Assembly (NCBI RefSeq): GCF_963921235.1
Contig: NC_086108.1
Coordinates: forward strand, 8,308,001 to 8,372,000
Reading direction: 5' to 3'
DNA from: Mobula hypostoma
Taxonomy: Eukaryota
DNA length: 64,000 nucleotides
Part shown: positions 1-64,000 of the stretch, piece by piece
Numbering within the stretch: position 1 is the first letter of the stretch
How the letters are laid out: every line of letters begins with the position of its first letter
Program-made: the position numbers and the translations under genes
The notes under the pieces: generated by a model
The model's input: only the letters and a program-made list of their open reading frames with translations
Database searches by the model: none
Told to the model about the DNA's origin: nothing

Positions 1-1624
1 TAATGACAGTGATGAGAAGAGGGCATGACGTTGCCCTGTTGATGCGTTGCCTTTTGAAGATGTCCCTGTCCATGACGGAGCAGAGTGAATCTACAACCCT
101 CTGCAGCCAATCTTGTGTGTTGGAGGCCCCTCATCAGGCAAAATATTCAAAGTACATTTATTATCAATGTATGCAGTATACAACCCTGATTTTTATATTC
201 TCACAGACAGCCATGAAACAAAGAAACAGCATGGCACCTGTTTAAAGAACCCCCAGAAGTGCAAAGAACAAATGATGCAAATGATCAAAAAAAACACAAT
301 AAAACATGAAACTATAAAGCCATTGAAACAGTCAAGGAAGGTTGAGTTTCAGCTCAGTTCAATCTAGCGCTGTGTCATTGATTAACTGCAGGCCGTACAG
401 CCAGGCTGCCTGGATCAATATCTCACAAAATAGCAATAAAAAAAAAAGAGTAATCAGAAACACATCATAACCTGACCTACAGCATCCAATCCACAAACCA
501 CGTTGATTAAGCCTTGCCAAGACCCAAGACTCCAGCAGCATCGAGCAAGAGGGGCAGAGACTGATTGAAGATGGTCACCTTCCTCCGGGAGCAGCAAAGA
601 AGAGAGACCAACAATGGCACAACCAGATCGCTCACCAAAGTACATCTGTAGAATTTTGCTGGAGTCTTTGGTGACATACCAGATCTCCTCAAATTCCGAA
701 TGAAGTCTAGCCTCTGGCCTTTCTTCCTGATTGTATTTATGTGTTGGTCCCAGGATCAGATTTACCCTGTGCCCAACACGTTGATGCCACAAGTGCAGGA
801 CACCAGCAGCTAAATGTCATTATGAGGTTGTCTTCACTTCAGCCCACCCCATCTGACCATGTTTGACCCATCTCCCTCTCTTCTCACTACCACCATTGGG
901 TGTGAGGTGCAGGAGTCTTGAATGGCTGCACTCACCCCATCACTGAACTGACTTCGTGTCTGTGGCCTGCAGCCATCAGGTTCCTGGTCCAATTTCACCC
1001 GCCCGAGCGCTGAACTGACTCCATGCTGTAGACACGCTTTCTGGACTCTGCCGTTCATGTTCCAGGTATTGTCTATTTACTTCTTCATTCTTTGCACAAT
1101 TTGTTCTTTTTTTTTGTTTGTGACAATGTTTGTGTTGTTTGTTGTGTGGGGATTCCATTGTGCTTGCTTTCTGGCTCAGGCCCCAGAGCACAAACCAAAC
1201 TGGCGTTTGGCCAATTTAAGCGCTCAGTCAGATTAAAAGGATTAAGGCGTGAAGGCCGAGGGTGGAGGGCAAACCGTTGTTCACCTCACAGCTCCATGTC
1301 AGCCAGGGTACCCCCAACCCTGGCTGCCTTTTTTCACACATTGCATGTTTGATAGTCTGATAGTCTTTGCTGTGGGGGGGGGGCGGGCGGTTCTTGGGGA
1401 TTCTTTTGGGTGCTCTCAATATTTATTGCTTATTTATTAATATTTCTTTCTTTTTGTATTTGCACAGTTTGTTGTCTTCTGCACTCTGAACACCCTAGGT
1501 GGGTGGTCTTTCATTATGTTATGCTTATTATTCTATCGATTTGCTGAGTATTCCCACAACAAAATGAATCTCAAGGTTGTATCTGGAGACATGTGTACTT
1601 TGATAATAAGTTTATATGATGGCG

Positions 1625-2287
1625 GGAGGAGAAGATGGCGGCACGTCGGAGCGCGCGCGGCTGCTCCAAAATGATATCGTATGTATTAACTAGGAGCCAA
1701 GCACAATCCTGGTTTGATGGAGACAGACGTGAGAAGCACAGAGGAACACCTGGAGAAACTTCTGAAATGCCCGCTTTGCTGCGGCTGCTACTGTGCGATC
1801 GAGAATCTCCGGAGGGGCAGGCCCCAAATCCTCGGCTTTTCCTATTACTGGGGCCGGGGTCGAAGCGCTCGGCAGAGATGGTGCTCGGTGCCGGAGGGCT
1901 GGTCGGAGGCTCGAAGTTTTCGGACGGACTCGAGAGGTGGCTGTGGTCGGGTGCTTCCAGGGTGCTGCACCGACAAGTTTGCGGCGCTGGAAGCTCATGG
2001 CAGGAAAAGTTTTTTTTCTTCCTTCTACCGTCTGCGTGAGATGATGGGACTTTCGAGAGACTTTGAGATTTTTTTTTTACCGTGCCCATGGTCTGTTCTT
2101 CATCAAATTACGGTATTGCTTTGCACTGTTGTAACTACATGTTATAATCATGTGGTTTTTGTCAGTTTTTCAGTCGGTTTGTCTTGTATTTCTATGATAT
2201 CATTCTGGAGAAACATTGTATCATTTCTTAATGCATGCATTACTAAATGACAATAAAAGAGGACTGCGTGTCCTCAATCTAATCTAA
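1625..2287 (+). mobile_element. Non-autonomous LINE-derived retroelement, family X copy A (apparently full length)
   Basis: Starts GGAGGAGAAGATGGCGGC and ends AATAAA-GAGGACtgcgtGTCCTC-(AATCT)n. Colinear with copies at 41822, 59003 and 21078. Interrupts the 3' tail of another repeat. Confidence 0.75.
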
Positions 2288-2329
2288 TATTGAACTTCGA
2301 GCATATACCCACTGGAGAAGAGTGCCACA

Positions 2330-2600
2330 ATAGTGTAGTGGTGGTGTGGTGCTCAGGATGTTGGCGTTCAGCGTTCAATCCTAGCACCCTCTGCAAGGAG
2401 TCTGTACGTCCTCCCCGTCCGTGGATGCGTGGGTTTCCCCCGGGTCCTCCGGTTTCCTCCCACAGCCCCAAGACACACCAGGTAGGTTAATTAACTATTG
2501 TAAATTGACCCATGATTCGGTTAAATCTGGATTGTCGGGGGGTTTGGGGTGATGCAGCTTGAAGGACCAGGAGTTATTCCATACTGTATCTCTAAATTAA
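2330..2600 (+). mobile_element. V-SINE (HE1-like) copy; further copies at about 16400-16615 (+), 18570-18850 (-), 19040-19170 (+), 19530-19700 (+) and 35330-35590 (-)
   Basis: V-domain-like sequence TGCGTGGGTTTCCCCCGGGTCCTCCGGTTTCCTCCCACAG..AAGAC..GGTAGGTTAATT..TAAATTG, repeated across the window. Confidence 0.75.
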
Positions 2601-2699
2601 CAAGTTGCCTCTCAACCAGAACTCAAAACCAGATAGAGCAGACCAGACTAGCACTGGAAATCCCAAGAAGACTCTGCTAATGAAATACGAGTCAGGAAG

Positions 2700-3100
2700 A
2701 CCTGAGTTTATAAAGAAAGATCGAATAGGTTAGGACTTTATTCCTTGGAATATGGAAGATCAAGAGAAGATAGATCTCTATTAATAGAGATATACATTGG
2801 GTAAATGCAAGCAGGCTTTTTCCACTGACGTTGGGAGGGACTACAACCAGAGGTCACGGGTTAAGCGTGAAAGGTAAAAGGTTTAAGGGGAACATGAATG
2901 GAAACTTCTTCACTCAGAGGGTGGTGAGAGTGTGGAACAAGCTGCAAGCACGAGTGGTGCATGACAGCTCGATTTCAATGTTTAAGGGAAGTTTGGATGG
3001 GGACAAGGATGGGAGGACTATGCAGGTCGATGGAATTAAGCAGCTTGGCACAGACTAGATGGGCCATACAGCCTCTGTGCTGTACTTTTCTATGACTCTA
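2700..3100 (+). mobile_element. CR1 LINE 3' fragment
   Basis: ORF 2831-3058 TRGHGLSVKGKRFK..NFFTQRVVRVWNKL is the typical CR1 ORF2 C-terminus. Confidence 0.8.
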
Positions 3101-3140
3101 CAATGAAATTCCTTCTATCCCGTCCTGGTGTTTCACTTAC

Positions 3141-3172
3141 AGACAAGGGACTCCAGCACGCTCGATATTCCT
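3141..3172 (-). other. Candidate 32-nt internal exon of an unidentified host gene
   Basis: Minus strand reads gtttccttcggttttgcttcatgtacAG|AGGAATATCGAGCGTGCTGGAGTCCCTTGTCT|GTAAGT. It has a pyrimidine-rich acceptor and a consensus donor, lies in non-repeat DNA, and is open in all three frames. Confidence 0.4.
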
Positions 3173-3324
3173 CTGTACATGAAGCAAAACCGAAGGAAAC
3201 ATCACTCTACCCAATAACCACAATATCAGTTTACACTGCAGACTCCGCTGAGAAATCTCACCGACAGGAGATTCTATTATTGAAGAACATTTCATTTCTC
3301 ATGCTTTGCCCTGTTGTGAATTAC

Positions 3325-3925
3325 ATTATAGGAGCAGAATTAGGCCATTTGGCCAATTGAGTTTGCTCTGTCATTTCATCATGACTGATCCATTTCTCTC
3401 TCAGTCCCCAGTTTCCTGCCTTCTCCCCATATCCCTTCATCCCTAATCAAGAACCTATCAACTTCTGCCTTAAGTATACACAATGACTTGGCCTCCACAG
3501 CCGTCTGTGGCAATGAATTCCACAGATTCACCTCCCCTCTGCCTAAAAAAAATTCCTCATCTCTGCTCTAAAAGGACGCCCCTCAGTTCTGAGCCTGCCC
3601 CCTCTGGACCTAGACTCGCCTACTATAGGAAACGTCCTCTCCACATCCACTCAATCGAGGCCTTTCAACATTCAATAGGTTTCAATGAGATCCCCCCCCA
3701 TTCTTCTGAGTTCCAGTGAATACCAACCCAGAGCCACCAAACACTTCTCATACGACCAGCCTTTCAATCCCGGAAACATTTTCATGAAACTCCTTTGAAT
3801 CCTCTCCAGTTTCAGCACATCCTCCTCTTAGATAAGAGACCTAAAACTGCTCACAACACTCCAAGTGAGGCCTCACCAGTGCTTTATAAAGCCTCAACAC
3901 TACACATCACTTTTATTCTCTAGTC
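3325..3925 (-). mobile_element. CR1 LINE 3' fragment
   Basis: Reverse complement of the CR1 ORF2 end and 3' tail (ggagcagaattaggccatt..., aattccacagattcacc...). Confidence 0.75.
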
Positions 3926-4273
3926 CATGGTGACATATATGTTACTTTGATAATAAATTTACTTTGGCTTTGAAGGAGAGACCGGTAAAAGGGAAAGGTA
4001 AATATTAAATTGAAGTGGAGGGCTGCTGGAACGTAGGAACATTGCGCCTATTATAAAAATTTGGGGCAGATGTCACAGAAATGGCCTTCAGAGGATAGCG
4101 TGAACTTCTGGGAAAAAGGAAGGAACTATTTCAGGACGCAATAACAGAAATTCCATTACAGAATCCTATAGACATGTGTGTGAATTCCATCGGGCCTCAA
4201 TTTTAAATTCAGTTAACTAATCTTCAATAAAATGTTCGACAGGCTTGAGACAAAAACTCCAGCTGGTTCACCG

Positions 4274-4367
4274 ACTTCCTGTGGTGGAGAGAAGTTTGCC
4301 CTTATTCAGTCTGACCAACACGCAGTTCCATACTCAGAGGTCAACAGTTAACTGACGTCACTCAGCA
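4274..4367. promoter_or_regulatory. Putative enhancer: overlapping ETS/RUNX motif plus full CRE
   Basis: ACTTCCTGTGGT at 4274-4285 and TGACGTCA at 4353-4360, followed by CTCAGCA, inside a non-repeat island (about 3975-4410). Confidence 0.3.
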
Positions 4368-4419
4368 AGACGTTTACTTTAAGGGGAACTAGGGGTGAGA
4401 TCTGCATTCCAGCCTTCAT

Positions 4420-5570
4420 AATCAGAATCAGGTTTGTCAAATTCGTTATGCAGCAGCAGTACAATGCTATACATAATAAAAACTGTGAATTGCAGTAAGA
4501 ATATATTTTTAAAAAGTTAGAGAGCAAAAAGAGGGGAAAAAAGTGAGGTGGTGTTCATGGGTTAAATGTCCACTCAGAAATCTGATGGCAGAGGGAAAGA
4601 AACTGTTCCTGAATCGTTGAGTGGGTGCCTTCAGGCTTCTGTACCTCCTCCTGGGTGATGAGGATCCTTAATGATGGATGCTGCCTTTTTGAGGCATCAC
4701 TCCTTGAAGATGTCTTGAATACTACGGAGGCTAGTGCCAGACATCCCACTTCTCCCAGAAGTTCTGGGAGTCTCCCGCAAATTAATAGTGGCTCCCTGAT
4801 ACCCACAAATTATATACAATGTCCCGGAAATTGATTTTTTTTTTAAAAAGAGCGTGAGAGAGCGCACGAGAGAGCAAGAGAAAGAGCAAGAAAGCAAGCA
4901 CGAGTGAGAGCAAGCGCGAGAGAGAGTGACCACGAGAGAGAGCGTGCGAGAGCAAGAGCGAGAACGACCACGAGCGAGAGGGCGCGCGATAGAGAGAGAG
5001 CGAGAGCAAGAGAGTTCCAAAAAAAGTCAGAGTGGCAAAGTGTTCCAACAAAAAATACAAAATGTACGTCACCCCAGACGACACTAAACTGTACCCCCGC
5101 CTAATAGGGGTCAAAAATAATGACAGTGTTGCTCACTGCACTGTCTACAACAGTGACTTTTCTGTAGCCCATGGTGGGTAAAGACTGTAAAAGACATGTT
5201 GAGGTGAGTTTAACAGGTGTCATTCGTTCATTAGCATAGCTAACGTTATTTAAACTAGCTGGCCAGCTGCTAAGGAGCTACTCTATTGCAGACATCCCAC
5301 CTCTCCCGGAAGTCTCCTGCAAATTGATGGTGCTATCTCCCTGAAATGAGTCTTTGCAGGGTGGGATGTCTGTAGTGCCCATGATGGAACTGACTGAGTT
5401 GACAGCTCTCAGCAGCTTACTTCAATCTTGTGCAGCAGGAGACCAAACAAAACCAAACAGTGATGTAGCCAATTAGAATGTTTTCCATGACATGCTAAAC
5501 CTTCTCAAATTCCTAATGAAATATAGCCGCTCCTGTGCCTTCTTTGTAACTGCATCAATATGTTGGGCAT
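4420..5570 (-). mobile_element. Rex1/Babar-type LINE 3' fragment (host of a DNA transposon)
   Basis: Reverse complement of the family ORF end seen intact elsewhere (RRYRSLK..RFRNSFFP type). ORF 5473-5859 contains KKAQERLYFIRNLRRF. Confidence 0.7.
4738..5372. mobile_element. Non-autonomous DNA transposon with 12-bp TIRs and a 6-bp TSD
   Basis: TIRs CAGACATCCCAC (4738) and GTGGGATGTCTG (ends 5372). Flanking duplication TAGTGC at 4732-4737 and 5373-5378. The host LINE sequence rejoins across it. Confidence 0.85.
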
Positions 5571-6019
5571 AGCTATGCCAGCAACGTCCACACCACATCG
5601 AAAGTATACATACAGTATCTACTGAAATCTCTTTGGAAAGAGTTAGATGATGAAATGATTGGACTCCAGGGGCTAGCAGGATGAATGGGTTACAGAGGGC
5701 TGAAGAGTGTTTCTGAAGTGGAATGTTGCAACACATATAAAATGCTGGAGGCGATCGGTAAGTCAGGCAGCATCTAGATTGTTCCTTTTCGAGCCTTGCA
5801 TCGGGTGGCAACCTTACTGTTTCTTTAGCATTCTTGTCTGTTTTTTTAAACGAGACCACGTTGCTTGCTCAATGCTCAACCCAACGCAGATGGAAAGCGT
5901 GCAATGCAGATTCAAACCCAGGACAGCTCGCCTTGAAGTACAGTGCAGATACCACCACACCACCAGCCGGCTAACATAGTTGGCAGGATACGAACTTACA
6001 CAGGAACAACCCAATGGAT

Positions 6020-6650
6020 TTCCAGGCAGCATCAATGGAAATGAAAAAATGAGTCAACATTTTGGGCCACGACCCTTCTTCAGAACTGGAAAGGCATGGG
6101 GAAGATGCCAGAATAAAAAGGTGGGCAGACAGAAAGGAAGATAGCTCGAAGGTGATAGGTGAAGACAGCTGGGTGGGAAAGATAAAGGGCTGGAGAAGAA
6201 GGAATCTGACAGAAGAGAGTGGGGAAAAAGGGAAAGAGGAGGGGACCCCAGGGGGAAGTGAAAGGCAGATGAGAAGAGATAAGTGGCCAGAACAGGGAAT
6301 GAAAGAAGAAGGGAAGTGAAGGGAAAAAAATTTTACCTGAAGGAGAAATCAATACTCATTCCATCAGGTTGGAGGATAGAATACAAGTTGTTGCCCCTTT
6401 ACTCTGATTGAAAAGGTGGGTAGGTGAGGGAGGAGATGAACTAAAAAGCTGGGCTGTGATAGGTGGAAGAGATAAAGGGCTGAAGAAGGAATCTGATAGG
6501 AAAGCAGAGTGGACCATGACAGAAGGGGAACCACAGGGAGGTGATGGGCAGGGGAGAAGAGATGAGAAGGAATGAGAGGTGAGCAACAACAGGAAACGGA
6601 AAAAGTGAGGGGGGGGAGAAATTACTGCAAGTTGCAGAAATCAATGTTCA
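6020..6650 (-). mobile_element. Penelope-like element 3' fragments (two, tandem)
   Basis: Purine-rich tract, ccatcaggttggagg motif and degenerate hammerhead/pLTR sequence shared with the PLE at 43045-44955. Confidence 0.65.
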
Positions 6651-7009
6651 GAGAAGTTGGCTTTGTAAAGTGGGAGCTCTTTCCCACAGCTCTGATGGGA
6701 ATCTTCAAATATTCCCATTTAGGACTACCACAGCTGAAATCATTGGATGGTGGGATGGAGATACATCTATACCAAAGGAGATGTAAGCCACTTTTTCCAT
6801 CCACTAGCATGCAGGTCTCCCTTGGTTTTCTATCACCCACATGCCTATCTAAGAGTCTCCTAAGGTATATGGATGAGAGGGGAATGCGGGGATGAGAGGG
6901 GAATGCGGGGATATGAATAAGAGTCTCCTGAGGTATATGGATGGGAGGGGAATGCAGGGATATGCTTTGGGTGCAAGTAGATGGAGCTAGGCAGAAGATC
7001 AGGTTGGCA

Positions 7010-7835
7010 TGCAAGAACAAGGAGTTGATTATAGACTTCAGGAGAGGAAAACCACAGGACAATGTGCCAGTCCTCATTGGTGAAGCAAAGGTTGAGAGGA
7101 CAAAGCTTTAAATTCCCAGGTGTTATTATTTCAGGGGACCTGAACTGGATCCAGCACGCAAGTGTAATTACAAAGAGAGCACAACAGCGCTTCTACTTCC
7201 TTAGGTGTCAGTAGAGATTCAGTACAACATCTTCAACTTGACAAACTTCTATTGACGTGTAGTGGAGAGTGTATTGACTGGCTGCATTACAGCCAGGTAT
7301 GGAAACACCAATGCCTTTGAATGGAAGTGGAAAATCCTGTAAAGGTAGCGGACTCCGCCTAATCCATCATAGATAAAGCCTTCCCAACCATTGAGCACTT
7401 CTACATCAAACGGCATCATAGGAAAGCAGCATCCATCATCAGAGATTGCCACCACCCAAATCACACTCTTTTCTCACTGCTGCCATCAGATAGAAGGTAC
7501 AGGAGCCTCAGGACTCGCACCACCAGGTTCAGGAACAGTTATCAGGCTACTGAACCAAATGGTTCACTGAACTTCACTTGCCCTGTAACAGAACTGTTCC
7601 CACAACCAATAGACTCACTTTCAAGGACTCTTCATCTCACGCTCCTGTTATTATTTTTGCTATTTATATTTGCATCTGCACAGTTTGTTGTCTTCTGTAC
7701 TCTGGTTGATCTTTCACTGACCTGTTATAGTTACTATTCTGTAGATTTGCTGAGTATGCCCACAGGAAAATGAATCTCAGGGTTGTATGTGGTGATAATA
7801 CATGCTTCAATAATAAAACTTACTTTGAACTTTGA
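7010..7835 (+). mobile_element. Rex1/Babar-type LINE 3' portion, degenerate
   Basis: aaggagttgattatagacttcagg (KELIIDFR) through caccaccaggttcaggaacag, with a 3' tail ending aataaa..tactttgaactttga. Confidence 0.75.
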
Positions 7836-8589
7836 CTGGTTATACCGAAGGGCCAGTTTCTGTACTGTGGTTCTCTCGGGCTATGAAGCCTCCCACTCGA
7901 TCCCTTGGCACTCTCTCGTGGTTTTAATGCCTCACCTCATGACCTCTTCCTTCCCTCTAATAGATTTTCTCCTGGTTTCTGTTCTCAGCTTATTAAATCT
8001 TTAATCAATGCCATTTTATTTCTGATTGAAGTTCCAACACTGACAGAATCCCTTCTCGTCTGGGTGCAATGAGTTGAATTCGCTCCCTCTTGCCTTGCCA
8101 TTTGACCTACGACATGGCCTTCTGCCTAGTTCATCTCTGCCTTTATCCCCTATAAATTAGCGCAATCCCAGTCCAAATGCCTTTCATCTTGGAGGTATCA
8201 TTCTTCAATCACATTTTCAGCAAGAACATATTTAGAATCTGTATATTATTTTCTTAATGATTATTATTCGATTTCAGATTGAAAGATAGGATTTTGTAGA
8301 ACACTACAGCACAGAAACAGAGCCTTTGCCCATCTTGTCTGTGTCAAGGGGCCATTCTCCCCCCGAGACTGATCTGGCACTTAACCGTAACAAAGTCCGA
8401 TTCAAGGCCAACCTGCCCTTCCCTGATATGTTTTTTTTTGGGATGACCTTACCCCTCCCTGTTTGGGATGAGTCCCATTCTTATTTCATCATTTTCACTA
8501 ACAGTAATTAGGTTCAAATATAGATCAGTGATGACATTTGCAGAGTCTGAAAGAGATTAGCTCAGTTTGGCACATGTATATCGAATAGG

Positions 8590-8975
8590 GTGGTGGTGTC
8601 CAGATACATCTCTACGGAAGGAGGTGTAAGGTGCTCCTTCCCTCCGCTAGCCTGCAGGTCACTCTTGGACAAGATGTAGCATCTGCTTAGCACCCCTACT
8701 CCGATCAGGGTCATGTGAAGCCATGAGAGCAGGTGGTGGATGGTCGTATGAGCAGCCGGTGCAGATCACAAGTCCTGGTTATGTGACCACTAATGCCAGG
8801 CAGACAATCTCTGAAGAGTATTAACAGTGACGAGGGTCACCCGTCTTGTAAGGACACTGGCCAGAAGAAAGCGATGACAAACCGTTTCTGTAGAAAATTC
8901 TGCCAAGGACAATCATGGTCATAGAAAGAACACGATCACCCACATCATACAACACGGCACACAATGATGATGATG
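8590..8975 (+). mobile_element. RTE-related non-autonomous element; other copies at 13785-14140 (-), 56270-56555 (-) and a partial at about 6765-6825
   Basis: Three colinear copies of about 300-390 bp. The 3' end resembles BovB/RTE tails (..caaacc.cttctgtagaaaa.ttgccaag..) and finishes in (ATG)n. Confidence 0.6.
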
Positions 8976-9157
8976 CTTGTTCATATTTTTTATACAATCA
9001 TTTGTTCAGTGAATTTCCTAGTAATTACAGAGCAGGTTCTTTTTCTGAAGCCCATCATCCCATCTGGCACAGAGGCTACCAATGAAACTCGCCAGCGTCT
9101 TCTATCCTGGGCAGAAAGAAAGCTGACCAGCCCTGCCTGCGGCTTCCATGGTTGCTG

Positions 9158-9545
9158 GCCAGTGATGTTGTGGGGATGGAACTGGACTCTCTCACGGTGG
9201 TGTCTGAAAAGAGGATGCTAAGTTGCATGCCATCTTGGACAATGTCTCCCATCCACTACATAATGTACTGGGTGGGGACAGGAGTACATTCAGCCAGCGA
9301 CTCATTCCACCGAGATGCAGCACAGAGCCTCATAGGAAGTCATTCCTGCCTGTGGCCATCAAACTTTACAACTCCTCCCTTGGAGGGTCAGACACCCTGA
9401 GCCAATAGGCTGGTCCTTATTTCATAATTTACTGGCATAATTTACATATTACTATTTAACTATTCATGGTTTTATTACTATTATTTATGGTGCAACTGTA
9501 ACAAAAACCAATTTCCCCCAGGATCAATAAAGTATGACTATGACT
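9158..9545 (+). mobile_element. LINE (Rex/L2-type) 3' end fragment
   Basis: ORF 9223-9408 (ILDNVSHPLH..SQRLIPPRCSTEPHRKSFLPVAIKLYN), then an AT-rich UTR, AATAAA and a (TATGAC)n tail. Confidence 0.7.
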
Positions 9546-9651
9546 TTATTCCTCCACAAACTTCTTGGTTTTCAGTAGTAGGTGTCACATGGCTTGAATC
9601 AGGCTATGTTATAGGTTAACTGTTATCAATGGAATTTGTGTTACTTGTAGT

Positions 9652-9655
9652 ACGT

Positions 9656-9722
<67 letters not shown>
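9652..9722. repeat. (CG)n(CA)n microsatellite, alternating purine/pyrimidine
   Basis: acgtgcgtgcgcgcgcg followed by about 25 CA units. Confidence 0.95.
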
Positions 9723-10500
9723 TCTGTGTAAGCACGATCTACTTCACAGGAGAGGGGTTGCAAATGGGATTGAGTACTGTGTAACCACCAGCAGACATTC
9801 TCACCATGGAAGATCAGTCACTGAGGAAGTACAGCAACATGGCAGAGTAGGGGTTAACGCAACGCTTTACAGTACCTGCATCCTGGGCTCAACTCCCACC
9901 GCTGTCTGTCAGGAGTTTGGATGTTGTCTGTAAGGGGCTCCATCATGGGCACCGGCCTCCCCAGCATCCAGGGCATCAAAAGGCGATGCTTCAAAAAGGT
10001 GGCATCCATCATCAAGTACCCCCATCACCCAGGACATGCCGTGTTTTTATTGCGACCATCAGGGAGGAGGTACAAAAGCCTGAAGACACACACACTCACT
10101 GAATCAGGAACAGCTTCTTTCCCTCTGTCATGAGTTTTCTGAATGGACATTGAAAGCTACCTCACTTTTTTTTTTATTACTATTTCTTGCACTAATTTAA
10201 TTTAACTATTTAATATATGTACTGTGTATATGTTTCTATTTATATACCTATCTTATTGAGATACCTCGAGTCATATAGGCCCTTCCGGCCCTTTCAGCCA
10301 CGCCTCTGAGTAATCCCCCAATTTAAACCCCAGCCTATCGCTGGAAAATCTACAATGACCAATTATAAACTGGGTTGTCTGTACAGTAACGCACTGTGCT
10401 AACCACTATACTAGGGTACTGCCCCGCTGATGGTGGGGAGTAAAATGGCAGGCAATTGGGCCAAAGTCAGATAGTCCTGACGTTGGTGAAAAGGACGCAC

Positions 10501-10542
10501 CGGGCAATTTTTCCTCATCGCTGTGTCGGTGCCATTGCTGGA
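10501..10542 (-). other. Candidate small exon or alternative first-exon end of the host gene
   Basis: Minus strand reads ctgtttcAG|TCCAGCAATGGCACCGACACAGCGATGAGGAAAAATTGCCCG|GTGCGT, within a non-repeat island of about 750 bp. The acceptor is weak. Confidence 0.25.
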
Positions 10543-11413
10543 CTGAAACAGCCTAGCACAGCTAGTTCTGATGCACTGTACTGCAGTTTGGCTGTTCTGA
10601 TCCCACAGCCTTTGTTGTGTGCAATGCTCCCAGAATTCCAGCCCCTGCACGCTTCCCTGGGAAAAGATTCCTGCTTAGATTCTCTATGCTGAAAGTTGAA
10701 ATTCCACTCATAACTTTGAGGTGCTCGTCAGGAATGCAGGGATCCCACGCAGCTGAAGTTTTCACTTTATTGGGCTGACGCATCCTCTGTCAACTCCAGC
10801 CTTTTTGGTAATAACAGAAGAATTGAAAGGGATTGCCTTCAAATCCCTTTGGAGGAGAGGCAAGGAGATGCATGGGAGCTGATGTCACGTTTGTCCAACA
10901 TGAAGGAACCAGAGCGGTTCTCACAAAATTAAACAAAAGTTATCAGTTCAGAAAACGTTTACCAGGGCCAACTCTACCCAGAATCTCAAGCCAAAGAAGC
11001 TTTGGAGCTGGCCTCCAAACCTCTTCTGAAGAACAGCCACAGCTCAGACATACAAACCCGCCTCAGTTAAAAAATAAACCATTTATAGGCACTTTGGGAG
11101 TTAGGATATTTCAGAGGCTGGAAGAGACAGAGTTAGAGAAGTGGTGGGAACTTGGCTGAATTGAGTCAAAGTTCAAAGTAAAATTATCAAAGTACATGTT
11201 ACCACGCATTGCCCTGAGGTTCATTTCCTTGCAGGCAGTTACAGAAAATAATTTATGAAAAACTATTAAAGACTGACGAACAACCAAACTGTGCAAATAA
11301 AATAGTAATTAATCATAAATAAATACCAAAATAGATAGATAAGAAATTGAGAACTTGAGTTGTAGAGTCCTTGAAAGCGATTATGTACGTTGTAGAATCA
11401 GTTCAAAGTTGAG

Positions 11414-11783
11414 GTGAGTGAAGTTATCCACACTGGTTCAGGAGCCTGATGGTTGTGGGGTAATAACTGTTCCTGAACCTGGTGGTGTGGGACCTGAGGC
11501 TCATTGTGGTGAGTGAAGTTATCCACACTGGTTCAGGAGCCTGATGGTTGTGGGGTAATAACTGTTCCTGAACCTGGTGGTGTGGGACCTGAGGCTCATT
11601 GTGGGGAGTGAAGTTATCCACACTGGTTCAGGAGCCTGATGGTTGTGGGGTAATAACTGTTCCTGAACCTGGTGGTGTGGGACCTGAGGCTCATTGTGGT
11701 GAGTGAAGTTATCCACACTGGTTCAGGAGCCTGATGGTTGTGGGGTAATAACTGTTCCTGAACCTGGTGGTGTGAGACCTGAG
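11414..11783. repeat. 95-bp tandem repeat, about 4 copies, derived from a Rex1/Babar 3' segment
   Basis: Unit GTGAGTGAAGTTATCCACACTGGTTCAGGAGCC...GAGGCTCATTGTG recurs at 11414, 11509, 11604 and 11699. The ORFs repeat with a 95-nt offset. Confidence 0.95.
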
Positions 11784-12232
11784 TCTCTTACACATCCTTT
11801 CCGATGGCAGCAGTGAGAAGAGAGCATGGTCCAGATGGTAGTAGTTTGGGGTAGGTGGTTTAGTAGGATGGGTTTCTTTTTTTAAAAAAAATGGAAGTTT
11901 CACGGCAGTTTTTTCACTAGTCCTTCAGAGCACTTTACTGGAGAAAGTTGTATCTTAGTCCGCTCCATCATGGGCACTAGCCTCTGTAGTAACCGGGGCA
12001 TCTTCAAGGAACAATGCCTCAAAAAGGTGGTGTCCATCATTAAGGACCCCCATCACCCAGGACATGCCCTCTTCTCATTGCTACCATCAGGAAGGAGGTA
12101 CAGAAGCCTGAAGACACACACTCAACGATTCAGGAACAGCTTCTTCCCCTCCGCCATCTGATTTCTGAATGGACATTGAACCCATGAACACTACCTCACT
12201 AGTTTCTTTATTTCTATTTTTGCACTACTTAC

Positions 12233-12277
<45 letters not shown>

Positions 12278-12383
12278 TATTTATATTATATATTAACATA
12301 CATAATCATACATTTACTATAAATTACACTTTTTATGCATTGCAACGTATTGCTGCTACAAAGACAACAAATTTCACAACATA

Positions 12384-12998
12384 CGAGGGGTGATAAGTTC
12401 GTGGCCTAAGGTAGAAGTAGTCAATTTTATAAAACCTAGTACATTTATTTTTCCTACATTTACACACTTAGCCCAGTGGTCGTGGAGCATACAGATCCCT
12501 TCTTTCTAGAAGTCGGCGTCTTCGACCACCAGAAGTGGTTCACAGCAGGGGTGATTGATAAGTTCGTGGCCTAAGGTAGAGGGAGATGAGTTATTAACTT
12601 CAAACTTTCTTCATTTTCACTCAAACTTGAACTGCACGTGCAGGTAACGAGAGCTGTATAACTCATCTCCTTCTACCTTAGGCCACGAACATATCAATCA
12701 CCCCTGCTGTGGACCACCTGGAGGTCCAAGACGCTCTTGTTACATGCACATGCAGTTCGACTCTGAGTGATAATACAGAAAGTTTAAAGTTATTAACTCA
12801 TCTTCTTCTACCTTAGGCCACGAACTTATCAATCACCCCTGCTGTGAACCACTTCTACAAAGAAGGGATCCGTATGCTCCACGACCACTGGACTAAGTGT
12901 GTACATGTAGGAGGGGACTATGTTGAAAAATAGATGTGCTTGGTTTTCTAAAATTTACTCCTCCTAGCTTAGGCCACGAACTTATCAATCACCCCTCG
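12384..12998. mobile_element. Tc1/mariner-type MITE with TA TSD and internal TIR copies
   Basis: TA|CGAGGGGTGAT..AAGTTCGTGGCCTAAG ... CTTAGGCCACGAACTTATCAATCACCCCTCG|TA, inserted into the tail of a LINE (..caacata|tgtcagtgat..). Confidence 0.9.
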
Positions 12999-13032
12999 TA
13001 TGTCAGTGATATTAAACCTGAATTTTTTTTAC

Positions 13033-13140
13033 ATAGAGACAGAGAGATAGACAGACACAGAGACAGAGAGATAGACAGACACAGAGACAGAGAGATAGAC
13101 AGACACAGAGACAGATAGACAGACACAGAGACAGAAATAG
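13033..13140. repeat. Compound (AGAC/AGAG/AGAT) microsatellite
   Basis: Direct reading; 24-nt higher-order unit. Confidence 0.9.
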
Positions 13141-14664
13141 AGTGAGATAATGTTAAAGATTGCTCTGAGAGCCAGTATACATACACTGGTTGGCCTGAAA
13201 AGTCTCCTTCTGTACCACACAGGGGTATGAAAAGTTTGAAGAGTCTGTGAGATCCCAGTATCACCAAATGAAGAGGCAATCCTGCAAGGACACACTGGCC
13301 ATGTCATATAGCACTACAGAACAGAAACAGGCCCTTCAGCCCATCTAGTGTATGTCAAGCTGTTATTCTGCCTACTCCCATCGACCTGCACCTAGTCGAG
13401 GGACCTCCCTACCCCTCCCATCCATGTACCTATCCAAATTTCTCTCCAATCTTGAAGTTGAATCTGTATCCACCACTTCCTAGCAACTCGTATCATTTTC
13501 ATCACTCTCGGACTTTCCGCTCGTGTGCCCCTCAAACTTTTCACCTTTCACCCTTAACCCATGACCCCAGTTGTAGTCTCTCCCTACCTCAGCACAAAAA
13601 AAAACACTATCTACACCCCTCATGATTTTGTATACCTCTATCAAATCTCTCCTCATTGCCCTTTGTTCCAAGGAATAAAGTCTTGACCTATTCAATCTTT
13701 CCCCATAATTCAGGTCCTCCAGGCCTGGCAACATCCTTGCAAATTTTCTCTGTTCTCTTAGTATTATCAAAACATTTCCTTGAAGGTCATCGTCATTCCG
13801 TGCCATGCCATATGACATGGGTGATCATGGTCTTTCTATGACCATGATTGTTCTGACAAATTTTTCTACAGAAGTGGCTTGCCGTTGCCTTCTTCTGGGC
13901 AGTGTCTTTACAAGATGGGTGACCCCAGCCATGATCAATGCTCTTCAGAGATTGTCTGCCTGGTGTCAGTGGTCACATAACCAGGACTTGTGATCTGCAC
14001 CGGCTGCTCGTACCACCACATGCTCCTATGGCTTCACGTGACCCTGATCGGTGGTGGGCATTGCTTAAGCAGGTGCTGCACCTTGCCCAAGGGGCCCTGC
14101 AGGCTGGCAGAGGGAAGGAGCACCTCGCACCTCCTTTGTAGCAATACATCTCCATCCTGCCGGCAGGTGACCAAAACTGTACATAAAACTCCAAACTAGG
14201 TCTTGTGTCAATATTACAGCCCAACTCCTATACTCAGTACTTTGATTTATGAAGGCCAATGTGTCAAAAGCCCACTTTACAAACCTATCCACCTGTGACG
14301 CCACTTTCGAGGAATTATGTGTCTGCATTCCCAGGTCTCTTTGCTCTGCCTTTGACACCTCCTCCACCCGTACATCAGGTTTAGATTTATCCTTCTGCAT
14401 GTCACACCCAGGAGGTGCACAGCTACCATGCAGTTTTCCTTGCAATCAACGCTGCAACTTGTGACAGTGTTGAGATGATCAGTGTACAAGTAAGGACCGT
14501 CACTCACACTCACTCCACCATTCAGCAAAATCAGGTCCGATGTCCTACCTCAGTCCGCTGTTCCTACACTCTCCCAGGTAGATAGGGTTATTCGCAAAGA
14601 GAGCTTTTGCCACATTAACCCTCTTGAATAAAAATACCGAGCACAGGAGTGGGAATGTTATAAA

Positions 14665-15200
14665 ACCACAAGACATAGGAGCAGAATTAGGCCATTCAGC
14701 CCATCAAGTCTGCTCAGTCATTTCATCATGACTGATTTCTTTTCCTCTCAGCCCCAATCTCCTGCCTTCTCTCAGTATCCCCTCATGCCCTGACCAATCA
14801 AGAATCTATCAACCTCTGCCTTAAATATAACAAATGACTTGGCCTCCATCGGCAACAAATTCCACAGATTTACCACCCTCGGGCTAAAGAAATTCCTCCT
14901 CATCTCTGTTCTAAATGGACATCCCTCTATTCTGAGGCTGTCTCCTCTGGTCTTAGACTCTCTCACCATAGGAACCATCTTCTCCACATCCACTCTATGG
15001 AGGCCTCCCAGCGTTCAATAGGTTCCAATGAGATCCCCCCCCCCCATTCTTCTAAACTTTAGCGAGTAAAGACCCAGAGCCATCAATTGCTCCTCATAAG
15101 ACTTAACCTCCCAGAATCATTCTTAGGAACCTCCTCTGAACCCTCTCCAATGTCAGTACATCTTTTTTCAGATAAGAGGCCCAAACTGCTCACAATACTC
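14665..15200 (-). mobile_element. CR1 LINE 3' fragment
   Basis: ORF 14772-14993 TRGDSLRIEGCPFRTEMRRNFFSPRVVNLWNLLP. Confidence 0.8.
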
Positions 15201-17436
15201 CAAATGACGACTCGGCAGTGCCTAAATATGTGGCAGTTGTATAAAATATTGAGGCCAAATTTGGAATATTGTGTGCACAAGTACATCAAGGTAGGACAAA
15301 AAGAACATAATTCATAGCTGTCTGCAAGTTCTTATGGTCTTGGGCAGACTGTTTGACGTACAAGGCAATGACGCATCAGGATACGATGCTTTCTATACAT
15401 CCACTTCACAAGTCACTATTATCACCGAGCAAGATTCTTTCACTCCAATTCTCTGTCTGCTATCCGTCACAATCCACACCAGTACATTGGTTAATTCCAT
15501 GAGTGGAGAACATTTTAACTGGTTGCATCACCGTCTGGTATGAGGAAAGGGAGCACAGCACAGGATCAGAAAAGGCTGTGGGAAGTTGCAAACTCCTGTC
15601 TCCATCATGGGAACTAGCCTCCCCACCATCCAGAACACCTTCAAAAGCTGATGCCTCAAAAAGGCGGCATCCATCATTAAGGAGCCCCATCACCTGGGAC
15701 ATGCCCTCTTTTCATTGCTACCATCAGGGAGGAGGTACAGAAGCCTGAAGACATACACTACACATTCAATGATTCAGGAACAGCTTCTTCCCCTCCGTCA
15801 TCAGATTTCTGAATGGACATTGAACTCATGAACACTACCTCACTACTTTTTTTCCCCTATTCTTTTGCAGTACTTATTTAATTTAATATGCTGGTATGGT
15901 GGTAGAGGCAAATACGTTGGAGGCTTTGAAGATTTAGATAGGCACATGGATGTAAGGAAGATGGAGGGATATGGACATGGTGTAGGTAGGAGGGATTAGT
16001 GTTTGGGGGTTTTTGTCGTGCTGGTGTTTGTAGTTCTGAGCAAGGTACACACATAATACATACATATATATACACATATTTCTTATTGTAATTTTGATTC
16101 TGCATTACATTGTACTGCTACCACAAAACAACAAACTTCGCAATATATGCAGGTGATATTAAACCTGATTCTGATTCTAACCTTAAGCAACCTCCTGTAC
16201 AAAGTTCTCAAATGTCTTCTGACAAACCCTAACACTGACAATTTACTCTCATCAAATCCACTAGTCACCTCCTCAAACTCAATAGATTAGGCAAAAGGTG
16301 TTGACTCGCCTCCATCTAAATATTCATTCCTTGCTATCCCTTGATTAGATTCCCGCACTTTCCCTCCTAAAGCATCACACTAACAGAGAAACAGAGGGGA
16401 GTCACTGTAGCGTAGTGGTTAGCACAATGTTTTACAATACAGGAGACCAGGTTCAATTCCCACCACTGTCTGTACATTTGTATGTTCTCCCTGTGACCGT
16501 GTGGCTTTCCTCCCACAGTCCAAAGACATACTAGTCAGTCAGTTAAATGGTTTTCGTAAATTACCCCGTGATTGGGGAGCTCGAAGGACCTATTCTGCAC
16601 TTTATCTCAATAAATATATAAAATGCAGGAAGTCAGGCAGCATCTATGGAGAGGAAAAAACAGTCAACGTTTTGGACCGAGACCCTTCTTCAGGATTGGA
16701 AAGGAAGGGGGCAGACAGCAGGTGATAGGTGAAATGAGGTGAGGGGGAAGGTGGCTGGGTGTGTGGGGGAACGGCGGGTAAGGGACTGGAGAATAAGGAA
16801 TCTGATAGGAGAGGAGAGTGGAGTATGAGAGGAAGTGGGGGGGCGGGTCCCAGAGGGAGGTGATGGGCAGGTGAGGAGAAGAGAAGAGTTGAGGGGGAAA
16901 CCAGAAAGGAGAATTTTGGAAAGAGGAGGGGAGGAGGAGAAATTGCTGGAAGTGAGAGAAGACACGAGGCCCGGGCAGGCCACGGTCTCAGTTCAGTGCA
17001 CAGCGGAGTGAACATCGCAGAGCAGTGAGAACTGACCCCACCCTTGACTTTTGGTCCTGACGCGCTGCCTTTTCAATCCAGCTGGCCTGGCGTTTCAAAT
17101 CTATTACAGAACTTCAGAAGCTGACAAACAGGCATCCATTATCTCCACAGCCAGTACTGGCAAAAAAGCACTGGAATGCTCACTTATCACCACCTTCTCT
17201 GACGTCTTTTTTTCTAATTCAATTTCTTATTCTTATCAGATCCTTACCGCCCTGGTATTTCTGGCAAGTGCTTTGTGACTTTTTCTCTGAAGACAGACAT
17301 GGAGCCTAACTCCTCTGATATTTCCCCTCTCCCCGTTATGTCTCCTATCTCATTGCAAAGTGCTCACATTCACTGCCTTTTCCTTTATTCAGGCCAATTC
17401 AAACTTTAAAGTACATTTATTATCAGAGTGCATATA

Positions 17437-17922
17437 TGTTCACCAGATTGATTCCTGGGATGGCAGAACTTTCATATGAAGAAAGACTGGATGAACTGGG
17501 CTTGTACTCGTTGGAATTTAGAAGATTGAGGGGGGATCTGATTGAAACGTACAAGATCCTAAAGGGATTGGACAGGCTAGATGCAGGAAGATTGTTCCCG
17601 ATGTTTGGGAAGTCCAGAACGAGGGGCCACAGTTTGAGGATAGAGGGGAAGCCTTTTAGGACCGAGATTAGGAAAAACTTCTTCACACAGAGAGTGGTGA
17701 ATCTGTGGAATTCTCTGCCACAGGAGACAGTTGAGGCCAGTTCATTGGCTATATTTAAGAGGGAGTTAGATATGGCCCTTGTGGCTACGGGGGTCAGGGG
17801 GTATGGAGGGAAGGCTGGGGCGGGGTTCTGAGTTGGAGGATCAGCCATGATCATAATAAATGGCGGTGCAGGCTCGAAGGGCCGAATGGCCTACTCCTGC
17901 ACCTATTTTCTATGTTTCTATG
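17437..17922 (+). mobile_element. Young CR1 3' fragment, nearly identical to 40929-41408
   Basis: ORF 17436-17831 matches the C-terminus of the 413-aa ORF. It has the same 3' hairpin and TTCTATGT tail and is nested in a LINE tail. Confidence 0.9.
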
Positions 17923-20900
17923 TCATCATATACAACCCTGAGATTCATTTTCCTGCGGGCATACTCAATAAATCTATTGAATAGTAACTGTAACAGGATC
18001 AATGAAAGATCAACCAGAGTGCAGAAGACAACAAACTGTGCAAATGCAAATATAAATACATAACAATAAATAACAAGAACATGAGATAATGAGATAAAGA
18101 GTCGGTAAAGTGAGATCATTGGTGGTGGAAACAACTCAATAGATGGGGGAAAGTGAGTGTAGTTATCCCCTTTTGATCAAGAGCCCAATGGTTGAGGGTA
18201 GTAGCTGCTCTTGAACCTGGTGGTGTGAGTCCTGAGGCTCTTGTACCTTCTACCTGATGGCAGCAGTGAGAAGAGATCATGTCCTGGGTGGTGGGGACCT
18301 GTGGTGATGGATACTGCTTTCCTATGACAGCGTTTCATGTAGATGTTCTCAACAGTTGGGGAGGGCTTTACCCAAGATGGACTGGGCCAGATCCACTACT
18401 TTTTGTAGGATTTTCCTTTCAAGGGCATTGATGTTTCCATACCAGGCTGTGATGCAGCCAGTCAGTACACTCTCCACTACACATCTATAGAAGTTTGTTC
18501 AAAAGTTTTAGCTGTGACTGAAGTGTCCAGCTAAAAGCCTTTTGAATGTACTGACTGTTTCTATTATTTTTACTTAGAGATACAGCATGAAACAGCCCCT
18601 TTCAGCCCCACGAATCCCACTGCCCAGCAACTCAACTATTTAGCCCGAGCCTGATCACGGGACAATTCACAATGACCAATTAACCTACTAACAAGTGTGT
18701 CTTTGGACTGTGGGAGGAAGCCAATATCAAGAGGAAAGCCACTTGTTCACGGGAAGGAAGTACAGATGGCATCGGAATTGAACTCTGAACTCCAATACCC
18801 CGAGCTGTAATAACATCAGGCTAACCGCTATGATACAGTAGCGCCCGGTACTGTCATATCCCACCTTTCCTTTCTTAGGCATAGAGCGATACGCTTTGGC
18901 CCATTGAATCCATACTGACCAACTAGTTACACCAGTCCTACACTAATCCTATTAATATACTCCCCACACCCACCAACTCCCCCAGACTCAAAACCAAAAG
19001 GGGAAGGCTGCATTGAGTTGCTTACCTACATGCAAAATTACAGTTGTAGCCACTCGGGGTCAACTCCTGCCGCTGTCTGTACATTCTCCCCATGGTCGCA
19101 CAAGATTCCTCCGGGTGCTCCGGTCTCCCCCCACAATCCAAAGGCAAACTGGTCAGTAGGGTGATTGGGCACATGGCTCCCAAAAAAATAACTTGCAAGT
19201 TGAGTCCGTGGTGAGAAAGGCAAATGCAATGTTAGCGCTTGTTTCAAGAGGGCTAGAATGTTAGTGCTCGTTTCAAGAGGACTAGAGTGCAAGAGCAAGG
19301 ATGCATTGGTGCGACCGTACTTGGAATATCGTGAGCGGTTTGTGCCTTTTATCGAAGAAAAGACGTGCTGGCATTGGAGAGGGTCCAGGGGAGGTTCATG
19401 AGAATGATTCCAGGAATGAAAGGGTTAACATATGAGAAAGTTTTGATGGCTCTGAGCCTGTACTCACTGAGTTTTGGAGAATAAGTCAGGGGGGTGAGGG
19501 GGGCGGGATCTCACTGAAACCTACAGAACCTGCAAGGAGCTTTACATTCTCCCTGTGGCTGTGTGGCTCCTCCAGGTGGTCTGGTTTCCTCCCACCTTCC
19601 AAAGTCAGAGGGGGTAGTAGGTGAATTGGTCACATGGGTGTAATTGGAGGGTACGGGCTCGTTGGGCCTGGTTCGGTACTGTATCCCTAACTAAGTAAAT
19701 AAACAAACATTGAAGGATGTGGATGGGAGGACAGTGAGCAACCTTTCCCCAGAGGATATGTGCTTATGGTGAGGAATTATTTTCTCCACCCAGAGGGTCA
19801 TTCAATCTGGAACTGAATGCCCAAGAAGGTAATTGTACAATGCTTATGAAATATTTGGATAAGCACAGGAGTGGTGTTTCCATACCAGTCTGTGATACAG
19901 GCAATGCCCTTGAACAGAAAAATCCTACAAAAGGTAGTGGACACGGCCCAGTACATCACGGGTAAAGCCCTCCCAACCACTAAGCAGATCTACATGAAAC
20001 ACTGTCGCAGCAAAGCAGCATCCATCAGAGGTTCCACCTCCCCCCCCCCCCCACCGTCTCAGTCACATTCTCTTCTCACTGCTGCTATCGGGAGGGTACA
20101 GGAACCTCAGGACTCTCACCACCAGGTTCAGGAGCAGTTACTACGTCTCAACCATCGGGCTCTTGAACCAAAGGGTATAACTTCACTTGCCCCATCACTG
20201 AACTGTTCCACAACCTATGGGCTCACTTTCAAGAACTCTTCATTTCTGTTCTCAATATTTATTTATTATTATTACTACTACTTCTTTTTGTATTTGCAGT
20301 GTTTGCTGGCTTTTACCCTAGTTGGGCAGCCTTTCATTGATTCATTGGCTATTATTCTATAGATTTATTGAGCATGTCCAAAAGAAACTGAATCTCAGGG
20401 CTGTATATGGTGACATACATGTACTTTGATAATTAATTTACTTTGAACTTTGAATTACCAAAGCAGCATAAACTACAGACCAAGTAGAGCAATTGAGATT
20501 ACTACAGATAGGTATTTGAGAGCTACCATGGACAAGATGGGCCAAAGGGCCTGTTTTCTCTGCAGTATGACTCTTTAAGGGTTTTTGAAAAGATTATCAA
20601 ATACTCTGGATTCAAGAGTATTTGGGCCATCAGTTAATCGGGACAGCACTTATTTTGTACTACTCTTAAAGAACAAAAACCAATCGAGAAAATAGCTGAG
20701 ATTCCCTTCATTTACTTGCGACACTATACCACTTAATTAGCACAGGAGAATGTTGCTGATCAGTTTCTGACTAGTATCAGCAATTAGACACTACATGGTG
20801 CTTACAGTGTCAACTGCTTCTGTTGGCGTTCAGAGAGCAGTGATTTTTTTCGCTGATAGCTGGTGAGAAATAAGCAGTAAGACAATTCAGAACCGTTTTG

Positions 20901-21077
20901 CTCACTGCAGTTTCAAGCATCGAGGCTTGGAGATTCCAGAAACAGCCAGGAGAGAAAATGAAACAATTTCATTACTTCAACAAGTTAGGATCTATAAAGA
21001 ATTTAAAGGTATCCACAATCATCTTGAATGTTACAACAAAAATGAAGACATTTTCTTCTTCCTCTACACATAACAGC

Positions 21078-21455
21078 CATTGGCGACCGAGATTGAGGTC
21101 GAATCGTTCAGACAGAGATGGTGCTCAGTACTCGGTGTCAGAGAGCTCCCAGATGACTCAGAGTCGGACTGGGGTCGGGCTTGGCAGGGAGAGTTTTTCT
21201 TCCTTCTCCCGTCTGCGTGAGATGTGGGACATTTGAGAGACTTTGAAATTTTTACTGTGCTCATGGACTTCTTCATCAAGTTATGGTATTGTTGCACTGT
21301 TGTAACTATGTTATAATTATGTGGTTTTGTTAGTTTTTTCAGTCTTGGTCTGTTCTGTGTTTTTGTGGTATCATACCGGAGGAAATATTGTATCATTTCT
21401 TAATGCATGCATTACGAAATGACAATATAAGAGGACTGCATGTCTTCATAATCTA
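21078..21455 (+). mobile_element. Family X copy C (5'-truncated)
   Basis: Shares cagagatgg..., ccgtctgcgtgagatg..., TAATGCATGCATTA and the GAGGAC..GTCTTC/AATCT end. Confidence 0.75.
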
Positions 21456-21544
21456 ACTCACCTGCTATTGGTTAACATGCCTAATGGTGAAACCTACCTA
21501 CAGCCAATCAGAAACTTCAGTGGTCCAACAAATAGTTAAATGAA

Positions 21545-22190
21545 CACATACAAAATGCTGGAGGAACTCAGGAGTTAGGTAACATCTATGGAACTGAATA
21601 AATAGTTGATATTTCAGGCCGAGACCCTTTTTCAGCACTGAGAGTGAAGGGAAAAGATGCTAGAATAAAAAGGGGGGGGGGGAAAGGAGGTTAGCTAGAA
21701 GGTGGTAGGTGAAGCCAATTGGGTGGGAAAAGTCAAGGGTTGGAGAAGAAAGAATCTGATGGCACAGGAGAGTAGATCATAGGAGAGAGGGAAGGAGGAG
21801 GGGACCCAGGGGAAAGTAATAGGCAGGTGAGAAGTGAAAAAGTGGGGAATAGAGGAAGGGGAGGGGAATTTTTTCACGGAAGAGATCAATACTTATGCCA
21901 TCAGGTTGGAGGCCACCCAAGCACAATACAAGGTGTTATTCCTCCACCCTGAGGGGAGCCACAATGGACCGACACATTGGAATGGGAATGCCAATCAGAA
22001 TTAAAATGTTTGGCCACTGGGAAGTCCCACTTGTTGCAAATGGAGTGGAGGTGCTCGAAGTGGCCTCCCCACCCCCCACCCAATTTATGATGGGTCTCAC
22101 CAGTGTAGAGGAGGTCTCATCGCAAGCACCAGACACAACAGATGACCCCAGCATATCCGCAGGTGAAGAGTTGCCTCACCTAGGACTGTT
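21545..22190 (-). mobile_element. Penelope-like element 3' fragment (GIY-YIG C-terminal remnant)
   Basis: ORF 21901-22083 (EHLHSICNKWDFPVAKHFNSDWHSHSN) matches the 43372-43602 ORF. pLTR sequence lies at 21545-21640. Confidence 0.75.
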
Positions 22191-22714
22191 TGGAGACTCC
22201 AGCAGATCTGCAGATGAGCCCCAAAGCCAAATCCTCAAATTTCCAAAACGGAAACACAAAATTGTACAGAGGTATTCTCTTTTCTTTTGGAAAGAATGTA
22301 CTTCAAGTCTCCTGGGGTTATTTTTACTACCAAGACTGACCTGGAAATGAACCTTGAATTTACTGGAGACGTCAGGCCAAACATCTTGGATTGCCAGCCC
22401 CCCCGGTTGTAACCGTGGTTACTGCCAGGATGTTGGAGAGGAACGAGTTCAATTGGCCAGCAATGCAAGCTTCTGACTGACTGTGATGCCTTTGACTTTC
22501 GTACTGTGTAAAATTCAGGCACAAGATCAAGTGTGGGGGATGAAAAGAGATATTGACGTGTTTGGGTCTCAACCAAGCGCGGAGCACACAACATGGGTCA
22601 GGCCAGGCTAGGCTAGAGAGGCCCAGGCATGTGTGACCGGGCAGCATACAGTGATGTACTGCTGCAGCTTCCCAGTGATGCCTGGCTGTGTTCTGGACTC
22701 AGCCCCACAACTGA

Positions 22715-22868
22715 ACCATTAACAACTGTGTGCAGTTCACAAGTAGCTCACCATTAACAACTGTGTGCAGTTCACAAGTAGCTCACCATTAACAACTGTG
22801 TGCAGTTCACAAGTAGCTCACCATTAACAACTGTGTGCAGTTCACAAGTAGCTCACCATTAACAACTG
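22715..22868. repeat. 35-bp perfect tandem repeat, 4.4 copies
   Basis: ACCATTAACAACTGTGTGCAGTTCACAAGTAGCTC at 22715, 22750, 22785 and 22820, partial at 22855. Confidence 0.95.
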
Positions 22869-24695
22869 GCACACACACAAAATGAACTAGTTCAATTGTG
22901 CATACATGCACATACACACATATACACCCACATACATACCAATTCCAATGCACATACAGATATGCACGCACACACATTAATTCCAGCATGTAGACACACA
23001 CACAAACACACTAGTGCCAACATATGCATGCGCACGCACGTATACACACACACACACACACACACTCACACACTCCCCCTCAAGATAGAGGCGGTTTGTT
23101 ATCCCCCAGGATCTGAACTCCAATCACCTCCCACATATGTACAGATGGGTAGCTTAATTGGCCACTGGAAATTGCCCCAGTGAGAGGTGAGGGGAAGAAT
23201 CGGGAGCTGATGGGAGTGAAAAATGGGATTAATATAAATGATTGGTCTGAGCTCAGAGGGCTGAGTTTCCCTGCCTTTTGAGCAGAAAAACTATCCTGTG
23301 ATACTTAGTGCTGGGTTATGGACTATAGTTTTGATGGACTCTCGATTAAACTCTTTTAGGGAGACTTTTTGCTATTGCTTGCATGGTGGGGAGGCATGGG
23401 GGGGGAATTCTGCTGGCGCAAGTGGGGGGGAGGGGGGCTTTGATGTTTCTATCGTTCATTCTTTGGGGTTTTTGTTTCGTGAATATCTGTGAAGAGTAAG
23501 AATTTTCAGCTTCTATAGTGTATATGTACTCTGACACTAATGACCCTTTGAACTTGCCTTGAGTTTGTCCTTGGTCTCACAGTGACTTCTCTGGTCTAGA
23601 TGTAAAGGCTAGCGAGGAGCCTTGGATCAGCTGCCCTCCCATCTCCACTGCTCCCATCTTGTTAGGATCCTCAACCTCTCACTCAAAGGTTCAAAGGACA
23701 TTTATTATCAATGTATGTAGTATACAAGCCAGAGACTTGTCTTCCTATTGACAGCCTAAAAACAAAGAAAACCCCTGAACTTGTTCAAAGAAAAACATCA
23801 AATACCTCTCCCCAGCACAAATAAAAACAAATTGCACAAGTGGCACAAAAATCGAGCGAGAAACACAGAATGTAAAACACAATATCAAAGGACTCCAGGC
23901 ATATTCAGTTCAATCTAGCGCTGTGCCATTCATAAACTGCAGGCCGCCCCGATCAAAAACGCACAAAGTAGCAACAAAGAAAAATATGAGCGACCAGGAA
24001 CCAGAAACACATCATAACGCGAACTACAGAGTCTAATCCGCAAACAGTGTCAATTAAACCTTGCCCAAGACCCAGGGACCTTCCCACATAGCATCCGGGG
24101 TTTAACAGGACAGGTGGACCTGCCTACCTGCATGGAATCTCATCCTCAGTTCCACCTGTCCAGGGCCCAATAGAGCAAGGGGGAGGGGATGGGACAGCTA
24201 CCTCCCTGGTCAAAGTGGAGGTCCCACCATAGATCTTAGGAGGACATTGTGGGAACCTCAGGCTCAGACTTTATACAGGACCACTGCGACCTCCTAACAC
24301 TTGTACTCAAAGTTGTATCCCCACCGACCCTGGGCCCGAGATTCTCTGGATCCAGTGGGAACGTTGAACTTTCCGAAGAGAGCATTGCTATACCTTTCAT
24401 TTTGTCCACCAGGTCACCTCTTCAAAGACTGAAGCTGGGAACTGTGCCTGTTTTGGGAGCCTGGTGAATGACCATAAGATAAAGGAGCAGAATTAGACCA
24501 TTTGGCCCATCAGGCCTGCACCTCCACTTCATCATGGCTGGTCGATTTCCCTCTCAGCACTAATCCCCATGTCCCTTCATGCCCTGACAAATCAAGAATC
24601 TATCAACCTCTGCCTTAAATATACCCAACGATTTGGCCTCCACAGCCAAGGAGACAGGCAACCGTGGAGAGTGAGCCCAAAGAGCAGCAGACAAG

Positions 24696-25260
24696 CACGC
24701 ACACTCCTACACAGCATTCATACGTGCACGCATACACACTCCTACACATTCATACGTGCACGCATACACACTCCTACACATTCATACGTGCACGTACACA
24801 CACACACTCCTACACGGCATTCATACGTGCACGTACACACAGACTCCTACACATTCATACGTGCACGCATACACACACTCCTACACATTCATACGTGCAC
24901 GCATATACACACTCCTACACATTCATACGTGCACGCATATACACACTCCTACACATTCATACGTGCACGTACACACACACACTCCTACACGGCATTCATA
25001 CGTGCACGTACACACAGACTCCTACACATTCATACGTGCACGCATACACACACTCCTACATTCATACGTGCACACATATACATACTCCTACACATTCATA
25101 CGTGCACATACACACACACACTCCTACACGGCATTCATACGTGCACGTACACACAGACTCCTACACATTCATCTGTGCACGCATACACAAACTCCTACAC
25201 ATTCATACGTGCACGTACACACACACACTCCTACACAGCATTCTTACATGCACACACATG
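24696..25260. repeat. Minisatellite, 32-38-bp unit (CACTCCTACACATTCATACGTGCACGYA(CA)n), about 16 copies
   Basis: Direct reading; it produces the His/Thr-rich spurious ORFs. Confidence 0.95.
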
Positions 25261-26039
25261 GAAAATTTAAATCAAGCTAATTAAGTAATCTGAAATCAAA
25301 AACAGAAATCAATGTTTGCAGTCATGAAAGTAGTGGCTTGTCTCAAACCCCACTTGCATCACAACCACCTTCATAGATCTTTATAGCATGATACAGGCCC
25401 TTCAGCCCACAAAGTTGTGCCAACCCTAATCTGAGATCAATCTTACTCTTCGAGTACATTTTTCTATCACCTATGTGCCTAAGTTTCTAATGTATCTGCC
25501 TCTATCACCATCCCTGGCAGTGCATTCCATGCACCCACCACTCTCTGTGTAAAAAAAACTACCTCTGACATTCCCTCCCTTAAACTTTCCTCCAATCACC
25601 TTAAAATTACGCCCCTCATAGTAGCCATTTCCACACTGGGAAAAAGTCTCTGGCTGTCCACTCTATACATGCATCTTATCATCTTGTAACTTCTATCAAG
25701 TCACTTCTCATTCTCTTTTGGTCTAACGAGGGGGGGAGGGGGAGGGGGGGACTCAGTCAGGGACAAACATCCACCCACACGCCTCCCCCAGTCCTCTTCA
25801 CCCTCGCTCACAGTGACTCCCACCACCTCCTCAGGATGTCTGAGCACTTTTTCAGGGCCAATGAAATACCTCACTGCCAACTGTACAAAGCAAGATCCCA
25901 CAGACGACAGTTAGAAAACTGACCGGGTGAAGACCCCACCCCAACCCACCCGGGTGAGTTCCCACACACACAGGGTCACGGTTCTGGTAAAGTAGAAACC
26001 CTCAGCTTAATCCGCTGCTATCCAACCCCGTGCCCAGGT

Positions 26040-27100
26040 AGGTGCTCCCTCAGTGTCCACCTACCTCCCATATCGCAAAGCTCCCTCAATCCACCCCACC
26101 GCCTGCGACGCGGCTCCCTCAGCGCCGCCCTTCCCCAACCCCCATCACGGGCTGTGACGCTCCCTCAGCACTGTCCCTCCCCCGCCGCGGGTTTGACGCT
26201 CCCTCATTACCACCACATTCCCTACACCGCGGCGCTCCCTCAGCCCTGCCCCTCTTCCCCCCCACCCCGCGCTCCCTCAACACACCAGAGAGCCAGCCCG
26301 ATTATCTTGCCCTCTCCCTCTCAGGAGGGAGGGGGAGCATTCCCTCCGCGCCCCTCCCGCCAGCTGGGGCGACCCCCCCCACCCACCCACCACCACCACC
26401 ACCACCACCACCACCACACCCGGCCCTCTGGCCAACTTCAGTTCGCGTCCGACACAATGAAAACCCCTGGGGGCAGGTGCGGGGATACCGGTTGTTGCAA
26501 ACACTCCAAAAGCCCCAGAAAGATGGTCAATTCATAAAAGCCTTTTGTTGTAAAGTCTCTCCGCTTCCCACCCTCTCTCTCTCTCCCCTCCCTCCTCTCC
26601 CCCATTCACACAACTCCACCGGTGTCCCAGACAGACAGAAAAAGATTCAAGGGACCCCTCTGACTTACCCCTGTGTTATCTCCCGGTCCGCCGGCTCTCT
26701 CCCCCTCTCTGGTTCACTAGCATGCGGCGTCCGAGTGAAATCTCCGCTTTCTTCACACTTTCGCCCTGTCTCCTGTCGCCCCATTCAGGGGTGGGCGGGG
26801 GGCGAGACTGGCCGGGTCCTGGGGATAGAAGTCCATGGGCCAGAGGGGGGAGAGAGAGAGAGAAGGGAAGGGGGAAGACTTGCCTCCTCTCCGGCGGAGA
26901 CGGAGCGAAAGCGGCCCCCGAATACACAAAGATGTGTCACATTAACCCTGTGTGTGCCTCTGGCGCTCTCTCTCCTCGGGAGGGGCTGAGTTAAACGGTT
27001 TCAGAGAGAGAGCTTCACTTTACCCTTTTCCCCCCACTCCCCGGACCCGCCTCCCTCTCTCTCTCTCAATCCCTTGGGTATAGCAGGGGAAGGGGGGGGA
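26040..27100. promoter_or_regulatory. CpG island / probable promoter of a minus-strand host gene
   Basis: GC- and CpG-rich, transposon-free stretch with GC boxes (GGGCGGGG at about 26793), a (CCA)n tract at about 26385-26417, and a consensus splice donor. Confidence 0.7.
26669..26930 (-). other. Probable first (5'UTR) exon; the 5' boundary is approximate
   Basis: Minus strand ..ATAACACAGGG|GTAAGTCAG (donor at 26668-26663) inside the CpG island. Contains a short ATG ORF at 26723-26676. Confidence 0.5.
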
Positions 27101-27284
27101 ATATTCACTGGAAACTGGGGATGCCTCCTCTTGAGGCAAAACTGAGGGTGGCGGGGAGGCCATTTCGCCCTTCCTGTCTATGCTAGACTGCGGATCTAAT
27201 CTAGCTGACTGAGTCCACTGTCCCTCGTTTCTTTTATGTCCACAAGTTTAGGGGAGCCGGGTGAACAACAGACACTCGGTCCAT

Positions 27285-27760
27285 AGGAGCAGAATTAGGC
27301 CACTCGGCCCTTTGAGTCTGCTCTGCTATGCTTTCTGACTGATCTATTATCCCTCTCAACCCTGCTTTCCTGCCTTCTCTCATGACTAATCAAGGACCTA
27401 TCAATCTCCACAATAAATAAACTCAGTGTTTTAGCTACCACGGCCATTCCTGGTAATGAATTCCATAGATTCACCATTCTCTGGCGAAAGAAATTCTCCA
27501 TATCACTGTTCTACTTGGCCATCCCTCTGTTCTGAGGCTGTGTCCTTCAGTAATAGACTCCCCCCACTATAGGAAACATCCTCTCCAATACCCACTTTAT
27601 CTAGGCCTTTCAATATTCAATAGGCTTCAATAAGATCCCCCTCATTCTTCTAAACTCCAGCCAGTACAGGCCCAGAGCCATCAAACGCTTCTCCTATGTT
27701 AACCCTTTCATTCCTGGAATCATTCTCGTGAACCTTCTCTGGACCCTCTCCAATCCTAGC
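27285..27760 (-). mobile_element. CR1 LINE 3' fragment
   Basis: ORF 27295-27501 NFFRQRMVNLWNSLP plus a CR1 3' tail. Confidence 0.75.
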
Positions 27761-27774
27761 AACAATACACCAAG

Positions 27775-29760
27775 TTCAAAGTAAACTTACTATCAAATAT
27801 ATCATATATTATCTTATATGTCACCATATGCTACCCTGTGATTCATTTTCTTGCAGGCATACTCAGTAAACCTTTCTAATAATAATATAACAGAATCAAT
27901 GAAAGACCACTCCAACTTGGGCATTCCACCACTGTGCAAGAGACAACAAACTGCTCTAATACAAGAAGAGAAAAAAGATAATAAGCAATAATTATCGAGA
28001 ACATGAGATGAAGAGTCGTCGAAAGTGAGGCAAGAGGTTGTGGGAACATTTCAATGATGGGGCAAGTGACGTTATCCCCACTGGTTCAACAGCCTGATGG
28101 TTGAGGGATAATAACTGTTCCTGAACCTGGTGGTGTGAGTCCCGAGGCTGCTGTACCTTCTTCCTGATGGCATCCTTGAAAGACAGCAAGTCCCACAGCG
28201 GTGGGGGACCCTGCTTTCCTGAGACAGTGTTTCATGTCGATGTGCTCGGTGGTGATGAGGGCTTTACGTGTGATGGACTGGGCTGTATCCACTACTTTTT
28301 GTGGGATTTTCCGTTCAAGGGCATTGGTGTTTCCATACCAGGCTGTGATGCAGCCAGTCGATATACTCTCCACTACACACCTATAGAGGTTTGTCAAAGT
28401 TTGGGATGTCATGCCAAGTCTTCCGGAACTCCTAAGGAAGTAGGGGTACTGCTGTGCTTTCTTTGCAACAGCACTGATATGCTAGGCTCAGCACAGGTCC
28501 TCCAAAATGATAACACCGAGGAATTTAAAGTTGCTGACCCTTTCCTCCTGGGAACCCTGATGAGGACTGGGTCATGGACCTCTGGTTTCCTTCTTCGGCA
28601 GTCAATAGTCAATTCCTTGGCCTTGCTGACACTGAGTATGAGGTTGTTGGTACGACAGCATTCAGCCAGATTTTCAATCTCCCTCCTCTTTGGTGATTCA
28701 ACACCGCCTTTAATTCAGCCTGCAACAGCAAATTTGAATAATATGTTGGAACTGTGTTTAGCCACACAGTCATAGGTGCAAAGTGAGTAGAGCAGGGGGG
28801 CTAAGCACACAGCCCTGTGGTGCACCTGGGCTGACGGAAATCGTGGAAGAGGTGTTGTGCCTATCTAAACTGAGTGGAGTCTACAAGTGAGGAAATCAGG
28901 GATCTAAGTGCACAAGGAGGTTTTGAGGCCAAGGTCATGCAGCTTATTGATTAGTTTTGAGGGGATGATGGTGTTGAACGCTGAACGCTAGTCGATAAAG
29001 AGAACCCTGATGGATGCATCTTTGCTGTCCTGATGTTCCAGGCTTGAGTGAGGAGCCAGTATGGCGGCTGTGAACCTGCTGCGACAGTAGGCAAATTGGA
29101 GCAGACCCAAGTCACTTCTCAGGTAAGAGTTGATATGATTTATCACCAACTTCTCAAGACACTTCATTACTGTGGACGTAAGTGCTACTGGATGTGTGGG
29201 CACGTGGCCAAGTGGTTAAGGCATTGGACTAGTGACCTGAAGGTTGTGAGTTCGAGCCCCAGCCGAGGCAACGTGTTGTGTCTTTGAGCAAGGCACTTAA
29301 TCACACATTGCTCTGCGACGACACCGGTGCCAAGCTGTATGGGTCCTAATGCCCTTCCCTTGGACAACATTGGTGTCATGGAGAGGGGAGACTCATGGGC
29401 AACTGCCGGTCTTCCATACAACCTTGCCCAGGCCTGCCCCCTGGAGAGTGAATACCTTCCAGGCGCAGATCCATGGTCTCGCAAGGCTAACAGATGCCTT
29501 TTAAAAAGTGCTACAGGATGATAGTCATGAGTCAGGTCACTGCGTTCTTCTTGAACGGTTTAATTGAAGCCTGCTTGCGGTAGGTGGGTACCTCAAACTG
29601 CTGACGTGAGAGGTTAAAGATCTCAGTGAACACACTAGCCAGATGATCGGCACAGGTTGTTAGTATTTGGCCATACCCTGTAAGAGCCTTTAGTGGGTTC
29701 ACTGTCCTGAAGGATGCTCGCTCGTCAGCCTCAGAGACTGAAATAATAGGATCATTGCGG
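27775..29760 (-). mobile_element. Rex1/Babar-type LINE, degenerate RT region, interrupted by a SINE
   Basis: ORFs HPVALTSTVMKCLEKLV..LQFAY..IRVLFID, LTNLYRCVVESISTGCITAWYG and TCADHLASVFTEIFNLS. Confidence 0.85.
29195..29505 (+). mobile_element. tRNA-derived SINE with a CORE-like centre and a 15-bp TSD
   Basis: Box A TGGCCAAGTGG (29205), box B GTTCGAGCC (29250), central TTGAGCAAGGCACTTAA. TSD AAGTGCTACWGGATG at 29180-29194 and 29506-29520. Confidence 0.9.
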
Positions 29761-29799
29761 GCAGGGCTGAGAGTTCCTCCTATTTTGACGGACAAAGTG

Positions 29800-30530
29800 A
29801 GCATACGGTCTGACAAATGCCTTAAAAGGTCTCAGTAGCACACCCTTGCTCTTATATTCTAATCCTCTTGAAACAAATGCTAACATTGCATTTGCCTTCC
29901 TCACCACCAGCTCAGCCCTCAAGCTAACCTTTAGGGAATCCTGCACAAAGACTCCTAAATCCCTTTGCACCTCTGATGTTCCCCCATTTGGAAAATAGCC
30001 TATGTCTTTATTCCTTCTACCAAAGTGCATGATTGTGCACTTCCCTACACTATATTCCATCTGCCACGTCTTTGCCCATTCTCTCAATTTGTCTAAGTCC
30101 TTCAGCAGACTCCCTGCCACTCCAACTATCTTTGTACCATCTGCAAACTTTGCCACAAAGCCGTCAATTCTATCATCCAAATCACTGACATATAATGTGA
30201 AAAGAAACAGTCCCAATACCGATCCCTGCAGAACACCACTTGTCAACTGCAGCTGGCCCAAATGGGACTCCTTTACTCCCATTCTTTGCCTCCTGCAAGT
30301 CAGCCAATCTTCTATCCATGCTGGTCTCTTTCCTGTAATACCACGGGCTCTTATCTTTTTAAGCAGTTTCATATGCGGCACATTGTCTAAAGCCTTCTGA
30401 AAATCCAGGTAAGCAACATTCACCAACTCCACCTTGTCTCTCTTGCCTGTTATCTCCTCAAAGAATTCCAACAGATTTTTCAGCCAAGGTTTCCCCTTAA
30501 GGAAACCATGCTGACTCTAGCCTACTTTTA
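29800..30530 (-). mobile_element. CR1 LINE RT fragment
   Basis: ORF 29752-30471 YLDFQKALD..SGVLQGSVLG..KFADGTK. Confidence 0.9.
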
Positions 30531-30544
30531 TCATTTACCTCCGT

Positions 30545-33500
30545 AAGACCATAAGATATATGAGCAGAATTAGGCCATTCAGCCCATCGAGTCTGCTCTG
30601 CCATTTCATCACGGCTGATCCCAGATCCCATTCACCCCCATACACCCGCCCTCTTACCATATCCCTTGATGCCCCGATCAATGAGGAATCTATCAATTTC
30701 CGTTTTAAATATACCCACAGGCTTGGTCTCAACCGGAGTGTGTGGTGGGTCATTCCACAGATTCACCACTCTTTAGCTAAAATAATTCCTTCTTACTTCG
30801 GTTCTAAAAGGTCATTTCTCAATTTTGAAGCTGTGCCCTCTAGTTCTGGATACCTCCATCAGAAGAAACATCCTCTCCACATCCAGTTTATCTAGTCCCT
30901 TCAACATTCAGTAGGTTTCAATCAGATCCCCCCCACTCTTCTAAATTCCAGTGAGTACAGGCCCAAAGCAGCCACATGCTCCTCATACGTTAACCCCTTC
31001 ATTACCAGAATCATCCTTGTGAACCTCCTCTGGATTCTGTCCAATGACAACACATCCTTTGTGCGATCGGGGGCCCAAAACTGTTGACAATACCCCAAGT
31101 GCAGCCTGATTAGTGTTTATAAAACTTCAGCGTTGTCTCCTTGTTTTTATATTTTATTTCCCCTTAAAATGAATGCCAACATTGCATTTGCCTTCTTTAC
31201 CACAGACTCAACCTGTGAATTAACTTTATGCGAGGCTTGTACGAGGACTCCTAAGTCCCTTTGCACCTCTGATGTTTGAATTTTCTCCCCATTTCGATAA
31301 TAGTCCGCACTATTGTTCCTTTTACCAAAATGCATTATCTTACATTTCCCAACACTGTATTCCATCTGCCACTTTTTTGCCCATTCTTCCAATTTGTCTA
31401 AGTCCTGCTGCAATCGCATTGCTTCCTCAGCACTACCTACCCCTTCTCCTATTTTCGTATCATCTGCAAACTTTGCCACAAAGCCATCAATGTCTTCCTC
31501 CCTTCTTAAAGAGCGGTGTGACATTTGCAATTTTCCAGTCCTCCGGGACCATGCTTGAATCAAGTGATTCTTGAAAGATTTTGACCAATGCATCTGTTAT
31601 GTCTTCAGCAACCTCTTTCGGACTCTGGGATGTAGTCCATCTGCTCCAGGTGACTTATCCACCTTAAGACCTTTCAGTTTGCCTCGCACTTTTTTCCTTT
31701 GTAATAGCAATGGCACTCACACCTGCTCCCTGACACCCATGGACCTCTGGCATACAGCTAGTGTCTTCCACAGTAAAGACTGAAGCAAAGTACTTATTAA
31801 GTTCATCTGCCATTTCTTTGTCCCCCATTATTACCTCACCAGCATCATTTTCCAGTCTTCCAATATCAACTCTCACCTCCCTTTTATTCTTTATATAACT
31901 GAAAAAACTTTCAGTATCCTGCTTTATATTATTGGCTAGTTTGCCCTCATATTTCATCTTTTCCCTTCTTATAGCTTTTATTGGTTGCCTTTTGTTGGAT
32001 TTTAAAAGCTTCCCAATCATCCAACTTCCCACTCACTTTTGCTACCTTATATGCCCTTTCCTTGGCTTTTATGCTGTCCTGAACGTCCCTTGTCAGCCAC
32101 GGTTGCCTATCCCTGCCATTTGAAAGCTTCTGTAGGACACTTGTACCCTGCACTTTGTGAATTATTCCCAGAAACTTCAACCACCACTGTTCTGCCATCA
32201 TCCCCGCCAGTATCCTCCTCCTATCCACCAGAGCAAGCTTCTCTCTCATGCCTCTGTAATTCCCTTTATTCCATTGTGATATTGATTCATGTGACTTATG
32301 CTTCTCCCTCTTAAATTGCAGTATGAATTCAATCATATTATGATCACTGCCTCCTAAGGGTTCCTTTACATTAAACTCCCTAATAAGATTTAGGTTATTC
32401 CACAACACCCCGTCTAAGATAGCCTTTCTCTAAGTAGGCTCAAGCACAAGCAGTTCTAAAAAGCCATCTCACAGACATTCGACAAATTCTCTCACTCGCG
32501 ATTCGACACCTACCTGATTTTCCCAATCCTTTGCATATTGAAGTTCCCCATTGCAATTGTGACATTACCCTTATTACAAGCTCTTTCCAGCTCAATCTCA
32601 GCCCTTTGCAATCTCAACCCACATCTTGGCTACTATTTGGAGGCCTGTATATGATTCCCATAATGGTTCTTTTACCCTTGAAGTTTCTTATCTCCTCCCA
32701 CGAAGATTCAACATTCTGACCCTATGTCACCTTGTTCTAAAGACATAATTCCATCTCTTACCAACAGAGCCATACCACCACCGATGCCTTCCTGCCTTTC
32801 CTGTCAATACAAAGTATATCCTTTGATGTTAAACTTCCAACTATAACCTTCTTTCAGCCATGACTCAGTGATACCCCCAACATCATACCGACCAATCTCT
32901 AATTGCGCCATGTGTTCATGCACCATATTCCGAATGCTACACACATTTAAATACAGCACCTTCAGTCCTGCAATCTTTGCCCTTTTGAATTTTGTCTCTG
33001 TGGTACAATTTAACTCTTTGCTCTGTCTGTATTTGTAGCCAATCATTGGCTTGTACTTCCTTTCGTTCATATTACACCCATCATCTACTTGTAAACCTGC
33101 TGGCTCATCCTCAGCTCTATCATACTGTTTCTCACCTCCCTGCCATATTAGTTTAAACCACTCCCAACAGCTCTAGCAAACCTGCCCGCAACGATATTGG
33201 TCCCCCTCGGATTCAAGTGCAACCTGCCCCTTTTGTTCACGTCACACCTGCCCCAGAAGAGGTCCCAATGATCCAGAAATCTGAATCCCTGACCCCTGCT
33301 CCAATTCTTCAGCCACGCATTTATCCACCCCGTTCTATTCCTATCCTCACTGTCGTGTGGCACAGGCAGCAATCCCGAGATTACTACCCTTGAGGTCCTG
33401 TTTCTCAACTTCCTTCTTAACTCCCTGTATTCTGTTTTCTGTTTTCAGGACCTTCCCTCTTTGTCTACGTATGTCATTAGTACCAATACGTACCATGACT

Positions 33501-33740
33501 TCTGACTGCGTACCCTCCCTTTTCAGGATATTGTGGACACGTTCAGAAACATCGCGGACCCCGGCACCTGGGAGGCAAACTGCTATCTGTGTTTCCTTTT
33601 TGTGACCGTAGAATTGCTTATATGCTATAGAGTCCCCTATTACTGCTGCTATCCTCTTCAGTTTCCTACCCTTCTGAGCCACAGGGCCAGACTCAGTGTG
33701 AGAAGCATGGCCACTTGTTAGTTCCCCCATGTATGCCAAA
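30545..33740 (-). mobile_element. CR1 LINE, internally deleted near-full-length copy (ORF1 esterase, APE endonuclease, RT, 3' tail)
   Basis: ORF1 VIGDSI..VCLPGA..GTND..FLDHWDLFWG..LHLNPRG; endonuclease LYLNVCSIRN..GITESW and PLGGSDHNMIEF; RT KFADDTK; 3' tail at about 30545. Confidence 0.9.
33148..33739 (-). pseudogene. CR1 ORF1 SGNH/GDSL-type esterase domain, frameshifted
   Basis: GDS, G, GTND and a degenerate DxxH block (RGRLHLN) split over ORFs 33347-33739 and 33148-33408. Confidence 0.8.
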
Positions 33741-33769
33741 ACCTCATCCTTAATAATGGACCACCAAAA

Positions 33770-34870
33770 TCAGGCTAACTGACCTATCATTTCCTTTCTT
33801 CTGCTCCCTCCCTTCGTGAAGAGTGGAGTGACATTTGCACTTTTCCAGTCTTCTGGAAATAATTCCAGTATCTAGTAATTCTTGAAAGATCATTACTAAT
33901 GCCACCACAATCTCTTCAGCTACCTCTTTCAGAACCCAGGGGTCTAGTCCATCTCATCCAGGTGACTTACCTTCCTTCAGAAGTTTTGGCTTCCCAAGCA
34001 CCTTCTCCTCAGTAATAACAAGGTCACTCATTTCTGCCCTATGACAGTCCTGAATTAAGAGCATTCTGCTTGTGTCTTCCACAATATTTATTAAATTCAT
34101 CCGCCATTACTTAGTCCTCCATTACTACCTCTCCACTGTTATTTTCCAATGGTCCAATATCCACTCTTGACTCTCGTTTACTCTTTATATCTGAAAAAGA
34201 ACTTCTCATATCTTCTTTGATATTTTTGGCTAGCTTACCTTAATATTTCATCTTTTTCTGTTTATGTTTTTTAGTTGCCTTCTGTTGGTTTTAAATCTTC
34301 CCAGTCCTCTAACTTCCCACTCATTTTTACTATATTATATGCTTTCTCTTTTGCCTTTATACTGTCTTTGACTTCCCTTCTCAGCCACAGTGTCTATCCT
34401 GTGTCTTCCAAATTGCCCCCTGAAACTCCAACCAGTACTGTTCTGCCATCGTCCCTGCTAGTGTCCCCTTGCTAGTATTTGGAGGCCTGTATATAACTCC
34501 CATCAGATTATTCTTACCTTTGCTGTTTCTTAACTTTACCACAAAGTTTCTATATCTTCTGATCCAATCTCACCTCTTTCTAAGGATTTGATTTCATTTT
34601 TTACCAACACAGCCACTCCACCCCTTCCGCCTACCTGCCTGTCTTTCAATACAAGATGTTCCTTTGGGTATTATGCTCTTTTGTCAGCTACATCTCAGTG
34701 ATGCCCACAATGTCATACCTGCCAATTTCCAACTGCACTACAAGATCATCTACCTTATTCCGTATACTGCGTGCATTCAAATATAACTCTTTCAGTCCTG
34801 TATTCATCACTCTTTTTGATTTTGCCCCCATGTTACATTTCAACTTATCCCACTGATTGCAATTTTGCCT
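33770..34870 (-). mobile_element. Second deleted CR1 ORF2 fragment
   Basis: ORF 34688-35026 LYLNARSIRNKVDDLVVQLEIGRYDIVGITE; colinear with parts of 31500-33000. Confidence 0.8.
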
Positions 34871-35813
34871 TGAGCTGCATCTATGAGATGAGAGGAACTT
34901 TCGATGTTTCGGGTGGAAGATGTTTAAATGTGGGAAGGGGCACCAGATTCTCCCACCCTCACGGGAAGGATTTCTGGATCCAGCCCCAGTGGGTGAAAAT
35001 AGTTTCTTTGTCTCTCCTCTTTTCACTGGTTACATACAATGTAGAACAGTACAACACAGTGTAGGCCCTTTGGTCCACAATGTTGTGCCAACCTTTTAAC
35101 CTACCCTAAGGTCATCTAATCCTTCCCTCCGACATAGCCCTCCATTTTTCTATTATCCATGTGCCTCTCTAGCACTCTCTTAAATGTCCCTAATGTATCT
35201 ACCTCTCCCATCATGCCTGGTAGGGCATTCCACATACTCACCACAATCTGTGTGAAGAACTTGCCTCTTACATCCCTGCCACTGTACTTTCCGCAATCAC
35301 CTTAAAATTATTTATCTATTTATTGGGATACAGCACAGAACAAGCCCTGCCAGCCCTTTGAGCCTCGCCACCCAGCAATCCCCTGATTTAATGCTATCCT
35401 AATCATGGGAAAATTTACAATGACCAATTAACCTGCCAATCGGTACATCTTTGGACTGTGGGAGGAAACCAGAGAGCCCAGAGGAAACCCACATGGTCAC
35501 GGGGAGAACGTACAAACTCCTTACAGGCTGTGGCGGGAATTCAACCCGGGTTGCTGGTGCTATAAAGTGTTGTGCTGACCACTGTATTAGCCAGTTCCAC
35601 CCTGGGAAAAAGTCTCTGGATGTTCACTCTATCTGTGCCTTTTATCATCTTGTCACCTCTGTCAACTCTTTCATCCTCTCTTGTTCTAATGAGAAAAGCT
35701 CCTGCTCACTCAACCTTTCTCCAAAAACATGCTGTCTGATCCAGGCAGCTTCCTGGTAAGTCTCCTTTCCACTCTCTCTAAAGCTTCCACATCCTTCCTG
35801 TAATGAGGTGACC

Positions 35814-37224
35814 TAAGAAGAATATTGTGGGCTGCCTTGATGACTATCGCCAGTGGCACTCTCATTGACAATGATGAAATGCGTTGAGAGGTTGGTTATG
35901 ACTCGACTGAACTCCTGCCTCAGCAAGGACCTGGACCCATTGCAATTTGCCTATTGCCACAATAAGTCAACGGCAGACGCAGTCTCAATGGCTCTCCACA
36001 CGGCTTTAGACCACCTGGACAACACAAACACCTACGTCAGGATGCTGTTCATCGACTATAGTTCAGCTTTTAATACCATCATTCCCACAATCCTGACTGA
36101 GAAGTTGTTGAACCTGGGCTTCTGTACTTCCCTCTGCAATTGGATCCTCGACTTCCTAACCAGAAGACCACAGCCTGTGCGGATTAGTGATAACATCCTC
36201 CTCGCTGACGATCAACACTAGCGCACCTCAGGGGTGTGTGCTTAGCCCACAGATCTACTCCCTCTATACCCATGACTGACTGTGTGGCTAGGCATAGCTC
36301 AAATACCATCTATAAATTTGCTGACGATACAACCATATTTGGTAGAATCTCAGGTGATGATGAGAGGGTGTACAGGAGTGAGATATGCCAACTAGTGGAA
36401 TGGTGTTGCAGCAACGATCTGGCACTCAATGTCAGTAAGACGAAAGAGCTGATTGTGGACTTCAGGAAGGGTAAGATGAAGGAACACATACCAATCCTCA
36501 TAGAAGGATCAGAAGTGGAGAGAGTGAGCAGCTTCAAGTTCCTGGGTGTCAAGATCTCTGAGGATCTAACGTGATCCCAACATATCATTGTAATTATAAA
36601 GAAGGCAAGACAGTGGCTATACTTTATTAGGAGTTTGAAGAGATTTGGCATGTCAACAAATACACTCAAAAACTTCTGTAGTTTTACCCTGGAGCGGATT
36701 CTGATGGGCTGCACCACTCTCTGGTATGGAGAGGCTACTGCATAGGATCAAAAGGAGCTGCAGAAGGTTGTAAATCTAGTCAGCTCCATCTTGGGCACTA
36801 GCCTACCAAGTACCCAGGACATCTTCAGGGAGTGGTGTCTCAGAAAGGCAGCGTCCATTATTAAGGACCTCCAGCACCCAGGGCATGTCCTTTTCTCACT
36901 GTTACCATCACGTAGGAGATACAGAAGCCTGAAGACACACACTGAGCGATTCAGGAACAGCTTCTTCCCCTCTGCCATCTGATTCCTAAATGGACATTGA
37001 AGCTTCGGACATTACCTCGCTTTTTTTTCTGTTTTTGCAGGTTTTTTTTTAATCTATTCAATATATGTAATTGATTTACTTGTTTATTTATTACTATGTT
37101 TTATTTTATTTATTATTATTGTCTCTCTGCTAGATTATGTATTGCATTGAACTGCTGCTGCTGCTAAGTTAACAAATCTCACATCACATGCCGGTGATAA
37201 TAAACCTGGTTCAGATTCTGATTC
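35814..37224 (+). mobile_element. Rex1/Babar-type LINE, 5'-truncated, with a 5-bp TSD
   Basis: [58 protein letters not shown], then a (GATTCT)n tail. TGACC duplicated at 35809-35813 and 37225-37229. Confidence 0.92.
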
Positions 37225-37784
37225 TGACCAGAACTCAACGCAGTACTCCAAGTGTGGTCTAACCAGGGTTTTACAGAGCTGCAACTTCACCTCACAGCTA
37301 AATCTCTGCCTCCCCTGCTGGGAAGCTTGATAATCCTGCTTCACTCCATCTGAGCTGCCCATTACGTTCCCCATCTCACTGTTGTCCCTTCAGACCTCTC
37401 TGGCCCAGGTGAAATGTGCCTGGTCTCTCAAATCCAGATGTGATGTTAATTTGTCAAACATCAAAACATAGAGCAAAATATATCATTTGCATCAACAACC
37501 AACACAGACCAAGAATGTTCTGAGGGCAGCCCACAACAGTCCATAAGACATGGAGCAGAATTTGGCCATTTGGTCCATTGAATCTGCTAACCATTCTGTC
37601 ATGGCTGATTTATTATCCCACTCAACCTCATTCTCCTGCTTTCTCCCTGTAAACCTTGATGTCCTTACTAATCAAAAACTTATTAACCTCTGCTTTAAAT
37701 ATACTCAATGACTAGATAATGAATTCCACAGGTTCACCACCCTCTGGCTAAAGAAATTCTTCCTCTTCCTCTTCTATTCTAAGG

Positions 37785-38470
37785 CTGTGAGGACCCCTGT
37801 AGCATCTGGTGACCCTCCTGTGATCTCTGTCCTGGAGGCCAACGTCAGAACACGTTTCAAGAGGGTGAACCCTGAGGCGACAGGCCCCGGTGTACCTGGT
37901 AGGTCTCTAAAAACCTGTGCCTACCAACTGGTGGGAGAGTTAAAGGACATTTTCAATCTCTCACCGTGGCAGTCAGATGATCCCAACTGCTTAAAGAGCA
38001 CAACCTTCTGACCTGCCTTAATGAGTATCATCCAGAAGCACTCACATGGACAGTGAGGAAGGGCTTTGAGAGGCTGCTTATGACTAGAAACAACTCCTGC
38101 CAAAGCAAGGACCAGGACCCACCGCAATTTGCTTATCGCCACAATAGGTCTACAGCAGATGCGATCTCATTGGCTCTTCACGCGGCCTTGGATCTGCCGG
38201 ACAATGCTAATACTTACATCAGGCTGCTGTTTATTGACTGCAGCTCAGTGTTTAACACAATCATACCAACAGTTCTGATCAACAAGCTCCAAAACCTGGG
38301 CCTCTGTCCCTCCCTCTGCAACTGGATCCTTGACTTCCTAACTGGAAGACCACAATCTGTGTGGGTTGGAAGTAACATCTCCACCTCGCTGACAATCAAC
38401 ACTGGTGCACCTAAGGGATGTGTGCTTAGCCCACTGCTCTACTCTCTCCACACCCATGACTGTGTGGCTG
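37785..38470 (+). mobile_element. Rex1/Babar-type LINE RT fragment
   Basis: ORF 38053-38562 [32 protein letters not shown]. Confidence 0.85.
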
Positions 38471-38479
38471 CTGTCACAT

Positions 38480-39210
38480 GCAAACAGCTATCTTTATACT
38501 TTATGCTTTATTGTCGCCAAACAATTGATACTAGAACGTACAATCATCACAGCGATATTTGATTCTGCACTTCCCACTCCACTCCGTGGGTTACAAATAT
38601 AAAATACTAAAAATATTAAAAATAGTAAAGTTAGTAAATATTAAAAAATTAAATTATAAATCATAAATAGAAAATAGAAAAATGGAAAGTAAGGTAGTGC
38701 AAAAAGTCCGAGAGGCAGGTCCGGATATTTGGAGGGTACGGCCCAGATCCAGGTCAGGATCCGTTCAGCAGTCTTATCACATTTGGAAAGAAGCTGTTCC
38801 CAAATCTGGCCGTACGAGTCTTCAAGCTTCTGAGCCTTCTCCCGGAGGGAAGAGGGACGAAAAGCGTGTTGGCTTGGTGGGTCGTGTCCTTGATTATCCT
38901 GGCAGCACTGCTCCGACAGTGTGCGGTGTAAAGTGAGTCTAAGGATGGAAGATTGGTCTGTGTGATGCGCTGCACCGTGTTCACGATCTTCTGCTGCTTC
39001 TTTCGGTCTTGGACAGGACAACTTCCATACCAGGTTGTGATGCACCCTAGAAGAATGCTTTCTATGGTGCATCTATAAAAATTAGTGAGCGTTTTAGGGG
39101 ACAGGCCAAATTTCTTTAGTTTTCTCAGGAAGTAAAGGCACTGGTGGGCCGTCTTGGCAGTGAACTCTGGTTGGTTGGACCAAGTCAGGTCATTTGTGAT
39201 ATTGACCCAC
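38480..39210 (-). mobile_element. Rex1/Babar-type LINE 3' end, distinct subfamily
   Basis: ORF 38754-39269 VNITNDLTWS..LYFLRKLKKFG..RFGNSFFPNVIRLLN, plus an AT-rich 3' UTR. Confidence 0.85.
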
Positions 39211-40075
39211 AGGTGAGAGTTGAGTGTCCAGTGGGGACCAAAGGTGAGGGAGCTGCCCTGGATGGGCATGATAAGACCCTTCAGCAGAGGTGCTACCCCT
39301 CCCTGGACACCCCATACACCCCAAATGGAATTCAGTTTTTCCTATTACATGTTGCTTTGTACCGCTGCCACAAAACAACAAATTTCACGACATATGCCAG
39401 TGATATTAAACCTCATTGTGAATCTGCAAGGTGCCCTCAGATATTTTCCCTGCTAAGGGTTCTGCATGGAAGCCAGATTCTGGGATAATGGAGACTTTGG
39501 ATATCAGAATCTAAAGCAACAAGCAATGTGCTGGAGGAATTCATTGGAACCTGCAGCATCGGTGGGATAAAGAAAGGAATTGTCGACTTTTCGGATTAGG
39601 ATGTGAGAGGCATTGAAGAGAGTTGCCTTGCTGCCACTTACACACGAGAGGGGGGAGCTGGGGGGGGACCTCAGGGTTCTCACGTCTAACTGTCATTCAT
39701 TCTTTCGGGCATTCTCCGTTTTCGTGGATGTTTTGCGAAGAAAAAGCATTTCAGGATGTATGTTGTATACATTTCTCTGACACTAAATTGAACCTTTGAA
39801 GTTTGGGACTGATGTCAGCCTTTTCCTTTCACCCTCTGACCAAACATAATGACATTCACCATCACCATGGCGACGCCAGCAGACTGTTTGGATGTCCAAC
39901 ATTCAACCAGAATCAGGTTTAATATCACTGGCATATATCATGAAATTTGTTGTCTTTGCAGCAGCAGTACATTGGAATACATAGTAATAAAATAAATAAA
40001 AGTTACAATATGTATTAAAAATTAAAATTAAGTAGCTTAAAAAGCCAGCAAAAATGCAATAAAAATAGTGAGGTA

Positions 40076-41317
40076 GTGTACAAGGATTTGGAAAGCGGTG
40101 AAATGATCGGACAAAGTCAGCATGGATTTGTGAAAGGAAAATCATGTCTGACGAATCTCATAGAATTTTTTGAGGATGTAACTAGTAGAGTGGATAGGGG
40201 AGAACCAGTGGATGTGGTATATTTGGATTTTCAAAAGGCTTTTGACAAGGTCCCACACAGGAGATTAGTGTGCAAACTTAAAGCACATGGTATTGGGGGT
40301 AAGGTATTGGTGTGGGTGGAGAATTGGTTAGCAGACAGGAAGCAAAGAGTGGGAATAAACGGGACCTTTTCAGAATGGCAGGCGGTGACTAGTGGGGTAC
40401 CGCAAGGCTCAGTGCTGGGACCCCAGTTGTTTACAATATATATTAATGACTTGGATGAGGGAATTAAATGCAGCATCTCCAAGTTTGCGGATGACACGAA
40501 GCTGGGTGGCAGTGTTAGCAGTGAGGAGGATGCTAAGAGGATGCAGGGTGACTTGGATAGGTTGGGTGAGTGGGCAAACTCATGGCAGATGCAATTTAAT
40601 GTGGATAAATGTGAAGTTATCCACTTTGGTGGCAAAAATAGGAAAACAGATTATTATCTGAATGGTGGCCGATTAGGAAAAGGGGAGGTGCAACGAGACC
40701 TGGGTGTCATTATACACCAGTCATTGAAAGTGGGCATGCAGGTACAGCAGGCGGTGAAAAAGGCGAACGGTATGCTGGCATTTATAGCGAGAGGATTCGA
40801 GTACAGGAGCAGGGAGGTACTACTGCAGTTGTACAAGGCCTTGGTGAGACCACACCTGGAGTATTGTGTGCAGTTTTGGTCCCCTAATCTGAGGAAAGAC
40901 ATCCTTGCCATAGAGGGAGTACAAAGAAGGTTCACCAGATTGATTCCTGGGATGGCAGGTCTTTCATATGAAGAAAGACTGGATGAACTGGGCTTGTACT
41001 CGTTGGAATTTAGAAGATTGAGGGGGGATCTGATTGAAACGTATAAGATCCTAAAGGGATTGGACAGGCTAGATGCGGGAAGATTGTTCCCGATGTTGGG
41101 GAGGTCTAGAACGAGGGGTCACAGTTTGAGGATAGAGGGGAAGCCTTTTAGGACCGAGGTTAGGAAAAACTTCTTCACACAGAGAGTGGTGAATCTGTGG
41201 AATTCTCTGCCACAGCAAACTGTTGAGGCCAGTTCATTAGCTATGTTTAAAAGGAAGTTAGATATGGCCCTTGTGGCTACAGGGGTCACGGGGTATGGAG
41301 GGAAGGCTGGGTTCTGA
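40076..41317 (+). CDS. CR1 LINE ORF2 reverse-transcriptase and C-terminal region, uninterrupted 413 aa (5'-truncated insertion, element to about 41408)
   Basis: QHGFVKGKSCLTNL, YLDFQKAFDKV, SGVPQGSVLGP, KFADDTK, TRGHS..FFTQRVVNLWNSLP. The 3' hairpin GGTGCAGG..CCTGCACC and TTCTATGT tail follow. It is nested in a Rex-type 3' end. Confidence 0.95.
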   Translation: MYKDLESGEMIGQSQHGFVKGKSCLTNLIEFFEDVTSRVDRGEPVDVVYLDFQKAFDKVPHRRLVCKLKAHGIGGKVLVWVENWLADRKQRVGINGTFSEWQAVTSGVPQGSVLGPQLFTIYINDLDEGIKCSISKFADDTKLGGSVSSEEDAKRMQGDLDRLGEWANSWQMQFNVDKCEVIHFGGKNRKTDYYLNGGRLGKGEVQRDLGVIIHQSLKVGMQVQQAVKKANGMLAFIARGFEYRSREVLLQLYKALVRPHLEYCVQFWSPNLRKDILAIEGVQRRFTRLIPGMAGLSYEERLDELGLYSLEFRRLRGDLIETYKILKGLDRLDAGRLFPMLGRSRTRGHSLRIEGKPFRTEVRKNFFTQRVVNLWNSLPQQTVEASSLAMFKRKLDMALVATGVTGYGGKAGF

Positions 41318-41821
41318 GTTGGATGATCAGCCATGATCATAATAAATGGCGGTGCAGGCTCGAAGGGCCGAATGGCCTACTCCTGCACCTATTTTCTATG
41401 TTTCTATGATTCAATGTCCATTTAGAAATCGGAAGGCAGAGGGGAAGAAGCTGTACCTGAATCATTGAGTGTGTGTCTTCAGGTTCCTGTACCTCCTCCC
41501 TGATGGTAACAATGAGAAGAGGGCATGTCCTGGGTGGTGGGGGTCCTTGATGCTGGATGCCATCTTTCTGAGGCATCTCCTATTGAAGATGCCCTCGATG
41601 GTGGGGGAGTCTACTGCTCACGATAGAGCTGGCTGAGTTAACAACTTCCGGCAGCTTTTTCTGATCTCGCGCAGTGACCCTCCAGACCGGGTGGTGCTGC
41701 GGCCAGTTAGAATGCTCTCTGCGGTATACCTGTAGCAATTTCCGAGAGTCTTTGGTGGCATACTGAATCTCCTCAAACTCCAAATAAAATATAACCACTG
41801 TCATGCCTTCTTTGTTATTTG

Positions 41822-42505
41822 GGGAGGAGAAGATGGCAGCGCAACACAGCGCGTGCGGCCTCTCTGGTGAATGATATCGTATTTGTAAGTAGGATGCCAT
41901 GCACAATCCTGATTTGATGGAGACAGACGTGAGAAGCATGGAGGAACATCTGGAGAAACTTCTGAAATGCCCGGTTCGCTGCCGCTGCTACTGTGCGATC
42001 GAGAATCTCCGGAGGGCAAGGCCCCAAATCCTCGGCTTTGCCTGTTGCTGGCGGCCGGGGCCGGGGTCGAAGCGCTTGGCAGAGATGGTGCTCGGTGCTC
42101 AGTGTCGGAGGGCTGGAGGGAGGCTCTAAGTTTTTGGACGTACTGAGAGTCGGACTGTGGTCGGGTGCTTCCAGGATGCTGCATCGGCAAGTTTGCGGCG
42201 CTGGAAGCTCATGGCAGGGAGAGTTTTCTTCCTTCTACCGTCTGCGTGAGATGATGGGACTTTCAAGAGACTTTGAGACTTTTTTTTACCGTGCCCATGG
42301 TCTGTTATTCATCAAATTACAGTATTGCTTGCACTGTTGTAGCTATATGTTATAATTATGTGGTTTTTGTCAGTTTTTCAGTCTTGGTCTGTCTTGTGTT
42401 TCTGTGATATCATACTGGAGGAACATTGTATAATTTCTTAATGCATGCATTACTAAATGACAATAAAAGAGGACCTGGGTGTCCTCATAATCTAATATGA
42501 TCTAA
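41822..42505 (+). mobile_element. Family X copy B (apparently full length)
   Basis: Colinear with 1625-2287 from GGAGGAGAAGATGGC to GAGGAC..GTCCTC-ATAATCTAAT. Confidence 0.8.
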
Positions 42506-42744
42506 TTGCATTGTTACGTTGGCACAGAGATCTTGAAAGATAGTGACACACAGGAACTTGAAACTGTTCCCCCTGTCCAGTGCTGGTCCCTTGATCAGGA
42601 CTGGTGTATGGCCCAAACAAGGCCTCAAAGCATGACTAGAACACATGGTCTTCTGGAATCATGGATTACCTGTAACAATCACCTCCTAACACCTCAGGGC
42701 TGGGACCACACTTTTCACTTTATACATTAATGATCTCGATATCT

Positions 42745-43040
42745 CACCTCCAAGAGGACCACAACCTTGTCGTAGGAGTTGGAGGCTTATGTACCTCAAT
42801 GATCCGGAGTTGGCTAGAGTCAGGGCTTTTGGCTCTTGACAGGGTCACCCATGTCAAACAGGTCAAAGGGTAGAGGCCAGAGAAAGAGTGGTCCACCAGT
42901 CCTCCAGGTTCAGGGGCACAGCTCAGCGTCAACAACCCTGACTGGTCAAACAAAATTGTTACAGAAACAGCAATGAAGAATCCTTCTGTATCTGTGTGTG
43001 ACGGTGTGGACCGGCAGAGATGAAGCACCTTCATTGCTGC
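42745..43040 (+). mobile_element. RTE/Expander-like non-autonomous element; second copy at 56730-57140 (-)
   Basis: ccttgtcgt..cctcaatga..gggtcacccatg.caaacaggtcaaagggtagagg resembles Expander/Rex3 5'UTRs. The 56.7-kb copy ends in an RTE-like ..ggaggaccttcgctgctgcc..(AGTA)n tail. Confidence 0.6.
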
Positions 43041-43044
43041 ACAC

Positions 43045-44955
43045 ATGAAATGCCAGAGGAACTCAGCAGGCCGGGCAGCATCTAGGAAAAGAGTACAGTC
43101 AACAATTCAGGCCAGCAGGACTGGAGAAAAAAAGGCTGGGGAGTAGATTTAAAAGGTGGGGGGGAGGGGAGAGAGACACACCAGGTGATAGGTGAAACCA
43201 GGAGGGGGAGAGGATGAAGTAAAGAGCTGGGAAGTAAATTGGCGAAAGAGTCAGAGGCCATGGAAGAAAGAAAAAGGGGGAAGAGCACCAGAGGGAGGTG
43301 CAGGGTGGGCATGGAGATAAGGTGAGAGAGGGAAAAGGTGAAGGGGGGGTGGGGATGGAGGTGGGGGGGCGTTACCGAAAGTTTGAGAAGTCAATGTTCA
43401 TACCATCAGGCTGGAGGCTACCCAGACAGAATATAAGCTGTTGTTCCTCCAACCTAAGTGTGGCCTCATCATGACAGTGGAGGAGGCCATGGATGGAGAT
43501 ATCGGAATGGGAATGGGAAGTGGAATTAAAATGGATGGTCACTGGGAGATCCCGCTCTTTCTGACAGACAGAACATAGGTGCTCGGTGAAGCAGTCTCCC
43601 AATCTATGTAGGGTCTCACCATACAGGAGGCCACACCAGGAAGACCGGACACAGTATCGGTGTCCGGTCTCAACGGACTCACAGGTGAAGTATCACCTCA
43701 CCTGGAAGGACTGTTTAGGGCCCTGAATGGTAGTGAGGGAGGAGGTGTAGGGACAGGTGTACCACTTGTTCCGCTTGCAAGGGTAAGTGCCAGGAGGGAG
43801 GTCAGTGGGGAAGGACGAATGGACAAGGGAGTCACAAAGGGAGCGATCCCTGTGGAAAACAGAAAGTGGGGGGGAAGGAAAGATGTGCTTGGTGGTGGGA
43901 TCCCATTGGAGGTGACAGACACGGAGGCTGGTGGGGTGGGAGGTGAGGACAAGAGGAACCCTATCCCTAGTAGGGTGGTGGGAGGATGGGGTAAGAGCAG
44001 ACATGCGTGAAATGGGAGAGATGTGGTTGAGAGCAGCATTGTTGGTGGAGGAAGGTCAGCCCTTTCTTTGAAAAAGGAGGACATCTCCTTCGTTCTAGAA
44101 TGAAACGCCTCACCCTGAGAGCAGATGCAGTGAAGAGGGAGGAGTTAAGAGAAGGGGATGGGTTGTTTTTACAAGTGACAGGATGGGAGGAGGTATAGTC
44201 CAGGTAGCTGTGAGAGTCCGTGGGTTTACAATAGACATCAGTAGATAAGCTGTCTCCAGAGACAGAGACAGTGAGATTGAGAAAGGGGAGGGAGGTGTCG
44301 GAAATGGACCAGGTGAATTTAAGGGCAGGGTGGATGTTGGAGGCAAAGTGGATGAAGTTGACGCGTTCAGCATGGTTGCAGGAAGCCGAACCAATGCAGT
44401 TGTTGATGTAGTGTAGGAAAGGTGCGGAACAGTCACCAGTGTAGGCTTGGAACATAGACTATTCTGCGTAGCCAACAAACAGGCAGGCAGAAATGGGACC
44501 CTTGCGAGTGCCCATGGCTACCCCTTTTGTTTGAAGGAAGTGGGAGTAGCCAAAGGAGACATTACAGAGAGTGAGGACCAGTTCTGCAAGACGGAGGAGA
44601 GTGGTGGTGGAGGGGAACTGGTCGGGTCTGGTGTCCAGAAAGGAACGGAGAGCTTTGAGTCCTTCCTGGTGGGGGATGGAGGTGTACAGGGACTGGACAT
44701 CCATAGTAAAAATAAGATGATGGGGACCAGGGAACCTGAAATCATTGGAAAGATCTAGAGCATGTGAAGTGTCATGGTTGTAGATAAGAAGGGACTGGAC
44801 TAGGGGGATAAAATAGAGTCCAGGTATGCCGAAGGGTTTTGGCCCGAAACCTCAACTGTGCTCTTTTCCTAAATGCTGCCTGACTTGCTGAGTTCCTCCA
44901 GCATTTTGTGTGTGTTGCTCAGATTTCCAGCATCTGCAGATTTTCTCTTGTTTGC
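43045..44955 (-). mobile_element. Penelope-like retroelement (RT, Zn-knuckle linker, GIY-YIG remnant), decayed, with an inverted pLTR at its 5' end
   Basis: DVQSLYTSIPH..QTKGVAMG (44459-44704); YINN in place of YIDD and LPFLNL..YCKPTDSHSYL; CKRNKWYTCP; EH..PVTIHFN..EQQLIF.LGSLQPDGMN. An opposite-orientation pLTR copy lies at about 44830-44955. Confidence 0.92.
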
Positions 44956-45400
44956 GAATGGACCTTCTTTGCTGCCCTAATCTCGAGCGGCAATACGGAC
45001 AGTAAAGTAAAAAAAAGAGATCCGCTATCTCACCAGGAATCTCCTGTCACAACTCTGCCTGAGCCTGCAGGTCCCACGCAGACCCTCAGCCCAGAAGAAA
45101 ATAATGGTCACTGCTTGGATGAACTTCTCAGAAGGCTACAAAATGGAATGCCAGAATCTTACCAGGATGCTGTCTTTTCTTCTCTTCCCCACTCTGGGCT
45201 CTTACCTGTTCTGCTCTCCTGCCTATTATCTTCCCCGGTGACCCTTCTCCTTCCCTTTCTCCCATGGTCCGCCCTCCTCTCCTATCAGATTCCTCCTTCT
45301 CCAGCCTTTAACCTTTCCCACCCACCTGAATTCACCTATCAGCTAGTCGCTCTTCTCCTCCTCCCTCCTTCTTACTTTGGCCCCCTTCCCACTTCCTTTC

Positions 45401-45438
45401 CAGTCCTGAGGAAGGGTCTCGGCCCGAAATGTCAACTG
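45401..45438 (+). ncRNA. Minimal PLE hammerhead ribozyme motif, slightly degenerate
   Basis: CAGTC-CTGAGGA-AGGGtctcggCCC-GAAA-TG-TC-AACTG. Confidence 0.55.
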
Positions 45439-46850
45439 TTTATTCATTTCCACAGCCTTTGCCTGACCTGCTGAGTCTCTCCAGCACTTTGTGTGTGTCG
45501 ATCTGGATTAGACAGCATGCCTTACGAGATAAGTTGAGCGAGCCAGAGGTTTTCTCTTTGGAGAGAGGAGGTGACTTGATAGATTTGGATAAGATTATAA
45601 AAGGCATAGATAGAGTGGACAGCCAGTACCTGTTCCTTAGGAGGCAATGCCCAACGTCAGAGAACATCCACTTAAGGCAGTTGGAGGAAGGCAGAGGGGA
45701 AATTTCAGAGAGAGGTTCATCAAAGAGTGGTAGGTGTATGGAGCACATCGCCTCGGGTGGCAGTAGAGGCAGATACATTAGGGACATTAAAGAGACTCTT
45801 AGATTGGCATAGGGATGAAAGAAAAGTTGAGGTCTTTTGGGAGAGAAGAGTTAAATTGATCTTGGAGTAGGTTAAAAGGTCAGCACAACATACTGGGATT
45901 GAAAGGCTTGTTATATGGGGAGCATTTGGTGGCTCTGGGCCTGTACTCAGAAGAATGGTGGGGAGGGAGGGAGGGAAATGTCAATGAAACCTATTGAATA
46001 TTGAAAGCCCTGGATAGAGTGGATGTGGAGTGAATGTTTCCTTTGGTGGGGGGAGTCCAAGACAAGAGGACATGGCCTCCGGATAGAAGGGCGTCCTTTT
46101 AGAACGAAGATGAGGAGGGGTTTCTTCAGCCAGAGAGTGGTGAACCTGTAGAATGCAGTGCCACACGTGAACACAGAAAAGAACAAGCAACAAAACAACA
46201 ACAGCAAAACAAGCCCCAATCCCCACCCTCCCACACACATACACTACCCTCTAATCCCATAACGGAGATGGCAGAGTTCACAACTTTCTGCAGCTTTTTC
46301 TGATCCTGTGTATTCCCGCTCCCCCAAGATCAGACAGTGATACAATCAGTTAGAATACTCAATGTGACATCTGCAGGAATTTGCCACCGTACCCACTCCA
46401 GCAGGCCACAGCCGGCTCCAGTGACCATGAGAGTGCACCACGTTGTTCCTGCTCCCCTCACAGTGCTGATAAGGGGTTAACGTACACAGGGGCAGAGTTT
46501 GCTCAGCCCTCGGAGGGCATGGGGTGGAATACCCAGAATCAGGCTCCATCCAGATGGGCTGGAGCTCGCATCCCACCAAAAGACCCTGAAAGCAGGAATA
46601 GTCTCAAACAACGCATTTCATTGTATGCTTCAATGTCCCTGTACCTGTGATAAGTAAGTTTGACCGAATCCGATTCGAATCTGTCTCCAGAACACACACT
46701 GGTTTCAAACCGTCACTAACGAGATTTGCCTTGCCTATAAAATGACCAAGGATTAACATACTAATCCAACCCACTAAATTAAACCAATGACTAACATGCT
46801 AACTAACCTACTGGTTAATTGACTAATCTATCGATGACTAAAATGCCAAC

Positions 46851-47090
46851 ACGAGGAAATCTGCAGATGCTGGAATTTCAAGCAACACATATAAAAGTTG
46901 CTGATGAACGCAGCAGGCCAGGCAGCATCCCTAGGAAGAGGCACAGTCGACGTTTTGGGCTGAGACCCTTTGTCAGGACTAACTGAAAGATTCAGTTAGT
47001 CCTGACGAAGGGTCTCAGCCCGAAACGTCGACTGTACCTCTTCCTAGAGATGCTGCCTGGCCTGCTGCGTTCACCAGCAACTTTTATATG
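46851..47090. mobile_element. PLE pLTR-derived palindromic insertion with a 17-bp flanking duplication
   Basis: 100-bp arms at 46888-46987 and 46991-47090, with a 3-nt loop and 5 mismatches. ATGACTAAAATGCCAAC at 46834-46850 and 47088-47104. Confidence 0.9.
46998..47033 (+). ncRNA. Minimal type I hammerhead ribozyme motif (PLE type), intact core
   Basis: AGTC-CTGACGA-AGGGtctcagCCC-GAAA-CG-TC-GACT: stem I AGTC/GACT, CUGANGA and GAAA boxes, palindromic ACGT helix III, GUC site. Confidence 0.75.
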
Positions 47091-47329
47091 ACTAAAATGC
47101 CAACTACTCTACAGTCTATGCAACAGACAAACCCAGCAAATACCTAGCTGATAATTAACTGACAGACTAATCTACCAATCAATTTACTGATCAAGATACC
47201 AGCAAATAAACTAGCAACTAACCCACAGAGCAGCTACTGAATAAACTACCCTCTAGCCAATTGATTTCCTACAGACTCCTTAAAACCTTCGACATTGAAC
47301 CACTTCAAACTCCCACCCTTCCCTGTGTC

Positions 47330-48450
47330 TATAAACACATCCAGCCCCTAAATCCCTCAATGTCTCTGTAACCCCTCCCTTCCCAGCACCCCTCCCTGTC
47401 TCAGTCCATCCCCTACAACCCTCCATGTCTCTGTAACCCCACTACGCCCCTCTCTGTCCCTGTAACACCCTCCCTCTCCTCCTCCCCACCCTCTCTCTGT
47501 AACCCCCTTCCTCCCGGTCTGTGTTAACCACGCCCTCTCCTAAAGCCCTCCCAGTCCCTGTAACCCCCTGCGGATCCTCTACCATTCACTGTCTCAGTAA
47601 CTCCCTCCCTCACCTGCACCCCTCCCTCTCTCTGGAACCCCCTCCCACCCATCCAGCCCTCTCCATGTCTGTAACAGCCTCCCTCTCCTACACCTCTACC
47701 TATATCTGTAACCCTCTCCCTTCCCTATACCGCTCCATCTCTGTGAAAAACCGTCCCTATACCCCTCCCTTTCTCTGTAACGTCCCCTCCCCTTGTCTCT
47801 GTGACCTCCTCTCTCCTCTACACTGCTCTGTCTTTGTAACCCCCTTCTTCCCCAAAACCCCTGTCTGTCTCTGCAAAACCCCTTTCTCCCCAAAACCCCT
47901 CTCTGTCTCTGTAAACCCCCTCCCACCACTACACCCCTCCAGGTCTCTGTAACCCTCCCCTCCCTCCCCTACTCCCCTTCTGGTCTTTGTTACAGCCTCC
48001 CTGCCCTACACCCCTCTATCTCGGTAACCTCAATCCATCTCTTACATCCCTCCCTCCCTCCCTCTGTAAACCCCTTCCTCCCCTAAATGCCTACCTGTCT
48101 CAGGAATTCTTCCCTCACCAGCAACCCCCCCCAGTCTCAATAACTCCCTCCCTCCCCTACTCCACTCTCTGTGTCTGTAACCCCTCCCCTACACACCTCC
48201 CTGCCTGTGCAAATTCTTCCCTCCCCTACTCCCCTCCCTCCCCTAAACCCCCCCATCTCTGTAACCCCCTCCCTTCCCCACTCCTCCACGTCCCTGAAAC
48301 CAACTCCCTCCCCTACACCCCTCCCTGTCTCTTAACTGTCTCCCTCCCTGACACCGCTTCCTGTCTCTATAAACCCCTCCCCATCTCTGTAACATCCTCA
48401 AGCCCTTACACCCCTTTCTGCTTCTGTAAACCCTTCCAGTTCCTCCAGCT
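47330..48450. repeat. Degenerate pyrimidine-rich minisatellite (CTCTGTAACCCCTCCC-like)
   Basis: Recurrent TCTCTGTAAC followed by C-runs over about 1.1 kb; the minus strand is G-rich. Confidence 0.8.
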
Positions 48451-50024
48451 TTCCAAGAGACCTTTTTTTTAAGCATGCCGTACCAGACATCCAGCCATTC
48501 TTGTCAGGATTAACCGGGTCATGTTATGAATGTTCCTGACTCGACCCTTGTATTTTTTACGAGGCCGAGTGGCTAGCTCGACTCTCAAAACTGGAAAGCA
48601 TGCTTGGGGGTGGCCCGACCTGGATTCGAACTCAGGAGCCTTCGCTTCGGAGTCCGGCACTGATCTCACTGCGTCACCAGTCAAGAGACCATAAGACTAT
48701 GACTTTGGAGCAGAATTAGGCCATTTAATCCTTCGATTCTGCTCCACCATTTCATCATGGCTGATCCATTTCCTTCTCAGCCCCAATCTCCTGCCTTCTC
48801 CCCGTATCCCTTCATGCCCTATCTAGATAATGAGATAAGGAGTCCTTAAAGTGAGATCATTGGTTGTGGGGTTGTGGGCAAGTGAGTGTCGTTATCCTTT
48901 TTGTTCAGGAGCCTAATGGTTGAAGGATTGTAACTGTTCTTGCATCAGCGAGAAGAGAGCATGACCTGGGTGGTGGGGGTCTCTGATGATGGATGCTGCT
49001 TTCCTATGACAGCATTTCATGTAGACCTGCTCAAGGTTGAGAGAGCTTTACCCATGATGACTGCATCTATTACCTTTGGCAATATTTTCCATTCAAGGGC
49101 TTTGGTGTTTCCATACCAGGCTGTGACGCAACCAGTCAATACACTCTTCACCGCACATCTATAGAAGTTTTTCCAAAGTTTTAGTGTCATGCCAATTCTC
49201 CACAAACTCCTAAGGAAGTAGAGGCACTGCCGTGCTCTCTTTGTCATTGCACTTACGTGCTGGGCCCAGGACAGATTCCCTGAAACAACAACGGTGAGGA
49301 ATTTAAAGTTGCTGATTCATTCCACCCCTGCTCCTCTGATGAGTAGTCTCACGGACCACCAGTTTCCTCTGTAGTTCTAAAGATCTCATCGAGCTCAGTA
49401 ACCAGTTGATCAGCACAGGGCTTTAGTACAAGGCCAGGTACCCTGCCTGGGACAATTGCTTTTTATTGGTCCCCCCCCCCACCCCCCCCCCGAAGGCAGC
49501 TCGCTGGCTTCAGAGACTGAGCTGGTTGGATCATCGGGAGATGTGGGAATTCGTGATGTTTTGACAGTCAAAGTGAGCAAAGGAGGCATTGAGCTCATTT
49601 GGAAGTTAAGCTCTGCGTGTTGCCTTATTTAACTTTGAAAGATGTGATAGTATTCACCCTCATTTCTCTATATTACAGCAAATATAGGCCCAAAGCCATC
49701 AACTGCTCCTCATAGGATGAGTTTTTCGTTCTTGTGAACCTCCTCTGAACCCTTTCCAATGTCAGCACATCCTTTAAAGGGGCCCAAAACTGCTCACAGT
49801 ATTCCCCCAGGCCTCACCAGTGTTTTATAAAGCTCAACATTATATCCTTGCTTTTATATTGTAATCCTCTTGAAATGAATGCTAACATCACCTTTCCCTT
49901 AATCATCACAGGCTCAAACTGGAAACTAACCTTTAGGGAATTCTGCACAAGGACTCCCAAGTTCCTTCGCAACTCAGGATTTTGAATTTTCTCCCCATTT
50001 AGAAAATTGTCTAAGCCTTTATTC

Positions 50025-53000
50025 TAGAGATAGAAAATGCATGCCAAAAGGGCAATGTTACAATAGTTATGGAGGACTTCAATATGCAGGTATATTGGGA
50101 AAATTAGATTGGTGCTGGATTCCAAGAGGGGGAATTTCTAGAGTGTGTGCAAGATGGCTTTTTTAGAGCAGCTCGTGATAAAGCCCACTAGGGGATCAGT
50201 TATTCTGGATTGGGTGTTGTGCAATGAAACAAAATTGATTAGAGAGCTTTAGGTAAAAGAACTCTCAGGGGCAAGTGATCATAGTGTGATCAAATTCACC
50301 CTGAAGTTTGAGGAGAAGCTAAAGTCAGATGTATCAGTATTACAGTGGAGTAAAGGGAATTACAGAGGCATGAGAGAGGAGTTTAGTCAGAATTGATTGG
50401 AAAAGAACACTGGCAGGGATGATGGCAGAGCAGCCGTGGCTGGAATTTCTGGAAGCAACTTGGAAGGCACAGGGTATATGTATCCCAAAGAGGAAGAAGT
50501 ATTTTAAAGGCAAGATGCCACAACTGACACAACTTTTGTTAGATGGCTAACAAAAGAAGTCAAAGCCAACATAAAAGCCAAAGCAACACACATCAAAGTT
50601 GCTGGTGAATGCAGCAGGCCAGGCAGCATCTGTAGGAAGAGGTGCAGTTGATGTTTCAGGTCAAGACCCTTCGTCAAGACTAACTGAAGGAAGACTGAGT
50701 AAGGGATTTGAAAGTTGGAGGGGGAGGGGGAGATCCAAAATGATAGGAGAAGACAGGAGGGGGAGGGATAGAGCCGAGAGCTGGACAGGTGATAGGCAAA
50801 AGGGGATACGAGAGGATCATGGGACAGGAGCTCCGGGAAGAAAGACAAGGGGGGGGGGACCCAGAGGATGGGCAAGAGGTATATTCAGAGGGACAGAGGG
50901 AGAAAAAGGAGAGTGAGAGAAAGAATGTGTGCATAAAAATAAGTAACAGGTGGGGTACGAGGGGGAGGTGGGGCCTTAACGGAAGTTAGAGAAGTCGATG
51001 TTCATGCCATCAGGTTGGAGGCAGACGGAATATAAAGTAATAGAACAAAGATTAGTGGAAAGTTAGAAGATCAGGAAGCTTTTAAAAACCAACAGAAGGT
51101 AACTAAAAAGTAACTGAGAAGGTAAAGGTGGAATATGAAAGTAAGCTAGCCAATAATATTAAAGAGGATACCAAATGTTTCCTCAGATACATAAAGTGTA
51201 AAAGAGAGTCAAGAGTGAATATTGGACCACTGGAAAATGATGCTGGAGAGGTAGTAATGAAGGACAAGGAAATGGTGGATAACCTGAATAAGTATTTTGC
51301 AGAGACTAGCAGTATGGCAGAAGTTCCAGATGTCACGGGGCATGAAGTGTGTGAAGTTACCATAATGACAGAGAAGGATCTTGGGAAACTGAAAGGTCTG
51401 AAGGTAGATAAGTCACCTGGATCAGATAGTGTTAACCATAGGTTTCAGAAAGAGGTGGGAGGCGTTAGTAACAATCTTTAAAGAATCACTAGATTCTGGA
51501 ATGGTTCTTGAAGACTGGAAAATTGCATATGTCACTCCACTTTTCAAGAAGGGAGAGAGGCAGGAGAAAGGAAATTATAGGTCAAAGAGGCTGACTTGAG
51601 TGTTTGGGAAGATGTTGGATTTGATTATTAAGGATGAGGTCTCAGTGTACTTAGAGGTGCATGACAAAATGGGCCACAGTCAGCATGGTCAGGGGTAAAT
51701 CTTGCCTAACAAATCTGTTGGAATTCTTTGAAGAAATAATAGGCAGGATTGACAAATGATTTGTCAATGATTTGGATGATGGAATTGATGGCTTTGATGC
51801 AAAGTTTGCAGATGATTATGAAGATAGGTGGAGGAGCAGGTAGATTTGTGGAAACAAAGACTACAGAAGGACTTAGACAGTTTAGGAGAATTGGCGAAGA
51901 AATGAGAGATGGAATACAGAGTTGGGAAATGTTTGGTCATGCACTTTGGTAGAAGAAATGAAAAAGTTGACTATTCTCTAAATGGAGAGAAAATACAAAA
52001 AAATGGAGGCACAAAGGGTCTTGGGAGTCCTTGTGCAGGATCCCCTAAAAGTTAATTTGCAGGTTGAGACCATGGTGAGGAAGGCAAGAGCAATGTCAGA
52101 AACAGAATCAACTTTATTATCACTGGCATGTGATGTGAAATTTGTTAGCTTAGCAGCAGCACTTTAAAGCAATACATAATCTAGCAGAGAGAGAAAAAAA
52201 AATAATAAAGTAAAACATAATAATAAATAAACAAGTAAATCAATTATGTATATTGAATGGAGTTTTTTAAATGTGCAAAAACAGAAATACTGTATATTAA
52301 AAAAAGTGAGGTAGTGTCCAAAGCTTCAATGTCCATTTAGGATTTGGATGTCAGAGGGGAAGAAGCTGTTCCTGAATCGCTGAGTGTGTGCCTTCAGGCT
52401 TCTGTATCTCCTACCTGATGGTAACAGTGAGAAAAGGGCATGCCCTGGGTGCTGGAAGTCCTTAATAATGGACGCTGCCTTTCTGAGACACCGCTCTCTA
52501 AAGATGTCCTGGGTGCTTTGTAGGCTAGTGCCCAAGATGGAGCCAACTAAATTTACAACCTTCTGCAGCTCCTTTCGGTCCTGTGAAGTAGCCCCTCCAT
52601 ACCAGACAGTGATGCAGCCTGTCAGAGTGCTTTCCACGGTACAACTATAGAAGTTTTTGAGTGTATTTGTTGACATGCCAAATCTCTTCAAACTCCTAAT
52701 AAAGTCTTGCCTTCTTTATAACTACATCAATATGTTGGGATCAGGTTAGATCCTCAGAGATCTTGACACCCAGGAACTTGAAGCTGCTCACTCTCTCCAC
52801 TTCCAATCCCTCTATGAGGATTGGTATGTGTTCCTTTGTTTTACCCTTCCTGAAGTCCACAATCAGCTCTTTCGTCTTACTGACATTGAGTGCCAGGTTG
52901 TTGCTGCGACACCATTCCACTAGTTGGCATATCTCACTCCTATACTCCCTCTCGTCACCACTTGAGATTCTACCAACGATGGTTGTATCGTCAGCAAATT

Positions 53001-54510
53001 TATAGATGGTATTTGAGCTATGCCTAGCCACACAGTCAGTCATGGGTATAGAGAGAGTAGAGCAGTGGGCTAAGCACACGCCCCTGAGGTGTACCAGTGT
53101 TGATCGTCAGCAAGGAGGATATGTTATCACCAATCCGCACAGACTGTGGTTTTCGGGTTAGGAAGTCGAGGATCCAATTGCAGAGAGAGGTACAGAGGCC
53201 CAGGTTCTGCAACTTCTCAATCAGGATTGTGGGAATGATGGTATTAAATGCTGAGCTATAGGCAATGAACAGCATCCTGACGTAGGTGTTTGTGTTGTCC
53301 AGGTGGTCTAAAGCTGTGTGTAGAGCCATTGAGATTGTATCTGCCGTTTACCTATCGTGGCAATAGGTAAATTGCAATGGGTCCTGGTCCTTGCTGAGGC
53401 AGGAGTTCAGTCTAGTCATGACCACCCTCTCAAAGCATTTCATCACTGTAGATGTGAGTGCTACTGGGTGATAGTCATTAAGGCAGCCCACATTATTCTT
53501 CTTAGGCACTGGTATATTTGTTGCCTTTTTGAAGTAAGTGGGAACTTCTGCCCGTAGCAGTGAGAGGTTGAAAATGTCCTTGAATACTCCCGCTAGTTGG
53601 TAGGCACTGGCTTTCAGAGCCTTACCAGATACTCCATCTGCCTTGTGAGGGTTCACTCTCTTTAAAGACAGTCTAACACCAGCCTCTGAGACAGAGATCA
53701 CAGGGTCATCAGGTGCAGCAGGGATCTTCACAGCTGTAGTTGTGTTCTCCCTTTCAAAGCGGGCATAGAAGGCACTGAGTTCATCTGGTAGCGAAGCATC
53801 GCTGCCATTTATGCTATTGGGTTTCGCTTTGTAGGAAGTAATGTCTTGCAGACTCTGCCAGAGTTGCCGTGCATCTGATATTGCCTCCAATCAATGTAAG
53901 CATTTATTTCAAGATGATTAGAAAACAAAAGCAAGGATGTAATGTTGAGACTTTATAAAACACTGGTTAAGTCTCACTTGGAGTATTGTGAGCAGTTTTG
54001 GGCCCCTTATGGTGTGCTGAAACTGGAGAGGGTTCAAAGGAGATTGACGAAAATGATTCCAGGATTGAATGGCCTGTCATACGAAGAGTGTTTGATGGCT
54101 CTGGGCCTGTATTCACTGGAATTCAGAAGAATGAGGGGTGACTTCATTGAAACCTATTGAATGATGAAGGACCTGATAGAACGGATGTGGAGAGTCTAAG
54201 ACCAGAGACACAGCCTCAGAAAAGAGAGGCATCCTTTTAGAATAGAGATGAGGAGGAATTTCTTTATCCAGCGGGCGGTGAACTGTGGAATTCTTTGCCA
54301 CAGGCAGATGTGGAAGCCGAATCTTTATGTATATTTTAGGTCAAGGTTGATAGATTCTTGACTGGTTAGGGTAGGGCATGATGGGTTACGGCGAGAAGGC
54401 AGGATAATGGGGCACAGAGGAAAAATGGATCAGCTATGATGAAATGGTGGAGGAGACGCGATGGGCCAAATGGCCTTATTCTGCTCCTATATCTTGCGGT
54501 TTTATGGTCT
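50025..54510 (+). mobile_element. Degenerate CR1 ORF2, split by a PLE fragment (about 50582-51035) and a Rex insertion (52097-53891)
   Basis: ORF 51128-51481 (EYESKLANNIKEDTK..KSPGSD) and ORF 53942-54160 (LYKTLVKSHLEYCEQFWAP). The host sequence rejoins across both insertions. Confidence 0.85.
52097..53891 (-). mobile_element. Rex1/Babar-type LINE, 5'-truncated, with a 6-bp TSD
   Basis: ORFs 53348-53890 (PVPKK..LNDYHPVALTSTVMKCFER), 53036-53329, 52741-53079 (KFADDTT) and 52326-52691. CAATGT at 52091-52096 and 53892-53897. Confidence 0.92.
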
Positions 54511-54519
54511 TATGATCTT

Positions 54520-55600
54520 TATTTCTTCAATAAAGTGAATGACCACACATATTCCATCTGCCACCTCTTTCCCATTCTCCTAATCTGTCTAAGTCCTTCT
54601 GTAGCCTCAATACTTCCTCAAGCCTGCCCCTCCACCTGTTTTTGTATCATCCACAAACTTGGCCACAAAGCCAACAATTCTGTCATCCAAAATCATTGAC
54701 CTATAACGTATAAAGATACAGTCCCAACACCTATGGAACACTACTAGTCACTGGCAGTCAACCAGAAAAGGCTCCCTTTATTCCCACTCCGAAAATTCAA
54801 ATAAACAACATCCACTGATTCTCCTTTGGCCATCCTGATTGTTATTTCCTCAAAGAATTCCAACATATTCTTCAGGCAGGAGTTTTACTTGAGGAAACCA
54901 TGCTGACTGTGGCCTATGTTATCATGTGCCACCAAGTACCCGAAAACCATGTCATTGATAATCAATTGCAACATCTTCCTAACCACTGAGGTCAGGCTAA
55001 CTGACCTATAATTTCCTTTCTTCTGCCTCTCTCCTTTCTTAAAGAGTGGGGTGACATTTACAATTTTCCAGTCCTTTGGAACCATTCCAGAATCTAGTGA
55101 TTCTTGAAAGATCAGTACTCATGCCTCCACAATCTCTTCAGCCACCTCTTTCAGAACCTTAGGGCGTAGTCCACCTGATCCAGATGACTTATCTACCTTC
55201 AGACCTTCCCAAGCACCTTCTCCTTTGTAATAGCAACTGAGCTCACTTTCGTCCCTGACACTTGCGCATATCTGGCATACTGCTAGTGTCTTCCACAGTG
55301 ATGACTGACGCAAAATACTTATGAATCTCATCTGGCATTTCTTTGTCCCTCATTATTACCTCTCGAGCATGATTTTCCAGTGGTCCAAAGTCTATTTCCC
55401 ACTCTCTTTTACTGTTTATATATCTGAAAAATACTTCTGGTATCCTCTTTGATATTTTTGGCTAGCTTACCTTCTAATTTCATTTTTTCTCCCCTTATGT
55501 TTTTTATTTGACTTCTGCTGGTTTTTCAAAGCACCCAATCACCTAACATCCCACTAAATTTTGTTCTATTACTGTATATGCCCTCTCATTTGCTTTTGCA
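54520..55600 (-). mobile_element. CR1 ORF2 fragment, deleted
   Basis: ORF 54885-55085 VPKDWKIVNVTPLFKKG..GNYRSVSLTS..QHGF. Confidence 0.85.
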
Positions 55601-55616
55601 TGCATTTTCCGTGCTG

Positions 55617-55803
55617 GTGAGGGAATGGGAAGTTGGCGAGGGAATGGGAAGTTGGTGAGGGAATGGGAAGTTGGCAAGGGAATGGGAAGTTGGTGAGGAA
55701 TGGGAAGCTGGCGAGGGAATGGGAAGTTGGTGAGGGAATGGGAAGTTGGCGAGGGAATGGGAAGTTGGTGAGGGAATGGGAAGTTGGCAAGGGAATGGGA
55801 AGT
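55617..55803. repeat. 19-bp G-rich tandem repeat (GAGGGAATGGGAAGTTGGY), about 10 copies
   Basis: Direct reading. Confidence 0.95.
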
Positions 55804-58208
55804 CCTCTAGGAGATCAAGAAGGAGATGACATCTTCTTGAGGCAGTGCTTCCTCTGGATAGTGAGGTGAGCTGTGCCCGGTAGGAGGATGGATCACTCTG
55901 CCTCAGGGGTGCAGAGACTCTCACGACATTCTGATCAAGCACTCGAACACGACGACAGGGAAGGCCCAAGGCCTAACGTGGGTCGGTAGGATTAGGGTAG
56001 AGAGGTACAAAGGATAGCAGGGGTTTGATGGGCCAGTGGGCCTGCCACTGTTTATGAACACCTCAGAAGTTGTGGCAAAAGGACCCCTGAGGATTTTGCG
56101 ACTCGTGGTGGAGGAGCAACAACTCATATTCCATCTGGGTAGCCTCCAACATGATAGCATGAGTATTCTTGAACTCCTGGTAATTTTCTACGCCCACGCC
56201 CCTCTGTTTTCTCCCCCACCCATCATCATCATCACTATGAGCTGTGTCATTTGATGCAAATGTCTCCTTTTTCTGAACAGTGTCTTTACAAGACGGGTGA
56301 CCCTAGCCATTATCAATACTCTTCCGAGATTGTCTGTCTGGTGTCAGTGGTCACATAACCAGGACTTGTGATATGCACCGGCTGCTCATACAACCATCCA
56401 CCACCGGCTCCCGTGGCCTCACGTGACCCTGATTCGGGGAGAGGGGCTGAGCAGGTGCTACACTTTGCCCAAAGAGGTCCTGCAGGCTAGCGAAGGGAAG
56501 GTTCGCCTTACATCTCCTTTGGTAGAGACGTATCTCCAGCCCGCCACCAACCCCATTTCCCCATTCTGGTGACTGCCTCACCAAAAAGCTGGACAATTGG
56601 GCCTACACTGCCCTGTAACCTCAGTGAGCCAATCTTCACACCCCTGCCCTGTGCTCAACTTCTGTTCTGCAACCCCCATCACAAATTGCAGGCTGCCTGG
56701 ACATTGACTGTTGGCTGCTTCTGGGATCTTACTACGTACTTACTGCCGGTTACACCGCTGGTGTTTCGGGCAGCAGCGAAGGTCCTCCACCTCTGGTGGT
56801 GTTCAGGGCTTCCCTCATTGAGTCAGTAGATTCCTCTCGGTTTTCACCACTGTCAGACGTGCAAGTCCCGGGTGGAGACTTAGGAATACCGTCACACTCA
56901 GATGTAGAAGGATTCTTCATTGCTGTTTCCATGGCAACTTTGTTTGACCAGCCAGGGCTGTTAGTCCTGAGCTGAACCCCCAGGACCTGAAGGTCCTGTG
57001 GACCACTCTTAGTTTGCCCTCTACCCTTTGACCTGCTTGGCATGGGTGACCCTACCGAGAGCCAAAGCGCAAAGCCAGCCTAGCACTCCAGGTGAATGAG
57101 GCATGCAAACCCCCAAACCATCATGGGGTTGTGGTTCTCTGGGATCTTGTCGTGCAGGAATTGGCTGCTGCCCTTTGAAGGAGCTCAGTTATTAGGATCT
57201 GATGAGGCTCTGGTCTGGACTCTCCCCTCTCAAAATAACCCTTGAGATTCTAAGTATAGCATCTTCCGGCCACTGTAAAATTAAATATTATTTTTTTTGT
57301 TCATTTGTGGCACATTTCTCAGACACACCCTGCTCCTCTGAAGGTTACTGAGGGGGTCTGTTCTATACCTACTGCCGACAGATGAGAGTCATAGAGCATC
57401 ACAGAGCACCACAGCACAGAGAAAGGACCTTCTGCCCAGTCCCAGCAACCCGCACCGGGACCATAGCCCTCCATAACACCCCCATCCATGTAGCTATCCA
57501 GGCTTCTCTTAAATGTTGGAATCGAGCACACATCCACCACTTCTGCTGGCAGCTTGTTCCACACACTCTCCACCCTCTGATTCCTCAGGTTCCCCTTAAA
57601 TATTTCACCTTTCACCCCCTAGCCTCAAGGTGGACTTCTGGTTAAAGATGGTGCTGCTGAAGGCGGGTGACAACTTCCTGGAGGTCCCCAGAGCAAGAAA
57701 TACTTTATTAATAACACTTTTTCTGTAAAAAAAAATATAGTAAACAATCACCGCAAACAATGAAGAGGTGAGCGAAAGCAAGGCTGAGCCAAGGGTCAAG
57801 GTGTGGGGGTGTGATGCAAAGTCAGAGGGAGGTTAAGGTACATTCAGAGAGCGAGGTTCGAGTGATCTAAGTGCCAGGCCGATTTGGAATGGTCGAGTAC
57901 AGGCCAAAACGTGGCGATGAGGTCCAGGCCCAGAACATATCAAAGCCACAGGGCCTGGGACTTAGAGCAAGGGATGTCACAATGTTTGGATGAATTAAAT
58001 GCTGGGCCGGATGGATTGGAAAGGCAGGATGTTGGGACCAGAGACAGGGGGTCGGGCCAGTTCCACTTGCAGCTTTGTAACGTTTGCTCTGCTCTGCAAC
58101 GCACCGGGGCCCATGCTGTGGGCCTACTCTGGTTACTCCAAACTTTGTTTCTGCAAGCTCCACGTTTTGCTCCACAGCATGACGAACTGCAGCTGAGGGC
58201 TTGCATCA

Positions 58209-58410
58209 GCTGCTCCAAGCTCGTGTCTGTGGGCCCCGTGACATTTTGCCCCACTCTGTGCTGAACTGAGTCCGAGCCTGTGGCCTGCTCTGGGCTGCTC
58301 CAAGCTTGTGTCTGTGGGCCCTGTGACGATTTGCCCCACTCTGTGATGAACTGAGGCCGAGACTGTGGCCTGCTCTGGGCTGCTCCGGGCTTCGTGTCTG
58401 TGGACTCACT
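58209..58410. repeat. Tandem duplication of about 86 bp (about 2.3 copies) inside a LINE-derived non-autonomous element (about 57630-58600)
   Basis: CTGCTCCAAGCTYGTGTCTGTGG..CCCCACTCTGTG.TGAACTGAG..TGTGGCCTGCTCTGGG repeated. The surrounding element ends in a Rex-type tactttgaactt tail. Confidence 0.7.
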
Positions 58411-59002
58411 TTCATTCTGAATGCTGTTGCTTGATTTTATTTTTTGCACGATTTATTTTTCTTTCTCTCTGCACATTGGGTGTTTGTTGATCTTTTTTTA
58501 ATAGGCTCTTCTGGATTTCTTGCTTTGTGGCGGCCTGTAAGGAGACAAATCTCAAGGTTGTATAATGTCGACATATTTTGGTAATAAATGTACTTTGAAC
58601 TTGGTTGGTATTGTGAGTCCCTCATCCTTGTTCCCACCTTCTTCTCTAACCCCCCCCCCCCCAACTCACCACCATTCAACTCAGGAGGCCCTCCTCCCCC
58701 TCCCCAGAGTCAGAGTCAGATCAGTTTACCATCACGTACACCCGGGTGCAATAAAATTAGGTCATCTGAGGTGTACAAGATGATAAGAGGCATAGACTGA
58801 GTGGGCAGCCAGGGACCTTTTCCCAGGGCAGAGATGGCTAATACAAGAAGGCATAATTTTAAGGTGACTGGGAGGAAGTACAGTATAGGTGGGGATGTCA
58901 GATGCAGTTTTTTAGTCACAAAGTGGTGGGTGTGTGGAACACCCTGCCCGGGGTGGTGGTACAGGCAGATACAGTAAGGATATTTAAGAGACTTTAAAAG
59001 GC

Positions 59003-59605
59003 AGGAGGAGAGAGAGGTGCGTGCGCAGCCCTCCGGTGAAAAATGATGTCGTATCAGTTAAATAGGGGCCGTGGACAATTCTGATTTGATGGAGAGGGAC
59101 GTGAAAGCACAGAGAAACATCTGGAAAAATTTCTGAAACGCTCGTTCACTGCTGTCGTTACTGCGCGGTCAGGAATCTTTCAGAGGGTAGGCCTCAAAAT
59201 CCCCGGCTCTGCCTGCTTTTGGCGACTGAGAAGGAGGTCGAATTGTTTGGACAGAGATGGCGGTCAGTATTCGGTGTTGGAGAGCTGATCAGAGCTCGAA
59301 GTTTTCGGATGACTCAGTCGGATTGTGGTCGGCATGGCAGGGAAAGTTTTTCTTCCTTCTCCCGTCTGCGTGAGATGTGGGACATTTGAGAGACTTTGAA
59401 CTTTACTGTGCTCACGGACTTCATCAAGTTATGGTATTGTTGCACTGTTGTAACTATAGGTTATAATTATGTGGTTTTGTCAGTTTTTTCAGTCTTGGTC
59501 TGTCCTGTGTTTTGTGATATCACACCGGAGGAAATAATGTATCATTTCGTAATGCATGCATTACTAAATGACAATAAAAGAGGACTACGTGTCTTCACAA
59601 TCTAA
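59003..59605 (+). mobile_element. Family X copy D (second subfamily, close to copy C)
   Basis: Shares the internal and 3' motifs, including TAATGCATGCATTA and GAGGACtacgtGTCTTC-ACAATCTAA. Confidence 0.8.
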
Positions 59606-60259
59606 ATAGGCACACGGATGACAGAAAAACGGAGGGCGATGAAGGAAGGAGGTTCTCAAAGTCATCCCTGTCGTGAGAGGTGGAAATGGGTAAGGCCGGC
59701 CTGCAGGGCTCTGGTGAAGCTGTAGAGGCCAATCCCCTGTACAGTGGGAACAACGGATTGCAGAAACATTGAACTCCAACCAGAGGACAACGGAGAAAGG
59801 AAGCCATCGATGACCTGTGCTCCGCTCTAGAGCTGAGGGCCCAGGTAAGTAATGTAGGAGGGGACGATTAGATTGATCTTGGAGTAGGTTATAAGGTTGG
59901 CACAACTTCGTGGGCCGAAGGTTCTGTACTGTGCTGTGTTCTATGGTCAGTGTTCCTATCAATACCCATCCTGTCAGACAGTGACTACCCCCCCACCCCC
60001 ACCAGGTCCTGTCAGAGGTGCGGGGGGGCCTCTTCTTTTCCAAAGTTTAGTTTATTCAGTGAACTTTAGAACACTACAGCACTGTAGAGATCCTTCGGCG
60101 CACAATGTTTAGCCAACCTTTCTTTTATCTGTATAGCTATCTAATTTATTGAGTTACAGTGTGGAACAGGCCTTTCCAGTCCTCTGAGCTGCACTGCCCA
60201 GCAATCCCCTAATTTAACCCCTGCCTAATCAGGGGACAATTTACAATGACCAATGAACA

Positions 60260-60560
60260 AGGGGTCACAGTTTGAGGATAAAGAGGAAGCCTTTTAGGAC
60301 CAAGATGAGGAAAAACTTCTTCACACAGAGAGCAGTGAATCTGTGGAATTCTCTGCCACAGGAAACTGTTGAGGCCAGTTCATTGGCTATATTTAAGAGG
60401 GAGTTAGATATGGCCCTTGTGGCTAAAGTGATCAGGGGGTATGGGGGGAAGGCTGGTACAGGGTTCTGAGTTGGATGATCAGCCATGATCATACTGAATG
60501 GCAGTGCAGGCTCGAAGGGCCGAATGGCCTACTCCTGCACCTATTTTCTATGTTTCTATG
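60260..60560 (+). mobile_element. Young CR1 3' fragment, same subfamily as 40076-41408
   Basis: RKNFFTQRAVNLWNSLPQETVEASSLA..GGKAGTGF*, same hairpin and tail; nested in a V-SINE. Confidence 0.88.
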
Positions 60561-63104
60561 TTTAACCTACTAACAGGTATGTCTTTGAACTGTGGGAGGA
60601 AACCAGGGCACCCAGCGAAACACGATTCCCCCCCCACCTTAGCAGTGTGACCACATGCCCACCACTCCCTGTGTAAATAACATCCTCCCCTATACTTCCC
60701 TCCAATCACCTTAAAATTAAGCCTGCTTGTATTAGATATTTCCACCCTGGGAAGAGATCTCTGGCTTTCCACTCGATCTATGCCTCTTATCATCTTGTGC
60801 ATCTCTATCAAGTCACCCCTCATCATCCACTCCAAAGAGGAAAGCCCCTCCACTTGGAGCGGAGTTGTGTGCGGAGTGTGCACGTACTTCCCGTGATCAT
60901 GTACGTTTCCTCCAGGCAGCCTGCTCTCTGTCCACAGCCCAGAGGAGTGTGCCTGTTGGCTCTCTAGCCACTAGGAATTGCCCCCTCGTCCCCCTGGGTA
61001 TGCGCAGTGACCTTGTCTGGGAGAACTTAGTGACAATACAGAAAGAATATAATGATGCTGGAGTAAATCTTGTCACTGGAATTCAGAAGAATGGGAGGTG
61101 ACCTCATTGAAACCTATCAAACGTTGAAAGGCCTCAACAGAGTGGATGCGGAGAGGATGTTTCCTATGGTGGGGGATTCTGAGACCAGAGGACATAGCCT
61201 CAAAATAGGGAGTTGTCCTTTTAGAGCAGAGATAAAGAGGAATTTCTTTAGACAGAAAGTGGTGAATCTGTGGAATTCATTGCCACAGGCAGCTGTTGAG
61301 GCTGTCACTGGGTGTATTTAAGGCAGAGGCTGATAGATTCTTGATTGGTCAGGGCATGAAGGGATACGGGGAGAAGGCAGGAGATTGGGGCTGAGAGAGA
61401 AATGGATCAGTCATGATGGAATGGTGCAGCAGACCTGATGGGCCAAATGGCCTCACTCTGCTCCTATATTTTACGTTCTTGAAGGGGCTTTCAATGGGCA
61501 GCACAGCCTAGATGGGCCAAAGGGCCTATTTACATGCTAGTATGTCTCTGTGGCGGTGTATGGGGTGTCCAGGGAGGGGCAGCATCTCTGCTGAAGGGTT
61601 TATTGTGTCCATTCCAGGCTGCTCACTCACATTTGGTCCCCACGGACACTCTGCTCTCTCCTGTAGCTCCAAGTAACTGTCCTCACGCGACAGCGGCCAC
61701 TCCCCAGTACACCGCTTCGACAGGTGGGCTAAACCAGGTGACAGTAGCCAGCAGCCCCAAACCCTGGAGAGATAACCTAATCACAGTACAATTTACAATG
61801 ACCAGTTAACCTACTAACCGGCACATCTTTAAAATTCACATGCTTGTCCTAGCACGTGAAGTCAGCTCTGGCGGACTGGGTGGTTGAGACCTACAGTGTG
61901 ATCCAACGGCAAGGAAGTGGGTATTACAATGCTCTGTGGAGAGCAAAGAGCATGACGAGGCACAGACGACGTCACGGTCATCCACTGCAACCAGGGAAGA
62001 CCCCAGTTTGTGACGCTTGTTCGTACCACTGGACCCGGACTTCCGAGGTCAAGAGAGTGGAACTGCCCAGTGCAGTGGCTTTTCCATTTTAAAAGACTCT
62101 CCTACACGGGTCTCCTGTCATCGTTGGGCCACTTTGTCTCTCTGGGTCATAGACTCCAAAGCACAACCTGAAAGATTGTGCTGGTCCATTTCAGAGGGTG
62201 TATAAGTGCCAGCAACACTCTTGGGGCTGGAGTCACATCCAGAGTCATCGTCGGAATAATGCAGTGTGAAAACAGGCTGTTCGGTCCATCCAATCCATAC
62301 ACACTAAGACACAAATCTGAGCTCGTCCTGTTCACCCACATTTGGTCCGTAGCCCTGGGTAGAGTGGACATGGAATTAAATCTAGATTTTAAAAGTCTTA
62401 ACAGTAGTGAATAAACTGCCGAAACACATCTGTTTTTGTTTACTGGCATTCTTCGGGGCAGTAAGCCTGCAATACTCATTCAGTCTGGGCTGTGTGCGAC
62501 TCCCAGGTCATTTGTGAGGCTTGAGTTGTGGCTGCTGTCCCTACCTGGAGTGTTCAGAGCAATTGATGGTTCTGGGCCTGTACTCACAGGAGATTAGGGG
62601 GATCTCACTGAAACCCATAAAAACATCAAGAGGTCTATTTCAAGGGACGTGGAGAGGGTGCTTCCTACAGTGGAGGAATCTAGGACCAGAGGGCACAGCC
62701 TCTGAATAGAAGGATATCCCTTTAGACCAGAGATGAGGTGGAATTTCTTTAGCCAAGGAGTGTGGAATTTATTGCCACAGGTGGAGGCCTGTCATTGGGT
62801 ATGTTCAAAGCGGAGGTTGATAGGTTCTTGATTACTCAGGGTGCCAAAGGTGTATGGGGAGAAGGCAGGAGAATGGTGCTGAGAGGGATAATAAATCAGC
62901 TGTGATGGAATGGTAGAGCAGACCTGAAGGGCTGAATAGCCTCATTCTGCTCCTGTGTCCTGTGGTCCCTCTAAATCTTTCCTACCCGTGTACCTGTACG
63001 TGTCTGGCAGCTCGTTCCCTGATGGATGACGCGTGGGTGAACGCTCACAGGTGATAGGTAAGACCAGGTGAGGCGGGGGGGGGGGGATGGTGGGTGGGTG
63101 ATGG

Positions 63105-63422
63105 AGGCTTCACCTATCACCTATCAGCTTGTACTCCTTCCCCTCCCCCTCCCTTCCTATTCCGGCTTCTTCCCGCTTCCTTTCCAGTCCTGATGAAGGG
63201 TCTCGGCCCGAAACGTTGACTGTTTATTCCTCTCCAGAGATGCTGCCTGACCTGCTGAGTTCCTCCAGCATTTTGTGTGTGTTGCTCTGGATTTCCAGCA
63301 TCTGTAGAATCTCTCATCTCTATAACAACACACGCTAAGCACTGGGAGAACTCAGCAGGTCAGGCAGCATTGATGGAAAAGAATAAACAATGAATTTTTC
63401 AGGCCGAGACCCTTCTCCCAGA
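63105..63422. mobile_element. Two opposed PLE pLTR fragments
   Basis: Plus-strand pLTR at 63105-63320, then a minus-strand pLTR at 63323-63422 flanked by CTCTCATCTCTA (63311-63322 and 63423-63434). Confidence 0.75.
63185..63222 (+). ncRNA. Minimal type I hammerhead ribozyme motif (PLE type), intact core
   Basis: CAGTC-CTGATGA-AGGGtctcggCCC-GAAA-CG-TT-GACTG: 5-bp stem I, both core boxes, GUU site. Confidence 0.75.
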
Positions 63423-63742
63423 CTCTCATCTCTAGCTCAGTGTCCTAACTGTGATCATCATAGCTGTGCTGTGGCCTCAGACTTGCCTTCGTAGTGGACG
63501 TGGTTTCCTTTTGTAGTGATACCAGTGGTTTTGGGAGGTCTCCCAGTGCGCCCCTTGAACTTCCAGACACAAAGCAAGGCGGATCCATGGGCTGCCATTA
63601 CAGAATTAGTTCGACATGGAACAGTAATTGGGCAAGGAGAGATATTTGGGTCCCCGCAGACTGAGGGCTGATGTCATAGCCCAGTAACTTACTAGCCTGA
63701 CAAGGAAAGACTCGGATTTTCAATGAATTACCAGTCAAGGAG

Positions 63743-63770
63743 CAGCTGATTGACACGTATCCAAATATGG
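63743..63770. promoter_or_regulatory. E-box plus consensus CArG box in a non-repeat island (putative SRF/bHLH enhancer)
   Basis: CAGCTG at 63743-63748 and CCAAATATGG at 63761-63770. Confidence 0.35.
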
Positions 63771-64000
63771 GCAAATTCTGTCAGGCACTGAAGCGTATAG
63801 TGCATGCGTATTCCTTCAGTCTTCAGCCCCCTCTCCACTTACACAGTGCTCCCACACAAAAATCTCTCATCTCTCGCCAAACCACTGACATTCAAAATTT
63901 AGTCTGAAAAATTAAACTAAAAATTCCCCACTATGACACTAAACAGCTGTGATCTTTTGGATATCGCATCAGTCTGCCAACATCCGTGTTCAATAGACCG

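Follow-up and report, generated by a model that had tools for sequence, protein, structure and literature searches.

A near-symmetric, one-tailed head-to-head Penelope-like element insertion in Mobula hypostoma, likely formed by two-ended priming

Introduction

Insertions of EN+ Penelope-like elements (PLEs) are known to contain inverted pieces of their own termini. In Adineta vaga, Pen2a_Av has an inverted pLTR, a 31-bp tail on one side and a target-site duplication (TSD) around the whole unit, and antisense self-priming was proposed for rotifer PLEs in 2013 (PMC3846280, in the sections drawn on here). A tail of 30–40 bp at one end is described as typical of PLE insertions in the excerpted text of PMC8557442. 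The purified protein of Poseidon PAc, a PLE of Anolis carolinensis, cuts and extends both strands, is predicted to be a dimer and begins synthesis at two internal positions delimiting the tail (PMC11167929, in part). Minimal hammerhead ribozymes (min-HHRs) did not cleave as monomers in the portion of PMC4209133 considered here, which also reports opposite-strand hammerhead pairs 100–700 bp apart in metazoan PLEs. Non-LTR retrozymes consist of direct repeats in tandem and contain at least two intact hammerheads (bioRxiv 10.64898/2026.07.22.740005, in excerpt). The original prediction for the locus studied here had named inverted pLTR pieces and minimal hammerheads as known features of PLEs, and both are indeed published in the parts seen of PMC3846280, PMC8557442 and PMC4209133.

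Here we describe a hammerhead-bearing hairpin insert in a 64-kb window, by which we mean the whole stretch of M. hypostoma DNA that was analysed. We put a probability of roughly 0.7 on the reading that it is one PLE insertion, composed of two 5'-truncated terminal-repeat copies arranged head to head, with one TSD and one tail, for which two-ended priming is the likely origin. The locus has the features of a 5'-truncated EN+ PLE unit, namely a head-to-head inverted 5'-truncated copy, a tail of 30–40 nt at one end and a single TSD with an empty site elsewhere, as in the units described in the sections used of PMC3846280 and PMC8557442. It differs from those units in having no ORF or direct pLTR pair and in that both copies are cut to ~100–140 nt and form an almost perfect hairpin. 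The TSD of 17 bp compares with 8–10 bp in the rotifer examples, and the junction between the copies is blunt, whereas Pen2a_Av-type units of rotifers have a 15-bp overlap (PMC3846280, in part).

Resemblance to Poseidon PAc, as far as it is described in the excerpts of PMC11167929, lies in two 3' ends ~30–40 nt apart, a hammerhead just upstream and an arrangement consistent with both target strands being extended. The family and host are different, however, and the nicks inferred here lack ATT. The hammerhead shares with the min-HHRs of PMC4209133 (in part) the absence of loop 3, an extra base between positions 9 and 10.1, G10.1-C11.1, a palindromic 15.2-16.2 and a helix I of 4–5 bp; in contrast to the pairs in that paper, the motif starts are ~20 nt apart, one motif is broken and neither has a partner on its own strand within the unit. 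The insert is, like the non-LTR retrozymes, non-coding, PLE-derived and equipped with a type-I hammerhead (bioRxiv 10.64898/2026.07.22.740005, in part), but a retrozyme was rejected as its identity because it is one inverted pair with one intact motif and not a set of tandem direct repeats. An autonomous full-length PLE was ruled out as well, since the 237-bp insert has no RT-EN frame between direct pLTRs.

A miniature inverted-repeat element (MITE) has terminal inverted repeats that start at a short TSD on both sides. This assignment was rejected given the 37 unpaired bases between the left TSD and the arm and the TSD length of 17 bp.

Results

Structure of the insert

Inverted-repeat alignment bore out the predicted architecture of two 100-nt arms (46888–46987 and 46991–47090) that are 95 % complementary around a 3-nt spacer, AGA, and differ at five positions, all of them transitions and none an indel (Table 1). 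The predicted extent did not hold. While the 203-bp palindrome is real, the insert is asymmetric and larger, at 237 bp (46851–47087), and 37 unpaired element bases (46851–46887) form a one-sided tail that separates the left 17-mer from the left arm. Similarly, the arms had been said to consist solely of PLE terminal sequence; this is correct for 97 bp of each, which is the unambiguous element sequence, but not for bases 47088–47090, which are both the 3' end of the right arm and the first 3 nt of the right 17-mer. Pairing of these TSD-shared bases depends on T46890, a position at which C accounts for 92–99 % of contig depth in the four runs. The insert lacks an open reading frame of 150 aa and codes for no protein.

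Table 1. Coordinates of the insert at 46834–47104, its component features and the neighbouring head-to-head unit
Feature	Position in window	Strand	Basis
Left TSD copy, 17 bp	46834–46850	+	Single copy at the organism C empty site; last 3 nt, AAC, also the family distal end
PLE 'tail', 37 nt unpaired, left copy only	46851–46887	−	Aligns with 3' ends of window copies 44827–44955 and 63186–63315
Left arm, 5'-truncated PLE terminal repeat	46888–46987	−	Inverted-repeat alignment; paralog comparison
Mirror copy of the hammerhead, A in place of G8 and G12 (46971, 46956), activity predicted lost	46944–46981	−	Missed by motif scan; core invariance
3-nt loop, left-copy bases	46988–46990	−	Family sequence upstream of TTCAGTT
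Right arm, PLE terminal repeat, 5'-truncated and without a tail	46991–47087	+	Family runs on past 47087 (loose ends at 47084 and 47087)
Minimal type-I hammerhead motif, predicted cut after 47029	46997–47034	+	Motif scan; descriptor features of PMC4209133 (in part)
Right TSD copy, 17 bp	47088–47104	+	Contigs of A and B cross the right junction
Older separate insertion of the same architecture	43018–44975		Alignment, Pfam, GIY-YIG clusters

The two copies meet head to head at their truncated 5' ends, and the centre junction (46990/46991) is blunt, with no letters shared or added. The left copy continues for another three bases to supply the loop, and runs X9 and X10, by their loose ends at 46991, give TCT as the family sequence just upstream of TTCAGTT.

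Two of the five arm mismatches (46971 and 46956) are of CpG type and fall, as had been noticed from the sequence, on G8 and G12 of the minus-strand hammerhead core. The closest paralog in the window (50581–50691) matches the right arm at 5/5 mismatch sites, and on this comparison the left arm is the bearer of the derived letter at all five. This one-sidedness is non-significant (p=0.0625 if symmetric), and selection on the intact arm is unsupported, with 5/5 changes on one arm at that p value and the three non-CpG mismatches fitting a flank divergence of 1.3–2.4 % (P 0.11–0.35). Both arms share one letter, A47017/T46961, where 9/9 further copies in the window read G. Run X2 contigs gave a count of zero for A>G at this position (47017), so the A may not be rare in the young subfamily.

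ADAR disfavours a 5' G neighbour. Editing by ADAR as the source of two A>G arm differences was dropped, as one of them has a 5' G neighbour and the other arm is without matching changes.

Target site and junctions in contigs

The original prediction had the palindrome inserted with a 17-bp duplication. The 17-mer occurs exactly twice in the whole 64-kb window, immediately flanking the insert on its two sides, and the copies are identical (17/17). The chance of such a match at one given place is 4.6e-10 under the flank composition, and its alignment score was equalled by 2 of 2,977 random pairs of 46-nt windows, the TSD search windows having been picked by eye.

Contigs of 4 of the 24 listed sequencing runs, which represent organisms A and B (X2 and X5), C (X9) and D (X10) and include none taken for an RNA run, were aligned to 46400–47300 at 85 % likeness; those of organism D were without useful coverage of the site. 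The listing named no RNA dataset as containing the sequence, a result that carries no information about expression. The suggestion to look for an empty site in relatives was answered by organism C, in which one 458-nt contig (X9) joins 46755–46850 to 47105–47300. This contig has 96 and 196 letters on its two sides and contains a single 17-mer; 5 extra letters separate 46850 from 47105. Organisms A and B each have contigs that cross the left junction (to 46870) and others that cross the right one (from 47062), and these contigs extend just 20 and 26 letters into the element, where the bar for bridging was 31 letters. Data for organism B come from a different study than those for A, and run X2 may be the assembly's own sample. 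The short reach of the junction contigs is what unitigs breaking at a high-copy repeat would do, and none of the contigs listed for the four runs spans the centre. Because the outer junctions recur in a second organism and a third has an empty site with one 17-mer, we regard this as a true insertion. Substitutions in the flanks (9/710 for A versus B and 11/452 for A versus C) indicate that the insertion is young and likely older than the A–B split.

Three-nucleotide matches between target and element occur at both ends (AAC on the left and ATG on the right) and are weakly compatible with priming at both; PAc, in contrast, started without homology (PMC11167929, in part). In the left flank, 46586–46647 has raised depth (~10^3–10^4) and is the end of another repeat family. 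A degenerate C/T-rich tandem array with a period of ~37 nt occupies 47300–48450, 200 bp to the right of the insertion.

Hammerhead motifs and predicted folding

The motif scan recovered the intact plus-strand hammerhead core that had been predicted in the right arm (46997–47034) and one other intact minimal hammerhead in the window, at 63185, which makes two in all. The type-I motif of the right arm comprises a 5-bp stem I, CUGACGA, one extra A, a 4-bp stem II and GAAA-C-GUC, and has the core of a min-HHR (CUGANGA / GAAA / UH, helices I and II, no loop 3 and an extra base before helix II). Rfam at its gathering threshold, below which minimal hammerheads score, gave no matches in the 64-kb window. 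The left-arm motif on the minus strand was not recovered by the scan, as it fails at G8 and G12, and is predicted to be inactive from the known invariance of the core.

The RNA fold of 46834–47104 has a free energy of −196.4 kcal/mol (z −25.1) and none of 200 shuffles was as good, compared with z −0.4 for the right arm alone. Imposing the hammerhead fold is penalized by 67 kcal/mol over the full insert, by 64 when the transcript ends at 47040 and by 4.6 for an isolated right arm. A read-through RNA is therefore modelled as forming a rod of ~100 bp that would block the hammerhead, and the ribozyme is predicted to be silent here; folding thus agrees with the earlier proposal that a transcript would sequester it. 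Self-cleavage of a min-HHR takes place as a dimer or with protein assistance, and there is no same-strand hammerhead partner inside the unit for dimer folding. The hammerhead motif is a passenger of the terminal repeat.

The element family in contigs and across the window

Contig depth over the insert is 10^5–10^7, as against ~5–54 on the unique flanks. Heterogeneous loose ends pile up at 46848 (462 records in X2 and 354 in X5) and mark the distal 3' end of the family, while others, at 47084 and 47087, mark a second 3' end beyond which the family continues past 47087. The family has two 3' ends ~30–40 nt apart.

Joints in related contigs numbered 283. The 15 of these that were listed all run from the left arm or tail (46868–46929) to the right arm (46996–47052) and have 15 different breakpoint pairs; intervening letters are possible in 11 of the 15, and the short sides measure 19–35 letters. 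We read the listed joints as probable further head-to-head loci. Entry into the right arm lies at 46996–47002, the outer edge of the hammerhead, in 10 of the 15 listed joints, a clustering that may in part mark the point where an older subfamily stops matching. One joint, 46875 to 47000, is found in all four runs at ~1–3 times flank depth and is either a shared older locus or a recurrent breakpoint. A C variant at 46893 makes up 27–33 % of depth in organisms A and B and falls to 0.1 % in the other two, C and D; a subfamily expansion restricted to the A–B lineage is suggested by this difference.

Within the window there are 15 PLE pieces, forming three adjacent head-to-head pairs (one weak) and one tail-to-tail pair. 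The latter (63186–63424) involves a separate insertion with its own 12-bp duplication (63311–63322 and 63423–63434), and its two independent members are alike at 77 % versus 95 % for the arms of the hairpin. The stretch 63048–63434 contains a PLE copy on the plus strand whose minimal hammerhead at 63185 (triplet GUU) looks intact; 5' of this copy is a weak inverted piece (63048–63101), and a second PLE copy is inserted at the tail of the plus-strand one. No TSD was found for the pieces at 50581–51035 and 63040–63320 (scores of 7 and 5).

Further copies of the central junction had been proposed as a check, and within the 64-kb window both the centre junction and the 17-mer are confined to one locus. 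A metagenome scan for the centre with a loop of 0–25 nt returned eight loci, 8/8 being unrelated short hairpins without further likeness to the element, and a viral-contig scan with a 31-nt arm motif gave no matches. Elsewhere in the window, a 0.6-kb element (12385–13000) that has inverted repeats at its ends and others nested inside (arms of 124 nt, 90 %) has the look of a DNA-transposon derivative. A stop-free frame of 432 aa on the plus strand (40019–41317) reads like what we take to be the RT end of a CR1/L2-type LINE.

A neighbouring head-to-head unit

Two kilobases from the hairpin insert lies a second one-tailed unit with arms of 1.8 kb and 0.13 kb. Its tail-less minus copy (~1.8 kb) has broken RT and GIY-YIG-like frames, and its tailed plus copy (~0.13 kb) begins within the hammerhead core. 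The unit is enclosed by a decayed 19–20-bp duplication (43022–43040 and 44956–44975), the score of which, 13, was reached by 10 of 2,977 random pairs. One RT frame gave RVT_1 at E=0.0037, below the Pfam cut-off, and the neighbour frames fell in GIY-YIG clusters at 0.92–0.93. Pfam returned no families for the second RT frame or for either of the two frames of the endonuclease region, and a PDB search with the neighbour frames gave no matches. The hairpin arms are 71–82 % identical to the end of the 43018–44830 copy over 56–98 nt, from which we have moderate confidence that they derive from the terminal repeat of a PLE with an RT and, at the C terminus, a GIY-YIG domain, as judged by sequence likeness.

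Discussion

We regard the locus as very likely to be an ordinary Penelope-like insertion. The original prediction had offered a minimal PLE integration product as one of two possibilities, and this is supported by the TSD together with the empty site, the one-sided tail, the head-to-head orientation and the sibling unit 2 kb away. Weighing against this account are the presence of all five arm differences on one arm (p=0.0625), the 5 extra letters at the empty site in organism C, the reach of the junction contigs, which at 20 and 26 letters is under the 31-letter bar, and a neighbouring unit whose RT falls below the Pfam cut-off and which has no Pfam GIY-YIG.

A route in which both ends of the target serve as primers is, in our view, the probable way in which the insert formed. 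The target would be cut with staggered ends leaving 17-nt 3' overhangs, and both target 3' ends would prime reverse transcription on sense RNA, so that a head-to-head pair inside one TSD would arise directly. The left end would prime at the distal start site, keeping the tail, and the right end near the proximal one, without a tail; the two cDNAs would end no more than 3 nt apart just upstream of the hammerhead, and their ends would be joined blunt. We infer this route from the extension of two strands and the two start sites reported for PAc in the excerpts of PMC11167929.

At both ends of the insert the strand joined to the target 3' end is antisense to the element, which fits first-strand cDNA. 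The neighbouring unit (43018–44956) is likewise tailed on one side only, its arms measuring 1.8 versus 0.13 kb, a structure that simple fold-back cannot yield, and the 15 listed of 283 joints, with their 15 different breakpoint pairs, also favour two-ended priming. In L1 twin priming the second target end primes on the RNA to give an inversion within one TSD, and the pair of segments comes from neighbouring stretches of a single RNA. The insert resembles its products in second-end priming on RNA and in having one TSD, but here both arms copy the same segment. Against the two-ended route stand the coincidence that two cDNAs stopped within 3 nt of each other, which fold-back gets free, and inferred nick sites without the ATT preference reported for the anole element.

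The same PLE insertion could have acquired its second arm by fold-back, as the original prediction envisaged during priming. Either the first cDNA would have doubled back at its 3' end to copy itself, or self-priming would have occurred on an antisense template, and the product would have joined the right target end via the 3-nt ATG match. This explains the near-perfect symmetry and 3-nt loop more easily, and the A47017/T46961 letter, common to both arms where 9/9 other copies have G, points to one template or to later homogenization; self-priming from palindromes at inverted junctions is argued for in the part of PMC3846280 used here. A single shared source RNA accounts equally well for that letter, however, which in the light of run X2 may not be rare in the young subfamily, and fold-back leaves unexplained why the right arm ends near the proximal end of the family. 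With neither primer pairing nor letters in common at the junction, and with sibling units whose arms are very unequal, fold-back is less likely than two-ended priming, and we consider it possible but unlikely. Another source of two arms would be a pair of independent PLE insertions at one site, or else a subsequent rearrangement or conversion that left the two copies symmetric, and the tail-to-tail pair in the window did form by a separate insertion that carries a 12-bp duplication of its own. The hairpin, by contrast, has a single TSD around both arms, no duplication at its centre and arms that are 95 % alike versus 77 % for the independent pair. T46890, a minority family letter, pairs with a base of the TSD and so makes the palindrome better, but may be a source variant, since non-C letters make up 7–8 % of depth in A and B versus ~1 % in C and D. 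We judge such an origin to be highly improbable.

The other possibility raised in the original prediction, that the palindrome is a small mobile ambisense hammerhead or hairpin unit, here one moved in trans by PLE proteins, found no support. It would account for a true TSD around the palindrome, terminal repeats alone are reportedly enough for mobilization in trans (PMC3846280, in part), and the 46875-to-47000 joint recurs in all four runs at ~1–3 times flank depth. A mobile unit would nevertheless have to be reconciled with 15/15 listed junctions (of 283) that are mutually different, a centre and 17-mer found at one locus only in the window, a broken minus core, a plus core predicted by folding to be locked in the rod, a one-sided tail that is the signature of primary integration and an arrangement other than the tandem direct array of retrozymes; its likelihood is therefore very small. 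That the centre is an assembly artefact, either a collapsed longer inverted repeat or a fold-back chimera, is similarly far-fetched. No listed contig crosses the centre and inverted PLE structures trouble assemblies according to the excerpts of PMC8557442, but the five transitions between the arms, two at CpG and with no indels, look like decay in the genome, and inward-pointing outer junctions are present in two organisms with an empty site in a third.

Returning to two-ended priming, we lean slightly towards the more specific view that the locus is a clean fossil of target-primed reverse transcription from both ends by a PLE dimer, with one start site per end, which would yield head-to-head one-tailed units without antisense self-priming. 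We did not find a two-ended model with one start site each for PLEs in the literature searched. The structure itself is already published for PLE insertions, and what is new here is a near-smallest, near-symmetric example.

The locus itself is an ordinary dead insertion. If transcribed, it would be a compact source of dsRNA against a very abundant repeat. As a test case, it offers an empty site in a relative, an exact TSD and two readable ends, and fits a simple two-ended route. Two-ended priming addresses the long-unexplained inverted, one-tailed structure of PLEs and, if the model is true, a high-copy family such as this makes the one-tail rule countable.
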